A DNA stretch of 64,000 bases from Pocillopora damicornis (Eukaryota), in the NCBI RefSeq assembly GCF_003704095.1, contig NW_020846126.1, forward strand, positions 1-64,000, written 5' to 3'. The position numbers were made by a program, and so were the translations under genes. Under the pieces are notes generated by a model that had not been told where the DNA came from, searched no databases, and saw only the letters and a program-made list of their open reading frames with translations. Shown piece by piece: positions 1-64,000 of the stretch; the first letter of the stretch is position 1, and each line of letters opens with the position of its first letter.

Positions 1-726
1 TGGTTGCTAAAAGGAACAAATAATTACAAGTTATTGCCAAGTAGAAGGAAGAGGAAAACGCAAAATAACAGAGGAAATAAAATCGGACAAGGAAAGTCAC
101 TTACAAACGTCGTGTGACTTGCGAGCATGAAGGACGGAAAAACTAAAAGATTATCGCAGTGAAGGAATCGATGTTAACATAATGCACTCTGATACTCCAA
201 TGTTCAATTTTTTTGAGAAACTTTTACGAATGAAATAAAACAAAGCAGAATTATGCAAAAAATCTAACAGAATACAAATCGCCGTGAGTGAAAAGAATGC
301 GAAAACAATAAGAAAAATGTGCGTGCAAAAACACAAAAATGTAATTAGTAACGTAAAGGGAAAAAAATCACCAAGTGGGAATGCCGCAGTAACATAGCCA
401 ATCAGCTGCTGGCACGTCACTCACCTTGAACGGCAAAGCCTTCACGATTCTCAATACAAGGTAGTTTGTCGGAACTTTCTCGGATTGTGGCGGTTAAAAC
501 ACTAAAAAAATCCGTATCGCTGAAGTTCAAACTTTCCTAGAAGGGGAAAAAATAATTTACCAAAAGATAAACCGAAAAATAAGTATTCAGTGGCTTTGGT
601 GTTGGCATTTCTCGCGGCTGAGAATGAAAATCGTCAACTGGAAGATTTGCCATTGGCCGATTTTGGCCGTTTACCTGAAAGACTTCTTTCTGTCGTTAAA
701 GACAAAGTCAATAAATGAGAATTTTT

Positions 727-826
727 NNNNNNNNNNNNNNNNNNNNNNNNNNNNNNNNNNNNNNNNNNNNNNNNNNNNNNNNNNNNNNNNNNNNNNNNNN
801 NNNNNNNNNNNNNNNNNNNNNNNNNN
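727..826. other. Assembly gap (100 N)
   Basis: Run of exactly 100 N, typical of a gap of unknown size. Confidence 0.99.
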
Positions 827-1713
827 TAACTGATTTTACAATTTAATTAGTTGTTTTGTGTCTTTTGTCAGGTTAGCCTCTCTGGCAGGTTTATGTCTAT
901 TTCTCAGTGTTTTCTCCTCAATAAATGTGTTATCTTTTGTAGATAAGCTATTCCACCAGGACGGGATGAGGGAGGTTCTACAAAGAAAACATTGTTCAAT
1001 ATTACAATTAATGAAGAGGTACATTTATCAAATATGACTCAAAGCTCCAGTTTAGAAATACTGCTATGAGACCACTACAAGCTCACACATTAACTTATTG
1101 ATTTTAAAGCAGAAGCAGGATTTTCATTTTCCTGAGCACCAAAGTTGGTAGTAAACTTACTTTTAAAAGTAGTAAATACTCATGAACTTCTCTCTAGCTT
1201 ACACTCCAGCCAGGATCACTTGTTTCTGGCCAATAGCTTTAAAGAAAATACGTCTAAAATACTGGAAGGATAACCTAAGCTCCAGAGTTGGTAAAAAAAC
1301 TTACTTGTAAACATGTACACTTCCATGCATACTCCAAGGTCCTCCTCTCCCAGGGTCATGGGTCCTCTTCTAGGGTCATGGTGAGAAACATAGAGACATC
1401 TGCTAAATTCTTCCTTGCGAAATTTGGAGAATGTTATTGTAGAATTAAGTTACAGCTTTAGATACAACAGATTATTTCTTTATTTCAAGCCTAGAAAAGA
1501 CGCAAATTAAAGAAACAGCCAAATGAAATCTCAGGCTAATGACAAAGATAACGGCCCATCATGTAAACAAGATTTGAATTTACATCAAACAACGAAAACA
1601 AAAAAGGGCTCTTCGTCCGAAATATCCGAAAAGCAAAAGTTGCTTTTAAAAAGGGGCTTTTTGTCAAAATAACAAAAAAATTGCAAATCTTTGATTAAAA
1701 AGGGTATTACTGA

Positions 1714-1860
1714 TAGAGAATACATGGGCGCGCGTAGATATCAACTCGATAACTCACGAGTGAGCGCAGCGAGCGAGTGAGATGTCGCGTTGAACACGAG
1801 AAGAGAAATTCCATATCTACAAGTAATCATGTATTATTTTGTTTATCATATAAACCCAAT
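1714..1860. repeat. Palindromic interspersed repeat (MITE-like) fragment
   Basis: Imperfect hairpin tcaactcgataactcacg...cgagtgagatgtcgcgttga (1741-1793), flanked by tacatgg...gtagat / atctac...catgta inverted ends. It resembles an abundant anthozoan repeat (recognised from memory). Confidence 0.55.
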
Positions 1861-4800
1861 AGCCCTTTACTGACAAGAAAAGCCGACTTAATTAATTAAT
1901 GAGAATAAATGAATCGACAATCCCCAAATAACAATCGTAGAGTGCGTTGGCGCTAACTCTTAAGATAGAAAAACACGTTGAATCACGATTACAAAAACAA
2001 CAATGGTCGTAATTTTCAATTTACAAAATTCTCATTTATTTACTTTGTCCTTATCGACAGAAGAAGTCTTTCAGGTAAACGGCAAAAATCGGCCAGTGGC
2101 AAATCTTCCAGATGACGATTTTCATTCTCAGCCGCGAGAAATGCCAACACCAAAGCTACTGAATACTAAACTTTCGGTTTTTCTTTTGGTATATTGTTTT
2201 TTCCCCTTCTAGGAAAGTTCGAACTTCACTGTCTTTCAGCGATACGGATTTGTAAGTGTTTTAACCGTCACAATCCGAGAAAGTTCCAACAAACTACCTT
2301 GTATTGAAAGTCGTGAAAGCTTTGCCTCTTATTCATAAACCTGACCGAGTGGCGCCAAATGCGGGTGACGTTCAGCAGCTGATTGGCCATATCAACACAC
2401 GTGAAAAAATACGATTATTTTTTTTTTCAACTGTGTTGTTACGGGTTTTCTCAGGGCCGGAAATCCCTGTATATCACCGCAGTTTATGTGATAAAAAGTT
2501 TTATCACTCAGAGTGCTCACTCACTGAGCACGAACCACGCCATATTGCTGATGGGCAAGTTCAGCAGAGATGAAAGATTAGAGATGGTTCCCCGCACGAT
2601 AACACTTTCAAAGCACGATTTCAAGGGAGAGCATTTTTCCAATTTTATTTTACGACATGGCATGTCTACTGCTAAGTAGTTGACAACTTCTGGATAGAAA
2701 TACCATCGACCGAAAAGAAATAAAGGATTTATGAAACGAAGCTTCGATCTAGAACCACTCTTGAATATGTAAATGGCCTAGCTTCTTTTGAGAATTATTT
2801 CATAAAATTTTACTTGTTTTCATGAGCGTCGATAAACACTTACCTGCCAGAAATGATACTAATCGCGTCCCTTGGGTGTGACAAAACTGACGAGAAACGA
2901 AAGGCTTCTAAAGGAGGAGACACTGTCTTAAGGCTAATGTGACAAGAGTTGATCGCTGATGTTGAATTTCTCGAAGCTTGTGATAATTTCAAAAAATGCA
3001 AATGTTCAATTGTAGAGGAGAGAAAGTCCTAAAGTTTCTTAAGTGTACGAAGCACATTTAAGAAATGGTTTAATTTGGTTCAATTTTGCTGTGCTTGAAT
3101 TTTAGCATTATCTCATCAGTCTCCATGTAAGAATCTTCATTTTGTAAGATACTGAGAGGAGCTCTTTTTGTTTCTTTTATGAAGATGGGTTGCAGCCAGC
3201 AAAAACAAGCAAACTAAATTCATGTCCATGTGTCCCAGCGTGCAAGGCTTAATGTTTTTCAGAAAAAAGGGAATTGCAACTATTGACAAAAATAAATGAA
3301 CATTACATGAATACAATACATTCAAATATAAATGCAGTGTCATTATTTATTCAGGCAAACAAAGCAAAACAAAAATCATACTTCTACAACCTAATATGAC
3401 AGGGACTTCCACAAATCCTTGAATCAATGCCTGCGTAAGTTTAAAGGGAAAATCAGGGAAGGAATACATTTGTAACTTAATTTTAACTACATTTTATCAG
3501 GCCTGGACACTAACTTTCCGTCTGACTTTCTGCTGAGGAAAGTGACAACAATTTGACAATTTACTTTCCATGCTAATTTGCTGTTTCTCCAGAAAAGTTT
3601 CAGATTTGTCTATTTCTTGCCATAACCGAAGGTATTCATTTCGGCAACACACAACCATTGCCAAGCTGTATCCAATAGAAGAGTACTTCAGACCACTATT
3701 CTTAAGTTAATTTGTAAACTGTTACTGGGGCAACTTAGGTCTACTTAGCCAATAACACCTCTTTTCAGGCTTTGGTATGAGTCAGCAAGATAATTATTTG
3801 CACTTCTCTTTGTTCACTTCACTCAGGGTACATGGTTGCTACTTTCAACAATCTACTATCCAAGATCCTAACTACATTCACGCTTCATGTTACAAGTTTC
3901 TTTGTCCGTATTGATACAAAAATGAAATAAAAAAACCCATCAGCCAAGTTAATGACTAAACATTACTAATAGCAGGGTGATTAAGATGCATGAATTATCA
4001 GATACAGTCATCTTTTGTTGTAATATTAACCCAAAACATAAATGTTACATTATTTGCCTAGTTGTTATTCACACTTCCTCTTATCTGATTTGTAACTCTC
4101 CTTTTCAGCTATCAAACATTTTTAGTAAATCAACTATGGGCTGTGGTGTTACGACAGGATAACTTCGTTTAGCTGGTGAGTGTCTTTCTCCTCATAACCT
4201 CTTTAAAGGACAATGTACTGATGTAGTAAGGAGAAATACTTGTTACATTACTTTGTTTTATTGGGCTATTTATTTAAAAACAATGCTATCTTCCCCATTT
4301 CTCTTGCCTTACTTGCCATAGTGGCTAATCCACACATTGAAATCTTCTGTTGCCTAGTTGTGATAGTGTGTGTCAATGTCCAGCATTGCCCCCCAGTTGT
4401 GAACTTTCCAAAGAGGAACTTGATCTTTCAAACAATAGTCTCCAGATGTGCTTAAATATACTTACAGATACTGCATTTTTGTACCTTACTTAACAATCTG
4501 GCTGCTCATCTGCAAAATAACACCCACTTTCTCCATCTATCTGTCTAGAAGTGATGTATAAAGGTATCACTTACTCAAACAATATTTTTTTTTATTTCAG
4601 TTTTTGTGATAACCAGAGCAGCAGCAGTCATGTAATGTAATTCTTACCACTTGGGTGTCTGGAGGCCAAGTTGATTTCTAAAGGACAGCATCTATATTTA
4701 AATTTCCAGCCCATATGAGGACAATTTTTTAATGGTTGGGAAAGTCTTAACAATCTCAAAGCGCTGTAAGAAGTAAATTATTTAAATTCATATGGCTTTT

Positions 4801-5021
4801 CTACAGTCAGGCCATGAAAATACAGTTTCTGGAGCATACTAGCCTCTTCTTTAATCAAGAAACTATGCAATACAACTGTGTAATTATATTTCTTTCAGAA
4901 TGATTAACTAGTCTAAAAGTTTACATAAAGCCCTTTGTCCAAACTAGCTTGCTTTCTTGTTATTCCATATCTGCTGCTACAAGGACTTCTAGGAAGGAAA
5001 CACTGCGCAAGAGCAAACCTG

Positions 5022-8000
5022 TCAGCTGCTGAGTAAAGACTCAACAGCTCTTTCTGAATTCCAGGAATGTGTTGACAGGGCTACTAAACTTTGCATCTAT
5101 TTACAAAGAAAATAAAAGTAGACATTACAAAAAAAAAGAACAGAAAACATTCTCTGACTCTTTTAAAATTGACTACAACAGAAATATCAAAAATAACTGA
5201 AAACATTTTTCTAAGAGAACTTAGAATTGAATGGTTTGAGGTCCAAGGTAATATGCCTATGATAAATATAAACCAAACTTTGCTTAAGAGGACTAATAAG
5301 AGAGCAGAAGAAGAAAATTTCTTCATTGTATCAATTTTTTTGAAAAGATAACACCAAGTATTAAATAAGTCTATATTATTACAGTTGTGGTAAAATGCTG
5401 ACCTTGGTAAACCCCATTGAAGTCAATCGCAATATTTTCTGTTCAAAATCAACATTGTGCGAAGAGGGAGCTGGATGACCAAAAGTCAAAAGAAGAAACA
5501 TTAAGCAGAGTATAGTGAGAGCAATAAAATGCTTTTAAAAAAGGACTGGCCATAATGTCATGAATTTCCAATACACATTGATACTCATTGTAGTCTTTTA
5601 TTACTTCATTTGTAACACACAATAACTAGCGTCCTACTCTACACATCACTTGCCATGTGAAAACTTAGTAGTTGTAATTATTTTTAGTCAGTAAGGCTAA
5701 GTTAAATTAAAACATGAATCCTTACAGGTGTTAAATGTTTAAATGTAGTAATTTCAAATCAACAAAATTAATGTTGCCTCCTGGCACTGTACTCATCTGT
5801 ACTCAAATTTTGACTTTGATTTGAAACCTACCTCCAGCATATTCTTCAGCCCAGTGTTTTGCTGTCCTCCAGTACACTTCAGGGTGTTCTTTATACTTGT
5901 AAAACAACACAACGAATCATTAAAGAAGTTTGATAAAAATGACTAAGAAAACACAATTAAATCTACTGTTGATAATTACTTCCTAAGCTAACCAATCAAG
6001 CACATTAACATCAGTCAAAATTAACTGGTGTCAAGGTTCAAAAAGATAACCAAATTTTTGAAACCAAAGAGAGTTGATGTCATAAAGACTATAGCCAATA
6101 ACAAAAATCTGAAAAATTGATACAAAAAAGGAACAAATCTGCTTTATTCATGCAATTAGCAGTGATGACTTGATTTGATTGCTACAGAGCCAAATAAAAC
6201 CTTAGCTTGCATGAGCACCAAACCTGGCCTTGACACAATGTTATTAAACAGATTATGTCAATTACTAAGAATATGTTGAATTTGTGTAAAATGGTTAAAT
6301 AGTATAGTTTTCAGAGCATTCAACAAAATGATAGACTCTTAACATGTTTTTGTTGTTTGTTTTTTTTTTAGTCCCCTGACTATCTACCATCATTTATACT
6401 AAGTGTACCCTTAATTTCCAAGAACAGCTTAGAGAAAGCTTAAATTTACTTTAGGAGGACCAAACAATTGACATGTTGCAGTGAAGGACAAATGTAGCCA
6501 TAAACATTTTGGCATTGTTATTGGAAGCAAGACAGACTGAGACACAGAGAAATTTGGCATCTCCTTTGCAACAACAGACACTGGGCTCTCTAATGGTGTG
6601 TTTGGAATATTTTATGCTTAATATTACCTCAGTGACCTAACTACTGCACAATGAGACCATTTTACTATCTGTTTGTTACCTGTTTAGCTACAACTGCATC
6701 TTGAGGGTCGTCAGGCTCAGCTGCAGAGAGTAAAGCCTAAAGAAGACCATTGGCAAACCTCACTAAATTACATATACCTTTGGTATACTGGTAGGTATTA
6801 TTATTTTTCAGTCAAGTGAATGAAATTAGTTTTTGTCTTTTGAATGGAGTCCATTTATGCCAAAGTTTTGCTGTATAGCTTCTTATAAGTAACCCAAGAG
6901 AACTAAGACAACAAAATGTAAATCTGAAAACACTTCTGTAAAGAAGCATTAATCAACACTAAAACGAGTAAAAGGGCAGCAAGAGTAGATTGTATTAGCC
7001 ACAAATTGTCTCAACAGGTTCCTCTGTGATTGCAGTTAAGTTACTTTCATAAATGATTCAAGACATCTCTCCAGTATCAGGTATTTCCTTTTCATTTTTC
7101 TTATTTACTACAGATTGGGAAAGAAAGGAAAAGATCAGAACACTTATGAGTGGTAAGTGATGACACTTCCTAATATTCTTGGACTCTTTACTTTACTTTC
7201 ACACATAGCAAAGTGTTTTACACTTAATCATGAACTTGTCAGAATATACACAAATTCTCTCATTAAAATTATGCAAAATAAAAATTTTGGGATTTATGCC
7301 AAAGTTGAAAACAGTAGCTACCTCACCTGTATTGATAGGAGCACAGTACGCAGTGTCATAGCCGCAGCCCTGAAAAAATATGAAGTCTAGCCTTAATAAT
7401 TACACTGTTGCCCAAACTGTCAGCTTTATCCCCGAAGTCAGTTATTCGGAACTTTCACTAGTCTAAACTTTATTGACTGAGGAGAGTAGCCACCTCAAGG
7501 GGTGGTAAAGGTTACTTAGTAAATGACTTGTGTTGTTTCTGGATGAGAGTTTATGCCAATATAGGAGCAATTTACTTGTCTTCTATTTTTGGGAATGGCA
7601 GAAATACATTTCTGAGGTTGAAACTGCTCTTATCTGAGATCATGATGAATAGTTCTTACTCTAAAATATCTACTTGAGCAAAAAAGGGTTCAAAAGTGCA
7701 CCCAAAACTTTCCAATACTTTGTTTTTTCTTCTGAGTTTGCTGGTTAGGAGCTTAAAACATAAGTTATAATTCATACCACTGATCTTTTAAGATGTCCAG
7801 GCATATCACTCCTGTAACTGAACTGATATTTGGATGCCAAATTTTTGTCACAAATTGTACCTAACAAAAATGTGAATCTCACATAAGTCCATAACATAGA
7901 GGTGGTTCTTGAAATAAAAGAGAGAACTTGGAATTATCAACTGACTTGATAACAAAAATTGGCTACTGTAAAGAGTTTCAAAGTTGACATTTTGAACACT

Positions 8001-9391
8001 AGTCCTTCTGACCTTTGAAACATCAGCTTAAATTAACATACAGTGACTCACTTATGTTATCAACTCATTTGATAATACCAAATTATCTTGTTATACTCTC
8101 CCAACAATGCAGTATCACAGTTTCTAAAGAAACTTATCCCTTTATTCATTGAATAAAATAGCCTCACAAACTGTAAAAGCTCACATTGGTAAGCTCACCT
8201 TCGGTGGGTTAAAGGGATATGTTTCAGGGATGTTAATATCCAGTGTATAGGTTCCATCTGGGAAATAAAAAAATAAAATTAATGACAAAATACTTTTCTT
8301 GGTACACTAGAGATGATAAAAATGGAACAGTTTTGTGTGGACAAAAGGTAGATGAGTAAAAGCGCAAAATGTGTTGACCAATAACCTGGTGTGTGAACTT
8401 ACAAATACAGGTATATGCTCAGTGAATTATGAAACATGGAGCCCAAACAGTTAAAACCTTTGCCAATTCCTTATAGAGAGCTTGGTTCTATATTCCAGTC
8501 CTTTTCCTTTACACCAAATGCACAAGGCCTCTTTCACTCATAAAAACACAAATTAACCCTTGAGTTCTTTAAGAACTCAAATTTGCTTTAAAAACATTCA
8601 ACTGAAATAATTTAAGTCCTCTCTAAGGGTAACTTTCCCAAAAGACAGGCCACAAATGGATAACCCTAACTTCTTCACAAAGCTTCTTACTTTTCTGGCT
8701 CCATGTACATAAAAACAAGTTTGTTTAACTAAAGGTGTCAACCAGCAGTAAAGTGAAAGCTGTAAGCCATTACACAACTACACTACATTGGATCTGAAAG
8801 TTAACCAACAATGAAAATCGAACCAAACAAACCACTGATATTTCAGATTGGTAACATAGCTAGTTGCTGTAGGTTTCTTCAAAACAAACCTTTCCCGGAA
8901 GACACACTAATCTACTTTACTAATCACAACTTTACGAAATTTGCGAGGTTACCAATGCAACTGCAGTAAACACATTTTAGTAAGCTAATCGAGATTCAAA
9001 AAATAAAAACTTCACTCGTATTCTGAAGAGAAATTTTGAAAAACCAAAGTGTTCGTTATTTGTAAATGCACACGGGCATGTCCGCACTGTAACAATCATA
9101 CCTTCAAAAGGAGTGCCTGGAGGTCCAGCTATTTCGCCTCGCAGCCTTGTGTATGAGTTGTCTACCAGTTCAACTTTGCACTTCAACTGTTACTCAGAGA
9201 TATACGTCAAGATTTTATTTAGTTAAAAGCAGTCACGTGTAAAGAGAGTCGAACGATTTACACAGAAATTTCGCAGGTACAGAGGAGCAGTGCAAAACCA
9301 TTACGAAAGAAACAAACTAGGCACAAACCTCTTCGCTTTTGATGACCTCTTTGAATTCCCTCTGAACTCTCTTTATAGCAATATTAGCCAT
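5022..9391 (-). CDS. UBE2K: Ubiquitin-conjugating enzyme E2 K (HIP2/E2-25K), 9 coding exons, about 198 aa
   Basis: Exons 9391-9329, 9186-9102, 8257-8199, 7860-7778, 7369-7327, 6736-6680, 5895-5832, 5470-5403, 5096-5022; all GT-AG, phases consistent (597 nt). Translation [21 protein letters not shown]...[22 protein letters not shown] (catalytic Cys)...[12 protein letters not shown], with a C-terminal UBA (LTSMGF...[11 protein letters not shown]). Confidence 0.96.
7930..8150. repeat. Decayed copy of the interspersed repeat also present at 26337-26530 (opposite orientation)
   Basis: 8088-8148 gttatactctcccaacaatgcagtatcacagtttctaaagaaacttatccctttatt matches the reverse complement of 26337-26397 aataaagggggtaagtttctaaagaaactgtggtgctgcgtcagtgggagagtataac. 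Confidence 0.7.
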
Positions 9392-9562
9392 TCTAAATTT
9401 TTTTACAATATTTGAACAAAAAAGGGTCGAAAAACAGTTTAGTTCACGCACGGGTCCACATTCTTGTCCCCAACTTCTTCTTTACAAATCAAGGCTTTTA
9501 CAGGAAGTCACAGGGAAGGTATACGCGCGCGCGGTGACATGGGTAGAAAGACCAGTCCCGCG

Positions 9563-9598
9563 CGGTTGTTCTCTCGGTTGTTCTCCCGGTTGTTCTCC
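9563..9598. repeat. 12-bp tandem repeat x3 (cggttgttctcY) in the UBE2K upstream region
   Basis: cggttgttctct cggttgttctcc cggttgttctcc, about 170 bp upstream of the UBE2K ATG, beside a CpG-rich patch (9525-9565). Confidence 0.85.
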
Positions 9599-10156
9599 CT
9601 GTTTTTCTTAAGTACCAGTCGCTGTTAACGTTTGTGGGAGGTCGGAGGATTTTCTTTTAGAGGGAAGGGTCATATGGTTTTCAGAGGGAAATGAAGGGGG
9701 TTCAGTAGTCGTCAAAAGACAGCGACCATGGAAAATTGATTAGTGATTAACTGTCAATGACGAGGGGATCACAATCACTATCGCGATTATGCATGGCAAC
9801 TACTCTGCCACTTCTTGCGTCTGTGGCAACTTTTTGCGGTTCTAGCAACTTCGAGCAATTTTTGAGCGAAACATAGGTTTAGAGCACGTATCAAGCGTAA
9901 AAAATTCAATGATTTTCAATGAAAAACTGACACATAACCTGTCAGCTGACAACGTTTTGCGGGCCTTCTGCGATCTTTATATAATATCATACCGGATAAT
10001 TGCTTAAAAGGGCGTTCGGTAGTACGTTAAATGAACCATGCGTTCTGTTTCATATTAGACTTAAGTATCCTTGAATTTCGTCAATCTTTCCGAGAAACTC
10101 TTAAAAGCTAAGTTTCAAACTATTTTTCTTGACTGATGTCAGCAATTCAGTTAGTA

Positions 10157-10460
10157 TTGTCACGAGCGTGGGACAAAGAGAAAATTCTGGCTGCCCATGA
10201 GGAATCGAACCTACCACTGAGCCTCTATGGTGACCAAGGCTTATTACGAAGTTCATATATGATACGTATCCTGCATACTGCTAGGATCAGCAATGTCGTT
10301 AGTGTCATGTTTTTGTTAATAGAAAGATGGTAAGTTTTCAACTCGACAAAGAAATGAAGAAAGATGTTTTTTCGTCTTGTCACGAGCGTGTGAGAAGGAA
10401 AAAAATTTTGAGTCCCCATGAGGAATCGAACCTCAGACCGTAATTCGGATTCCGCGTTCC
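10157..10460 (-). mobile_element. tRNA-derived SINE-like repeat, about 1.4 tandem units (period about 220 bp)
   Basis: The segment ttgtcacgagcgtg...aaaatt(c/t)tg...cccatgaggaatcgaacct occurs at 10157 and at 10377. The minus strand reads GGTTCGATTCC (Pol III B-box / tRNA T-loop). No complete cloverleaf. Confidence 0.75.
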
Positions 10461-11212
10461 GCTTACCAATTTCTTATCCTTTTTACAATAATAACAAAGT
10501 AGGTAATGTAGTTGGTCAAGACAGCTGATAATTTTCAAGCTCCCTGCTAATGCTTGTTGCAAAGCAAATGTTTAGCTTTCTAAAAATTTTGTATATAAGC
10601 ATTTTCCGATCAAAACGCGTGTAGCATCTTAATGCTTTGGAGAAATAACATTTCTTGCGTGAATTAAAATTTGACTAGATATTGAGCGCTACCTAAAGAG
10701 TAAAATAGCTAACAGTTTATGTGATTTTCAGTTCATCGGGATTTCAATAAATGGAAATACATTGGAAATTCAGCACTGTTTTTACTCAAACATCATTTCC
10801 TTTGTGGGTGAACCGATACAAATGAGACTCTTCTAAAGAAGTTCATAAACAATATTTATTTGCAGTCAGCCTGTGGCCAAGAGTGTCACTTCTGACTTAA
10901 ATCATGCTACTCAGGAGAAGTCCACAAGTGTTTTTTTCAGAGAAGGCATAACCTAAGAGACTGCGCACGCCTGCCCTTCCTCTCCCTTGGCTATACCAGG
11001 CACTACGAAGAGGGGTGGCAAGAGCACTACCACTTGTCCCCACCGATTAAAACGCTGACTACCTTCGCTGCGCATGTGTCAAGTGGTCCTAAGCACTATT
11101 ATTAGCGGCTATGGCATCATAGCCTCGTGTAATCCTTGTATGCAGCCAACACAGAATTCTGGGATAGGATTTCGAAGAAGGCAGTGTGAGTTAATATGAC
11201 ATTAAGTGTTTG

Positions 11213-11851
11213 CTATAACATTGCTAAAACGTTCCTCAACTTGTCATTGATTTTGCATCCTTCGAGTTTCCAGCGCAAGGCGCAGAAGTCAGTCTCTTCT
11301 AAAACCATACGTCTCTCAGTTTGATCATGCTGCATGGCTAAGCTATAGCAGTAGTACAAATACCGCTCAGAGAACGCTGCCACAGCCGTAAACACATCCA
11401 GGTCAAATGCACGCATGGATTTCTCGATATCCAAGAGTTCGAGAATAGCATTTACTTGTGCGACGTTGATGGACTGGGCGTAAAGATCTCGGAGGGCGCT
11501 TTGGAGTTCTCTCTTGTTAATAACGCCGTCCCTATCTCGGTCAATTTTAATGAAATAATGTCGATAAAGAGTCTTGCGGCGACTGTTAACACGGCAAAAC
11601 TGAGATACGTATTGCAAAGGAGACAGCTGCTCAAGAACAAGCATGTCCATTGGAAGCTCAAAGCGACAACTTTGCCGTGATATAGAGTGGGGGCCTTGTA
11701 ACCAAGCTTTACTACTGTCCGACTTGACCCGTTTACTTTCTTCTTCCTCAAGACCTCCCATGATCTTAAGCGCTTCCACCGACGGAGTGCAGGATCCTGT
11801 CCCACTCTGTGAAGAAGAAGATAGGGTTCGGGAGAAGATTTGATCACCCAT
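11213..11851 (-). CDS. Uncharacterised EF-hand domain protein (about 212 aa, single coding exon)
   Basis: ORF with a canonical EF loop DRDRDGVINKRE and a degenerate second hand. Likely ATG at 11851 (gcaactATGg), just downstream of an acceptor at 11861-11862 (5'UTR intron). AATAAA on the minus strand at about 10856. Confidence 0.75.
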   Translation of the reverse strand: MGDQIFSRTLSSSSQSGTGSCTPSVEALKIMGGLEEEESKRVKSDSSKAWLQGPHSISRQSCRFELPMDMLVLEQLSPLQYVSQFCRVNSRRKTLYRHYFIKIDRDRDGVINKRELQSALRDLYAQSINVAQVNAILELLDIEKSMRAFDLDVFTAVAAFSERYLYYCYSLAMQHDQTERRMVLEETDFCALRWKLEGCKINDKLRNVLAML

Positions 11852-13872
11852 AGTTGCAACCTTTGGGAATAAAATCAAACTAAACTGGAAACGCTTGCTT
11901 AATTTTGTGATCTGGTAGATTCCTCTGACAATGTTTCCCTTGTGAGAAGCCACGGGCAAAAAAATATAAAGTAAACCGACGTGTACACTCTGAAAGATGA
12001 AATTCAGGCTACTTCGCAGATGAACTTAGAGCTTTGTCGTCAAACACGCAACTCTCAATATCCTGTCATAGAACAACAAAAATATTCCGGTTACAGAGAG
12101 TAAAGTTTCTTGCCCTCTTTGACTTGGAATAAATGTTGTTTGCTCTGGGAAAACATTTCTTCTTGTGTTGCATAAGGAGCACTTGTAAATAACAAGTTGA
12201 TCTTGTAAAGTTTCCTGTTGCTAATTGTGGATAATGGTGGTTACGCTCTCACATTTGACTTGCACATTTTATTTCTGACAGTGTACACATCTGCTGTATT
12301 GTATTTACATTTCTCAATATTTAAAAGCCTCCTGGTTTGCGTTTTTTTGTAACCAATACTGCATGTACTTTGCTATTGTGCTCAAATATATATCGCCAGA
12401 CCAGTTTTACAGAATCGGTCATAACAAAGCTTGGATAAAGGTCAAAAACAAAGTTAAAGGAGGAAATGATCGGAGACGAAAACAATTATTAAGATTTACG
12501 GACATGAACTAAAACTTCAATGAATCTGAATTGCAAATTAACGACCAAGTTTTTCAGATTTCAATATTTATTTTTATGTTCCGCTGCCAATCAATTTAAA
12601 ACTGAACAACGTATAAGTTGTCTAGGAAACATTACTATTTTCTAAACGACGATTAAAATGACAAAGGGAAAACTGTTAACGATAGTTTTCTTTCTTGCTT
12701 TTCTCTAGATACAATACGGTCTTATAGCGTCTGTTCATTATGTTAACAATGATTTTTACTGCCTAGACGATAGGATCATCTCTGGCTCCAGCCACACAAA
12801 TGTATTTTATTTGAAAACGCATTTCTTCTGATTCATTGTCGCTTATTGTTCACATGAAATTGTCAATGAGAACGGAGCGTTCTAAAAAGGTCTTAAAACT
12901 GGCATAATGATATTTCATCGTTTAAGTTGGCACTAAAACAGATACTTTTTTACCCGCTGTACTTATGTGAGCAAGGCCCTACAGGGGTCCTCACAGCATA
13001 TTATCTGACACTGTCTGCCAGTCCGAAAAAAGAAATAAAAGTTACATACTACAATATTTTATTCACAGCTTTCGAGCTTAATTTATTTTTAATTTTTGTT
13101 CTCTTTCTAACAGTTAATCTATAAATAAACTGACAATACGATTTAAATCATCTACTTGATTGACTGAAATATAGCTCCTGTGAAATTAAGTTCTATTTTT
13201 TCAAAACGCTTTAGGAAGCCAACGCGGTAGAGCTAAGCAGCTAACTGTGTGAAAAGGAATTGTGATTGTGTGTGTGTGAAAATATATGGCGTTTTCCAAA
13301 CCCTGAATGATCCTGATCGAGAGCTGCTTAATTGATGAAGGTCTGGAACTGAGATTAGACTTAATCCTGCTGGTGTATTGCACCAGTTGTAAAAGTTGCG
13401 GTGATAGGCTCATTTAAGCGTATGTAATCTTTTTGGAACTTCAGGAAGTGGAAATCCAGACTATCTGAGGTCTTAATATTACAAAGTTTTCTGTCCGATT
13501 TTTGACAAGCGAAAAAAAGTTAATTTAGTCCCTATTATTTTTTAATTAAATGATTGCTTAACTCGAACTTGGAGTTACAGAGAAGGAAAATATAGAGAAT
13601 AACAACACCTTTCTCCTCCGATGAGTTCATTTACTCATTTCAAGCTCTGCTGCGATACTACTTAATTTAGCATGCTCTTTTTAGCAAATAAAACAAAACA
13701 GTTGAACTGTTCTCACTGCTTTTTGCTTATGGTGAAAAACAAACAAACAAAAAAAATTGAGACAAACTCGGGGTCGTTAGACTAAGATTTTAAATTGCAA
13801 ATGCTTAATGTACGGTTCTCAAGAAGACTTGCTATTTTACCAGAAAAATCGATTTTTCTTCCTTATCTCAGG

Positions 13873-16540
13873 TTAGTGATTTTTCAAACCCTCAAAGAGT
13901 TTCGGTCTAAAGTCTTTCATTCTCTGCAAGCCGACAGCTGACGGAAATCTTCGTTTCCTCGGTTTTCGGTCCAGCAATACAAAGCGAGTGCTCCGCCGGT
14001 TACTTCTACCATTTTGATTTCCTCTGACTTTCTTGGTGGTGCCGCCATGTTTCAACGCGATGAAAAAGTCGCCATTCTTGAAAGTAAAAAACTCCTTCTC
14101 TAACTGTACTCTGAAAATGGATCTGATCTGGTCTGGATGAATCTAGGAAAAAATATTGGACACCCAGTAAGCGTTTCACTCATAGCAACTTAGATGTAAG
14201 TAGTCGCATAAAGAAAAATTGTTTAGTGGGTAGTACTTTGGTAACTATATCTGATTGCATAGTAGGAAAACCATCACCAGATTAGTTAGAAGACAGTAGT
14301 TCCGAATTGAATCACTCCCGAATCTGGAAAGAAAATGATATTTCTCATCAGAAATTCTCACCTGGCTGACGAGGGTTCCATTTATCCCCATAGCGAGATA
14401 TCTTTCAGTGGCCACGCCTTTTATCCGCACACTGCAGTTGTCGACAACTTCCATCGCCAGTTTTGCTGTAAAATGAAACAAACCAAACGGATAAGCATAT
14501 TGATCAGTTTGAGGATCAGTTTGAAGCTTAAAAGATACAATCATGACTTAAAAGGCTACTGAAAATAAAGTTGCAATGTATTTTAAGAATAATGTTGGAA
14601 ATTGCTAAATTGACCAACACTGCTGTAGAAATTGAACACGTTTAGCGAATTGCATTCATGATGTCCAAGCTGTGAGGTACAAAGCAATATCGAATCAAGA
14701 TAACTAAACTTGGACTTCAGCATAAAATCCAATATATTTACTAAATATATCTTGAGATCTCAGAAATTGACGCAATAGAGAAATGTGATCCACCTCTCGA
14801 CTTTTGTCTGGTGACAATAAGTTACTTATATGGTTTAGAATGTTGAATTACTTCTCCAAAACTTTCGTCTACTCTCAAACGCGAGAAATTTTATACGAGA
14901 GGGTTAATTTTCGAGAAAAAGACTTCAATTCCACGCGAGTGTTAAGAGTAAAGCAAAAAATAGTGCATATTCGTCAGCGTCTGAAAATTTCTAATTCGTA
15001 CGATCATTCTCCAGAAATTAATTAAAAAAGTTATCTCACTTGGAAAAAAAAATTTCCGGTGCCCAAGTTAGAGCCACAAAACTGCAGACGATAATTGACA
15101 GGTGTAGCTTTGCGTTAAGTTCATTCTTGATCTGTCACTTGTAAGGCGGCCGCTACTCCTCTTTAATTCAAACAGGATATTCGTAGCGGCGGTCAGTTTT
15201 AGAAATTAATGATGAAATGCGTTCCGTAAAAGCGTTCTTTTCATAGGTGCACTCATAAAAATGATGACAAAGAAACTTATCCATGGCTCAGTACTGGGCG
15301 GGAGAACATACGAAGGCTAAGGAAAAACTACCTGCTTCCGAATTACATCGTAATAATAATAAAATAACCCTTATGTAATTGACTTCGCAACTGTTATGTT
15401 AAATCTGAGTCCGTCGGTGTCCAAATTTGCTGCATACGTTGGATTTGCGTCACTGAGCAGAATAACATCATAACACATTCAAATTGTTTACTTGTAACAA
15501 GACATTAACAAACGGGAAAACAAAGCCGACAGAGAGTTTGATATTGTAGATTAAACATTTGACGAAAAGCCGACAAATATCTGTTTGTTTTCACGGTTTG
15601 CGGTTTTCTGATTACTAACTAGATGCGTACCAAAATTACACTCAGCTAAGAAACGCGTGAGAAAATGATTCGCAAATGCATGATTTTTAATTGAACCTAA
15701 CAGTAAACACTCGAGCTGCGAAGTACAGCCACGGAAAATGGATATGAGGTAAATGAACTTCCCTTGGGGTAGTGTTTCTTGAAGTCACTCTGGGTGAGAT
15801 GACTACATGCTGAGCTTCATGCTGGGATATCTGCGTAAGAGCTCACCTCCCCAGCCAAGTTCTAAAGGAATACACCCTGTGACTTTGGTAAACACACCAG
15901 AACACTAAAACACTCTCTTGCCGAGTGCAAGCCAAGGAGAACTAAAACTTACAAAACATTTGTAATAACCGTACTTAAGTGATTATGATTAATCTAAATG
16001 CAAAGGTATGTAAGCTTGAAATCTGCAGTAAAACGTTTACTAAACACGAAGATTTCATTGTTGGACTTTCCGTATGTCGGAAGTCGTAGCTCGTGCATAC
16101 TTTCTTTGCTTTGCGTGCAATTGCTATTTGATTTAGCCGACAGCTTGCTGATCCCGAGTTAAAGTAAATGAACCAAGGTCATGTCAGATGGATCAAATCG
16201 AAAATTTGAATAAGATAAGAAGCTTACTGTGTTCATGAACACTCAGAGTTCCGTTAATGGTGCCGTCCGGTAAAATCTGCAGAAACATCATGGCGCGGAC
16301 AGACCACAAGGAGCGTGGCAGGGCCCAGCCGGGGGGAAGAATCGGAAAAATCGGTTGTTTACACAGTGCATGGTCGACTTGAGGAGTCTTCGGTATGGAT
16401 TTTTTCGGTTGAGATCTTGTGGTTGTGACTTCATTGACATTTTTTCTTGCAATGTGTTGATTTGCGGATTGTAGTGAAGCATTTGACAGAATTAAAATGA
16501 CCAGGATGACGGTGCGTCGCACCACATTCGATAGAGACAT
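13873..16540 (-). CDS. Secreted fibroblast growth factor (FGF family), 3 coding exons, about 228 aa
   Basis: Exons 16540-16228 (signal peptide VILVILILSNA; FLQILPDGTINGT), 14465-14362 (104 nt, the canonical FGF middle-exon length; VRIKGVATERYLAMGINGTL) and 14142-13873 (FFIALKHGG...STRF). Intron phases 1 and 0, as in canonical FGFs. Subfamily not assignable by eye. Confidence 0.9.
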
Positions 16541-19500
16541 GTTTCCAGAGAGAAAGTACTGCTGCAAATAAAATGCCTTTATGAAATCAACCCCAGTTTT
16601 ATGCAGGATTCAAAGGCGTCCCAATATCAGTGGAATGCAGCATTCTCACTAACAGCTGGATCAGTGAATTGAAGAATCAATGATATTAGCCTCGAAGAAT
16701 TCAGTGGGAAATTTGAGAAAAATTGATGAACAAAATCAAAGCGAGAGAACTAAAACTGGTCAGGAAATAATCATACCTGAAGTAAACAAAGTGAGAGACT
16801 TCAAAAGCGTAGCGACAATTTTTCAGCAGCAACTGTTCACTGCTTAGGCTGGACAGAGTACGTGTCAAACTTCCTTAGCAGGAACATGTAAATCGCATTT
16901 ACAGTCACTTATAAGTGCAGAGTTTTCAAAAGTCACTTGACAGTTCGACGTGCGAATTGATCTTCCTATCACGTTGTTTTGACAGTAATTTCTAAGTAGG
17001 ATCTGCGGTTCTTTTAAGAGGTCCCCTACAGAACTTTGGTTCGAGCAAGACCTTCCGAGTCTGATACAACTGAACTTCTAGAGCCTCTTAAATTCTTCTT
17101 ACAGAGAAAGCCAAAAAAATTGGAATGAAAACCACAGCGGGCGCTGTTTCCGTTTAGAAAACAATGGTTCCGTTCTTTTGTTGTGTGTCAATGAGATTGG
17201 CTTGTTCTTTGTAGCGTGTTGTGGAGAGGTTCGTATTAATTATGGCACTCTTTTCACACTGTTTCACGCCATGAACATGCAATTGACACCTACGAAAACG
17301 CTTTCAGCTTTTTAATGACTCGTTGCTGGACAAGTCGCAATCAAAAATCAGTGAAAAGGCGGGAACCGTCTTGATAACGACTTCGAAACAGGAAATTCTA
17401 ACAACAATCACGAGAAAGAAATTTCGAGGGAAAAGAAAGATAACGAGTTAGTGTGACAAAAGAACTATCAGGGGGGCGGAGAAGTGAAATGTAGGGGCGC
17501 ACGTTTCTTAGTTTTGTTAGAACAGGACTAGTCGCCATTCACGCGCGATGAATGATTTTGCGCGCTAGAAGGCTTAGAAATCAGTGGCAATTGTTATCAA
17601 CGGACCCTCAAACGCTCTGATTGGAAGGCGATAACGCTGAAGTCTTACAAGCGTCTCTTAAAGCAAAGTACATCAGCAAAACGCCAATAATTTTGTCCAA
17701 AAGTTATTTAAACTATGTTAACGCGTGATGTGTTAAAACGCTAACAAAGGAACGATTATGAATGGCTTCGTTTTCAACTTGAAGACTTTGCCTAAAGAGA
17801 TTTATTTAATCAAAGGGCGGAGAGCACTCGGTAGCTAATTGAACTGATTCATTCACACTTTCCACAAAAACTGTAATGAACGAGCCATTGTTTACAGTAG
17901 CCCATGCATAACAAGAAATTACTCTAGTAAATTTCCTGTCACAAACTATACATATTTTGATGTAAGCATCTCAACTACACTTCCTATTCCTAAAGTAAAT
18001 TAGCCTTCTTGAGGAGGCCTCTTGCAACGCTTCCTGCCTTTGAAAAGTGATCTGATATCACAGAAAGGATTATGGATGACATTCACGCACAAAATTAGGC
18101 AATTCAATAACAAGATATAACTCGACCGCTCTAGACTAGGGAGGAGACGATCGCAGTTCAACAACTCTTTGCACAAACAGGTCCGATCTGTTCTTACCGC
18201 TCTTCCCGTTCAATATGAAAGTATCTTTTGGCAAACCCACACAAGCCCTTTTCGTCTGCGTCCTTTTTTTGGTATAATTTAAAGAAAAATGACTAGAAAA
18301 AGACAAATTTTACAGGCCGTTCCGCTTTCATTAAAGGCACGGGAAGTTCAAGGTTTTTCGAAAGGCAAGGCTGGACTGTTAAAATAAAACTCACTTGTTA
18401 TGACTTTAAAAAAATACAGTGTCTGTAGACTCCTGACACTTACAGTGCGTTTGTTTAACGAACTTCCAGGCAGTTTCTTGAGTTGCAGCTTTTAACTATC
18501 ATTGTAGACGTCAAAATGAACGAACATTCGTCACCGTCAATTTAAAGTAGCGCACAATATGAAAAACACGTCTGGATAACTTTGGTCTAAAACCTATTCC
18601 TTGAAATACACTATATCAGTAAACGAATGGAAAACAACAGGTCATTGCTACATAAGATTTACACCAACTAAGCCAAATATTATCCTTATGAATTAAAAAT
18701 GAAATACGTAGACGTTATCCCTCCCTCATAAGCTGTTAGAACATCAAAGGTTGTGTTCAAGCTAACACTTACGTTGTCTACCTGAGCTAGTATTTTGATT
18801 ATCCACCGGGTTAAAACCGAATCCCGACAAGGAATGTTGTCACGACTATTCTGCCTCCTTTGTCTTTTAATTATAAACCGGAATGAATCCCCTAGATATT
18901 TCCAACACATTTTATCCTTTTTTCAGCTTTGGTATTGAATCGATGAAATTTTAAAGATACCCCGTTTAAGTCTCTATTTCAGAATGAATTGATAGTAAAG
19001 TAACATAAACATTTTTTACAATCGCAAACCTACTACAGGTTGTACCCGGATAGTTATCGCAATGACGTCATATCATAGACTACAACTGTGTAATCATTAA
19101 AGACGAAGAATAACAACCACCGAAAAAATGGTAAACAAAGGAAAGGGTAGCGAATTTTGGATAATGAAAAACTCTGAGTTTCCTGAAACATGGCAATCCG
19201 GAAAGCCATTAAATTCTACCACGCCTACGCGTTTTCAGCCCACACGAGTTTATGACGGTTTCGTAGCTTTCGATTGAACGGAAATAAAAAGTAATGTCGA
19301 GTTAAACAGAAACTTCTTCACCAAGCAAATTCATAAAGATTGGTCGGTAACAAAGGGAAATTTTTCTCTTTAAACGACCAAGCACATCTGTTTTTTATAC
19401 TCAAGTCATTAAAGAATCGCATTTCACAAAGTTTCATGTTCTTAGTGCAAATTTCAAGTTAGAATGAACACTCTGCACAGATATTGATAAGACATTGTGG

Positions 19501-19989
19501 CGCATAAACTGCAAAGAACACCGAGAGATCGTATCATCCACCTTTTGAGACACATACTTCAAAGAACACGTGACAATGAACTTTCTAGTTACCCGCGAGG
19601 CAACATGAAACACAAGTCACGTAACACAGAAGGCGGCTTTCCCTTGCACGAGTTACCTCTCGCTTAGCACAAATCAGAACGCTCACTTTTTATTCATAAG
19701 AGAGACTCATGAAAATATAATTTATTACACACGAACACTACATTATTTTGCTTTTTTTATATATATTGCACATAGACCAAGTATCTGTGTGATTGTTGAA
19801 ATTACAGATATTTAAAATTGACAAATTCCATCTTCATTTTCTATCTTCTATCTTTCATTCCTAAGAAAAGAATTCTCGAGCGAATAAAAGAGGATAACCT
19901 GAACTTAGTCCCTCGCCTGCAAGGTTCTTACATGAAGCTTTTAAGTATAGTTACGTCCAGTCGTGTCAGCTCGGTAAAAAACTTGGCAG

Positions 19990-22900
19990 CTACAGGAAAA
20001 CTTTAACAAGACCAGGGTGTGGTTCGGTAAACCTTTAAAGGTAGAAAGAAACATCAGTTAAGGTTAAATCAAGCTCTATGTAGCATTAAAGCAGTCCCCC
20101 CCCCCCCTCACATCCTGTTTTGAACCTTATTGGGAAAAAAAAGGAAACATTCTTACAACAACTTAGTTCCCACCCCTTCCCTTGCATGTCTTGTTCAGAA
20201 GAAAATTGAAGACCAAGCTACCAAGGCACAACTACGGGCTATAAACCAAGTCTTCCTACCTGTAGTTGTGTTTTTTGAGATACTCAATGATGGCAGGTTT
20301 TATTCGGGCTTTACCACCGCGACTGTGATTTCCTCTTCCTGTTACAACATTGAGGAACTTGCAACCTTTCCTAGCCAAACTACTACAAGAGTCTAAAGAA
20401 AAAGGCAAAAATGTCTTTGTCTCTCGGTAGACGGCTTGAGTCACTATACAACTACAAAAACGAACATTATCATCAGTTGATCTATTTTAACGCTTTTTTG
20501 TGCGTCAGAAGATTTCGATAGCAAACCGCACTTCCACCTGGCTTTCTTGAAATACGATCATATTATCGAACATTATAAGAATATATTCTTTTAGGCGGAT
20601 ATATAACCAGAGTCAAAGCAACCACTATAACAGTGCCGCCTAAACAAAATGACCATGTCATTAAATGTAAGAGGCATAGTAAGTTTTCTTGGCACTGAAT
20701 CAACTTCACATTTCCTTTGAAAACGTACCAATCCGTTCGCTCAACATGTTTTCAAGAGCTTCAATGGCCTCTGTAACGTGCAAACCATGTAAATCAATGG
20801 TGTTATCGTCCGTCAACTCATTCCTGAAGTAAAAAAGAAAGGCAAAATGTACCACATTATGTGATATGCCGACCAAATATGCCTTCTGAGAATCTTGCCA
20901 AAATATTTGTTCTTCATCCAACCCTAGCTTCCCAAAAGAGTCACAAGAAGTCATTTTTTTAAAGAACAATAAAAAAAATGATTGATATGATTGTACTAAG
21001 ACACGTCTAAGATTACGCACAATTGCTCTCTTTTTTTCTCTGATCCGCTGCGCTGACATTCTTCCGATGTCTATGATGGCAATATGACAGTGGAGGAGCA
21101 AACAACACCAAATTTCTCAGTAGCATGTGAATATAAGAAATATGCCGGTGTGTTTAACATGTTTATCTTACTTTTGATCCAGAATTAATGCCGCTGCACG
21201 TGCATTGGCTTCTTTTATTTTCTCGGTGTGCAAGTGACCCTGCAATGATAGAGAGAAAGAAAAAAGAGCAAACAAAATTATATTAGCCGTGTTTATGGGC
21301 GATCGTGTTTTCCTCTCAAAGACCCAGAAATTGATTATAAGTAATATTTACTTAGCTGTGGAACTAACAGATTTTTTTCACAATGTGGCAGTTTGTTGAG
21401 TTTTGATTGCTACCAAACTTTGAGTTCGATGTTTTTGATGATATCCTAAGTGTAACTGTGGTAGAAGGGGAAGAGCACGTGCGTCTTTTAAGGTGTTTTT
21501 TGGAGGCTGTTTCGCCAGTCAAAGGAAAACGTATGGCTGCTAAGGACCCCGCCAAAAGAGCAACACGAAATTCATTTAAGTTCTAAATAGGCATCAACTG
21601 AACATATCAATTTATGATGGAGATATAATCTTATTTGTTATTTTTAGTTGGTGGTGACACTATAGCTTTCTTTGTGTTTTGGTTGTTGTGGTTGTTTTGG
21701 CGGCATCCGCACATACCTGCTGGGCATAAAACTGTGCCAGCTGCCCTTGTTTCTTGGAGAAGGCCAGTGCAGCTTTCTTAAAACACTCATCCCTTAAATT
21801 GTAATGTTGAAATGCTTCAGCGCGGTAATCCAGGTAGCTTGGATCCTCAAGAGTCTGGAAGGAGGATACGTCCGAGTTTGGCCGAGAAGGCACTGAAAAC
21901 ACAAATATCCGCACAAACGTGAAAAAGGCGAAATTCTGACGCAACTAAAATTTGATACGTTCAAAAGTCTTGCACATCGGTTCACAGAATTTTATACTAG
22001 TAGGGTGCTTGTTTGTATAGTAAATTCAAAGCAACTCTATAACATCGGAACCTATCAGAGCGACCAAATGAGCTCCAAAATCGATTGAAATCCCTCACCG
22101 TCCAAGTCTAACCAGCTCCAGTCTTCAGCCCTTTCCTGGCAAAAAGAAAATCGAGATAGAAGTCGCGACAATTCGTAATCGGGATACCACATGTAACAAA
22201 TGATAAGTTGTACCTCTTTTGTTGCTTTTTTATCAACAAACCGGCCGCTAAACCCTGATGCAATAACAGTGGTAGGAGCGTCTTGACCAGACAAATTACA
22301 AGACGCTTTCACAGCTTCTACTGATGGAGCCAATTCAAACCTGTGAAAATAAATGAGATTTCTTCATTAAACTGACATAGCTGACTATTTCTGAAAGTTG
22401 GTTGAAAAGCGCACAAAAATCATACCCATTTGCTTGAAAGACTTCCTCCAATGCTACAGGATCTACGCCAGGGAACATTTCAAAAAGCTTCTGCTTCTTT
22501 AGTTTCGTTGCCATATCTTGCTCAGTCACATTAGGCAGCTTAGTCACAAGAAAAATCAACTAATTACAAGGCTGGCGGGAACCAGAAACGACTGAATTTA
22601 ACTTTGAATTGGTCATAAAACGCACACCTACATTTCTGCTGAGTTCCACAGCCAGTTGTTCATCCATTATCTCTCTCAAGGTTCCTGTTGCTTGAGGTTC
22701 TGTGGGGAAACGAGGAGTTGACTGCTGAATGTCGGGGATCTGATCTCTATCCAACTGGTTGTTAACGGTTGGTTTCCCTTTCGCCCTCTGTTTACATCCT
22801 AAAGAGTCCATAAAATAATTTACTTTTGAATACAATAAAAAAGTGATTGAAAGAAAATCGATCATCATTAGAAGTGAACTTCCGAACGCTTAAGTATCAT

Positions 22901-25900
22901 ATTTCATCGTGTCACGTTCAGCAGGACTCGTTCTTTATCGTAGAAAAAACACGCTAAAACTAACAATTGTTCTTCTTACCTAAACCAGCAACAGGTATCC
23001 CCTTTCTTGTCTAAAATGACAAAAACTTTGATACTTAAAAAACATAAAGCACATTTGCACAGTTTACAAATGGTTATCAAATGACTAGTACCGGTGATGA
23101 GAGTGAATGTGATGTAATGAAAAATGAACAGTTTTTTACTCAATATTTGAGTAATTGCTTCTGAACGTGTAACTTACATAGTGCTCACATGTTAGGCGTT
23201 AATAGTAGCAAATTTCTGGACGATATTCAGCTCGAAGGCTTTAAACATTAAAGAAAGGCAAAAACGATTTGGCAGCATTTCAGCACATACCTGAATAGTA
23301 TGCTCCCACTTTTTGTACAGCTGTCTTGCTAACGAGCAGTCTACAGCTATGACTAAATCTTCTCTACTAATATTGTCTGCCAAATGGAAATAAAAAATCA
23401 GAAGCAAATTAGTTGTAATCAGAGTTACTTTTACATTTACAATAGCTGAATTAAGCTCTTTTCTTTGGGGTGAAAGTATTCGTAACCGATACTGCAGATT
23501 CCATATCGGTAACGAAGACATAGGAACAGAATCAAAACTAAGCAAAATACTGAAGTAAACTATTCAACAGCTCAAGGTAGCTTTGAGTCTCTTTTCAACT
23601 CATTTACATGAAAAAAATGTCAAGTGTTTTAAGTCTCCTTTCCAACTACTCACTTTAGACTTCTTTCAAAGTCTTCCAATGTACTGTGTCCTCGATACAA
23701 CACGATGCTACTCTACTAAACACAACGAAGAGATATCTCCCTAAAGGATAGAAATTAAAAAATAATAATAATAAGATTGAAAGGTAGTCTTGCCACAGAC
23801 CTTGAAAGTCAACTCCAGCAAACGGACCAAACAGCTCAATCAGGTGCAAGGCAACTGCAGGCTCAAGGGTCAGCTGAAAAGTTGTGTTTGAACGCGGAGA
23901 CTGGGCTTGAGATGATACCTTTGGTGCTAAATACATTTGTGAGGACAGTTCACCAGCGAGTTTGTTGTTTTCACCGCCAACATTGCTTTGTGTTTGAGGT
24001 GCACTAGCGGCATTTACTGTTTCTTCGGTTGGACTCGAAGATTTCTGCGCCACACGGCTCGGAGAGTCAAAGATTTCTTGCTGTGAGGCAAAGTAAAGTG
24101 AATCTGCTGGAAATGTCGATAACTCAGCCGAGGGAGCTTTAGAACGCATGAGTAATTCGTCAACCACTTTCGTTAGATCACCACCCTTCGCGGTCAAAAT
24201 TGCATTCATTAAATCACAGTCCACATCCGGGAAACATGTTTTCAAAAACTCCAGCCCAGCATGCCGCTGATTCTGTGAGTTCTCAGATGAGCTCGGCTGT
24301 AGTGGATTTAGCAAGTAAGGTAGGTTAGACTGGCTCTGTTTACTAGTTGAAACATCTTCATCGAATGTTCTGTCTTTTGGATCCGGATTTCCATCACAAA
24401 CCTCATGTTCCAACGCCTTTTCTGTAAGATTTGGTTCAGAATACAGATGATTACCATTTTCCTGCAGCGGGCTCGCGTTGTCTGTAACAAGCTGCAGTGG
24501 CTCGCTTGTAGATTTTGGACGACTCTTCGACCTCGTTCTCGAGGCCGAGGCCAGAATTTCCGATAGGGGTGGTGGTGTAGGGAAATATTTGCTCTCCGAG
24601 GGTTCTCCAATTTGCGCGTCATTTTCACCTCTGAGAATCGCATCACCGTCAAGGATATTTTTGAGGGGCAGAGACTTACCACTTTCAAGATATTCGTCAC
24701 AATTGACCATTGATGTAATATGCACTTCCTTACTGGCTTCTCCTGTGCACGTCTCGCAAGCGCGTTCATCGTTTTCTTGTTCTTCGTCAACACACTGAAA
24801 ATGATGCCCATTTTCTTCAGGAGAAGTTTGACTAATAAACGAACTGTCTAAGAAAGGGGAGGGTGATGACCGTGACTCTTCCACCGTTTCTACGCCAGGC
24901 CGGCTTTTTTCAAGAGTTCCATCTAAATGGTCAGGTGGAGGAGACGTTCGAGTGTAAGCCAAGGATGCGAGTGCTGATAACTTTTCAACACATGATACCG
25001 CACCGAGTTTTTTGGGTGAAATCCCCTCTCTAGACTTTTCAATCTCGTGGATTATCTCGTGATTTTCATGTGACGTAAAGGTCCCACGGAGTTTATCGCT
25101 TTTGTCACCTTTATAATCAAGTGACGACAACTTTGTGGTGACAGACTGTTGAGTATTTGGCGACCTCTTAATTCTCATCCTTGGGGCTCGTTGTGGCTTA
25201 GGACTAAAACTTGAAATCAAAGCATGTGCTCCTTCTCCAAACTCACCGTTATCAATCCCACGAATTTTAGAATTACATTCACTTTTTTTACTCCCTCCAG
25301 TTTTTGATTTGCAATCAGTTTCCTCAGGCCGATCGAACCCTCTCGTGCTTAACCCCATATGCCCATGAATCCCATCACCTACCGAGGGTGTGTTTGCGCA
25401 TTCTGTGACCTTGGGAGAGCTTATATTTCCGCTCTTTTCCTGTTTTGAAGCAGTTCTTTTACCTGAGGAGACTCTACAGCCCTCCGTTGGACTCGTAATC
25501 AAGTCAGCAGAACCTGTTTGTATAGAGGAAGTTTGTGACCTGGGGCCACCGCTGTAGCTTTTTATATCAATTACCTTTTTAGTCTCAAGTTCGTCCTCAG
25601 TCTTCCTTGCGTCAGTATGTCTCTCAGATTTCTTTAAGGTTTCCACAGAGAGGTTATGTTCATAACGTTCTTTCATTCTTGTAATCGCCGCATAAGTCAC
25701 TCCATGTTGGTTCCGTCTTAAGGGAAAAAAATTAGAGTAGAATCATTTTTTTTTTTACAGGAGCAGACCTTATCAAACAGCTGCCGGATATTGTAGAAGT
25801 GAACTTTGTAAAAGTAATTCAGTCTTCTTACACTGACTGGACACCATTTCTACTCAGCCAGTATTTCGTAAGGTTGGTCCAATTTCTGGCCCTTGAAGGA

Positions 25901-26339
25901 AAGAGCCTGGAGAGAGTTACTGTGAGATAGCAGTATGCACTCCTCAACTAAACTAAAAGTACAATGTTAACAAACCAGAAAAAGCGATGATATTTCCACC
26001 CACCTGACCAGTTCTTTCACATCCCATTTCCATGGAGTGTTAGGTTCAACAATTTTGATGTGGTAGCCATACTTAACTGCCTACGAGAGAGTCATCAAGA
26101 GAGAATAAATCAAATTTTAAACCTGGAAATCAAAGTATTGAACTTTTAAATACTTATTACAATTATATCTTTAGGCATAGATGCTATGACAGGGTCTACC
26201 AACAGAACAAGACAATACCTACCATAGAAATATAAGGTTTCATTTCCCACGACTGTGTATTGGTGTTGTCAATGATCAGTGGGGATTGTTGTGACTCCAT
26301 AGCAGTTTTAGCTGCAGGAAGAAAGTTATTATTATTAAT

Positions 26340-26376
<37 letters not shown>

Positions 26377-29300
26377 TCAGTGGGAGAGTATAACAGGCAA
26401 TTTAGTGGTAACAGCTGAGTTGAAAACGTATATAGACCACCGTAAAGAGTTTAAAAGCCGACGGTTCTAGCCTAAGCCCTTCGTTAGAGTAATTTGATTG
26501 CTCTGACGAAGGGCTAACGGTCGAAATTACCTATTGTTATTAATGTTGAAATCTTCACACTTAAAGTTCACAAGGCAACCAAGTGGACAATCAGACATGG
26601 TTTGATGCCACTCTGCTGGGTTAAAAAATCTAATCAATGTAACTGAGAAGTTACAATTCATAGACCCAACGTTTCGACACTCCTGTCAAGTGCTTTCATC
26701 AGGGGTGATCTAATTGGTGCAACAAGAGGTCCTTTTATATGCTCACTAGTTTGCTGCATTTTTTTTCTGAAGGGATGTAAATCAGATAGTAAGCCACCAG
26801 ATCACTATTTAGAGGAATGTGGGCGCTGGTGGTAATGTTGATTGGAGTAGCATCAAACCATGTCTGATCTTCATATTTACTGCTCGACAAATTATTTCAC
26901 AAGTTCAATGGTCCAATTAACAGCTTCTTCTTTGATTTTCCATGCATATCCAAATGTAGAAGTTCATAAAGTTGTCTTTGCCTTGAGGTAACAACTGTGT
27001 GGTGAAATTTTGATAGTCCCAACAGAAGTACTATGCTTCCATACACAGCAAGAAAGAGAAGTTTGAATTACTTTGAGTCATGAGGGATTTGCATGACACA
27101 ATATATTGATACTGCAAAAGTGGGAGCAGGGTTTACTAAACAGATGCAGTACAATCATTTTTTATTTCATCAAAAAATATTTTTGTGGGAAATACCTCTG
27201 GATTGATTCCACTCATGTGCCTCTCCAAGGGAGCTAGCATCAAATTTATATCTAAAAAGGGACAAGTGTAAGGGTTAGAAATAAAAACCCTCCCACTTGA
27301 ACTATGAGACCATAATAAAGTGGAAATAAATCAATCAAAGTTCTAAGTACCACTTGTATTAATCAAAAAGATCATGACACATGCTCATTTTTTCTGTTAA
27401 AAGAACAGTGGCACCTAACAACAATAATACAGAGTGATTGTTATAATGTTATCATGTGGCTCATTATTTTCTTTCCATGAAAGCCATTATCATCTCTCAC
27501 ACCTTAGTAAGCCAGTTGCCATATCTGTCTTTTTTTAAACTCAGTATCAACTGGGGTGAGGGAAAGTATTGTGAAATAATAAAAGCAGTCTACAATGTTC
27601 CAAACATGTGTCAAATTTTTTTGCCATTCATGTTCATTTATATGTATGTTTGCTTCCCACTAACGTGAACCATGACAACTAAAAAACTCATCTCATGAAA
27701 CAAACCAAGTCATCTTTTGGACTCTTTAGCTTTATTTCTGGAAAAAGGGAGGCAGTGCAAGATTAAAGTGAGTTACACTGTCTAAAGATTATTTTTCAAT
27801 TGTTTTCCTAATGTTTCAGTAGCTTGACAAGTTAACTACCGCTGATTTCTATAAAAGTAGTCATCTGTTGAGAGCACAACACCATCACGCCCTTTGAGCT
27901 TTCTGCAAGAAAAACAAACTTCATAAGATTTTGTAATCATGGCAAATGTATCCTTTGTCATCACTTTATGCTTACATGTATAAATGTTCATGATACAAGT
28001 AAATATACTTGTTTAATTCTAAGAATACATTTTAAAATCACAAAATAAGTTTTACAAGGATGGCCTCAAGGAATCTCTTTCAAAAGAATAATTTAGATTT
28101 AAACAGAACTACACTATAGATGAATTGACTTTGGGGTTTTTATTTTCAATATTAACTGTGCAAGGAAGGTCTTTCCGCTTCCTGGTAATCCTCTCATAAG
28201 GATGAGCACTTTCTGCTTAGTTGGTGGTGACATCGAGCCCCTTACACCAAACCCATGTCTGACTGGTCTTGTTACAGCAGCCATGCAGGGTGCTGAAAAA
28301 AATGAACAGGTTGATTTAAGTACCTCAGTGTTTAGAAGAATTTCCAAAACTTGAAAATGAATTTGCTTCTTTCTGTGATCTCACATCATACACCAGAGGT
28401 GAAGATCAAAATAATTTCAGAAAAAAGTACGATCACTCCGAACATATTGAACATGATATAGTCACCAACACTAACCAAAAGAAATGTCAACTTGTAATTC
28501 ACCCTTCAACAAATCAGCCATTTGGACATAAAACAAAACATCCAACCAATTTTCTATGTATGTTCAAACCACACTTCTGCTAGAGAAGAAAGCTCACATC
28601 ATGTGGCATGACCCCACATATCACAACTGTTTGACTGTCCCTTGATTTGCAAGTTTCAGATTGAAGGCTTTGAATGATTTCCATATTTTAGCCTTAAAAT
28701 GGAATTCAATAATGTACAAGGACCATACATAATATAAAATAATAATTATGTCATAGGAACTAATTTTCTTCTTCATAAAACTGACAACTACCATGTAAGA
28801 GCTTGTTTCTATCAGATATAACAAACCTCCAAATGAAAAGCAAGGATTTGTTGAGAGTGGCCCTTGAAGGTATTGGGTTGGAACATGTCCTGGAAATCTT
28901 TGAGTCAGTAGGCCTGGATGCCATACAGCTGGTACTACTGGCATAATGGGAAATCTTTGTTGAGAGACATTTGATGTTTGACTGAACCCTTGAGGTCGTA
29001 GATATGGGTAAATTTGTCTTTGAATGGCTGGTGGTTGAGACATTGTTTCTTTTGACTTACTGTTTTCATTGTGATGAAGTTGTAGTTGTTGGACAGTATT
29101 TGTTCTGTGTTGCAACTGAGGTGTATCATCATTATGCTTCAGAGATGTCTTTGAGGTGTTTTGATAGAAATTTAAATGGTTATAGTTACAGTTGTGATCA
29201 TTTGAAGTCCTCTGACCTTCATTGCATGACACTCGAGGATTGGTGTTGTCACTTCTATCTGTTGTAGATGAGCTTTCAACTTGTTGTTCTTTTCTGCTGA

Positions 29301-30719
29301 ATTCAAAATCTAATGGTTTCTTTTCACTGCAACCCAGAGGTATTTTTTTTGTTTGCTCTGTGCTACTGCTTCCAGATATTACTTGTTTGTTGTATGACTC
29401 TAAGTTTCCTTTAAGTTCCTGATCATGGATAGGTAGGTTAATAGTTTTTGGTTTACTATGTTCACAATGGTCAGGACCAGCAGGTGGTTCTAAATCTTCA
29501 CTTTGCATATCTCTTTGGTGAATTGTAGGTTTTTGAGAAGACAACAGCTCAGCATAGGGAGTATTTGCCTGGTTTGTTAAAGTGTTAAATTGCAGGGCAA
29601 CATAATCAGGAAAATCTGGTAAGCCTGATGATGTAACAGAGCTTGTATTGTCAGTGCCTACATGAAGCAACACTCCTTCAGGTGACACTGTTCTATCTGC
29701 ACCATATGACACACCTGATGTTGGCTTATAATGTGGCAAAGACCTTGGAACTTCTCCTTGATGATGACTATCACTTGTGCTATATTGTGATAAAAGTGCT
29801 ATTTTTCCTTTTGATGTCTGTGTAAAACTGCTTTTAATAACTGACGAACTGGAATTGTCAGAAGAAGCTCCAGCCTGAATTCCTTTAAACTGGGAGTCAA
29901 CTTTATGGGCTTCCCGACCAGCATTTGATATACCATGTTGATAATTAGGTTTCTGATTTTCCAATGATGATTTAGAAGGGCGACTGTCTGGAATAGCTTG
30001 GCTTTCTGTCTGTCCTTGCTCTATTCCACTTAGGACAAAAAGCTTCTCCACAGCATCATTTACTACAAAAATAGTATTTAATTTTAACTCAAACTAGATG
30101 TGCTTACCTACATGATTGTTGTGATTTTATACTAAAGAGCTTTTAAAAGATCCTGTCCTATCATCAAGGCAATTCGATTTCCCTTCAAGATAAGCGACTC
30201 TCCTCGCTTTCCTGCAGGGCAAAGCCCCTGAAAAGCTGTACTTGAGTGTCACGTTTCCTTGTATCAAGAACCCCTCACCCCCTTCTCGACAAAATTCTGC
30301 GGTGAAAATCTCTCTTTCCATTCATCCTGTAATTTTTCATTCAGAAAATTTCCCAAAAGATGAAATAGAACTGGAATTGTCGATTGAAACGGACTGGATC
30401 GAATAATAGACAAGTATTATTGCCAACTAAGATATCCGAGCCTTGCTCGCTGAACGAAACGTTAGAAAGCGAAATCACTCTGTAAGTTTACGTGGTTGTA
30501 AAATATTAACAGCACAAACAAATACCAACCATTATAATCACTCTCTGAAAGTACCAGCTGAACAACTCCAGGATCTATTGAACCGGAAAACATATTCTGC
30601 AGTTCGAAAAGCGTGTTCTCTCGCCATCTCAGCTGAACGTCGTTATCTTTCGGTACTTTCTCTGTCGAATCTTTCCCTGATGATGGGGCATCTGGACTTT
30701 GATTTCTTCTCCTAGGCAT
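19990..30719 (-). CDS. N4BP2: NEDD4-binding protein 2 (CUE-like, P-loop polynucleotide kinase, CUE, DUF1771, Smr endonuclease)
   Basis: Exons include 30719-30530, 30062-28827, 28292-28157 (LILMRGLPGSGKTFLA), 27902-27839 (VLSTDDYF), 27251-27196 (AHEWNQ), 26311-26223 (IIDNTNTQSWEMKPY), about 26080-26004 (VEPNTPWKW), about 25716-23800 (LEFLKTCFPDV, CUE), about 22530-22427 (KLFEMFPGV, CUE), about 21893-21717 (YRAEA..H...R..CF.KA, DUF1771), about 20823-20729 (IDLHGLHVTEA), about 20393-20260 (VVTGRGNHSRGG) and last exon about 20032-19990 (FTEPHPGLVKVFL*). Some internal boundaries are approximate. Confidence 0.93.
26337..26530. repeat. Interspersed repeat with two inverted, degenerate hammerhead-like cores (Penelope-associated type)
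   Basis: Plus strand CTGACGA-A-GGGC-TAAC-GGTC-GAAA at 26503-26526, facing a decayed reverse-complement copy at 26455-26490. Second family member at 7930-8150. Confidence 0.65.
26590..26960 (-). mobile_element. Penelope-like retroelement 3' relic in an N4BP2 intron
   Basis: 24-bp inverted repeat (26590-26613 vs 26845-26868, 23/24 match), a hammerhead motif at 26654-26716, and a decayed minus-strand YAWKIKEEA (about 26920-26948) resembling the RKIKEA C-terminal motif of GIY-YIG endonucleases. Confidence 0.6.
26654..26716 (-). ncRNA. Minimal type I hammerhead ribozyme motif (possibly degenerate)
   Basis: Minus strand: CAAUUAGAUCACCC-CUGAUGA-AAGCACUUGACAGGAGUGUC-GAAA-CG-UU-GGGUCUAUGAAUUG. Both core boxes present, stem II GCACU/AGUGU, palindromic AACGUU stem III, stem I CCC/GGG + UAGA/UCUA + CAAU/AUUG. 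Confidence 0.65.
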
Positions 30720-30866
30720 TTTGAAACGTTACGTTAAGGTAAATGACCCTGGTATGTTCTTCATTATTTCCTAACTCAACCAAAATCAATATGGAAGCTG
30801 ATGACGACGGTGCACAGTGGCCATATTTGAAATAAACAACACTGTTTGGAATTTGCACCCTTTTCA

Positions 30867-30881
30867 ACTTCCGGTCACGTG
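30867..30881. promoter_or_regulatory. Adjacent ETS (ACTTCCGGT) and E-box (CACGTG) motifs in the N4BP2 promoter
   Basis: acttccggtcacgtg about 150 bp upstream of the N4BP2 ATG; a composite typical of housekeeping promoters. Motif match only. Confidence 0.45.
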
Positions 30882-31067
30882 GATTTCTTTGAAAAGGTGC
30901 TCTTCGCGGACGAAAATTTAGTTTGTTCGAAAAACTCTCAATTAATTGTGTAATTTCAGTTTTTTCGGTGATTCTGGTGGGAATGCCTCCTTTAGAAACG
31001 TAAGGAACAGAGCGGAATATGCCTGCACCGGCTACCCATGGCTTCCGTTGCTTTTCCCTTCGCACTC

Positions 31068-31267
31068 TTGTTCATCTTTGCCGAAGGTACTGAGCTTGTT
31101 CCCAGACAGTCTCCAAAATGACATCTGTCTTTATATCCATGGTAAACTGTTCAAGGAGAATTCTGCCTTCCGCGCTGCCGTTCTTAGCTGTAAGCGTTCG
31201 CTCGCCTCAAAATTGAAGATTCAGCATTTTTTACCACGTCAGTACGTAATCAAACAAGGAGATGAGA
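31068..31267 (+). pseudogene. Inverted 200-bp duplicate of part of an Erg channel exon, including its splice acceptor
   Basis: Reverse complement of 32984-33183 with 3 transitions (197/200 identical). Encodes [15 protein letters not shown]...[10 protein letters not shown]. Confidence 0.93.
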
Positions 31268-31577
31268 CGCACTTTAGAGACATTTCAAACACCACAGCCA
31301 CATTGGGGAAGAGTTCTGTAGTGGGAAATGATTCAATGGGATTAGGAAAAGTGAAGCTCTTACTGTAATGAGAACCATTTGAGGAAAGATAGAGACACAT
31401 TTGCAATAGAAAAGTACGCAGTATTCATCTTTTATTCATCTTTTAGGACTACATCACCAGCACGACCACGTTAAGTTATGGAATATGGGTCTTGGGAGCG
31501 TCTTCATGCCTAACTCCATGAGCCGGTTACTTTGACGGAGTGAAAATGTGACTGACAAATTAAACAAAGTATTATTT

Positions 31578-34500
31578 TCATTCCTCCCCCCCTGCGCCTA
31601 GTAGTTTATTTCCCGTAACCCCCCTCTTTACTTCTGATATCTTGTTCAGCAGAGGTATTACTATTGACAGCTGTCTTTCCATATGTAAGAGTCTTTGGTC
31701 GATGACCTTCAAGTTTTCTTGAACATCTTTCATTTCATTTGAACTTGAAGACGGTCGAACCATTAGACTACTCATGTCTTCCTTCGGATTTGGAGATTCT
31801 ACATCGGTCTTAGGATATGTTTCTGCACTGGGTTCCAGTCTCCTTGAAGATCCTTCTCCGAAGTCTTCGAACAGTTCTACCTCTTCCTCCTCCTGGAAAA
31901 CACAATAAGGAGCAATTCCTCAGAGGCTGAACAGAAAATTCTCTCCCGCCCTGTGTTTTCTTCCTCAATGAGTTGTGATTCATAACTTGTGGATTGTCAA
32001 TTTGTTTTCGTCCGATTACAGTGATGTTTCCTAGTTTTGAATCGTATGACTATAGATATTATCAAAGAGACCAGTGTCACCCTCAAGCTTTTCCCCTCAG
32101 TGTAAAATTGTTCACATGGGTGCGTTGAACAATTCAGGGTATAATTTCTTCTAAATATATATCTATGTGTCCTTAAGGCTCCTTAAATCACACTAATGAG
32201 CACTATTTGTATCCTGTCGGTATTCTTTAAAAGCGAACTTTGAATTTAAATTATTTCAGTTTTAATTGCGTACTGTGTTGTATTCTTGCGGAAGACTCTT
32301 CACTCTGACAGAGCCTCTGTCCGCTTAGGAATAAGAATAAGTACAATTTACCCCGCCCTCTCCCGGTTAAGTGCGAAAATTATACTAAACAGACGTCCCT
32401 TGAAGGAAAGCGTGTACTATGCACGGAAAGTTTTAGTTAATGGAGCCATTAAATGCCCCATCACATTTAAATTAAACACACTTTCTTGTGATGTCCAATT
32501 TGATATGCGAAGACCATCCTTGCCAAGAACTCTTCTCTAAATACAGGATACATTTTGAAAATGGCTGTCAGATCGCTCCATTCGATGTAATGAATGTCAG
32601 AGGGGGTCTGTACGATCACATTGGCAACAGCCCGTGCTTTGATTTCTGAGGATTTGTCTTCGCTGTAGATTGTATCACCCCTCCCTAGGTATAAAAAGAC
32701 TTTAATCAATAAATTACGCACGCAGCTTGGGGTATATGCTGACACAACTAGATTTAAAAAGAGGATATAACAATGTGCCAAGTAGATTTTGTTCAAGTTG
32801 TATAATTCCTGAATGCCCATATAACTGATTTCGAAACAGTTTGCAAGGAAGATATTTGAACTGACAATATGGTCCACTCACGCCAAGTACACAGCTCTTA
32901 AATTTCCTTACCAAGGGCAAGAATTATCTTCTCATCCAGCGTCACGTGAACAATTCCTTTTACGACAAAAAAAACCTTGTTCATCTCATCTCCTTGTTTG
33001 ATCACGTACTGACGTGGTAAAAAATGCTGAATCTTCAACTTTGAGGCGAGCGAACGCTTACAGCTAAGAACGGCAGCGCGGAAGGCAGAATTCTCCTTGA
33101 ACAGTTTACCATGGATATGAAGACAGATGTCATTTTGGAGACTGTCTGGGAACAAGCTCAGTACCTTCGGCAAAGATGAACAAACTGTATATCAGCAAGA
33201 CATTATTATCTCATGATATCAGGATATAATTATCTACGTGCATAATAAGTCCTTAAAGCTCCACTCCGCAGAAAATTGTAAAACATCCTTTATCCATACT
33301 CGTTTAGAATGCGAAAGTTTTCAAACTTATTTTAAAAGCAAGAAGGCAATGATAATGTGGAATCGCCTAGTTAAAATGAAGGAACCCCTTTGGAGGGAAG
33401 GTGGGAGAAATGTGAGTCAAATAAAAGTAATTGAAAAACTTACCTCATTGATATCCGACATTGTCATTGCACAAGCGTCATTTATCACGTGCTTCTCAAG
33501 ATCTTCCCGCAGAGCTTGCGGTATCTCGTAGAAGCGCACAAAGTTCCGGACGAGTCGAAGGCCTTCGTGCTGCTTAAAATTCTGAAGGTACAACCTCTGG
33601 ATAATCACCGTCAAATTACCAAATATGGAGGCGTACATCAGGGCTTAATGTAATAAAATAAAGTAATCTTCTATCAAAAATTCCATCAACAGTGTCTAAA
33701 CCCTGTTTTAAAGGGACTCTCATCATCAGCGAGTCATCGTCTTGAAAGCGAATAGATTTAATGATGCTAGTGGTGGACACATGGAAAAAAAACCCGTAAC
33801 CGCATAGTATAGTCAAAATCGCTCACCTCCCATAAGCATCACGATGATGGAAAAAATCCTCTCATTGTTCGTAGTTGGAGCAACGTTTCCAAACCCCACA
33901 CTGGTTAAACTGCTCAGAGTAAAATATAGAGAAGTGAGGTACCTAGCCTTAAGGCTTGGTCCACTTGTTGGAATAGACTGATTTATTGGTTTGTTGGTGT
34001 TTTTGGCGAGTAAAGCTAGCCAGCCAATTTCACTGTGTGCCTCAGACGCTCCAATAGCATGCCATATACAAGCTAGCCAATGAGCAACAAGCATGAACAG
34101 ACATGTGAGCAGCAGAATGACAGCTAAACCATACTCTGAATAACGGTCCAATTTTCGCGTCACCCGCACCAGGCGCAAGAGCCGCGCGGTCTTTAACAAA
34201 CCCATGAGTGTGGTGTCCTGGAACAAATATTACAATAAATAATTTCGCTTTCCATAGATATGAACAAGGACTTATTTTTTAATAAGAAGTGAAATAAACA
34301 CTGGGAAATTATCAAATATCAAAGAAAACCTACAAATTGCCAATTACTCGGTGTTACTTGCTGCAAGTTGTTTCAGGTATAGACGCTGTGATCAGAATCT
34401 AACTCCATGGCGTCATTACCTGACGAACTATGGACTATGTGTTAATCAAAGATTTACTCACCCCCTCCTGCTGAGGATCAACTAAGAACTCGAACGGAAT

Positions 34501-34884
34501 AGCTGACACAAAATCCACAATAAACCATGACTTGAGGTAAAGAACTGCGATCTCTTTGGGGTCACTAATAATCGCTTCGGAATGCCTTTTGATAGATGCA
34601 CTTCGAAAATTGATCGGAATATCGATTATAAAGAGAAAATCTGCGAAAACGTTCGTGGCTACTATCGGGGAGAGAGCCATTAAGGCGCCAAAACGAGAGG
34701 TACTAGCACCAGTCTGACTCGGTCTCAGGAACGCTACATCGAAAGGGATCTCAATTGTGGTGTAAATGACAAAAACAAGGATGACCCAGTCCCACACGGC
34801 CTTGAAGAGGGAATCATGACGTATCAGGCACGTTTTGTTTTTGTAAGGTGAGTTATTAGCCTCGTATGACTTGCTGTATATTCT
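31578..34884 (-). CDS. Erg-type (KCNH2/6/7-like) voltage-gated K+ channel, downstream paralog B; first coding exon uncertain
   Basis: Exons 34884-34462 (S1-S3: FKAVWDW), 34217-33827 (S4 [13 protein letters not shown]; pore [12 protein letters not shown]), 33643-33444 (LMYASIFGN), 33164-32912 and 32684-32482 (CNBHD), 31892-31578 (coiled coil). Phases consistent. Candidate micro first exon 35178-35167 (ATG AGA TCT GGG|gtaggt). AATAAA at about 31431. Confidence 0.9.
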
Positions 34885-36409
34885 CTGTGGTGACAAAAAA
34901 GTATAAGTATGTTTAGATACTGGAGGCAGCCAAGAAGCATTAAGATTAAGTCTGAATGGTTCTTTAACTTGGTACTTTTTACTAAACATATATACGGCTT
35001 CCTATGATGAGAATTGCGCATTTTTGTATTGCCAGCTGGGGTTCATTTTCTTTCCGACTTCACAACAAAAGCTAAGGCATTTTTTGTTTTCTTCAGCTTA
35101 GAATGTCTGTGCAGGTAGAGCTCAGCCAAAGCAACTAGTTAAGACAGGACACGTGTATATACCTACCCCAGATCTCATGATCGTTGTTTTAGCATAGATC
35201 CCCTTTGCTGCCTTGAGTTAGAAATGAGAACGGGAGTTAAATCTACAATACTGACGTCGTACGGTATTGGCTTGTTAAATTTTGGGAACATACTTTCATG
35301 AAAACTATACTTGTCTTCGTCACGTCCGACAATGTTTACTGAAACACCGAAGACTTTCGATACGACTCGATAAATGCATAGCAAAAGAAAATGTTATAAA
35401 AGTAACAGACTATCGCCATTCACCAATTCAAATGAGAGGAAAGCTTTTTGAGGATAGCATATGTCTTTGCTCTTCACGCAAGTTTTCGTTCTACCGATCG
35501 AAACAAGTTCAAATGGGAAAACTACAATACAGGAACAATAAAGTCAGATGTCTCTCTTACCGGAACTCTGGGATCTTTTTTTCCTGGAAAAGCTTTCGAA
35601 ACAGATGTCTTCGGTATTTTTTCGAAAGAAAAATAACGAACTTGTAAGATGCAAGTTTACACTAACGTGATCAGAACGCGCGATAGGGAGATAACGAAGA
35701 CAAGCGCGCGCGCGTGAAAATGCTACACACAAAATAAACGTTCTGACTAGAGATCATATTCGTCAACAAATCTTTTAATTTAAGACTTTTAAGAAACATT
35801 TTTTAATTACAAATCCTGTTTACCATTTATCAGTTTCTAGATTATGTATTTATTTATCTATCTTACCTGACAAAAAACTTGTGAAAAAGTATTCAAATAG
35901 ATTTGCTCTCAAAATCAGTATAAATAAACCCACGGAAATGAATATATTGGGCATTTTTTTAACCAAAAGAGTTTCATTTGAAAAGCTTATGTTCTCCACT
36001 GAGCCGAAGTAGTGTCACTCACAATAATAGCATCATTACCAGTTAGATCAGGTGAAAACTTTGAAATGCGCTAAAAGTGTGTTAAGTAACGTGAACAACT
36101 TAATGAAAGCCGTAATGGTCTGTCGTCAAACATATTTTTCAATGGTTAACTTTCGGTTGTTAGAGGCTTCCATGTAATTGATTAAAGCTGAACGAGTTTT
36201 TTTATGCGATAAAAATAATTTTACAATCAGGAATACTGGTTAACAGCTCCAACATACGAAGTAAAAAACCGATGAAGGCATTGCAGCATAGTAAATTCAA
36301 GAACAGAATGGTATAGCTTAATTTACATTAACTCTGTACAAAATGAGCAAGCTATAAGAACAATAAAGATGGCAACTTTAAACTCGGTCATAAACAGTCA
36401 CAGGGTCCT

Positions 36410-36555
36410 CAACAAGGAATCTGTCCATTGGAGTTTGGATTCTGAGCCCTGATTCTCTGTCAATGAGCCACAGAGACCTCTATAATGGGCCTGACTATTA
36501 TTATCTTCATATACAACACGCATGCACCATACTGCCACCTTTAGCGATGTCCAAA
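36410..36555 (-). mobile_element. Highly decayed copy of the SINE-like family at 10157-10460
   Basis: ggaatc...tttggattctgag...tgagccacagagacctctataatg...ttcatatacaacacgcatgcaccatactgc...agcgatgtc parallels actgagcctctatggtg...gttcatatatgatacgtatcctgcatactgc...agcaatgtc at 10217-10297. Confidence 0.5.
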
Positions 36556-36935
36556 CCGTTGTTTGAGTGAAAAGAAGTTGTAAATAGAGTAAGAAGGAAT
36601 AAATTTCTCCTTAAACAATTTATTCTATGGATACACGTCCTGCTACAAAATGAATTTATTTTTTGTCATCCTTGGATTGACACGTTGTTTGACTCAATTT
36701 TAAGGGCTGTACTCGTGGCATGCGGAATTGTTTATACAATGTACACATGCCTCGATAAATGTCTCACGCCCCGATAAATGTCTCTCGTTAGCTTTTAAAG
36801 CTTTATACAACTAGATATGATCGCCATTTTCACTTTATTTACAACAGCTCCAATAACCGCAATAAGCAAGGCACCTCGTTGATCTTGAAAATTGCGTAAA
36901 TGGATCACGTGACCAAATCATCACTCATTAGCCCG

Positions 36936-39900
36936 TCAAACGTTTGTGTCTCTAAGATCAGGTGCGGAGCCACCACTGCCGTTGCTTCGTAAGTGAGATA
37001 AAATTGTCTCAAAATTTGCGGCCAGTCGGTCTTCCATAGCTATCAACCGTGCTTCCATTTTATCAATCCGCTGTTCGAGAACTTTAAGTTCTGTTCCGTG
37101 CGTACAGTGATCTCGAGTTGAAGTTAAATGCGAGTGTAATGATGGAAGAGTGGAATGGATTGATGGCATAAGAGTGTGAATTTTGGGCTCACTTCCTCCC
37201 GCAGGATGGCGAGAATGTAAATTGACAACAGGTGAATTTTGGTGTTGAGATATTCGGCCATTTATCATAAAAGTTGGTGAGCCTGTTCGTTCAAGTTTAT
37301 CAACTCCTGAGCGCGACGAAAATGTTGATCTGGCGTTTGATAGTCTGCGAGACCCTAGGTTTATCTCTTCATTATAAAGGATAATTTCATCTTCCTGCGA
37401 AGAAAATGTAAAACAACTTTACGCAACTTTTTCTGTTAAATAAAAATATAAAATGACTGAATTTTTTTAAAGACAAAGCAGCAATAAACTTTGTGGTTGT
37501 CAGTCAACTTCAACAAAGCTTTCTTAAAAAGCGATCTGAGAATGTGATATGATTACCAACTCAAAGCTGCCTGCCAGTCCCTTACATATTCCTTAAGGGT
37601 ATGTGCCTATGCAGAAATTAATTTTTCAGTAATAAATCTCAAGCAGTTACATCGTTAAAGATCTCCATATATGTGCCAAAACACATTTGTATATCAAAAT
37701 ACTATTTAGAAAGATGCATGTCTGCAGTGTGCATTTTATTTCGCTCATTCCTACCTCTTCTTCGTGACCAAGATTGTAAGCCAACTCGAGGTGTGTGATG
37801 AACTCTTCTCGAAACGACGAGTAAGCCTTTAAAACTGCAACTAACTCGCACCAGGCAACAGAATGAATTTCACAGTGTGTTTGAACTCGAAGACTGGCGT
37901 TAGCCTTTGGGATGTACATACTCTGTACCGTGCTGTAATCACAACTTATGACATCACCCTTGCCTGTCAATAAAATTGCATGAGTTAGTTAAGATACAAA
38001 TTATTTGAACACCTACCAGACTTTTTTTTACCAAAGTGAACAACGTGATAACAGACCTAATCTGAATTAAAATCCTCAATGTAAGTGCAAAACTAACAAC
38101 TACTAGGCGGCGTGCAACCGGAAAACATTTCTAGTGAACAAGACTGCAAGGGAATGGTGCTGTGATGCTAGACACAGTTGTAATGAGAATTATTATTATT
38201 TTTATCGATCTGTCTTCTAAATTGTTATCATTATTGCCATTGTCTCTGTTATTGCTGTATTTAAGATTGCATGGGTTTTATCTATCTTTTTAAGGACTGG
38301 TTGAAAGAAAGTGAAAAGAAAAAGAAAGTGGGGGTAGCCTCTTTGCCATAAAGTAAGCAGAATCTTATCTATTTCTTTTTCCTTTAAAAATTCCTTGTTC
38401 AGATCATTTGGTTAAGAAGTACGTGTATTTGACTTCATGGGCATATAAAAGAAGGTAAAGTGAATATGTAATGGCCCAACCTAATGTTAACATGGTCTCG
38501 TCAGATTTCACAACTTCAATGTTCCCTTTGGCTATGAAGTAAAGTCGCTTCACTTCGTCCCCTTGTTTAATGATGAAATGACCCGGCAGGTAATGTCGAA
38601 TCTTGAACCGCAGCGCAAGAGCCCGCAAACAGCCTTCGCTAGCGGTTTTGAAGGCCCCGCATTCTGTGAATAAATTTCTGTGTAAATGGAGACAAACGTC
38701 AGCTTGAAGGGATTCTGGGAAGCGGTTGAGTACCTGGATAGAGGAGATAAAAGATTTATTATTAATTATGTTTCAAAAGTATGGCCCTCAACTTTATTTA
38801 ACCCTTTAACTCTCAAGATCTCATTAGTAATTTTCCTTACTATCTCCCATACAGTTCTTGTGATGTTAGTGTGGAGAATTTGGTATTGGATCATCTTATA
38901 ATCCCCTAACTGATATTTTTCTTTATTCTCATCACTAGTCTGCTTTATATTGTATTGATGTTGTAGGAGGAAATTCTGTCTCGGTCACTCATGGGAGTAA
39001 AGGGTTAAATCATTTCACGAACTACCGGGATATGAGAGTACAGAAGAACTGAGCATTGCCATTAATGTTATAAATAATCGCCATTATCCCTTTAAGCCCC
39101 GTTAGAATTGTGTTCCAGACTGAATAATCTCTCATTTTGTTCCGCTCTCTCTAAAATGCATCGATCTCTAGCGTCTTGCCTTGTTTACACATCCTATTTG
39201 ATAAACACGCATTAAAGAGATGCTTGTCCATGCCTGTTTACCTTCCAAGCAGACGAGCAAGAAAAAAACTAACTTACTGTTTCCATGTCAACACCTTTAG
39301 TATAAGCCCATTCGTGCCTAAAATACTCGTCCAACTCCTCTTTGGTGGCCTTTGGTATTTTGTAAAAGCGGACAAAGTCCTCGATGACTCTCAAATCTCG
39401 GTGAAAACGGGACGTACGCGAGTAAAGTCTTTGGATGATAGCAGTGAGATTACCAAATATGGAGGCGTACATGAGAGCTGTGGAAAGGACAATCCGCTGT
39501 GAAGATGGCAAATTCAGACTACTGAAATAATCTTTCGAAATTTTCACTTTAAGCGGTAAATGTAGAAAAAAATCAGAAAACAAGGGTTAGGGAAGCCTAC
39601 TGAATGGCAAACTGCTCTTTTTTTGTGGTCTTCAACACTTACAATTCTAGGATCAGTTTATATGTAAGGATTGAAAAAACTGGTAAAGATAGGAATCACT
39701 CAACTCAGAAAAAGATGAATCACTGTTTCTGAACCTATACAACAAAACTAGTTGAAAATAAATGAATGTTGGGTCCTTGTAGTCTTACCACCAATTATCA
39801 TTACACAAACTGAAAATATTTTCTCAGCGTCAGTGTTTGGGGAAACATTTCCAAATCCAACACTTGTCAGGCTGCTAAGAGTAAAGTACAAAGCGGTAAT

Positions 39901-40919
39901 GTAGCGAGTCTGGAGATCTGGACCTGTTGTATTACTATTCAGGTTTAAGTTTTTCGTTAGCTCTTGTATCCATCCCATGTCATTCCTTTTCTCTGAGTAG
40001 CCAATACCATGCCAGATACACGCCAGCCAATGGGCGATTAGGGTGAAGAGACACGTGAGCAATATGACTACCGCAAAGCCATACTCTGAGTAGCGGTCCA
40101 GTTTTCGCGCCACTCTCACCAGGCGCAATAGACGTGCGGTCTTAAGAAGTCCAAATAATGTTGTTGCCTGAATGAATTGAAATGAAGTATTACCTCTATT
40201 GAAAACTCGTTGAAAATTCCAACTTTATAAAACACAGTTATTTCTTAGTTACTCTTTCCCCAATTTTCGTCTGTCGTAGAAAAGACTTCTCAGAATATAA
40301 TCGTTCGAAACCCAGAAAACTGGGATAAAATGTAAAGTTGTTGTTTTTAATATGTCACGTGTAATCATTGCCATGAAAATGAAAAATGACACTTAGTCGC
40401 TTAAAAGATTTAGCGACTTAAGAGAATTAAAACAGCAATGGCAGCGGTTATTAAATAAGGCACAAGATTGTTGTTACTTACCGAATCAACCTTGGTTGTG
40501 ATCATGAATTCAAAAGGTATAGCTGCGACAAAATCCACCACAAACCAGGTTTTCAAATAATGGAGAGCAATTTGCTTTGGATTACTTATGACTTCATCCG
40601 TGTTTAATTTGATAAAAGTTGTCCTAAAATTAATGAAAATGTCGATAATAAACATGAGGTCCACACAGAGGTTAAAGACGAGCAGCGGGGTAACTTTGAG
40701 AAAGCTCCAGTCTCCTTTTGTTTTTTCTTCTAGCTCCTCTTCTCTATCTTTTTGTAGAGGCATTAGAAAAGCCACAGAGAAAGGAATCTCTATCGCTGTG
40801 AATATGACAAGCGCAAGTATAATCCAGTCCCACACGGCCTTGAATAGTGAGTCATGTCGGATTGTGCAGGCATGGAGTTGGGCTTGGGGCCGAGAATTTG
40901 AGCTGGGACTGAGAGACAT
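36936..40919 (-). CDS. Erg-type (KCNH2/6/7-like) voltage-gated K+ channel, upstream paralog A, about 645 aa if initiated at ATG 40919
   Basis: Exons 40922-40482, 40167-39789, 39477-39278, 38733-38481, 37963-37755, 37394-36936; same intron positions and phases as paralog B. Motifs [60 protein letters not shown]-terminal coiled coil. Confidence 0.92.
38798..39008. mobile_element. piggyBac-type MITE (about 203 bp) in an Erg paralog A intron
   Basis: TTAA|CCCTTTAACTC ... GGAGTAAAGGG|TTAA: TTAA target site on both sides, CCC/GGG-terminated inverted repeats, no coding capacity. Confidence 0.85.
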
Positions 40920-43319
40920 CACCTGCAAGAGGAGACAAAATAAGACCTCCCGTGATTTATAATAATTAATGCGCCTGCAACGAACAACCTGCCTCTTTGA
41001 TTTAAAAATTCAAAGAGAGTATCACAGTAAAAGTTTTCGCTCAAAGTCTTTCGACTAATTTGTCAATCTTTCTTCGCTTTTGCGAAACATGTATATGGCA
41101 CAGGCTTCTGTAATGGTTGTAGTGAACTGATCGAGATCGCGTCATATCCTGAGAGAATAACTTATAACAGCAGTGGTCAGCAGCTTCGGATATCCTCACA
41201 CTTAAAAATTTCAAACCAAAATACCAAAGTCGACAATGTGATAAACACCGTATGCTACTCGAGAGTTAATGTTTACAGTAAAAGGACGACACAGTAGACA
41301 CTATTTGAAATTTCTTCCTCTAGCTGGCAACACATCGTAGTTTCATTCAAGAATTTAATCATCAAGTGCTCAAAAACTTAGGTAACATCTATTTGAAATT
41401 AAAAGTTCGAGACATAATTTCGTGAAGTTTGTTTTACATTCCGGCCTGTGGGTGATATTTCAAAAGTGCGGACGGTTGAAGCTTGTACTGAATTTTTTAA
41501 TTCTCGTTTGTTTTGGCCTTAAATTGCCTTAATTACTTTAGCAGGGTCCGGTGCTTTGTGTTCCAGATATCTTATAAGCCTTTTGACTTCCTGCGATTAA
41601 ATTATTAACTACTAATTTGGAAGCACTTTTTGGAATAGTTTGGACACAATCTAATTGTGATGAAAACTCATACATCATAAAATCATTGACATCTTCGCAC
41701 ATCTAGATGGTTCGAAGATTCCCATTTAAAAGTTTAGCCCCATTCTTGTATTAAAACCCTTGAGAAGTTTAACTCTTTTTGCTTCGAAATCTTTTAGTTG
41801 CAATAAACATCAAATCGATGGAAGGCAAGGTTAAAAGTTGTATTCGAGCGAGAACAAAATTTTCTTCTTTTCACGAAATAAGAGGTGGCCTAAAAAAGGA
41901 TTCCTCATCATCCTTGAAGCGAGACAAAACTGATACATAGGAAAAATTGTAAGGCGGGACCTAATTTGAAATAAAAGGATTTTATAAAAGAGATCTATGA
42001 AAACGTTCATCCTTTATTGAGATCCATTTTGGAAATTATTCGGAAAATGCAAATTTTCACCAAGATAATTGCAGCTGGTCTACTAAAAATATCAAGTGAA
42101 TTCACCTGTTCCTTGAAATTAACTTCTTCGTGGCCAGCCTCTGAATAAACTTTTCCCAGAGTTACTTAATGACGAGCACTGTGACCAGTTCGATGAAATA
42201 AAGCGTAAAAATCAGCGCTGAGAAACAGCGCATATTGTTTCAACGAAACTCTAAACTGCATGACAGTGTCAATGGCGGGATATATTACAACGCAACAGCA
42301 AAAGAAACAGGAAGGTCGCAGATTGAAGCGAACCATAAATGGAATTTACATTTCCTATGACAGACGTATATGCACCCTGCTGGTTTGCGAAGAAAAAGTG
42401 CGCTCGATAAAATCGTGATAAAAGAAGTTTCTTGTCATTTCAGACCACACAATATCGGAGAAAAATTCTATAAATTACATTTTTAATAGGAATAACTCTT
42501 GTTATCTCAGATGCGATTACATATTTACTTTAAAGCATAAAACGACAGCAAAATTTTTTTGAAATCTTGCATTGAAAGAGGCAATTTATATTCGAATTTG
42601 GTGCTAATATTTCATGTATATCTTCAAAGGACAAAGAAAATAGTTTATATTTTGGCAATAATGTGAAGTTGTGGATTATAAACTTTCCGCCCATGTCGCT
42701 TCAGCGATAGCTGAATCGATTATATGCTGTTGCTTTATTCATAGCTTTCTTGTCATCTCAGAAATATAATAATATAAAACCCAGTAAGGAAATACCTCTC
42801 GCTCTCAAGCGTATAAAAACTATCTTTCGATATATTTCCTCAGAATCCACGTTTAGGGACATTTAGAGAAAGCTAAATTAAACCTTTCATATTGAAATAA
42901 CGAATATTTCAAGATAGTAAAGCAAAGTAAGAACGCTGCGTGGTTCCACAGGAATGTAAAGAAATGGCAAAAATCCTCGAAAGTAAATATATTTCGTTCA
43001 AAGATAATGAAATGGTCAAGATATGATTTATCTTGCGATCGCTGTTGTGAAACTTGCTCGATAACATTCTTAAGTAAGTACTTACCAAATTATGACCTGC
43101 AACTACTAAATTTAAAAACCTGCTGTTGCAATCATGATCCTCCGGCAATAAAAAAAGACCAAGTCATCCCAAACATTTCAGCAACTTTCATTTCTCTATT
43201 AGACGTACACTTAAAAGTTGTCGGGAAAGTCAAGTTCATCTGATGTACAGTAACGTGTAAATGTCATTTTGGTCAGCCTGTAGACGTATCACACAATCGT
43301 AAAATGTTAATTCACTTAC

Positions 43320-43560
43320 CAAACCTTCAATTCCCAACTGCGGTGCAAACGAAGCATTACGAACACCTAGCAAGCGACGACTGGCCGACATGTTTCGCGC
43401 TTGCTCTATATAATTTACGAATTATTATGAGCGCGTATCGACGGCCTACTACGAAACCATGTTGCTTTTGTAGTAACATGCTATTATCTTTCAGGCGAGC
43501 AGGATGTTGTCTTGTCGCCTCTGTTAGTGACGTCACAAGCGGGAGTTTTATTTCGCGCGC
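43320..43560 (-). promoter_or_regulatory. Probable promoter and non-coding first exon of Erg paralog A
   Basis: Strong donor TTG|GTAAGT at 43320/43319, TATA-like TTATATAG at about 43405-43412, palindromic CRE TGACGTCA at 43528-43535, CpG-rich patch. Confidence 0.5.
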
Positions 43561-44849
43561 ACATTTGCGGATTCAGAGAGATGACAGTGCACGCACATAT
43601 GAAGACGGTGCCAGAATAATGCCTTTCATTGCAAGTTTACGAAGACACTATGTAATGTATTTTAAAAGCTTAAGTGTCTAAAACTCCAAAAAAACCAAAT
43701 GTGAACTCAAAGTTCACGGAGATATATCCAACTATTTATAACCTGTGCTTAAACACAAGTCGGGTAGAATCAAAGAGCTCTTTAATCATTATATTCCCCA
43801 ATTATCTCAAAATGCAAATAACTTTCGGCAAAAACAGGTAAATTGAAATTTCTACTCGCTCAATTTGTCGTAATTCAACCAATTTTCCTCTTCCACTTAC
43901 TCGGTCTCACGTTGCTATTTTTTCCTCCCATTTAGGGGATCTCTCTTCTTTCAGGCTGTCTCAATCTAGTTATGCGGTCTGATCTCACTCTTAGCGGGTT
44001 GCAACGTTTTAAATGAATGAAAATCTACATATGTTTATTCAGTCTCTTTGTCAGCCCCGTTGCGGGTGGCAGGATGAATTTTTGATTGCTTACAATGTTC
44101 AAATTTCATTAGTTTTTCTAGCCAGCAAATGACCATTGTCAACATAGCGGAGAGGACCACATTTCAACAGTCTGGCTACATAGGGTGATACAGTTTCCAC
44201 CATGAACGGCGGACCGGCCTTCATGACCGGCCCTACTTTTAGCGTTTGGCAAACTGTCAATAGTTTTCTTTTTAGCTCATACTATTAAGAAAAAAGCACA
44301 AAATATGGGACAAATAAACATACCCAACCAGAAAATTCGTAGTTAAACCGCCCAATCAGATTGTGGTTTCTTTATCTGTGTGCCAGGCGATGTTCTTTTT
44401 CTTGTAATTTTCAAACTTTGCCTTCTGTTAATTTTACTTCAGAGTCGTGTTAGATTGAAACATTCTTGAACAATTTTAAGAATTATCTTTTTAAAATCAG
44501 GTTGACCTAACATGACTTTAAACATCATGAACTTACAAATAAATGGAACTTGAAAATTTTCAATTCAAGAATGGGATTCGCTGACTCAGTCCTAACCTAT
44601 AACTGGTAAGAAAAGAAATATAGTTGAATGTTGTTGAAAGTTTAAATTTGTGTCATTTACGATTCATATATTAAGTGCATGTCAAACGTTAGGTGTCTTC
44701 ACGCCTTTGCTGACTTTAATAAATTCACCGCCATTTAGGTGGGTATAGGCGCATATCCTCAGAAGCAACAGAACTTTCTAATCTCTCGTCGACAGAAATG
44801 ATTGGTCGTTGGAAACAGGCTTGAGTCGCAGGCAGAGCTAAAAGAGATC

Positions 44850-45033
44850 TCCTTGAAACAAAGACTTGAATGCTTCTCCTTCTGATTACAGAGAAGAACT
44901 TATCACCCACGGTACCATTTTGTTATCAATGAGTTAATTTGTCCTTTAAAACAAAGACATGAATGCTTCTCTTTCCGATTACAGAGAAGAACTTACCACC
45001 CATGGTACATTTTGTTATCGATGAGTTGATTTG
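44850..45033. repeat. Direct tandem duplication, 2 x about 92 bp
   Basis: tccttgaaacaaagacttgaatgcttctcc...gagttaatttg is repeated as tcctttaaaacaaagacatgaatgcttctct...gagttgatttg. Confidence 0.9.
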
Positions 45034-48000
45034 GCAAGTGTCAAAAGAGTGCGATTCATTTGAATGATTAGTAAGATCACAATTTGCCGGCATTGGCGGT
45101 ACAAGGGTCAATATTTAATGAGTACGGAAATACGGATTCAAGGCAAGCTCGTCTCAAATTTCCCACAACAGAAAATTTTATTGAGCCATTTTCAAATAGC
45201 GGCCTAGACCTAGGTGGTTTCCGTCTGAGTATATTGCAATTGTATAATAAAGGACTGTGTTTGGTAATAAAAAAAATATGTCGCTAAATACCGGCTAAGA
45301 ATGATTTATATCCAGTCTGCGTTGTCTGATTTTGTTTTGCAGGCCCTAAAATTAACGGCTTCGAAATAACAAGAAGGAAACGAAAACAAACAGTTAAATT
45401 AAGTACGTAAATTATTTATGTTTCGAGTCTTCACAATTGCCAAAAGTATTCCATTTTTGTCCATACATCATCACGTATAAATTCAATTGGAATAGTGTGG
45501 ACAGAATATAAAATGTTAAGCCACAGCAGTTTTGCTGGAAAAGACAACATGGGCCCATTCTTAGAGAAAGAAAGAATTCAACATGGACAATAATTTTCCT
45601 ATTCCCGGTGTGCAATGCACCGCTGGCAACTGATGAAAATATTAAACACAGAGGTTTCCCAAATATAGCGTGAGATGCGACAAGCCTAAGCTGTAATTAT
45701 ACCAAACAATATTTGCATCTCCTGAAAGCAATTGAAAAGCAATGTAATATATTTGAATATTAGAATCATAAATATCTCATTGAGCGACATTTTTTACCAT
45801 AGCAAACTGTGACATGGTTGCCTTTGAAGTAAGACAGAAAAATAAGGCTGGAATGATTCGATTAGGGATTAACTGAACTAACAAAAATAGTCTTTTAGCC
45901 TAAAAATGAATAAGTCCTTAAGGTGCTGTTTAACCCTTTCTTCGCCTGCACAAGAGTAATTACGATCGAAACACTGCGTTCAAATGTGCGATCAGCACCA
46001 AACATGATTGTGAAATTTGTAAGGTATACCTGAGAAAAGGATGGTTTCTAAATAGTTATGAACGCGACTGAACGCAAGAGAAAACACATTGCGCGGCGGT
46101 TATATGCATATGTCAGTCAAAGACACAATAGCAAGTGTTAAGTTAAGGAGTGAAGAGGTAAAAACAACATGCTAACCTCAAACCGTACGAGCTTCCACCG
46201 CGGCATTTCAGTTTCCGGCTGACAATTTACTTTACAAACATAATGTGTCCTTTTGCCAATGAGCAGAAGCCATGTGTCTTTAAAAGAAAGATTTTTTCTT
46301 GGTTTTGAAAAGTTACAGATATAAGGTGGTTCTGGTTGCTTGAAATTGGAATATCAAAATTCGTTGTTATTCGACCAGGGGCAAACGCCATCTGTTGTGT
46401 TTTCTCTACTGCTCTTCTTATCCAATCAGAAACCGAGGAAAACTTCGACAGATGTTTACCCAAATTAGCGTCGCTGGTGAGTCTTAGTAATGAAAACGGC
46501 TTCACACATTTTTATTAGATTTAATTTTTTACTTTGTGAGAAATTCCAACAATTAAAGAGCTTGGTGAGCCTTTGATGTTCAAATTAACTAAGTTCAACA
46601 TAAAAATTTTCACCTGCTTTTATTATTTTGATCTCAGTTTTTTGAAAATTAACAAAGCCCGCTTTTCGAAATGACTGCAACGAAGTTAACAGTTATGGTT
46701 GGGAAATGGGCTCCAAAAAGGTAAACAGATAACACAGCGGGTAAAACTCTCTTAGTAGACAAATAAGGCAAGAGCAAGGTAAGTAGAAATAAACTATTTT
46801 CTCTTAAAACGTTCTGTTTTTGCCGTTGATTTGTTAAAATGTGTCTGACCAATCGAGAGTAAATGGGAAGTTTTCCTCGAGGTACGGAGAGTGAAATTAA
46901 ATTTGATGTCGTAAAAATATTGATTTTCAAGAAAGAATTACAAAGAATTAATAAGGCAGGAAAAGTATTGGTACATGAAGCCAAAACTGTCGTGAAAGAA
47001 ACCGCTTAATTAAACCTTCTTAAATAGCCAGGATTAAAATTTATTTTGTGGCACGGATAAAAGCCTGGATTAAATGTTCTGCTGTTGTGTCGATCTTCAT
47101 TTACGCTGATGTTTGGTTCGATATATGCTTTTGACCAACATGTCAGTTAAGTATTAAGGAAGCGTTGGTATTGTACAAGAAAACAATCGCTATCTAAAGT
47201 GAAATGGAAAGAAAAATGAAAAATTAATTCAGTAGCTGTTTTGGTTTCTGGTTTAAACATGTCTTTGGTGAATTCTGTCCTCTTACCCACTTTACATATT
47301 CATTGCTTTATGAAAACAGCTGTCTTCACAAGGTACACTTAACAAACAATACTAAGCTTACGGGCGAAAGGTCCACGGTTAAAAATAACAATAAAAAAAA
47401 TATGATAAACATCGCGCGGCACACCAGAACTACATAGCCTAACCTTAGCTCTTTTTGAACCTCGTGTCAGTTTAGTGAGACGTATCAGAATCGACGGAGC
47501 ATGTTTATCCTCCAAAATATCGTAAAAGAGTGGCAGTACTCGTTTTGACTTGAATGTATTTGTATCTTCTTTGATATATCTCGATAATCTTCTGTTTGGA
47601 TTAGGTTTTACATTTTACATGGCGAAATTAGGAAGCAGAAGGGGGTCGTAGCCTCGTAAGGTGCGAATAACCCCCACCCTCTGGTATGAAAAATAATTTA
47701 AGATATAGACGGCATTGAGATAAAATATTCCGTAGTCCTCCTAAATTCCAATGAAGAGAAGGGTCACTCCCCTGGTAAAGAGATGTTACCTTCACCCCTC
47801 AGTTTCGGGTTCTGATCAATGTATTTACCGAAACATTTTACAAGTTTGTTGGAGCTATTTATCCTTGTATCACTACAAAGTATTTCAAAGAAAAATTTTT
47901 AGCATAATTTTTTTATACACAGTATTCAGTTGAATGTAAATACCACCTGCAACGAATCATTAATTCACTCGGTCAGAAATTTAGTGTCAGCCAAAAACAA

Positions 48001-49999
48001 TCTCGTTGATGAGTTGGAATGTGGCCTAAACAATAATTATTACCTACCTTAACGCTCTTTGCCGAGTTCGTCAAGTTCACAAAGCAAAGCGGAAGAGCTG
48101 AATTTGAGAAGACTGTGAATTGATAAATCCAACTTAGTTAGAAGCTGGAAGATTTGAATCTTGGAAACAGCTCCACATGCAGGAAACACCGACATGTTTC
48201 TTGCTCGTCCTTCTTAATAAGCTGTACATTACAAGTTTAGACTCGAGCGGTTTGAATAGTCACTAATTTATGTCCTCAAAGTAAATCTTATCTTTTGATG
48301 GAAAGTTTAATCAAAATCAAGATTGGCCGAGAACATCCAATGAGAAGGTTGAGATCCACTGGTGACAATGTAATAAATAATTCAACTTTGAGAATTCAGT
48401 TTTTTCTTGCTGAAAGCTATTGAACAATTTTTTTGGTCCATTATCAGGCCTTGTGATTCCACTTATTAATAGAGAAGTTTGGTCATTACTTCAAACCTTA
48501 AAGTCCTTTGTAGGAAAATGCTAACTTAAGACTTTCTATCCAAGGGGCAGACAGCTATGGCTGTCTTAATTTTAAACAGTAACCTCTGCTTGTCATTTAA
48601 GTAAAATATTTAACATAACATGATTTAAATGTATCCAGAATTAGTTTGGTGTTTACGTGATTAGTTTTGTTTTATAAAAATCGAATTTTAACTAGTTCCA
48701 GATATGACTATGTTAAACTGACTGTTAACTCAAAGCGCTGTTAGCTCAACTTAGAATAACCTCTCTCTTAACATAAGGTTCAGTGGCTTTCAAAGAAAAT
48801 GATAACTTATTGAAATAAATAATAAGTATTAACGTTGTAATGGTTTTCGAGGACTCTGCTTGAGAGCAAGAGTGTATTGGAATAAAAAAAAATTGGGTTT
48901 AGTTTTCTCATGGATTCTTTTTTTTTTGAGACAGCTCAACTTGGCCATTTTCCACAAAGAAAATGAGATATTTCACATTTTAGGTGGAGTTGTCTGCCTC
49001 TCAAACTTTGCTAGTAAACCCTAAAAAAAAGCTTTCTAGGGACTAAAGTTTACGTGAGATGGAAGACAACTTTATATACAGTAAACTGACTTAAAACAAG
49101 AGTTCACACTTACTTGTCTCACACTGAATGGAACCGGAGGAGAGTGAAAGCTGACACAACCTCTTTGGACCTCCTTGTCTCTAACAAACTCAATCTCTAA
49201 ACTCATTATTCTAATAACGAGCTTAAAAACAACTCAGTTTCTTAGTTAAAGTTCTAAAAATAAACGTGCATTGTAAAATAAACCAATAAAAGACACCGCT
49301 TGGTGTCGGCAAAGAGTTTGACATCAACCGCAGTGATCATTAGTTTTGCGGTCGCACCCGTAATTTAATACAGATTTTATTTATCTTACTGAGGTCAATG
49401 CTTGTGACGAAGAGAAACTAAAGGCTCATCGTAAATGAGATACTAGGATTTCTTGGCTCTGATCAGGTAATTTTAAACATTATAATTTGTCACGATATTA
49501 TATAACTTCCCAACTGTGACAATTCCGAGCTGATGGAAACTATGAATACAAAATACGTCACACCGGTAGTAAATGATACATGTTAAAAAAACAAACGTCG
49601 CTGAAACATTCTCAATCTTTATTCTGGAAAACCACTCTTTTTTTTAACAACTGCCCACCGAGAAAATAAAGAAATTATCATAAAAAGTTCTGTCAAGTTA
49701 AATCCAATTTAACGACAGTCAAATTTCGTTTGCACTAAGAAACATTTCCAAGTTCCACGTTTCTTATTATTGAACAAATGCCCCTTGACTGATTACAGTG
49801 TAAACCACTATTAACATATCTATTTTTAGCTGTGATCAGTTGAGACAATTTCAGTAGTGTAATAAGGTGATTAAGCTCTGATTTGGGGAAAATCAATTAA
49901 ACTTCTTTGCCCTGCTTAAGCTTCTCTCTGACTTTGCTCTTTAAAAGAATATATTATGCAATAACGCTCTCTTATCAATATCAACTGGTCTTATGAGTT

Positions 50000-50480
50000 A
50001 TGGTGATAAACAAATCTGACTCCCTCTGCGCGCTAGTCCGATTTTAGTAATGGTAATAGTAATAATTTATTTATTGTTAATAAGGTGAGAAGTGGTCGCC
50101 CAATCTTCCGAGCAACAATTTTGTTATAACTCGTATGATTACAGACTGAATCGGACGACATGAAGTCATATTTACATTAATCATAAACATTACAACTCCC
50201 AAGAAAAGAAAAAAAAGTTATGAAAGAAAGGGAAAATTTGCATCAAGAGAAAGCCACAATTTAGCAGTCTGTGCACTGTTTCTGTGGTGATTGAAACCAA
50301 GGTTGTAATTGGCTAATTTAAACTACAACTTTGAATGTGATGGTTGATTTTAACTACAACTTTGAATGTTATTGGCTTATTAAAATGTCCAATAACAACT
50401 TGGCACGTGAATTAGTGGAAAATAGGATTTTTTTAAACCAATCACAATCAAGAAAATTGTAATTTTTATCATTAAGTCAG
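50000..50480. repeat. Probable interspersed repeat with an internal short duplication
   Basis: aactacaactttgaatgt is repeated at about 50322 and 50352. The motif tcgtatgattacagactgaatcgga resembles a common anthozoan repeat (from memory). Confidence 0.4.
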
Positions 50481-50779
50481 TAATCACCATTCTTGGTTCT
50501 TTGAGAACAAATTTGAATTGTTACTAAAAGTTTTTCAGGTTTCTAACTTTCACCATAACTACTACGTTTAATACCATTTGTATTTCAATACGATGGACAC
50601 TAAGTCTTCTCCATTTCTATCAAAAAATAAATCTGAACAATTGTCCATGCAACTTGAATCAGAATTATTTTTAAGTCAACATAACTTTGATCTGAGTTAA
50701 GCCTCACCTCAAAGAGGAAATATTTAGTAAAGTGAGGCTAGTAGAAAATAACCTGACGCAGATAAGGTATGAAAAGCCA

Positions 50780-52728
50780 TTAATTTCTTCCATCATCATC
50801 TGAAACCGATTTCAACCTCTTGGCACTAGGTGGTGCATCTGTGGGATCTTGAGGATCTTCTACCAGCTTATTATGAACATCCATTAGGCCTTTAAAATAC
50901 TTCACAGTTCTGACTTTCAGCTCCAAGGTGGCATCATCATCAACTACAAAAATGGTCCTTGGGTGTTGCTGGAAGGCAGACACAGTGCACATGTGATTGA
51001 CTCCTTCCTCTGTTGCACATCGCAGGGCATATGCTTTGTGTACACCAGTAATCAGAATAAGAACCTGATGGATATAAAAATGATTGTTAATTAGTCAAAT
51101 TTCAAAACCTGCCCAGGATGTATTCCACGCTAAAATCTTGACAAGAAAAAGAAATGGCAAATGTGAAAAGAAACAACTAACGTGTGATACATAGTAAAAA
51201 AGTCTCAGCTTAACTCATCATACCTCAACCTAATATGGTTAGATTACACACCCAAGAAAGATGGATATGACACTTATCATTCTACATTGTATCCTGAATT
51301 CTGTGTGGACACCCTAAAATGTTGAACAATACTTCGGCTGTTTGTAATCCTGAGCAGACAGGCACTAAAGAATAATTATTAAAGTTGTGTTGTTGACTGT
51401 ACCTCATTCGCATCCATCACAGTGCCCACACCCACAGTAAGAGCCATTGTTGGTACTTTGGTCATGTCATTATCAAAGAACCGTGCATTGGCTACAATGG
51501 TTTCTTTTGCCAAGGACTTGACTCGTGTTCTTGAAACTAATGATGAGCCAGGCTCATTAAATGCAATATGACCATCACTTCCTATTCCTGTAAAGGTTGT
51601 CAAAGCAAGGTATGGGTTAGTTAAGCATGGTCAGAGAATAATAAAACAGAGCTTTATGTCATGCTCAATCTACCTAGGGAGTGTTGGTGCCTGGGGTAAT
51701 AAAAAACTTGAGGAGTAGTACTTTCCAAAAATGGGTAAACTCGGAGTTTTAAGGATCCTCAATTTGAGTCATAATTGGTAAAATCTTTCCATAAATTCTC
51801 GGTTATTTATTTTTTTCCCTTCTCTTGCCAAATTACTAGAACACTAGTAAGCATCAGGAAATACTATTTGCATCTGTAGCTAGTTACTTGGCTGAGGATG
51901 GAGAAGACAGACACAAAGGTTTGACAGGCATGAGCTTGATGATAATGATGATGATAATGATGCTGATAATGGTGATGCAGAGATGAGTTCACATTAAGAC
52001 AGTCATTAAAATATTAAGAATGAGATTCCTATTATTATCATGGTGATACAATGAAGTTAAAAATGACATTTAAGGCGTACTACACTATGCCTCTCATGAT
52101 CAAGACCATTACAGAATATGTACATACCTCCAATGAACAGATGAACTCCACCAGCATCTTTGATCTTGGCCTCAAAATCTTCGCATTCTTTGACAAGATC
52201 TGAAGCATTGCCATCTAACACATGGGCATTACTTGGGTCTATGTCTATATGCTTGAAAAAATTCTCCCACATGAAAGAGTGATAGCTTTCTGGATGATCA
52301 CGAGGAAGTCCAACATATTCATCCATGTTAAAGGTTTTAACATATTTAAAAGAAAGCTCCCCTTTCTTGTAGAATTCTACCAGCTTCTTATACATGCCCT
52401 TAGGAGTGCCACCTGAGAATAGATGTAAAATTCCCTTTTTCAGCAATAAGCACTGTTAGTATCAGGTTTCTTGCCCTGTTATTTAAAATATTTTTAAACA
52501 TTTAAAGCTAACAAAGTTCTTACTATTGAAAGCTGGTCAACTTTATGCGAACCAGCAACTCAGCAGTAAATAGGAAATGTAATGGCAAGTTTTCATTTCA
52601 GTACCTGTTGGTAGACCAAGTACAAAACACTTGCCAGGTCCTGGATTATACTTCAGTATTTTATTTCTCACATATTTTGCTGCCCACTCTGACACCTGCT
52701 CATATGTTTCCAAGATGACAAGCCTCAT
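50780..52728 (-). CDS. GNPDA: Glucosamine-6-phosphate deaminase/isomerase, 4 coding exons, about 292 aa
   Basis: Exons 52728-52605 (MRLVILE...VLGLPTG), 52412-52128 ([22 protein letters not shown]), 51587-51403 ([22 protein letters not shown]), 51064-50780 (VSAFQQHP). A 5'UTR intron is likely (donor GTAAGT at 53480, acceptor at 52740). Confidence 0.96.
51938..51978. repeat. Imperfect (GAT/AAT)n microsatellite in a GNPDA intron
   Basis: gatgataatgatgatgataatgatgctgataatggtgatg. Confidence 0.8.
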
Positions 52729-53480
52729 GATGTGTTTTTCTTTCAAGTGACAAAAGAAAAGAAGACAAGATAAAAACAAAAGCTTTAATATTTCCTTCAC
52801 AGGTTCTTTTTACCACTAATTCTTACCTACAATCATTCATATCATTCACTAACAATACCACATTTCTTCCACAAAGGAGTGGAAGCCATACCATACAACA
52901 ATCAAAGAGGTTTAAAAGGCGACCCCAGTTTTTCTTTCTTAACGTTTGGTTCAGGTGACAGTTTTTGGTTATTAATTAATTGCAATAACAAGTCTAAGTT
53001 TGTTGAGAAACACAAAAGGCTAGAGCAGAGAACAAAAACAAAAAAGAGGATGGTATCAGTTTTATATAATCGCTGGGTGGCTGTAAGAAAAGGGGAAAGA
53101 GAAAAGATGTCATTACCGAGTGGGTTCATATCATAAATACTCCAGCTGTACCTCATGAGGCACTATGGGTGGCATGGGCGTGGAAGTATACCCAACAACT
53201 TAATGATTAAGAATAACGTTTATGAGGGAGGGGTATGGGGAGTCTCGAATAGAGAAAATATGCAATATCAAAAGTATTGGTGGCTGATATTGTCCACCGA
53301 ACCTAAACATATCTCTTAGTATCAGTAATGACCAGACGACCACTATCTTCACAACTCTCGTGATGATTACATCTGATTATCAAACTAAGATTATAAGTTG
53401 AAGGCATGCTTAATTTTAGTTATCTAAACACTCACTTTAAAATTATGAACTAAGCTTATCAAACCAAGATATATACTTAC

Positions 53481-53653
53481 AATCTAACGAACGTGCAAGA
53501 CAGTAAGTAGGAGACAATGCCCTGAAGAGTGCCGGTCGCGTGCAGTCGGTGAGTGCAAATACAAAGCTCATAATCAGCGGTAGCACGTAAAAAGGGTGCG
53601 CCGTCTTCATGAAATATTTTGGCGGGTTTGCGCAGTGGTTAGGGAAAGTCAAC
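53481..53653. promoter_or_regulatory. Compact bidirectional promoter: GNPDA (-) versus micro-ORF/SLX4 (+)
   Basis: CpG-rich patch between the inferred GNPDA non-coding first exon (donor at 53480) and the micro-ORF ATGs (53609/53654). Confidence 0.6.
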
Positions 53654-53848
53654 ATGTTCACTAGGGGACTTATATTCCCGATTGTCTTTGGTGGAACTTT
53701 GATTTTATTTGGCTTCGGATTTTATCACAGGTATAAGCTGATCGTCAACCCCGCTGAAAAAGAGGAAAGAAGGAAGTACAACATACAGCAGGCGCTGGAA
53801 TTTCGTCGTAAAGTTCAAGAGAAAATTGACGAAAAGGTTAATCCTTGA
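53654..53848 (+). CDS. Putative single-pass membrane microprotein (64 aa; 79 aa from the upstream ATG at 53609)
   Basis: MFTRGLIFPIVFGGTLILFGFGFYHRYKLIVNPAEKEERRKYNIQQALEFRRKVQEKIDEKVNP*: one hydrophobic segment of about 20 aa followed by a charged helix. The ATG at 53654 has A at -3 (gtcaacATG). Protein-like composition. Confidence 0.6.
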   Translation: MFTRGLIFPIVFGGTLILFGFGFYHRYKLIVNPAEKEERRKYNIQQALEFRRKVQEKIDEKVNP

Positions 53849-54009
53849 TCGCCAGCCTAGTGTAACCTGTGGGATCTTGAGGATTTAATTTAATTTAAGT
53901 GCAGGTCCAAACTTATATTTTAATCGACTTCTTTGTTTATTGAAAGTGAATTAACATGTTGATCGGTGGCAATTTGTAAAGGATATTATGGGAAAAACTG
54001 CATTTATAG

Positions 54010-57000
54010 ATGACGGGTGAAGTGAAAGGAGCACAGTCCAAACGATGCTTGTCGCGTAAGAAGCAATCTAAATCTTGGAAATTTTCGAAAAATGATCACT
54101 GTCTAAATGAAACTGCCAGTGGAACTTACACAGCCCTCAGATCAAGACAATCAGCTCTCTCAAGCCCGAAAGAAAGTTCTAATCATTTAGCAAGTTTATC
54201 AGTGATAAATACTAAAGATATTGACTGTGTTGGTGATGATTACCTCAATGCTGAACTAATCGCAGGGGTGACAGGAGAGCACACAACTGATGTGTTTAAT
54301 TTTTGTGAGACTGAAGGCGAGGGTGATGATGGGAAGTCAACGGCTGTGGATGAGTTATATGGCAGTAAACGCAAGAGGATTGACACTGAAGAACTTGAAT
54401 CTGCAAGCTCTGCTCATGTGTTTAAGTTTAAAAGGACCCGCAATGCTATAAATCTAAAGCAAGCTTCTTTGTGCCTTGAAAAATGCCAAACTTACAGATC
54501 CAAAACTGTGAATCCAAAGGATGCTAAATCCACTAATGAGACTGACTTCAGAGATAATATCAAAACTTTGTCCTCAGAAGATGGTTCATTGCACCAGGTG
54601 CATGACATTAATGTTGTTGTAGGTAACATTGTATTAAAAAATATGAATAAAGAGAATCTGGATAAAGAAAATGCAGATGAAATGGATACTGTATCCAATG
54701 AAGAAACTGCAAAATATACAGAGCATTCTGATGAGAAGCAGAACTCTTCAAATGACAGGGTTTGCCCAGTCTGCAGTTTCAGCTTCATATCAGCAGAAAA
54801 TTTGGATACCATAAACAAACATATTAATAGTTGTCTTGACAACTGTTCCGATAGCAGGGTCAAGGAACAAGGTTCACAAGAAGTGACTTGTGAAGGGATC
54901 GGAGAGGACTTGTATTTCTGTCAGCTATGCCAAAAGGATCTGTCAAGGATGAACTCACAGAGACGTCAACAACACTTAAACCGTTGTTGTGATCAGGCCA
55001 ATGAAAAGGAAATACTTCAGTCAAATTCAGTTCCATCTCAGGCTCAATGTCCTATCTGTGGGAAAAGATTCAAAACACCAAAGGTTTTTTTGTATTTTTG
55101 GTGTGCTTTTTTTGTTTGTTTGTTTCTTATTGACATTATCATTTACAATAATTGTTACTGGGGTCATTGCAACTCTATTTGCCTTTACTTTGATTCATCT
55201 CTTCTTAGACAATCTCAATTTCTAATGATTGATTTTGCTAGTCACCAGATAACTACATGTAGCTTACAATGTAGCAGCACAAACTGCAACATCTGCTGAA
55301 TAACATCATCCATCCTTTGAATATGATTATTGATTCTCTAAAGATGTCACTTTAGATTGTGGTTCTCTATTTGCTGCTGATATGTTCATGTTTCAATGCC
55401 TGCAGGCTCGCCAAATACATCTCAAGAAATGTGCTCAGCAGTACAATGTAGAGACGGATCAGCTGTTGGAGATTGTACGTCGGGAGAAACAGCAGGAAGA
55501 CAAGACTTCTGTAACCACTGGGTCTGCGGAAAATGTGCTTCCTTCTAGGAATCTTACTGGAGTGAAAAGAAAAAGGAGAGGTACTGCAGTCAGGGGGTAA
55601 GAAATATGCATTATTCTCAACTTTCTCATATGGTATCAGTTTTTAGAATATTCCTTTTTATTCTTACAAATATCTGAGATGACACTTGCTTTGGGTAAGT
55701 GTCAGTAGACAGAAAGCTCTTGCCTAGCAGATTAACTGGTCAGCCCATGTTAATATGTCTACAAACTGACTAGAAAGTAGTTGACAAGATACAACATGTT
55801 AACTCAAATCCCATTATATAATTTTATTAAAATTGAGTAACAGAGACGGTATCTGTTGTCTTTCTGTATTTACACAACAGTTTTGTAGTGATTGTGGTGT
55901 TGTCTTTGCTACTTTCCAGTTATTTAGGTTTTCATTGAGAATTTTTAGTAGCACAAGAATAGTGTGAACAAACAGGAGAATAATCTCAATCCTCTCTGAC
56001 AATTAAAATTAAACTAAACAATTCTCCACTTTCCAATTCTAAGTGCATGAACACCCAGCTATTTGAAGCTTCAATACATAGTGTAGTAGACTCCTCAGAA
56101 CCATCAGAGTGCATTATTAGATGGAAAAACTGCTGAAATAGTAGTTTTTTCCTTCCATTTACCCTTGCACTCTATAGAGCGATTAAAATGGACCTTGGTA
56201 GAGAGAGTGATTTGAACCAGTTTTTTTTTCTTCCCTTAGTGACTTTGATGAGGAAACTCAGCTTGCTTTGGCTTTGTCAGCATCCATGGCCCCACCCCTA
56301 CCCCCACAGGCACAGGCCAAAGGTGTGAAGGGCAAAGGAAAGAAGATGAAAGGGTAAGAACTGCTAATAAAGGCATATTCATCACAAATAAGTTGGATTA
56401 ATTTCCCAGGAGAAAGTCAATTTACACAGTGACTTATTTTGTCTTAATGTTTTCCACTAATGTATGTTTTGTGTTTCCTTAGTGGTAGTGAACTGCCAGC
56501 ATTGTTGCTTAGAGATGATGAAAGTGCTCAAAGAGCCGTTATGATGAGAGCAGCTCAGGTTCTTTGCACAGGAGTATGTTTTATTTTATTCCATTTTTTT
56601 AAAATCAGAAATTGCTGTATAACCTAATGGGTTTTGCACCCTGGGGTGACATTAAGTTATTTTGAGTGATTGTTCAGGTGAGGGTAGTCTGTTGTCAGTG
56701 ATTGGTGACTCTTTGAAAGTTTGAGTGGAAGTCATCATCACAGTCAAGTGTTGGGTCATACATATCAATGATATGATATTTTATCAGAATTTAATCAATA
56801 AATACAATGAGAGATGAAGATGAATACTCACTCATTCACTCATTTGCATACTCATCCAATGTTTATGATAGTCAGTAATAGGAGTAAATCTCCTCCGTGC
56901 TTTCATTTTGATATTTGGTCAAACATTAGAGAACATTGAAAAAGTTAACAATGGTCTGATTATAACATGAAATCCTAGTATTTTATATTTTCTTTTGTAT

Positions 57001-60000
57001 ACTCTAAAGGAAGAAGTTGATGAGGAGGATGAAATATCATGCACTCCTGCTCTTGCTCCAAGTCGATTAGCTCAGAATATTCCAAGCAATCAACTTCTCC
57101 CTGGCAAAGAAACACTACAAGAGCATCCTACTACTTTTGCAAGTACATCAGAGACCATCAACATGATTGGATTAGATTGCAGTACAGTAGAAGGCAAGCA
57201 CATGTGTGCAAACAGTGGAAATAATGCTGCCATAATGAAGGAATATTTTGCCTCTGTTGATCCTTCACTAAGCAGATCATTTCTAAATGTTTTATATGCT
57301 GGTGAAAACAATGACAGTAACCCATGTCAACCAAAGGTAAGTTCTCAATTTTATTTATTAATTTTTTTTTTTTGCTCTTTTTACAAAAATTTGTTCAGTG
57401 TTTACAATGAGCATTTGCCAGTGATACACTGCCCTAATTTTTCTAAGGCCTTATGTTCAGTTTTTGTATTGTGATGTAATCTTGTGCAGTTAAAGTACCA
57501 AATGTTCCACTTTGTTAAACAGGCACCAACTTCCAGTCCACTTTGGTCATTAGCATCCACAAAGGACCAGTCCTATCAGGAATTCTATGTACAAGGCCTC
57601 TTGCCTCCTGCTTCACCAGTTCAGAAGAATGTTTCCTGCAATACTTTTCATGATCAAGTTGCTGCAAATGCTGCCACTAAAGAGGAGACATCAGGCCCTG
57701 TGCAATGTGAATCAAACATGCAAGTGTCAGGAAATCCAAATGGAGTTGGTGAATGTGAAGAGATAACACCATCACAAGCTATGAATGTACAAATGTTGAT
57801 GGATCTTTGTGGTGATGATGACATGTCTAAAGTTTTAGCAAACCCCCAGCAGATGGTAACAGCCATGGGTTTCTGTTTTGATGAAAAAGAGAATCTAAAT
57901 ATTCATGAGGTAAATTATGATCATTTGTTCAACCCTGAACAACAGTTTCCTTGCCTGTGAGAAAATGCATTTATTAACCATTTAAGCCTTATATTTTCTT
58001 TTTGTAACATCTTTTGGAATCATTGACCAGGTCTTGAGATAAGTTATAAATGTTTACTATTCCTGCAATACTGTGAAGTGGCATGGAAATCTTTGTTATC
58101 TTTCTTCTCTTGATTAGGGAACTCATATGGTCCCCAGTGGAGTTTCAAAATTGCTTCAAGATTTATCATCCATGGTAAACAACTCATGGCTTAGTGATGT
58201 TGTTATTAATCTGAAAGATGGCCAAAAGTTGATGGCACACAGCTTTATTTTGTCTCTCAGATCCAATGTTCTTTCACAGGTACATGTCCCATTTCTATTT
58301 CATTAATAATGATTTAATGCAAGAGACCTCTAGTTGCTCTCTTCATTTGACTACTACTAAACTGATAGAGTTCTTATGTGTGCCTACATGTCTAAGAATA
58401 CAAGATTTATACACTTAAGTATTATTGTTTTTAACAAGTGGAAGGTCATTTACACTTAACAAAAACATACAAACAAATCCATATTTGCCTGAGAGGTTGC
58501 GTAAAAGAGTTCATTTGAATCTGCCGTTGATTCACAATACCTTCTACTTTGCTTTAGATGTTGGAGGAACAAAGATCTGGATGTAAAGATGGAGGGCTTC
58601 TTAATCTACAGTTTGAGGAAGTTGAACAATTTGTTTTCGAAGTTACGCTAAGGCACATTTATACTGGTGAGGTCATCATCCCTGAGCATTGTGCATTGGG
58701 TGCCTTAACAAATTTGGCTGAAAGGTAAAACATTACAAAACGTACTTTACAAAAACATTTCAGCGGCAGGGATACGAAAATATTTATATAAAATGTTTGA
58801 ATTGTTTTACACTGTTTGTTTGTAGGCTTGAACTGCCATGCCTTCTGAAAGCATGTAAGGACACTATGTTTCGGTTAAAGCAAGCGCAAGAAAATAAAGA
58901 TGGTGATGAAATTAGAGATTGCGTCGTCATTGATATGAAAAAATTTGAGCAAGATATTGAGCAAGTTATTTGGACAAGTGATCAACACAACGATTTCGAC
59001 TTGGATTTTCAAACTCCGCGAGATGAAGAACAGGAAGGTACAACTGACCAGTTAAACGATGAAGACATCGAAGAAATAATGATTTTCCAAACTCAATCAC
59101 TTCAAAGGGAAGGGAGTGAAAATTTGAAGGAGAGCTCGAAAAATCCATTAAGCCTGAATGAACAACAGTCAAGCAAGACAGAAGCAGATTTGACAGGTAA
59201 TTATCGAAGCAAGTCTGTTGAAGAAACATCTGTGGAAGATTCAAATCCTTCTGCGTCTAATGGAAAAGAAAGTAAGTTGCAAACACTCTCCAGAGATGAT
59301 AATCCGTCGTATATTACTATTGAAGGTATTGATGCGTCACCTAATCTTCCTGAAGAAGATGATTGGTCACGTAGTCCTGTCAAACAGACAGGAAAAAAAT
59401 TGCATGATGATGCTGAGAAAGGAGAGAAGTTCCAATTTAATGGCTCATATGCAAGAGAAAGTATCGTTGAGGAAGATATAAGTATCAAGAGGGAACATTT
59501 ATCCCTTCCAAACGAACAAAGGGGAAACAAACTACTTCACGATCACTATACATTGACAGAGTCTTGCGAGAATGATACGTTTTCACCTGACTCTTGTAAC
59601 AAACCTGTTACAGGCGGAGAAACAATCAGCAACCCGGACGATGTGGAGGTACAGCGGCATGGGATAAGACAAATTTGTACACTTGAATTGGAACAGTCCG
59701 TTGATAGTAATGACAAATTACACCTTCCTGAGGAATTTTTGGAAATCGATGTTAATGTGGATAATTATCCCGAGAATGCCGATATCTATAACGTGTCTAC
59801 AGATCTGTTAAATGATGCAAATCAAGTCAATCATGATGATGCTGGGGAACCAGATGTATCAGGTGAATTAGACGTATCGGGTGAAATTCAACCAAATTGG
59901 TACCAAGATCTTAACATTTTGGAGGAAAGCTGCAACAAGCCTGGCTGTGCAAATGTGTTTGTACCGGAAGAGGAAGAGAAGCGGGAAAAGGAAGACTTGC

Positions 60001-63000
60001 AGGGGTCCCCAGGAAAGGTACCTTTGTCAGACAATGAGGAAAGTGAGGACGACACTGTGGAAATGGCTGCAAATGAATCGATCACACTGATCAGCGACAA
60101 TGAGGAAGAGGTTTGTTGTGGTGTGTTATTTCAATTCTAGAACTTAGAGTAGTGTCGTTAGGAACAGTCATCGCAAGAAAGTAACGAACAAGTGATGCAT
60201 ACTCATCTTCGAGAGCAATTCGTTTCCGTCAGAGTCGTGTCAGAGTCGAAGAATACACATTTAATGCAGTGGAACGAACACGTAAGCACTTTGTTCCTCT
60301 TCTGACTTTTTTTTCTAGTCAGTAAAATAGAAGCTTTCTTTGCAGTGGCTGAGTACCAGAAATGAGTAGTGGTTAGATTTTTATATCCTTCAAAAAGATT
60401 TGTTCGACAGTAGATTGCCCCCTGATTTTATGATATTTCATTTCTTGGCAGTATTTATGACAAATTTGTTCAGTTCGTATTTGTGCATAATGTAATTTCT
60501 AGGTCCTCGATGTGTCTCCTCGAAAAACTGATGTGACTATCGTCCCAGAGACACCTCATGGATGGGGAAGCACCTCAACAAAATTCCTATCAACAACCTC
60601 TGTCAGTGAAGAAAACGATGTCATTGTAACTGGTTCCTCTCCGTCCAAATCACGTAGACAATTGAGCGAGGAAGCAAACCAATTTCTGTCCAAACTAAGA
60701 CAGCGTGCAGAACGTAGTATAGGAAATAAGCAAGTGAAAGAAAAGTCAAGACGTAATGGTGTGACTAATAAATCTTCGGTAAAAATATCAGCCAATCGTT
60801 TAACGACCACAGAGAAGTCTCTTGGGAAACGAGACAACCTAGGTGAACCGACTTCATTATCAGGAAATGTAGAGACTTACAATGTCTCACCAACACGAGT
60901 GACCTTGTGGGGTACCATGTCCGCTAGTGTTTCCCCAGTGCGAACTCCCCCTAGGGGTTCAAAATCCCTCAAAGGCTCTGAGAACAGTAGTTGCTCGCCT
61001 GGAAACCTCAACGAAGAGTATGTTTCAGAAGGGGTCGAGGTTGGAAATTCTCCTTCTGTTTCCCCATTTATAGACGATGACGTAGTGCAGACTTCTGAAA
61101 CTTGCAAGAAAGCAAAAGATAAATTGACATGTCCTTCAGAGAGAAAGGAAATTTCAGGGGAAAAAGAATTCGAATCCAGAGGACCTATCAATGGTGAAAA
61201 CATAGAATTTAACGGAGATGAGTCAGATGATGGCATTTATCGAGACTTTCCTCTGTCAACTTCATCTTCTCCTGGCAACATTATGTCGCAGCCAGTCCCC
61301 TCGCCGAGCTATTATTTCTTTGATGCTGTTTCGTCTCCAGACTCCCCAGTACCTTGCACTTCTCCTCCATCACAACAGATCGCTTTATCACCTGATCTTG
61401 ACTCGCCCAGTCTTCCAGTTGATTGGAAGTCATCAACAGCCACAAGAGGAATGGGTTCTAGTCCACAATCACAATCTCCAGTGTCGCCTTCCGTTTGTTC
61501 ATTTAGCTCGCATCATGCGTCCAGTCGACAATTAGAGAATGAGAGGAACCACTCTGTGAAAAAACTGGAGTTCGAACAGAATTCAGATGACAAGGAAAAG
61601 CCACGAAAGACAGAAGTGGTGAAGATTGATCTTGACGTGCCATTGAAAGAGAGACTAAAGGCCGCACGTGTTGGTGGAACTAAAATGTTCTTTATTAGCG
61701 ATGCTGATGAAGGTGACAGCGATACAGACAGAGTTGATAGTTATACCAGAAATGAAGACAAAAGCGGTGAGGAGCAAGAAAAGAACTCCTCGGCTAAAGA
61801 GGAGCAGCAAACAGAAAGCGTTTCACTTGGTGACGAGTTTGATTCCTATGACGATGGGGGCTTCAATGTTGACATTGATGAAGTAAACAAACTCGAGGTC
61901 TTAAATGTTGATAGCGATGTAAAAGCAAGGGAAAAGTGCCATTGTGATAAAGATGTAAAGGAACACAATCTGTCGGTGCAAGTGGATGCTTCAATGACGA
62001 GTAAAGGCAAGAGGAAAGTTCCTTCAAGTCAAGGAAGAGTCCGAGACAGTGATAGCAACAATGAAGATGATGAAACTCCGTCAAAGCGTAGGAAAAAGTC
62101 TCACATTAAGTCAAACAAGCAGGTAGAACAGAAGGCGAAACAACCAGTAACACCCATGCCGAACTACATCGAGATGGCCACCCCAGTATTAAAGGTAACA
62201 ACTTAAACAAATTCATTACTATTAAGAGATATAATAATTTAGACTGGCTCATATCCAACACAGGTTTAGGATCATGTTCAATATGTGCTTCACGAGTGCG
62301 CAGTGATGTTGTCACTGGCTCTAGTAAGCTTAGACTCTCAGATTATTTTAACAAAGAAAAGTAACTACTTATGTTTTTGCTTATATTTTTTTGTAGAATG
62401 AGCTGTATAAGTTTGGTGTTCGTGCTCTCCCGAAGAAAAAAATGATCTTGAAGCTTAAAGAGATCTATGATTACACACATCCAAGTAAGGCAACATTCTC
62501 TACAGTTAACAATAGTTGCTCAATTTTAATAATAACGTGACCCTTGTAAAAGGTATATCCGTTTTAGTACGTTCCCTTCTCTTTGAAAGATGAACCACAT
62601 ACACAGGGGAGTAAAACATCGCTTCCTATTGATGGAGTTGAAGAAAGTGGAAATGCAAGCAGTGATAACAGGTGAGAACGTTTGTGTATTTCTACCGTCA
62701 GTGAAGATAAATATTTTTTCTTACTCCCGTGTAGCGTACAGAGTTTAACGTCATCCAGAATACTTAACATTCCCACATCATTCCCAATCAGTCCCGCTAG
62801 TAATGTACTGTGTGGAACTCGACTGCCATAAATGGCTTAACGTGTGTTCACTTCCTTGCTCCCGGTAATTTTTTATTGTGGGACTTTAATCCATTTCAAG
62901 TGCTGAACAACCTCACTTTCAAAATCGGGCTAAACGCAAAGCCTTTTTTGTGAAATTAGTTTTATTTGCATAAGGGTTAAATAATGTCTTCTTATCAACT

Positions 63001-63891
63001 TGAAAGCGCTGCACTTACCTGCGCGTTGAAGCAGATGCTTTGTTAATGTTCCTCTGGGATATGGCCTATTGTCTTAGGGAATTAGTTAATACTTTTTTTT
63101 TGTCTTTTAATTTTTCTCCAGCCGCACTGTATAATCTTTCATTTTGTGTTTGTTTGTTCAGTGATCAGGAGGATACAGAATTTGGAGACTGCACTACTCT
63201 GATTGAAGATGACGTCATAACAGCATCTCAGCAGGTACAAATCTTCTCGAAAAGTTGAAGTTGTGATGCTTGATAACCCAATTGGAATAAAACGCCCTTG
63301 ATTAACAAGAATATCTTACAACTGATTATAACTAAAGATATCGCGGAATGGAAAGTTTATAAGTTTGAAGGAAATGAAGCTATATTTTGTTAAAACATAG
63401 AGATGATTATGTCAGTGTTTCCAACATTTCCAATTTTTTCCCTTTCCTAAAAGATCAACGGAGGAGATCTGAGAGAGAAGCTGGCTTGTTATATCCGTGA
63501 TAACAAAGAGCTCTACCAAAAAGTCTTACAGTTTCAGGTAAAGCACAGAGATCTCTAAAGGGAGAGTTGTTCAAATCTTAATAAGCCTTAAGTTAGATAT
63601 GTTACGAGTGAATAATGTTATTCTCACTCTCAGTTGTTGATATATATATATTTATATCATCTTCTGGTTCTCCTGCGCGTTATTTTTCGAGCGCGGAGGG
63701 AGAATTAGGGACGCATCTTTCCTAAGTTTTGAAAAGAGCGGAAAAGAGAACTGGTCTCACCACGCGCATATTTCATGTGGTACTTGTCTGTTTCCTCACA
63801 GCCACTAGAGTTAGCTTCACTGCATCAACAAATTAAATCTGACGGCATCAGTTGTTCTTTGGGAAAACTTGTGGATTTCCTCGACCAGCAG
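54010..63891 (+). CDS. SLX4: Structure-specific endonuclease scaffold SLX4 (BTBD12/FANCP), 3'-partial
   Basis: About 15 exons. UBZ fingers (FCQLCQKDLSRMNSQRRQQHLNRC; CPICGKRF...HLKKC), MLR (DEETQLALALSAS at about 56250; LWSLAS), BTB (LLQDLSSMVNNSWLSDV...AHSFILSLRS, about 58150-58270), SAP (PVTPMPNY..MATPVLKNELYKFGVRALPKKKMILKLKEIYDYTH), SLX1-binding domain (LYQKVLQFQPLEL...LVDFLDQQ). Final exon lies beyond the window. Confidence 0.94.
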
Positions 63892-64000
63892 GTGAGAATA
63901 TTCGTAATAGTTTGCCTCTGATTTTCTTTGTAGAAGAGCTGAGGATTGTATGTATTTGAGATCTATAAACTTTTGATTTGCAATATAAACCAGTGAGAAG

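Follow-up and report, generated by a model that had tools for sequence, protein, structure and literature searches.

The window (the whole stretch of Pocillopora damicornis DNA analyzed, 64,000 nt) carries the divergent genes GNPDA and SLX4, on the minus and plus strands respectively, with a small open reading frame, here called the micro-ORF, in the leader of SLX4. The relevant features are the following.

53481..~53560, minus strand: non-coding first exon (5′UTR) of GNPDA, spliced to the coding exon 52603-52739
53576..53605, no strand assigned: conserved block TCAGCGGT...GTGCGC, from invariant columns in a six-species DNA alignment
53640..53653, plus strand: very short 5′ leader, from the X5 contig start and cDNA-type contigs of relatives
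53654..53848, plus strand: micro-ORF, 64 codons plus TGA, based on ORF reading, homologues, dN/dS, AF2 model and hydropathy
53849..54009, plus strand: AT-rich intercistronic spacer, 161 nt, 34% G+C
53956..53979, plus strand: tiny uORF of 7 codons in the spacer
53988..54020, plus strand: conserved mini-uORF of 10 codons, overlapping the SLX4 start out of frame
54010..55081, plus strand: coding part of SLX4 exon 1 (N-terminus MTGEVKG..., UBZ-like zinc fingers), sharing its exon with the micro-ORF
55404-55595, 56239-56352, 56482-56573, 57010-57334, 57521-57907 and 58116 onward (to 58200), plus strand: SLX4 exons 2-7, from RNA
63799..63891, plus strand: putative part of the C-terminal Slx4 domain PF09494, same gene

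The first coding exon of GNPDA (52603-52728, minus strand) matches residues 1-42 of the human glucosamine-6-phosphate isomerase 1NE7 (E 1.2e-15). A joint with CT..AC ends (52739<53481) leads to the 5′UTR exon, of which up to 80 nt are covered in the three RNA runs with this joint; the exon lies ~95 nt from the micro-ORF AUG. These data confirm the divergent GNPDA neighbor that the first-pass annotation of this DNA had placed less than 200 bp away. The ~75 nt between the GNPDA and the micro-ORF/SLX4 transcript starts constitute a bidirectional promoter, within which the block at 53576..53605 is situated; outside this block, the upstream DNA is unalignable among the six species.

In the opposite direction, SLX4 exon 1 ends in the RNA contigs at a GT..AG joint (55081>55404), and the GT..AG joints of exons 2-7 are found in all four RNA runs. 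Domain identity was assessed by searching the exons one by one. Exon 1 gave zinc-finger matches and a weak match to an SLX4 chain in the PDB (E 0.48), and the SLX4 N-terminus is conserved in relatives. A BTB-like match is located at ~58172-58291, and a clear BTB domain is present in the orthologue at locus L025 (E 4e-8). The exon-split PF09494 match at 63799-63891 scores 18-20 bits, below the cut-off of 24.8, and is the sole match to this domain genome-wide.

The micro-ORF and its predicted product

The micro-ORF begins with the ATG at 53654, ends with the TGA at 53846-53848 and is single copy in the P. damicornis genome. Its product of 64 amino acids consists of one hydrophobic helix and, C-terminal to it, a charged tail. 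Both the intact frame with this layout and the good start context had been noted before and hold up; the latter is reflected in a purine at -3 in 14/14 loci, vs 2/14 for the SLX4 AUG. An in-frame ATG further upstream, at 53609, would give 79 amino acids. This longer version was rejected because the extension is unconserved and all RNA contigs start downstream of it, from 53640 on.

An N-terminal TM helix is predicted at approximately residues 3-24, followed by a kink at a conserved N-P and a charged helix at residues 33-62, and the AF2 model of the microprotein consists of two helices (pLDDT 82.7). Over 46 members, the TM segment starts at approximately residue 4-5, the best 19-residue window has a mean Kyte-Doolittle hydropathy of 1.97, and the eight residues that follow the TM segment carry an average charge of +2.4. 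An N-terminal, moderately hydrophobic TM segment with a positive C-flank is the architecture of PIGBOS1, a 54-aa signal-anchor microprotein of the mitochondrial outer membrane with its TM segment at residues 7-29 (PMC6814811). The likeness is one of architecture only: in both, ~6 residues precede a single TM helix, and the C-terminal region is charged. Whereas the micro-ORF is on the SLX4 mRNA, PIGBOS1 has a gene to itself, antisense to PIGB. With its architecture, the microprotein would be anchored in the membrane of an organelle by the N-terminal helix, serving as a signal anchor, with the positive C-terminal helix presumably on the cytosolic or matrix side. The leading guess for this organelle, from the architecture and from sub-threshold language-model neighbors (see below), is the mitochondrion, while the ER is possible.

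Homologues of the micro-ORF range from 26 to 98% in identity. Close homologues number 18, with 14 cluster representatives at 50% identity, and profile searches returned 63 and then 74 clusters, every one at E <= 3e-13. No twilight matches appeared in these searches, and the family is sharply delimited. In total, ~80 homologue clusters are available; all are unnamed, and they correspond to no Pfam family. A further candidate from the metagenome scan, L036, was a false match to an unrelated AT-rich frame with several TM segments.

Positions F-P, F-G-G and G-F-Y in the hydrophobic helix are invariant over the full identity range. Constraint spans the whole microprotein, and the last residues and the position of the stop are least conserved. 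Pairwise dN/dS of the micro-ORF is 0.08-0.30 (13 measurable pairs); for the same pairs of species, SLX4 exon 1 gives 0.32-0.56. At the nucleotide level, the ORF is 73-89% identical, compared with 66-75% for the 5′ coding part of SLX4 and 36-61% for the spacer. The ORF is thus under purifying selection. Homologues as distant as 26% identity together with the low dN/dS place it far beyond a chance open frame. Judged from these comparisons, the frame at 53654-53848 is a true gene, coding for a predicted single-pass membrane microprotein of an unnamed family.

The first-pass annotation likened the TM half of the product to SMIM20/MITRAC7 (PF15061). In size, short N-terminus, TM helix with F-G-G ... 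F-Y and polar tail, the two are indeed alike, and by eye F-G-G and F-Y are equidistant from Met1 in the microprotein and in the coral SMIM20 exon. It was also correct that the phoenixin-type C-terminus is absent. Family membership, however, does not follow. The PF15061 model (cut-off 27 bits) gave no match at E <= 10 with the ORF and 33 relatives, and a canonical two-exon SMIM20 gene is located on another contig (C4392:214515-214613, 37.6 bits in a six-frame PF15061 search; L012 1486-1599). Moreover, hhalign of the micro-ORF family against the coral's own SMIM20 exon yields a probability of 4.6%. On these grounds, orthology to SMIM20/MITRAC7 was rejected.

A related proposal is that the microprotein acts in respiratory-complex assembly as a diverged paralogue of a known small inner-membrane factor, be it SMIM20/MITRAC7, UQCC3/Cbp4, COX14 or PET100. 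Its language-model neighbors (UQCC3, DUF4748, CBP4, PET117, SMIM20 and COX6C) are all of the assembly-factor kind, at values of 0.76-0.86 that are under the 0.9 line. COX14 matches weakly in 3/19 members (best E 0.029), and the absence of any UQCC3 or CBP4 match in the six-frame genome search would also agree with paralogy. Yet the Pfam scan of 34 members (the ORF and 33 relatives) gave no significant model and no consistent family. Six-frame genome searches with PF15061, PET100 PF09803, COX14 PF14880, DUF4748 PF15932, UQCC3 PF15141 and CBP4 PF07960 never matched the micro-ORF. Canonical PET100 and DUF4748 genes, like that for SMIM20, are present at other genome sites, and neither a PDB profile search nor Foldseek with the AF2 model found anything. 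Paralogy to these factors therefore appears unlikely, and we treat a small mitochondrial-type membrane factor, to which the sub-threshold neighbors point, as a lead only.

RNA contigs and linkage to SLX4

The RNA evidence consists of assembled contigs from four studies (runs X1, X5, X7 and X8); such contigs can merge overlapping transcripts and give no readout of TSS, poly(A) site or relative levels. Contigs of all four runs extend unspliced from 53640-53692 across the ORF and the spacer into SLX4 exon 1. The X5 contig (3,957 nt) is unspliced over 53640-55081 and continues through six GT..AG joints. Its start at 53640, the earliest among the RNA contigs, is preceded by adapter letters, and the other runs start at 53663 (X8), 53691 (X1) and 53692 (X7). 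In relatives, cDNA-type contigs begin 12-29 nt 5′ of the micro-ORF AUG, and the true TSS is probably within ~30 nt upstream of this AUG.

The cDNA-type contig L032 (7,184 nt), which is from a relative, has the ORF at 21-221 and the SLX4 ATG at 440, followed by 1,921 open codons, and the exons of the window abut one another in it. Loci L034 and L031 have the same arrangement. Full-length spliced contigs that begin just 5′ of the micro-ORF are available from three species. In these contigs, which are not single molecules, the small ORF and the main CDS are on one mature spliced mRNA, and one transcript hence carries the frames of two unrelated proteins. The earlier proposal of an unannotated microprotein encoded on one mRNA with SLX4 is in this way supported by the spliced contigs, by purifying selection and by the start contexts. 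Given that contigs can merge transcripts and cannot show the TSS, an additional SLX4-only transcript may start inside the spacer.

The micro-ORF is located 5′ of SLX4 in 16 other loci, including those with a different upstream neighbor. At 14 of these, the distance from the ORF to SLX4 exon 1 is 113-257 nt. GNPDA is upstream in five (L026, L007, L009, L027 and L028) and a different neighbor in three (L019, L024 and L025); four are metagenome contigs (L031, L033, L034 and L035), and two are short contigs (L008 and L010) from the species of L007 and L009. Adding L021 and the cDNA-type contig L032, the latter also with later SLX4 exons, brings the count to 16. In L020 and L029, the first coding exon of SLX4 is 5-8 kb downstream of the micro-ORF. 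From this distribution across loci, the linkage between micro-ORF and SLX4 is old.

The SLX4 leader and its interpretation

The micro-ORF stop lies 161 nt before the SLX4 ATG at 54010, and the AT-rich gap lacks AATAAA, both as the first-pass annotation had it; ATTAAA is missing too, and both hexamers are missing from all 13 spacers examined. The spacer contains TATA-like runs, is poorly conserved apart from its last ~45 nt, and does not exceed shuffles in RNA fold stability (z = +0.86). Every relative also has tiny uORFs in its spacer, at a frequency close to the composition expectation, and spacer ATGs are not depleted. The mini-uORF has its ATG and frame kept in eight coral-type loci; its peptide ends DDG or HDG, and the frame terminates at a TGA within codons 3-4 of SLX4. 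The SLX4 AUG is in a poor context, with T at -3. At every locus, the first ORF has a length of 64-70 codons, which is long for efficient reinitiation.

The reading that we favor, with a probability of roughly 80%, is that the SLX4 mRNA, expressed from the bidirectional promoter common with GNPDA, has the conserved microprotein as its first, cap-proximal cistron, and that the leader as a whole would be limiting. Transcription of the micro-ORF/SLX4 mRNA would start from this shared promoter, and the micro-ORF would have no 3′ end of its own. At ~15-30 nt from the cap, the micro-ORF AUG would be the first that ribosomes reach, and its context is good, with a purine at -3. The SLX4 AUG, in poor context, would be encountered 161 nt after the end of the micro-ORF, once two further small uORFs have been passed, the second of which overlaps it. 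In this scenario, the microprotein is expected to be the main translation product of the leader, and SLX4 would be made only by leaking or reinitiating ribosomes; the leader would as a result keep SLX4 output low. The lack of ATG depletion in the spacer and the length of the first cistron weigh against this scenario.

Conserved microproteins encoded by uORFs on bicistronic animal mRNAs include MIEF1-MP, SLC35A4-MP and ASDURF. To our knowledge, only a small number of proteins encoded by uORFs are conserved across large evolutionary distances; each such case establishes that truly bicistronic mRNAs exist in animals. Drosophila Sloth1/Sloth2 are likewise reported to be microproteins on a bicistronic animal mRNA (PMC9681215). 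The present locus shares with these systems one mature mRNA on which a small ORF under protein-level selection is followed by a main CDS unrelated to it, and several of the uORF microproteins are of membrane or mitochondrion type, as predicted here. It differs in that the family is new and unnamed, the partner is SLX4, a mini-uORF overlaps the main start, and the system is known from sequence and RNA contigs. A comparison can also be made with ATF4/GCN4-type leaders, where delayed reinitiation operates through several uORFs, the last one overlapping the main start codon out of frame. The SLX4 leader also has several uORFs, and the mini-uORF at 53988-54020 overlaps the main start out of frame. 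Unlike those leaders, however, its first ORF is a protein-coding frame of 64-70 codons rather than a reinitiation-permissive uORF of 2-3 codons. A literature search on an SLX4 uORF or a bicistronic SLX4 mRNA returned nothing relevant. New here are a protein family named in no annotation and SLX4, the main DNA-repair nuclease scaffold, as downstream partner. The leader, in which a strong first AUG and an overlapping mini-uORF are combined with a weak SLX4 AUG, is conserved in this design and predicts that translation of SLX4 is tightly limited. A conserved gene is missing from current coral-type gene sets, and SLX4 5′ UTRs in coral-type genomes should not be treated as non-coding.

Among the alternatives for the transcript, the locus might comprise two units, a short micro-ORF mRNA ending in the spacer and an SLX4 mRNA starting inside or just before it, which the assemblers merged. 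Contigs are no proof of single molecules, the AT-rich spacer has TATA-like runs, and word depth is lower in exon-1 contigs than in downstream SLX4 contigs in X1 (82 vs 137) and X8 (25 vs 44.5). In X7, by contrast, depth is equal in the contigs flanking 54047 (23.1 vs 22.7). A poly(A) hexamer is found in 0/13 spacers, the full-length spliced contigs of three species begin just 5′ of the micro-ORF, and the linkage outlasts both changes of the upstream neighbor and the 5-8 kb insertion. Two separate units are for these reasons considered improbable.

A second alternative holds that the micro-ORF is a regulatory uORF only, with a cis-acting nascent peptide that stalls ribosomes on the SLX4 mRNA and is functionless once released. 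The further uORFs and the weak main AUG in the leader would fit such a role. Known stalling peptides are conserved mainly in their C-terminal codons. The pattern in the microprotein is the opposite, with its end and stop position varying most and constraint over the whole length, including the hydrophobic helix and its invariant positions, and stalling as the sole function is accordingly very improbable.

The first-pass annotation also raised the possibility that a 173-nt intron (53837-54009) fuses the TM peptide in frame to SLX4, giving a membrane-tethered isoform. The sequence elements are as described: a GT at GAAAAG|GTTAAT (53836/53837), an AG at tttatag|ATG (54009/54010) and a phase-0 interval; in addition, six coral-type loci have a YAG directly 5′ of the SLX4 ATG, and the distant relative L020 has a consensus donor, GAG|GTGAGA, four codons 5′ of the micro-ORF stop. 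The 53836>54010 joint is, however, absent from the four RNA runs, all of which contain the six downstream joints; none of the five aligned relatives has a GT at the donor position, spacer length modulo 3 differs between species, and the cDNA-type contigs L032, L034 and L031 retain the full spacer. The conserved TAG before the SLX4 ATG is explained equally well by the overlapping mini-uORF region, and the L020 acceptor with the best pyrimidine tract leads to a stop after 13 codons. A TM-anchored SLX4 isoform is thus largely refuted for the P. damicornis genome, and the fusion reading retains hardly any credibility.

Returning to the bicistronic reading, it can be extended, as a doubtful speculation, to an ancient obligate pair of microprotein and SLX4, in which the micro-ORF, the spacer uORFs and the mini-uORF act as a translational switch through which the SLX4 level follows either how the cell is translating or the condition of an organelle membrane. 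In some lineages, of the L020 type, splicing from a donor at the end of the micro-ORF might then even alter or fuse the products.

Finally, 4/4 RNA runs contain a loose end at 53867 that resembles an antisense splice. This end is artefactual and stems from an 18-nt repeat that is also present in a GNPDA exon, and the depth arithmetic (204 x 9 / 197) fits that origin.

The micro-ORF, its product and its neighbours

Conserved microproteins encoded by upstream ORFs are already known; new here are the family, the gene it is paired with and a leader whose design is conserved. The first-pass annotation had noted an intact 64-residue frame (the micro-ORF) ahead of SLX4, close to a divergent glucosamine-6-phosphate isomerase gene (GNPDA), and this observation is confirmed. 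The features of the locus are as follows.

52603-52728, minus strand: first coding exon of GNPDA, matching residues 1-42 of human glucosamine-6-phosphate isomerase 1NE7 (E 1.2e-15)
53481 to ~53560, minus strand: non-coding exon of GNPDA, from RNA joints
53654 (ATG) to 53846-53848 (TGA), plus strand: micro-ORF, 64 residues, MFTRGLIFPIVFGG...EKVNP
53988-54020, plus strand: mini-uORF of 10-12 codons across loci, in the conserved end of the spacer, with its stop within SLX4 codons 3-4

Since RNA joints place the GNPDA non-coding exon, micro-ORF/SLX4 and GNPDA diverge from a promoter of ~75 nt; a promoter block at 53576-53605 is invariant across six species. With the SLX4 exons searched singly, exon 1 carries UBZ-like zinc fingers and weakly matches an SLX4 chain in the PDB. 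A BTB-like stretch follows at ~58172-58291 (the BTB domain is clear in the orthologue from L025), and the genome's only match to PF09494 (Slx4), under cut-off, lies in this gene at 63799-63891.

The micro-ORF is a genuine gene. Its product has 18 homologous proteins at 67-98% identity in a word-indexed search, and when 1.84 billion representatives were searched exhaustively with a profile, 14 clusters emerged, with identity down to 29-42%. Wider alignments yielded 63 and then 74 clusters, all at E <= 3e-13, with no matches between E 3e-13 and E = 10. No Pfam domain occurs in any homologue cluster, and the sole label is "hypothetical protein". Members as called have 53-119 residues (core 64-76), and the conserved positions are R4, F8-P9, F12-G13, G-F-Y 22-24, R26, E35 and A47..F50. 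The family is single copy in Pocillopora damicornis. Among six coral-type genomes, pairwise dN/dS is 0.08-0.30 for the micro-ORF (the corresponding pairs give 0.32-0.56 for exon 1 of SLX4), and not the value of about 1 that had been named as the sign of a frame that is not conserved. DNA identity to the window is 73-89% in the micro-ORF, 36-61% in the spacer (53849-54009) and 66-75% across the 5' 600 nt of SLX4. An upstream in-frame ATG at 53609 gives 79 residues; this form was rejected because the 15 added residues are not kept in relatives and every RNA contig begins further downstream.

The AF2 model (46-sequence alignment; pLDDT 82.7) has helices at residues 3-24, 26-30 and 33-62. Mean hydropathy reaches 1.97 in the best 19-residue window, the charge is +1 in the N-flank and +2.4 over the eight residues past the helix window, and the tail is 44% charged (net +4). 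The microprotein is thus predicted to have a signal-anchor architecture. It may also have some sequence likeness to PIGBOS1. Sequence and fold searches of the PDB found nothing, and no Pfam family fits. Every neighbour proposed by the language model is a small membrane factor of mitochondria, at scores of 0.76-0.86, under the tool's threshold of 0.9. The architecture is one that the microprotein has in common with PIGBOS1 (PMC6814811).

The likeness to SMIM20/MITRAC7 that had been proposed is not supported in this genome. Six-frame searches place one canonical copy each of SMIM20, PET100 and DUF4748 elsewhere in the genome (C4392:214515, C3794:78865 and C436:21112), and none of these three models matches the micro-ORF; SMIM20 identity is disfavoured on these grounds together with an hhalign probability of 4.6% against the coral's own SMIM20 exon. 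The COX14, UQCC3 and CBP4 models do not match the micro-ORF either, and UQCC3 (PF15141) and CBP4 (PF07960) have zero six-frame matches in the whole 234-Mb assembly.

Linkage to SLX4 and a common mRNA

In five contigs of relatives (L026, L007, L009, L027 and L028), GNPDA lies upstream and the micro-ORF is 183-257 nt ahead of the SLX4 exon-1 homologue. Similarly close spacing is found in L008 and L010 (short contigs from the species of L007 and L009) and in metagenome contigs L031-L035. In L021, L019, L024 and L025, microprotein identity is only 35-43% and the upstream position is taken by an SH3-domain gene or another gene; the SLX4 zinc-finger exon follows 113-253 nt past the micro-ORF, and then the BTB domain and conserved C-terminal part. 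As the micro-ORF stays by SLX4 where the upstream neighbour differs, the linkage tracks SLX4 and not the GNPDA promoter. In L020 and L029, the zinc-finger exon is 5.4 and 7.6 kb downstream, respectively, a distance that fits a leader intron.

Retroelement reverse-transcriptase (RVT_1) ORFs occur at L009 5143-5730 and L027 5004-6198, in one relative between GNPDA and the micro-ORF and in the other inside the SLX4 gene region; the micro-ORF-SLX4 spacing is undisturbed in both. The most divergent group (26% identity) has a minus-strand GNAT-type acetyltransferase gene between GNPDA and the micro-ORF (L029 8749-9255, L030 8467-8973).

Four RNA runs, each from a different study (X1, X5, X7 and X8), supplied the Logan contigs that were compared with window 52300-58200.

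53640 (X5, adapter letters ahead), 53663 (X8), 53691 (X1), 53692 (X7): RNA contig starts

Unbroken contigs pass through the micro-ORF, spacer and SLX4 ATG up to 55081 in three runs; in X7, the same stretch is divided at 54046/54048 into two contigs of near-equal word depth either side of 54047 (23.1 and 22.7). The 3,957-nt X5 contig has joints 55081>55404, 55595>56239, 56352>56482, 56573>57010, 57334>57521 and 57907>58116, and derives from spliced RNA because all six are GT..AG. Contigs may merge overlapping RNAs, and ends and levels are not readable from them. Other species, reached through JGI metagenome contigs, independently support micro-ORF and SLX4 on one RNA. In L032 (7,184 nt), a spacer of 218 nt lies between the micro-ORF (21-221) and the SLX4 ATG (440), 1,921 stop-free codons run from that ATG to the end of the stretch examined, and segments kept apart by introns in the window adjoin directly. 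L034 and L031 share this layout (700 and 433 open codons), and all three contigs start 12-29 nt ahead of the micro-ORF AUG. The proposal of a bicistronic mRNA encoding the microprotein and SLX4 is well supported, at the contig level, by the spliced X5 contig and L032, L034 and L031.

Contig depth of ~107 over part of SLX4 intron 56573-57010 (56634-56830), seen in X1 and zero in the other three runs, could reflect an alternative exon or retained intron in that sample. Unspliced contigs over SLX4 intron 1 (55055-55433; depth ~5) in X1 and X7 could stem from pre-mRNA or from carried-over DNA, with a possible allelic difference, since the X7 copy has 3 nt inserted after 55273 and lacks 1 nt at 55319.

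Leader design

The micro-ORF stop lies 161 nt ahead of the SLX4 ATG (54010). The gap had been described as AT-rich and without AATAAA, which agrees with its 34% G+C and a scan that found neither AATAAA nor ATTAAA. A purine occupies position -3 of the micro-ORF AUG in 14/14 loci, while the SLX4 AUG has a purine there in 2/14 and T in 12/14. Spacers hold 2-7 extra ATGs, near the number expected from composition; their final ~45 nt are conserved, and spacer RNA structure shows no excess over shuffles (z = +0.86). From established scanning rules, we infer that the bulk of ribosomes initiate at the micro-ORF and that SLX4 is reached by leaky or reinitiating ribosomes only.

An exact 18-nt repeat, CTGTGGGATCTTGAGGAT, stands on the plus strand at 50839-50856 (last GNPDA coding exon) and 53867-53884 (spacer), with 0 such repeats in 100 shuffles. 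Over these 18 nt, the leader of SLX4 and the GNPDA mRNA would thus be complementary without a mismatch. The repeat also causes an artefactual "loose end" at 53867 in four of four RNA runs. Relatives retain only TTGAGG of it.

Proposed in-frame splicing to SLX4

The other proposal was that an intron joins the transmembrane peptide in frame to SLX4. As had been said, GT stands at 53837 and AG at 54008-54009. The joint 53836>54010 is absent from the listed joints in all four RNA runs, the donor GT is missing at the homologous place in 5/5 aligned relatives, spacer length modulo 3 differs between loci, and cDNA-type contigs retain the spacer. On this evidence a membrane-tethered SLX4 made by such a fusion is not supported in this genome.

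The picture is less clear in the distant relative L020, which carries a consensus donor (GAG|GTGAGA; 10190-10210) four codons ahead of the micro-ORF stop. Among several candidate acceptors, one would be in frame with SLX4, but the acceptor whose pyrimidine tract is best would bring in a stop 13 codons later. The C-termini of three family members (...K(E)VRL) resemble read-through of this donor.
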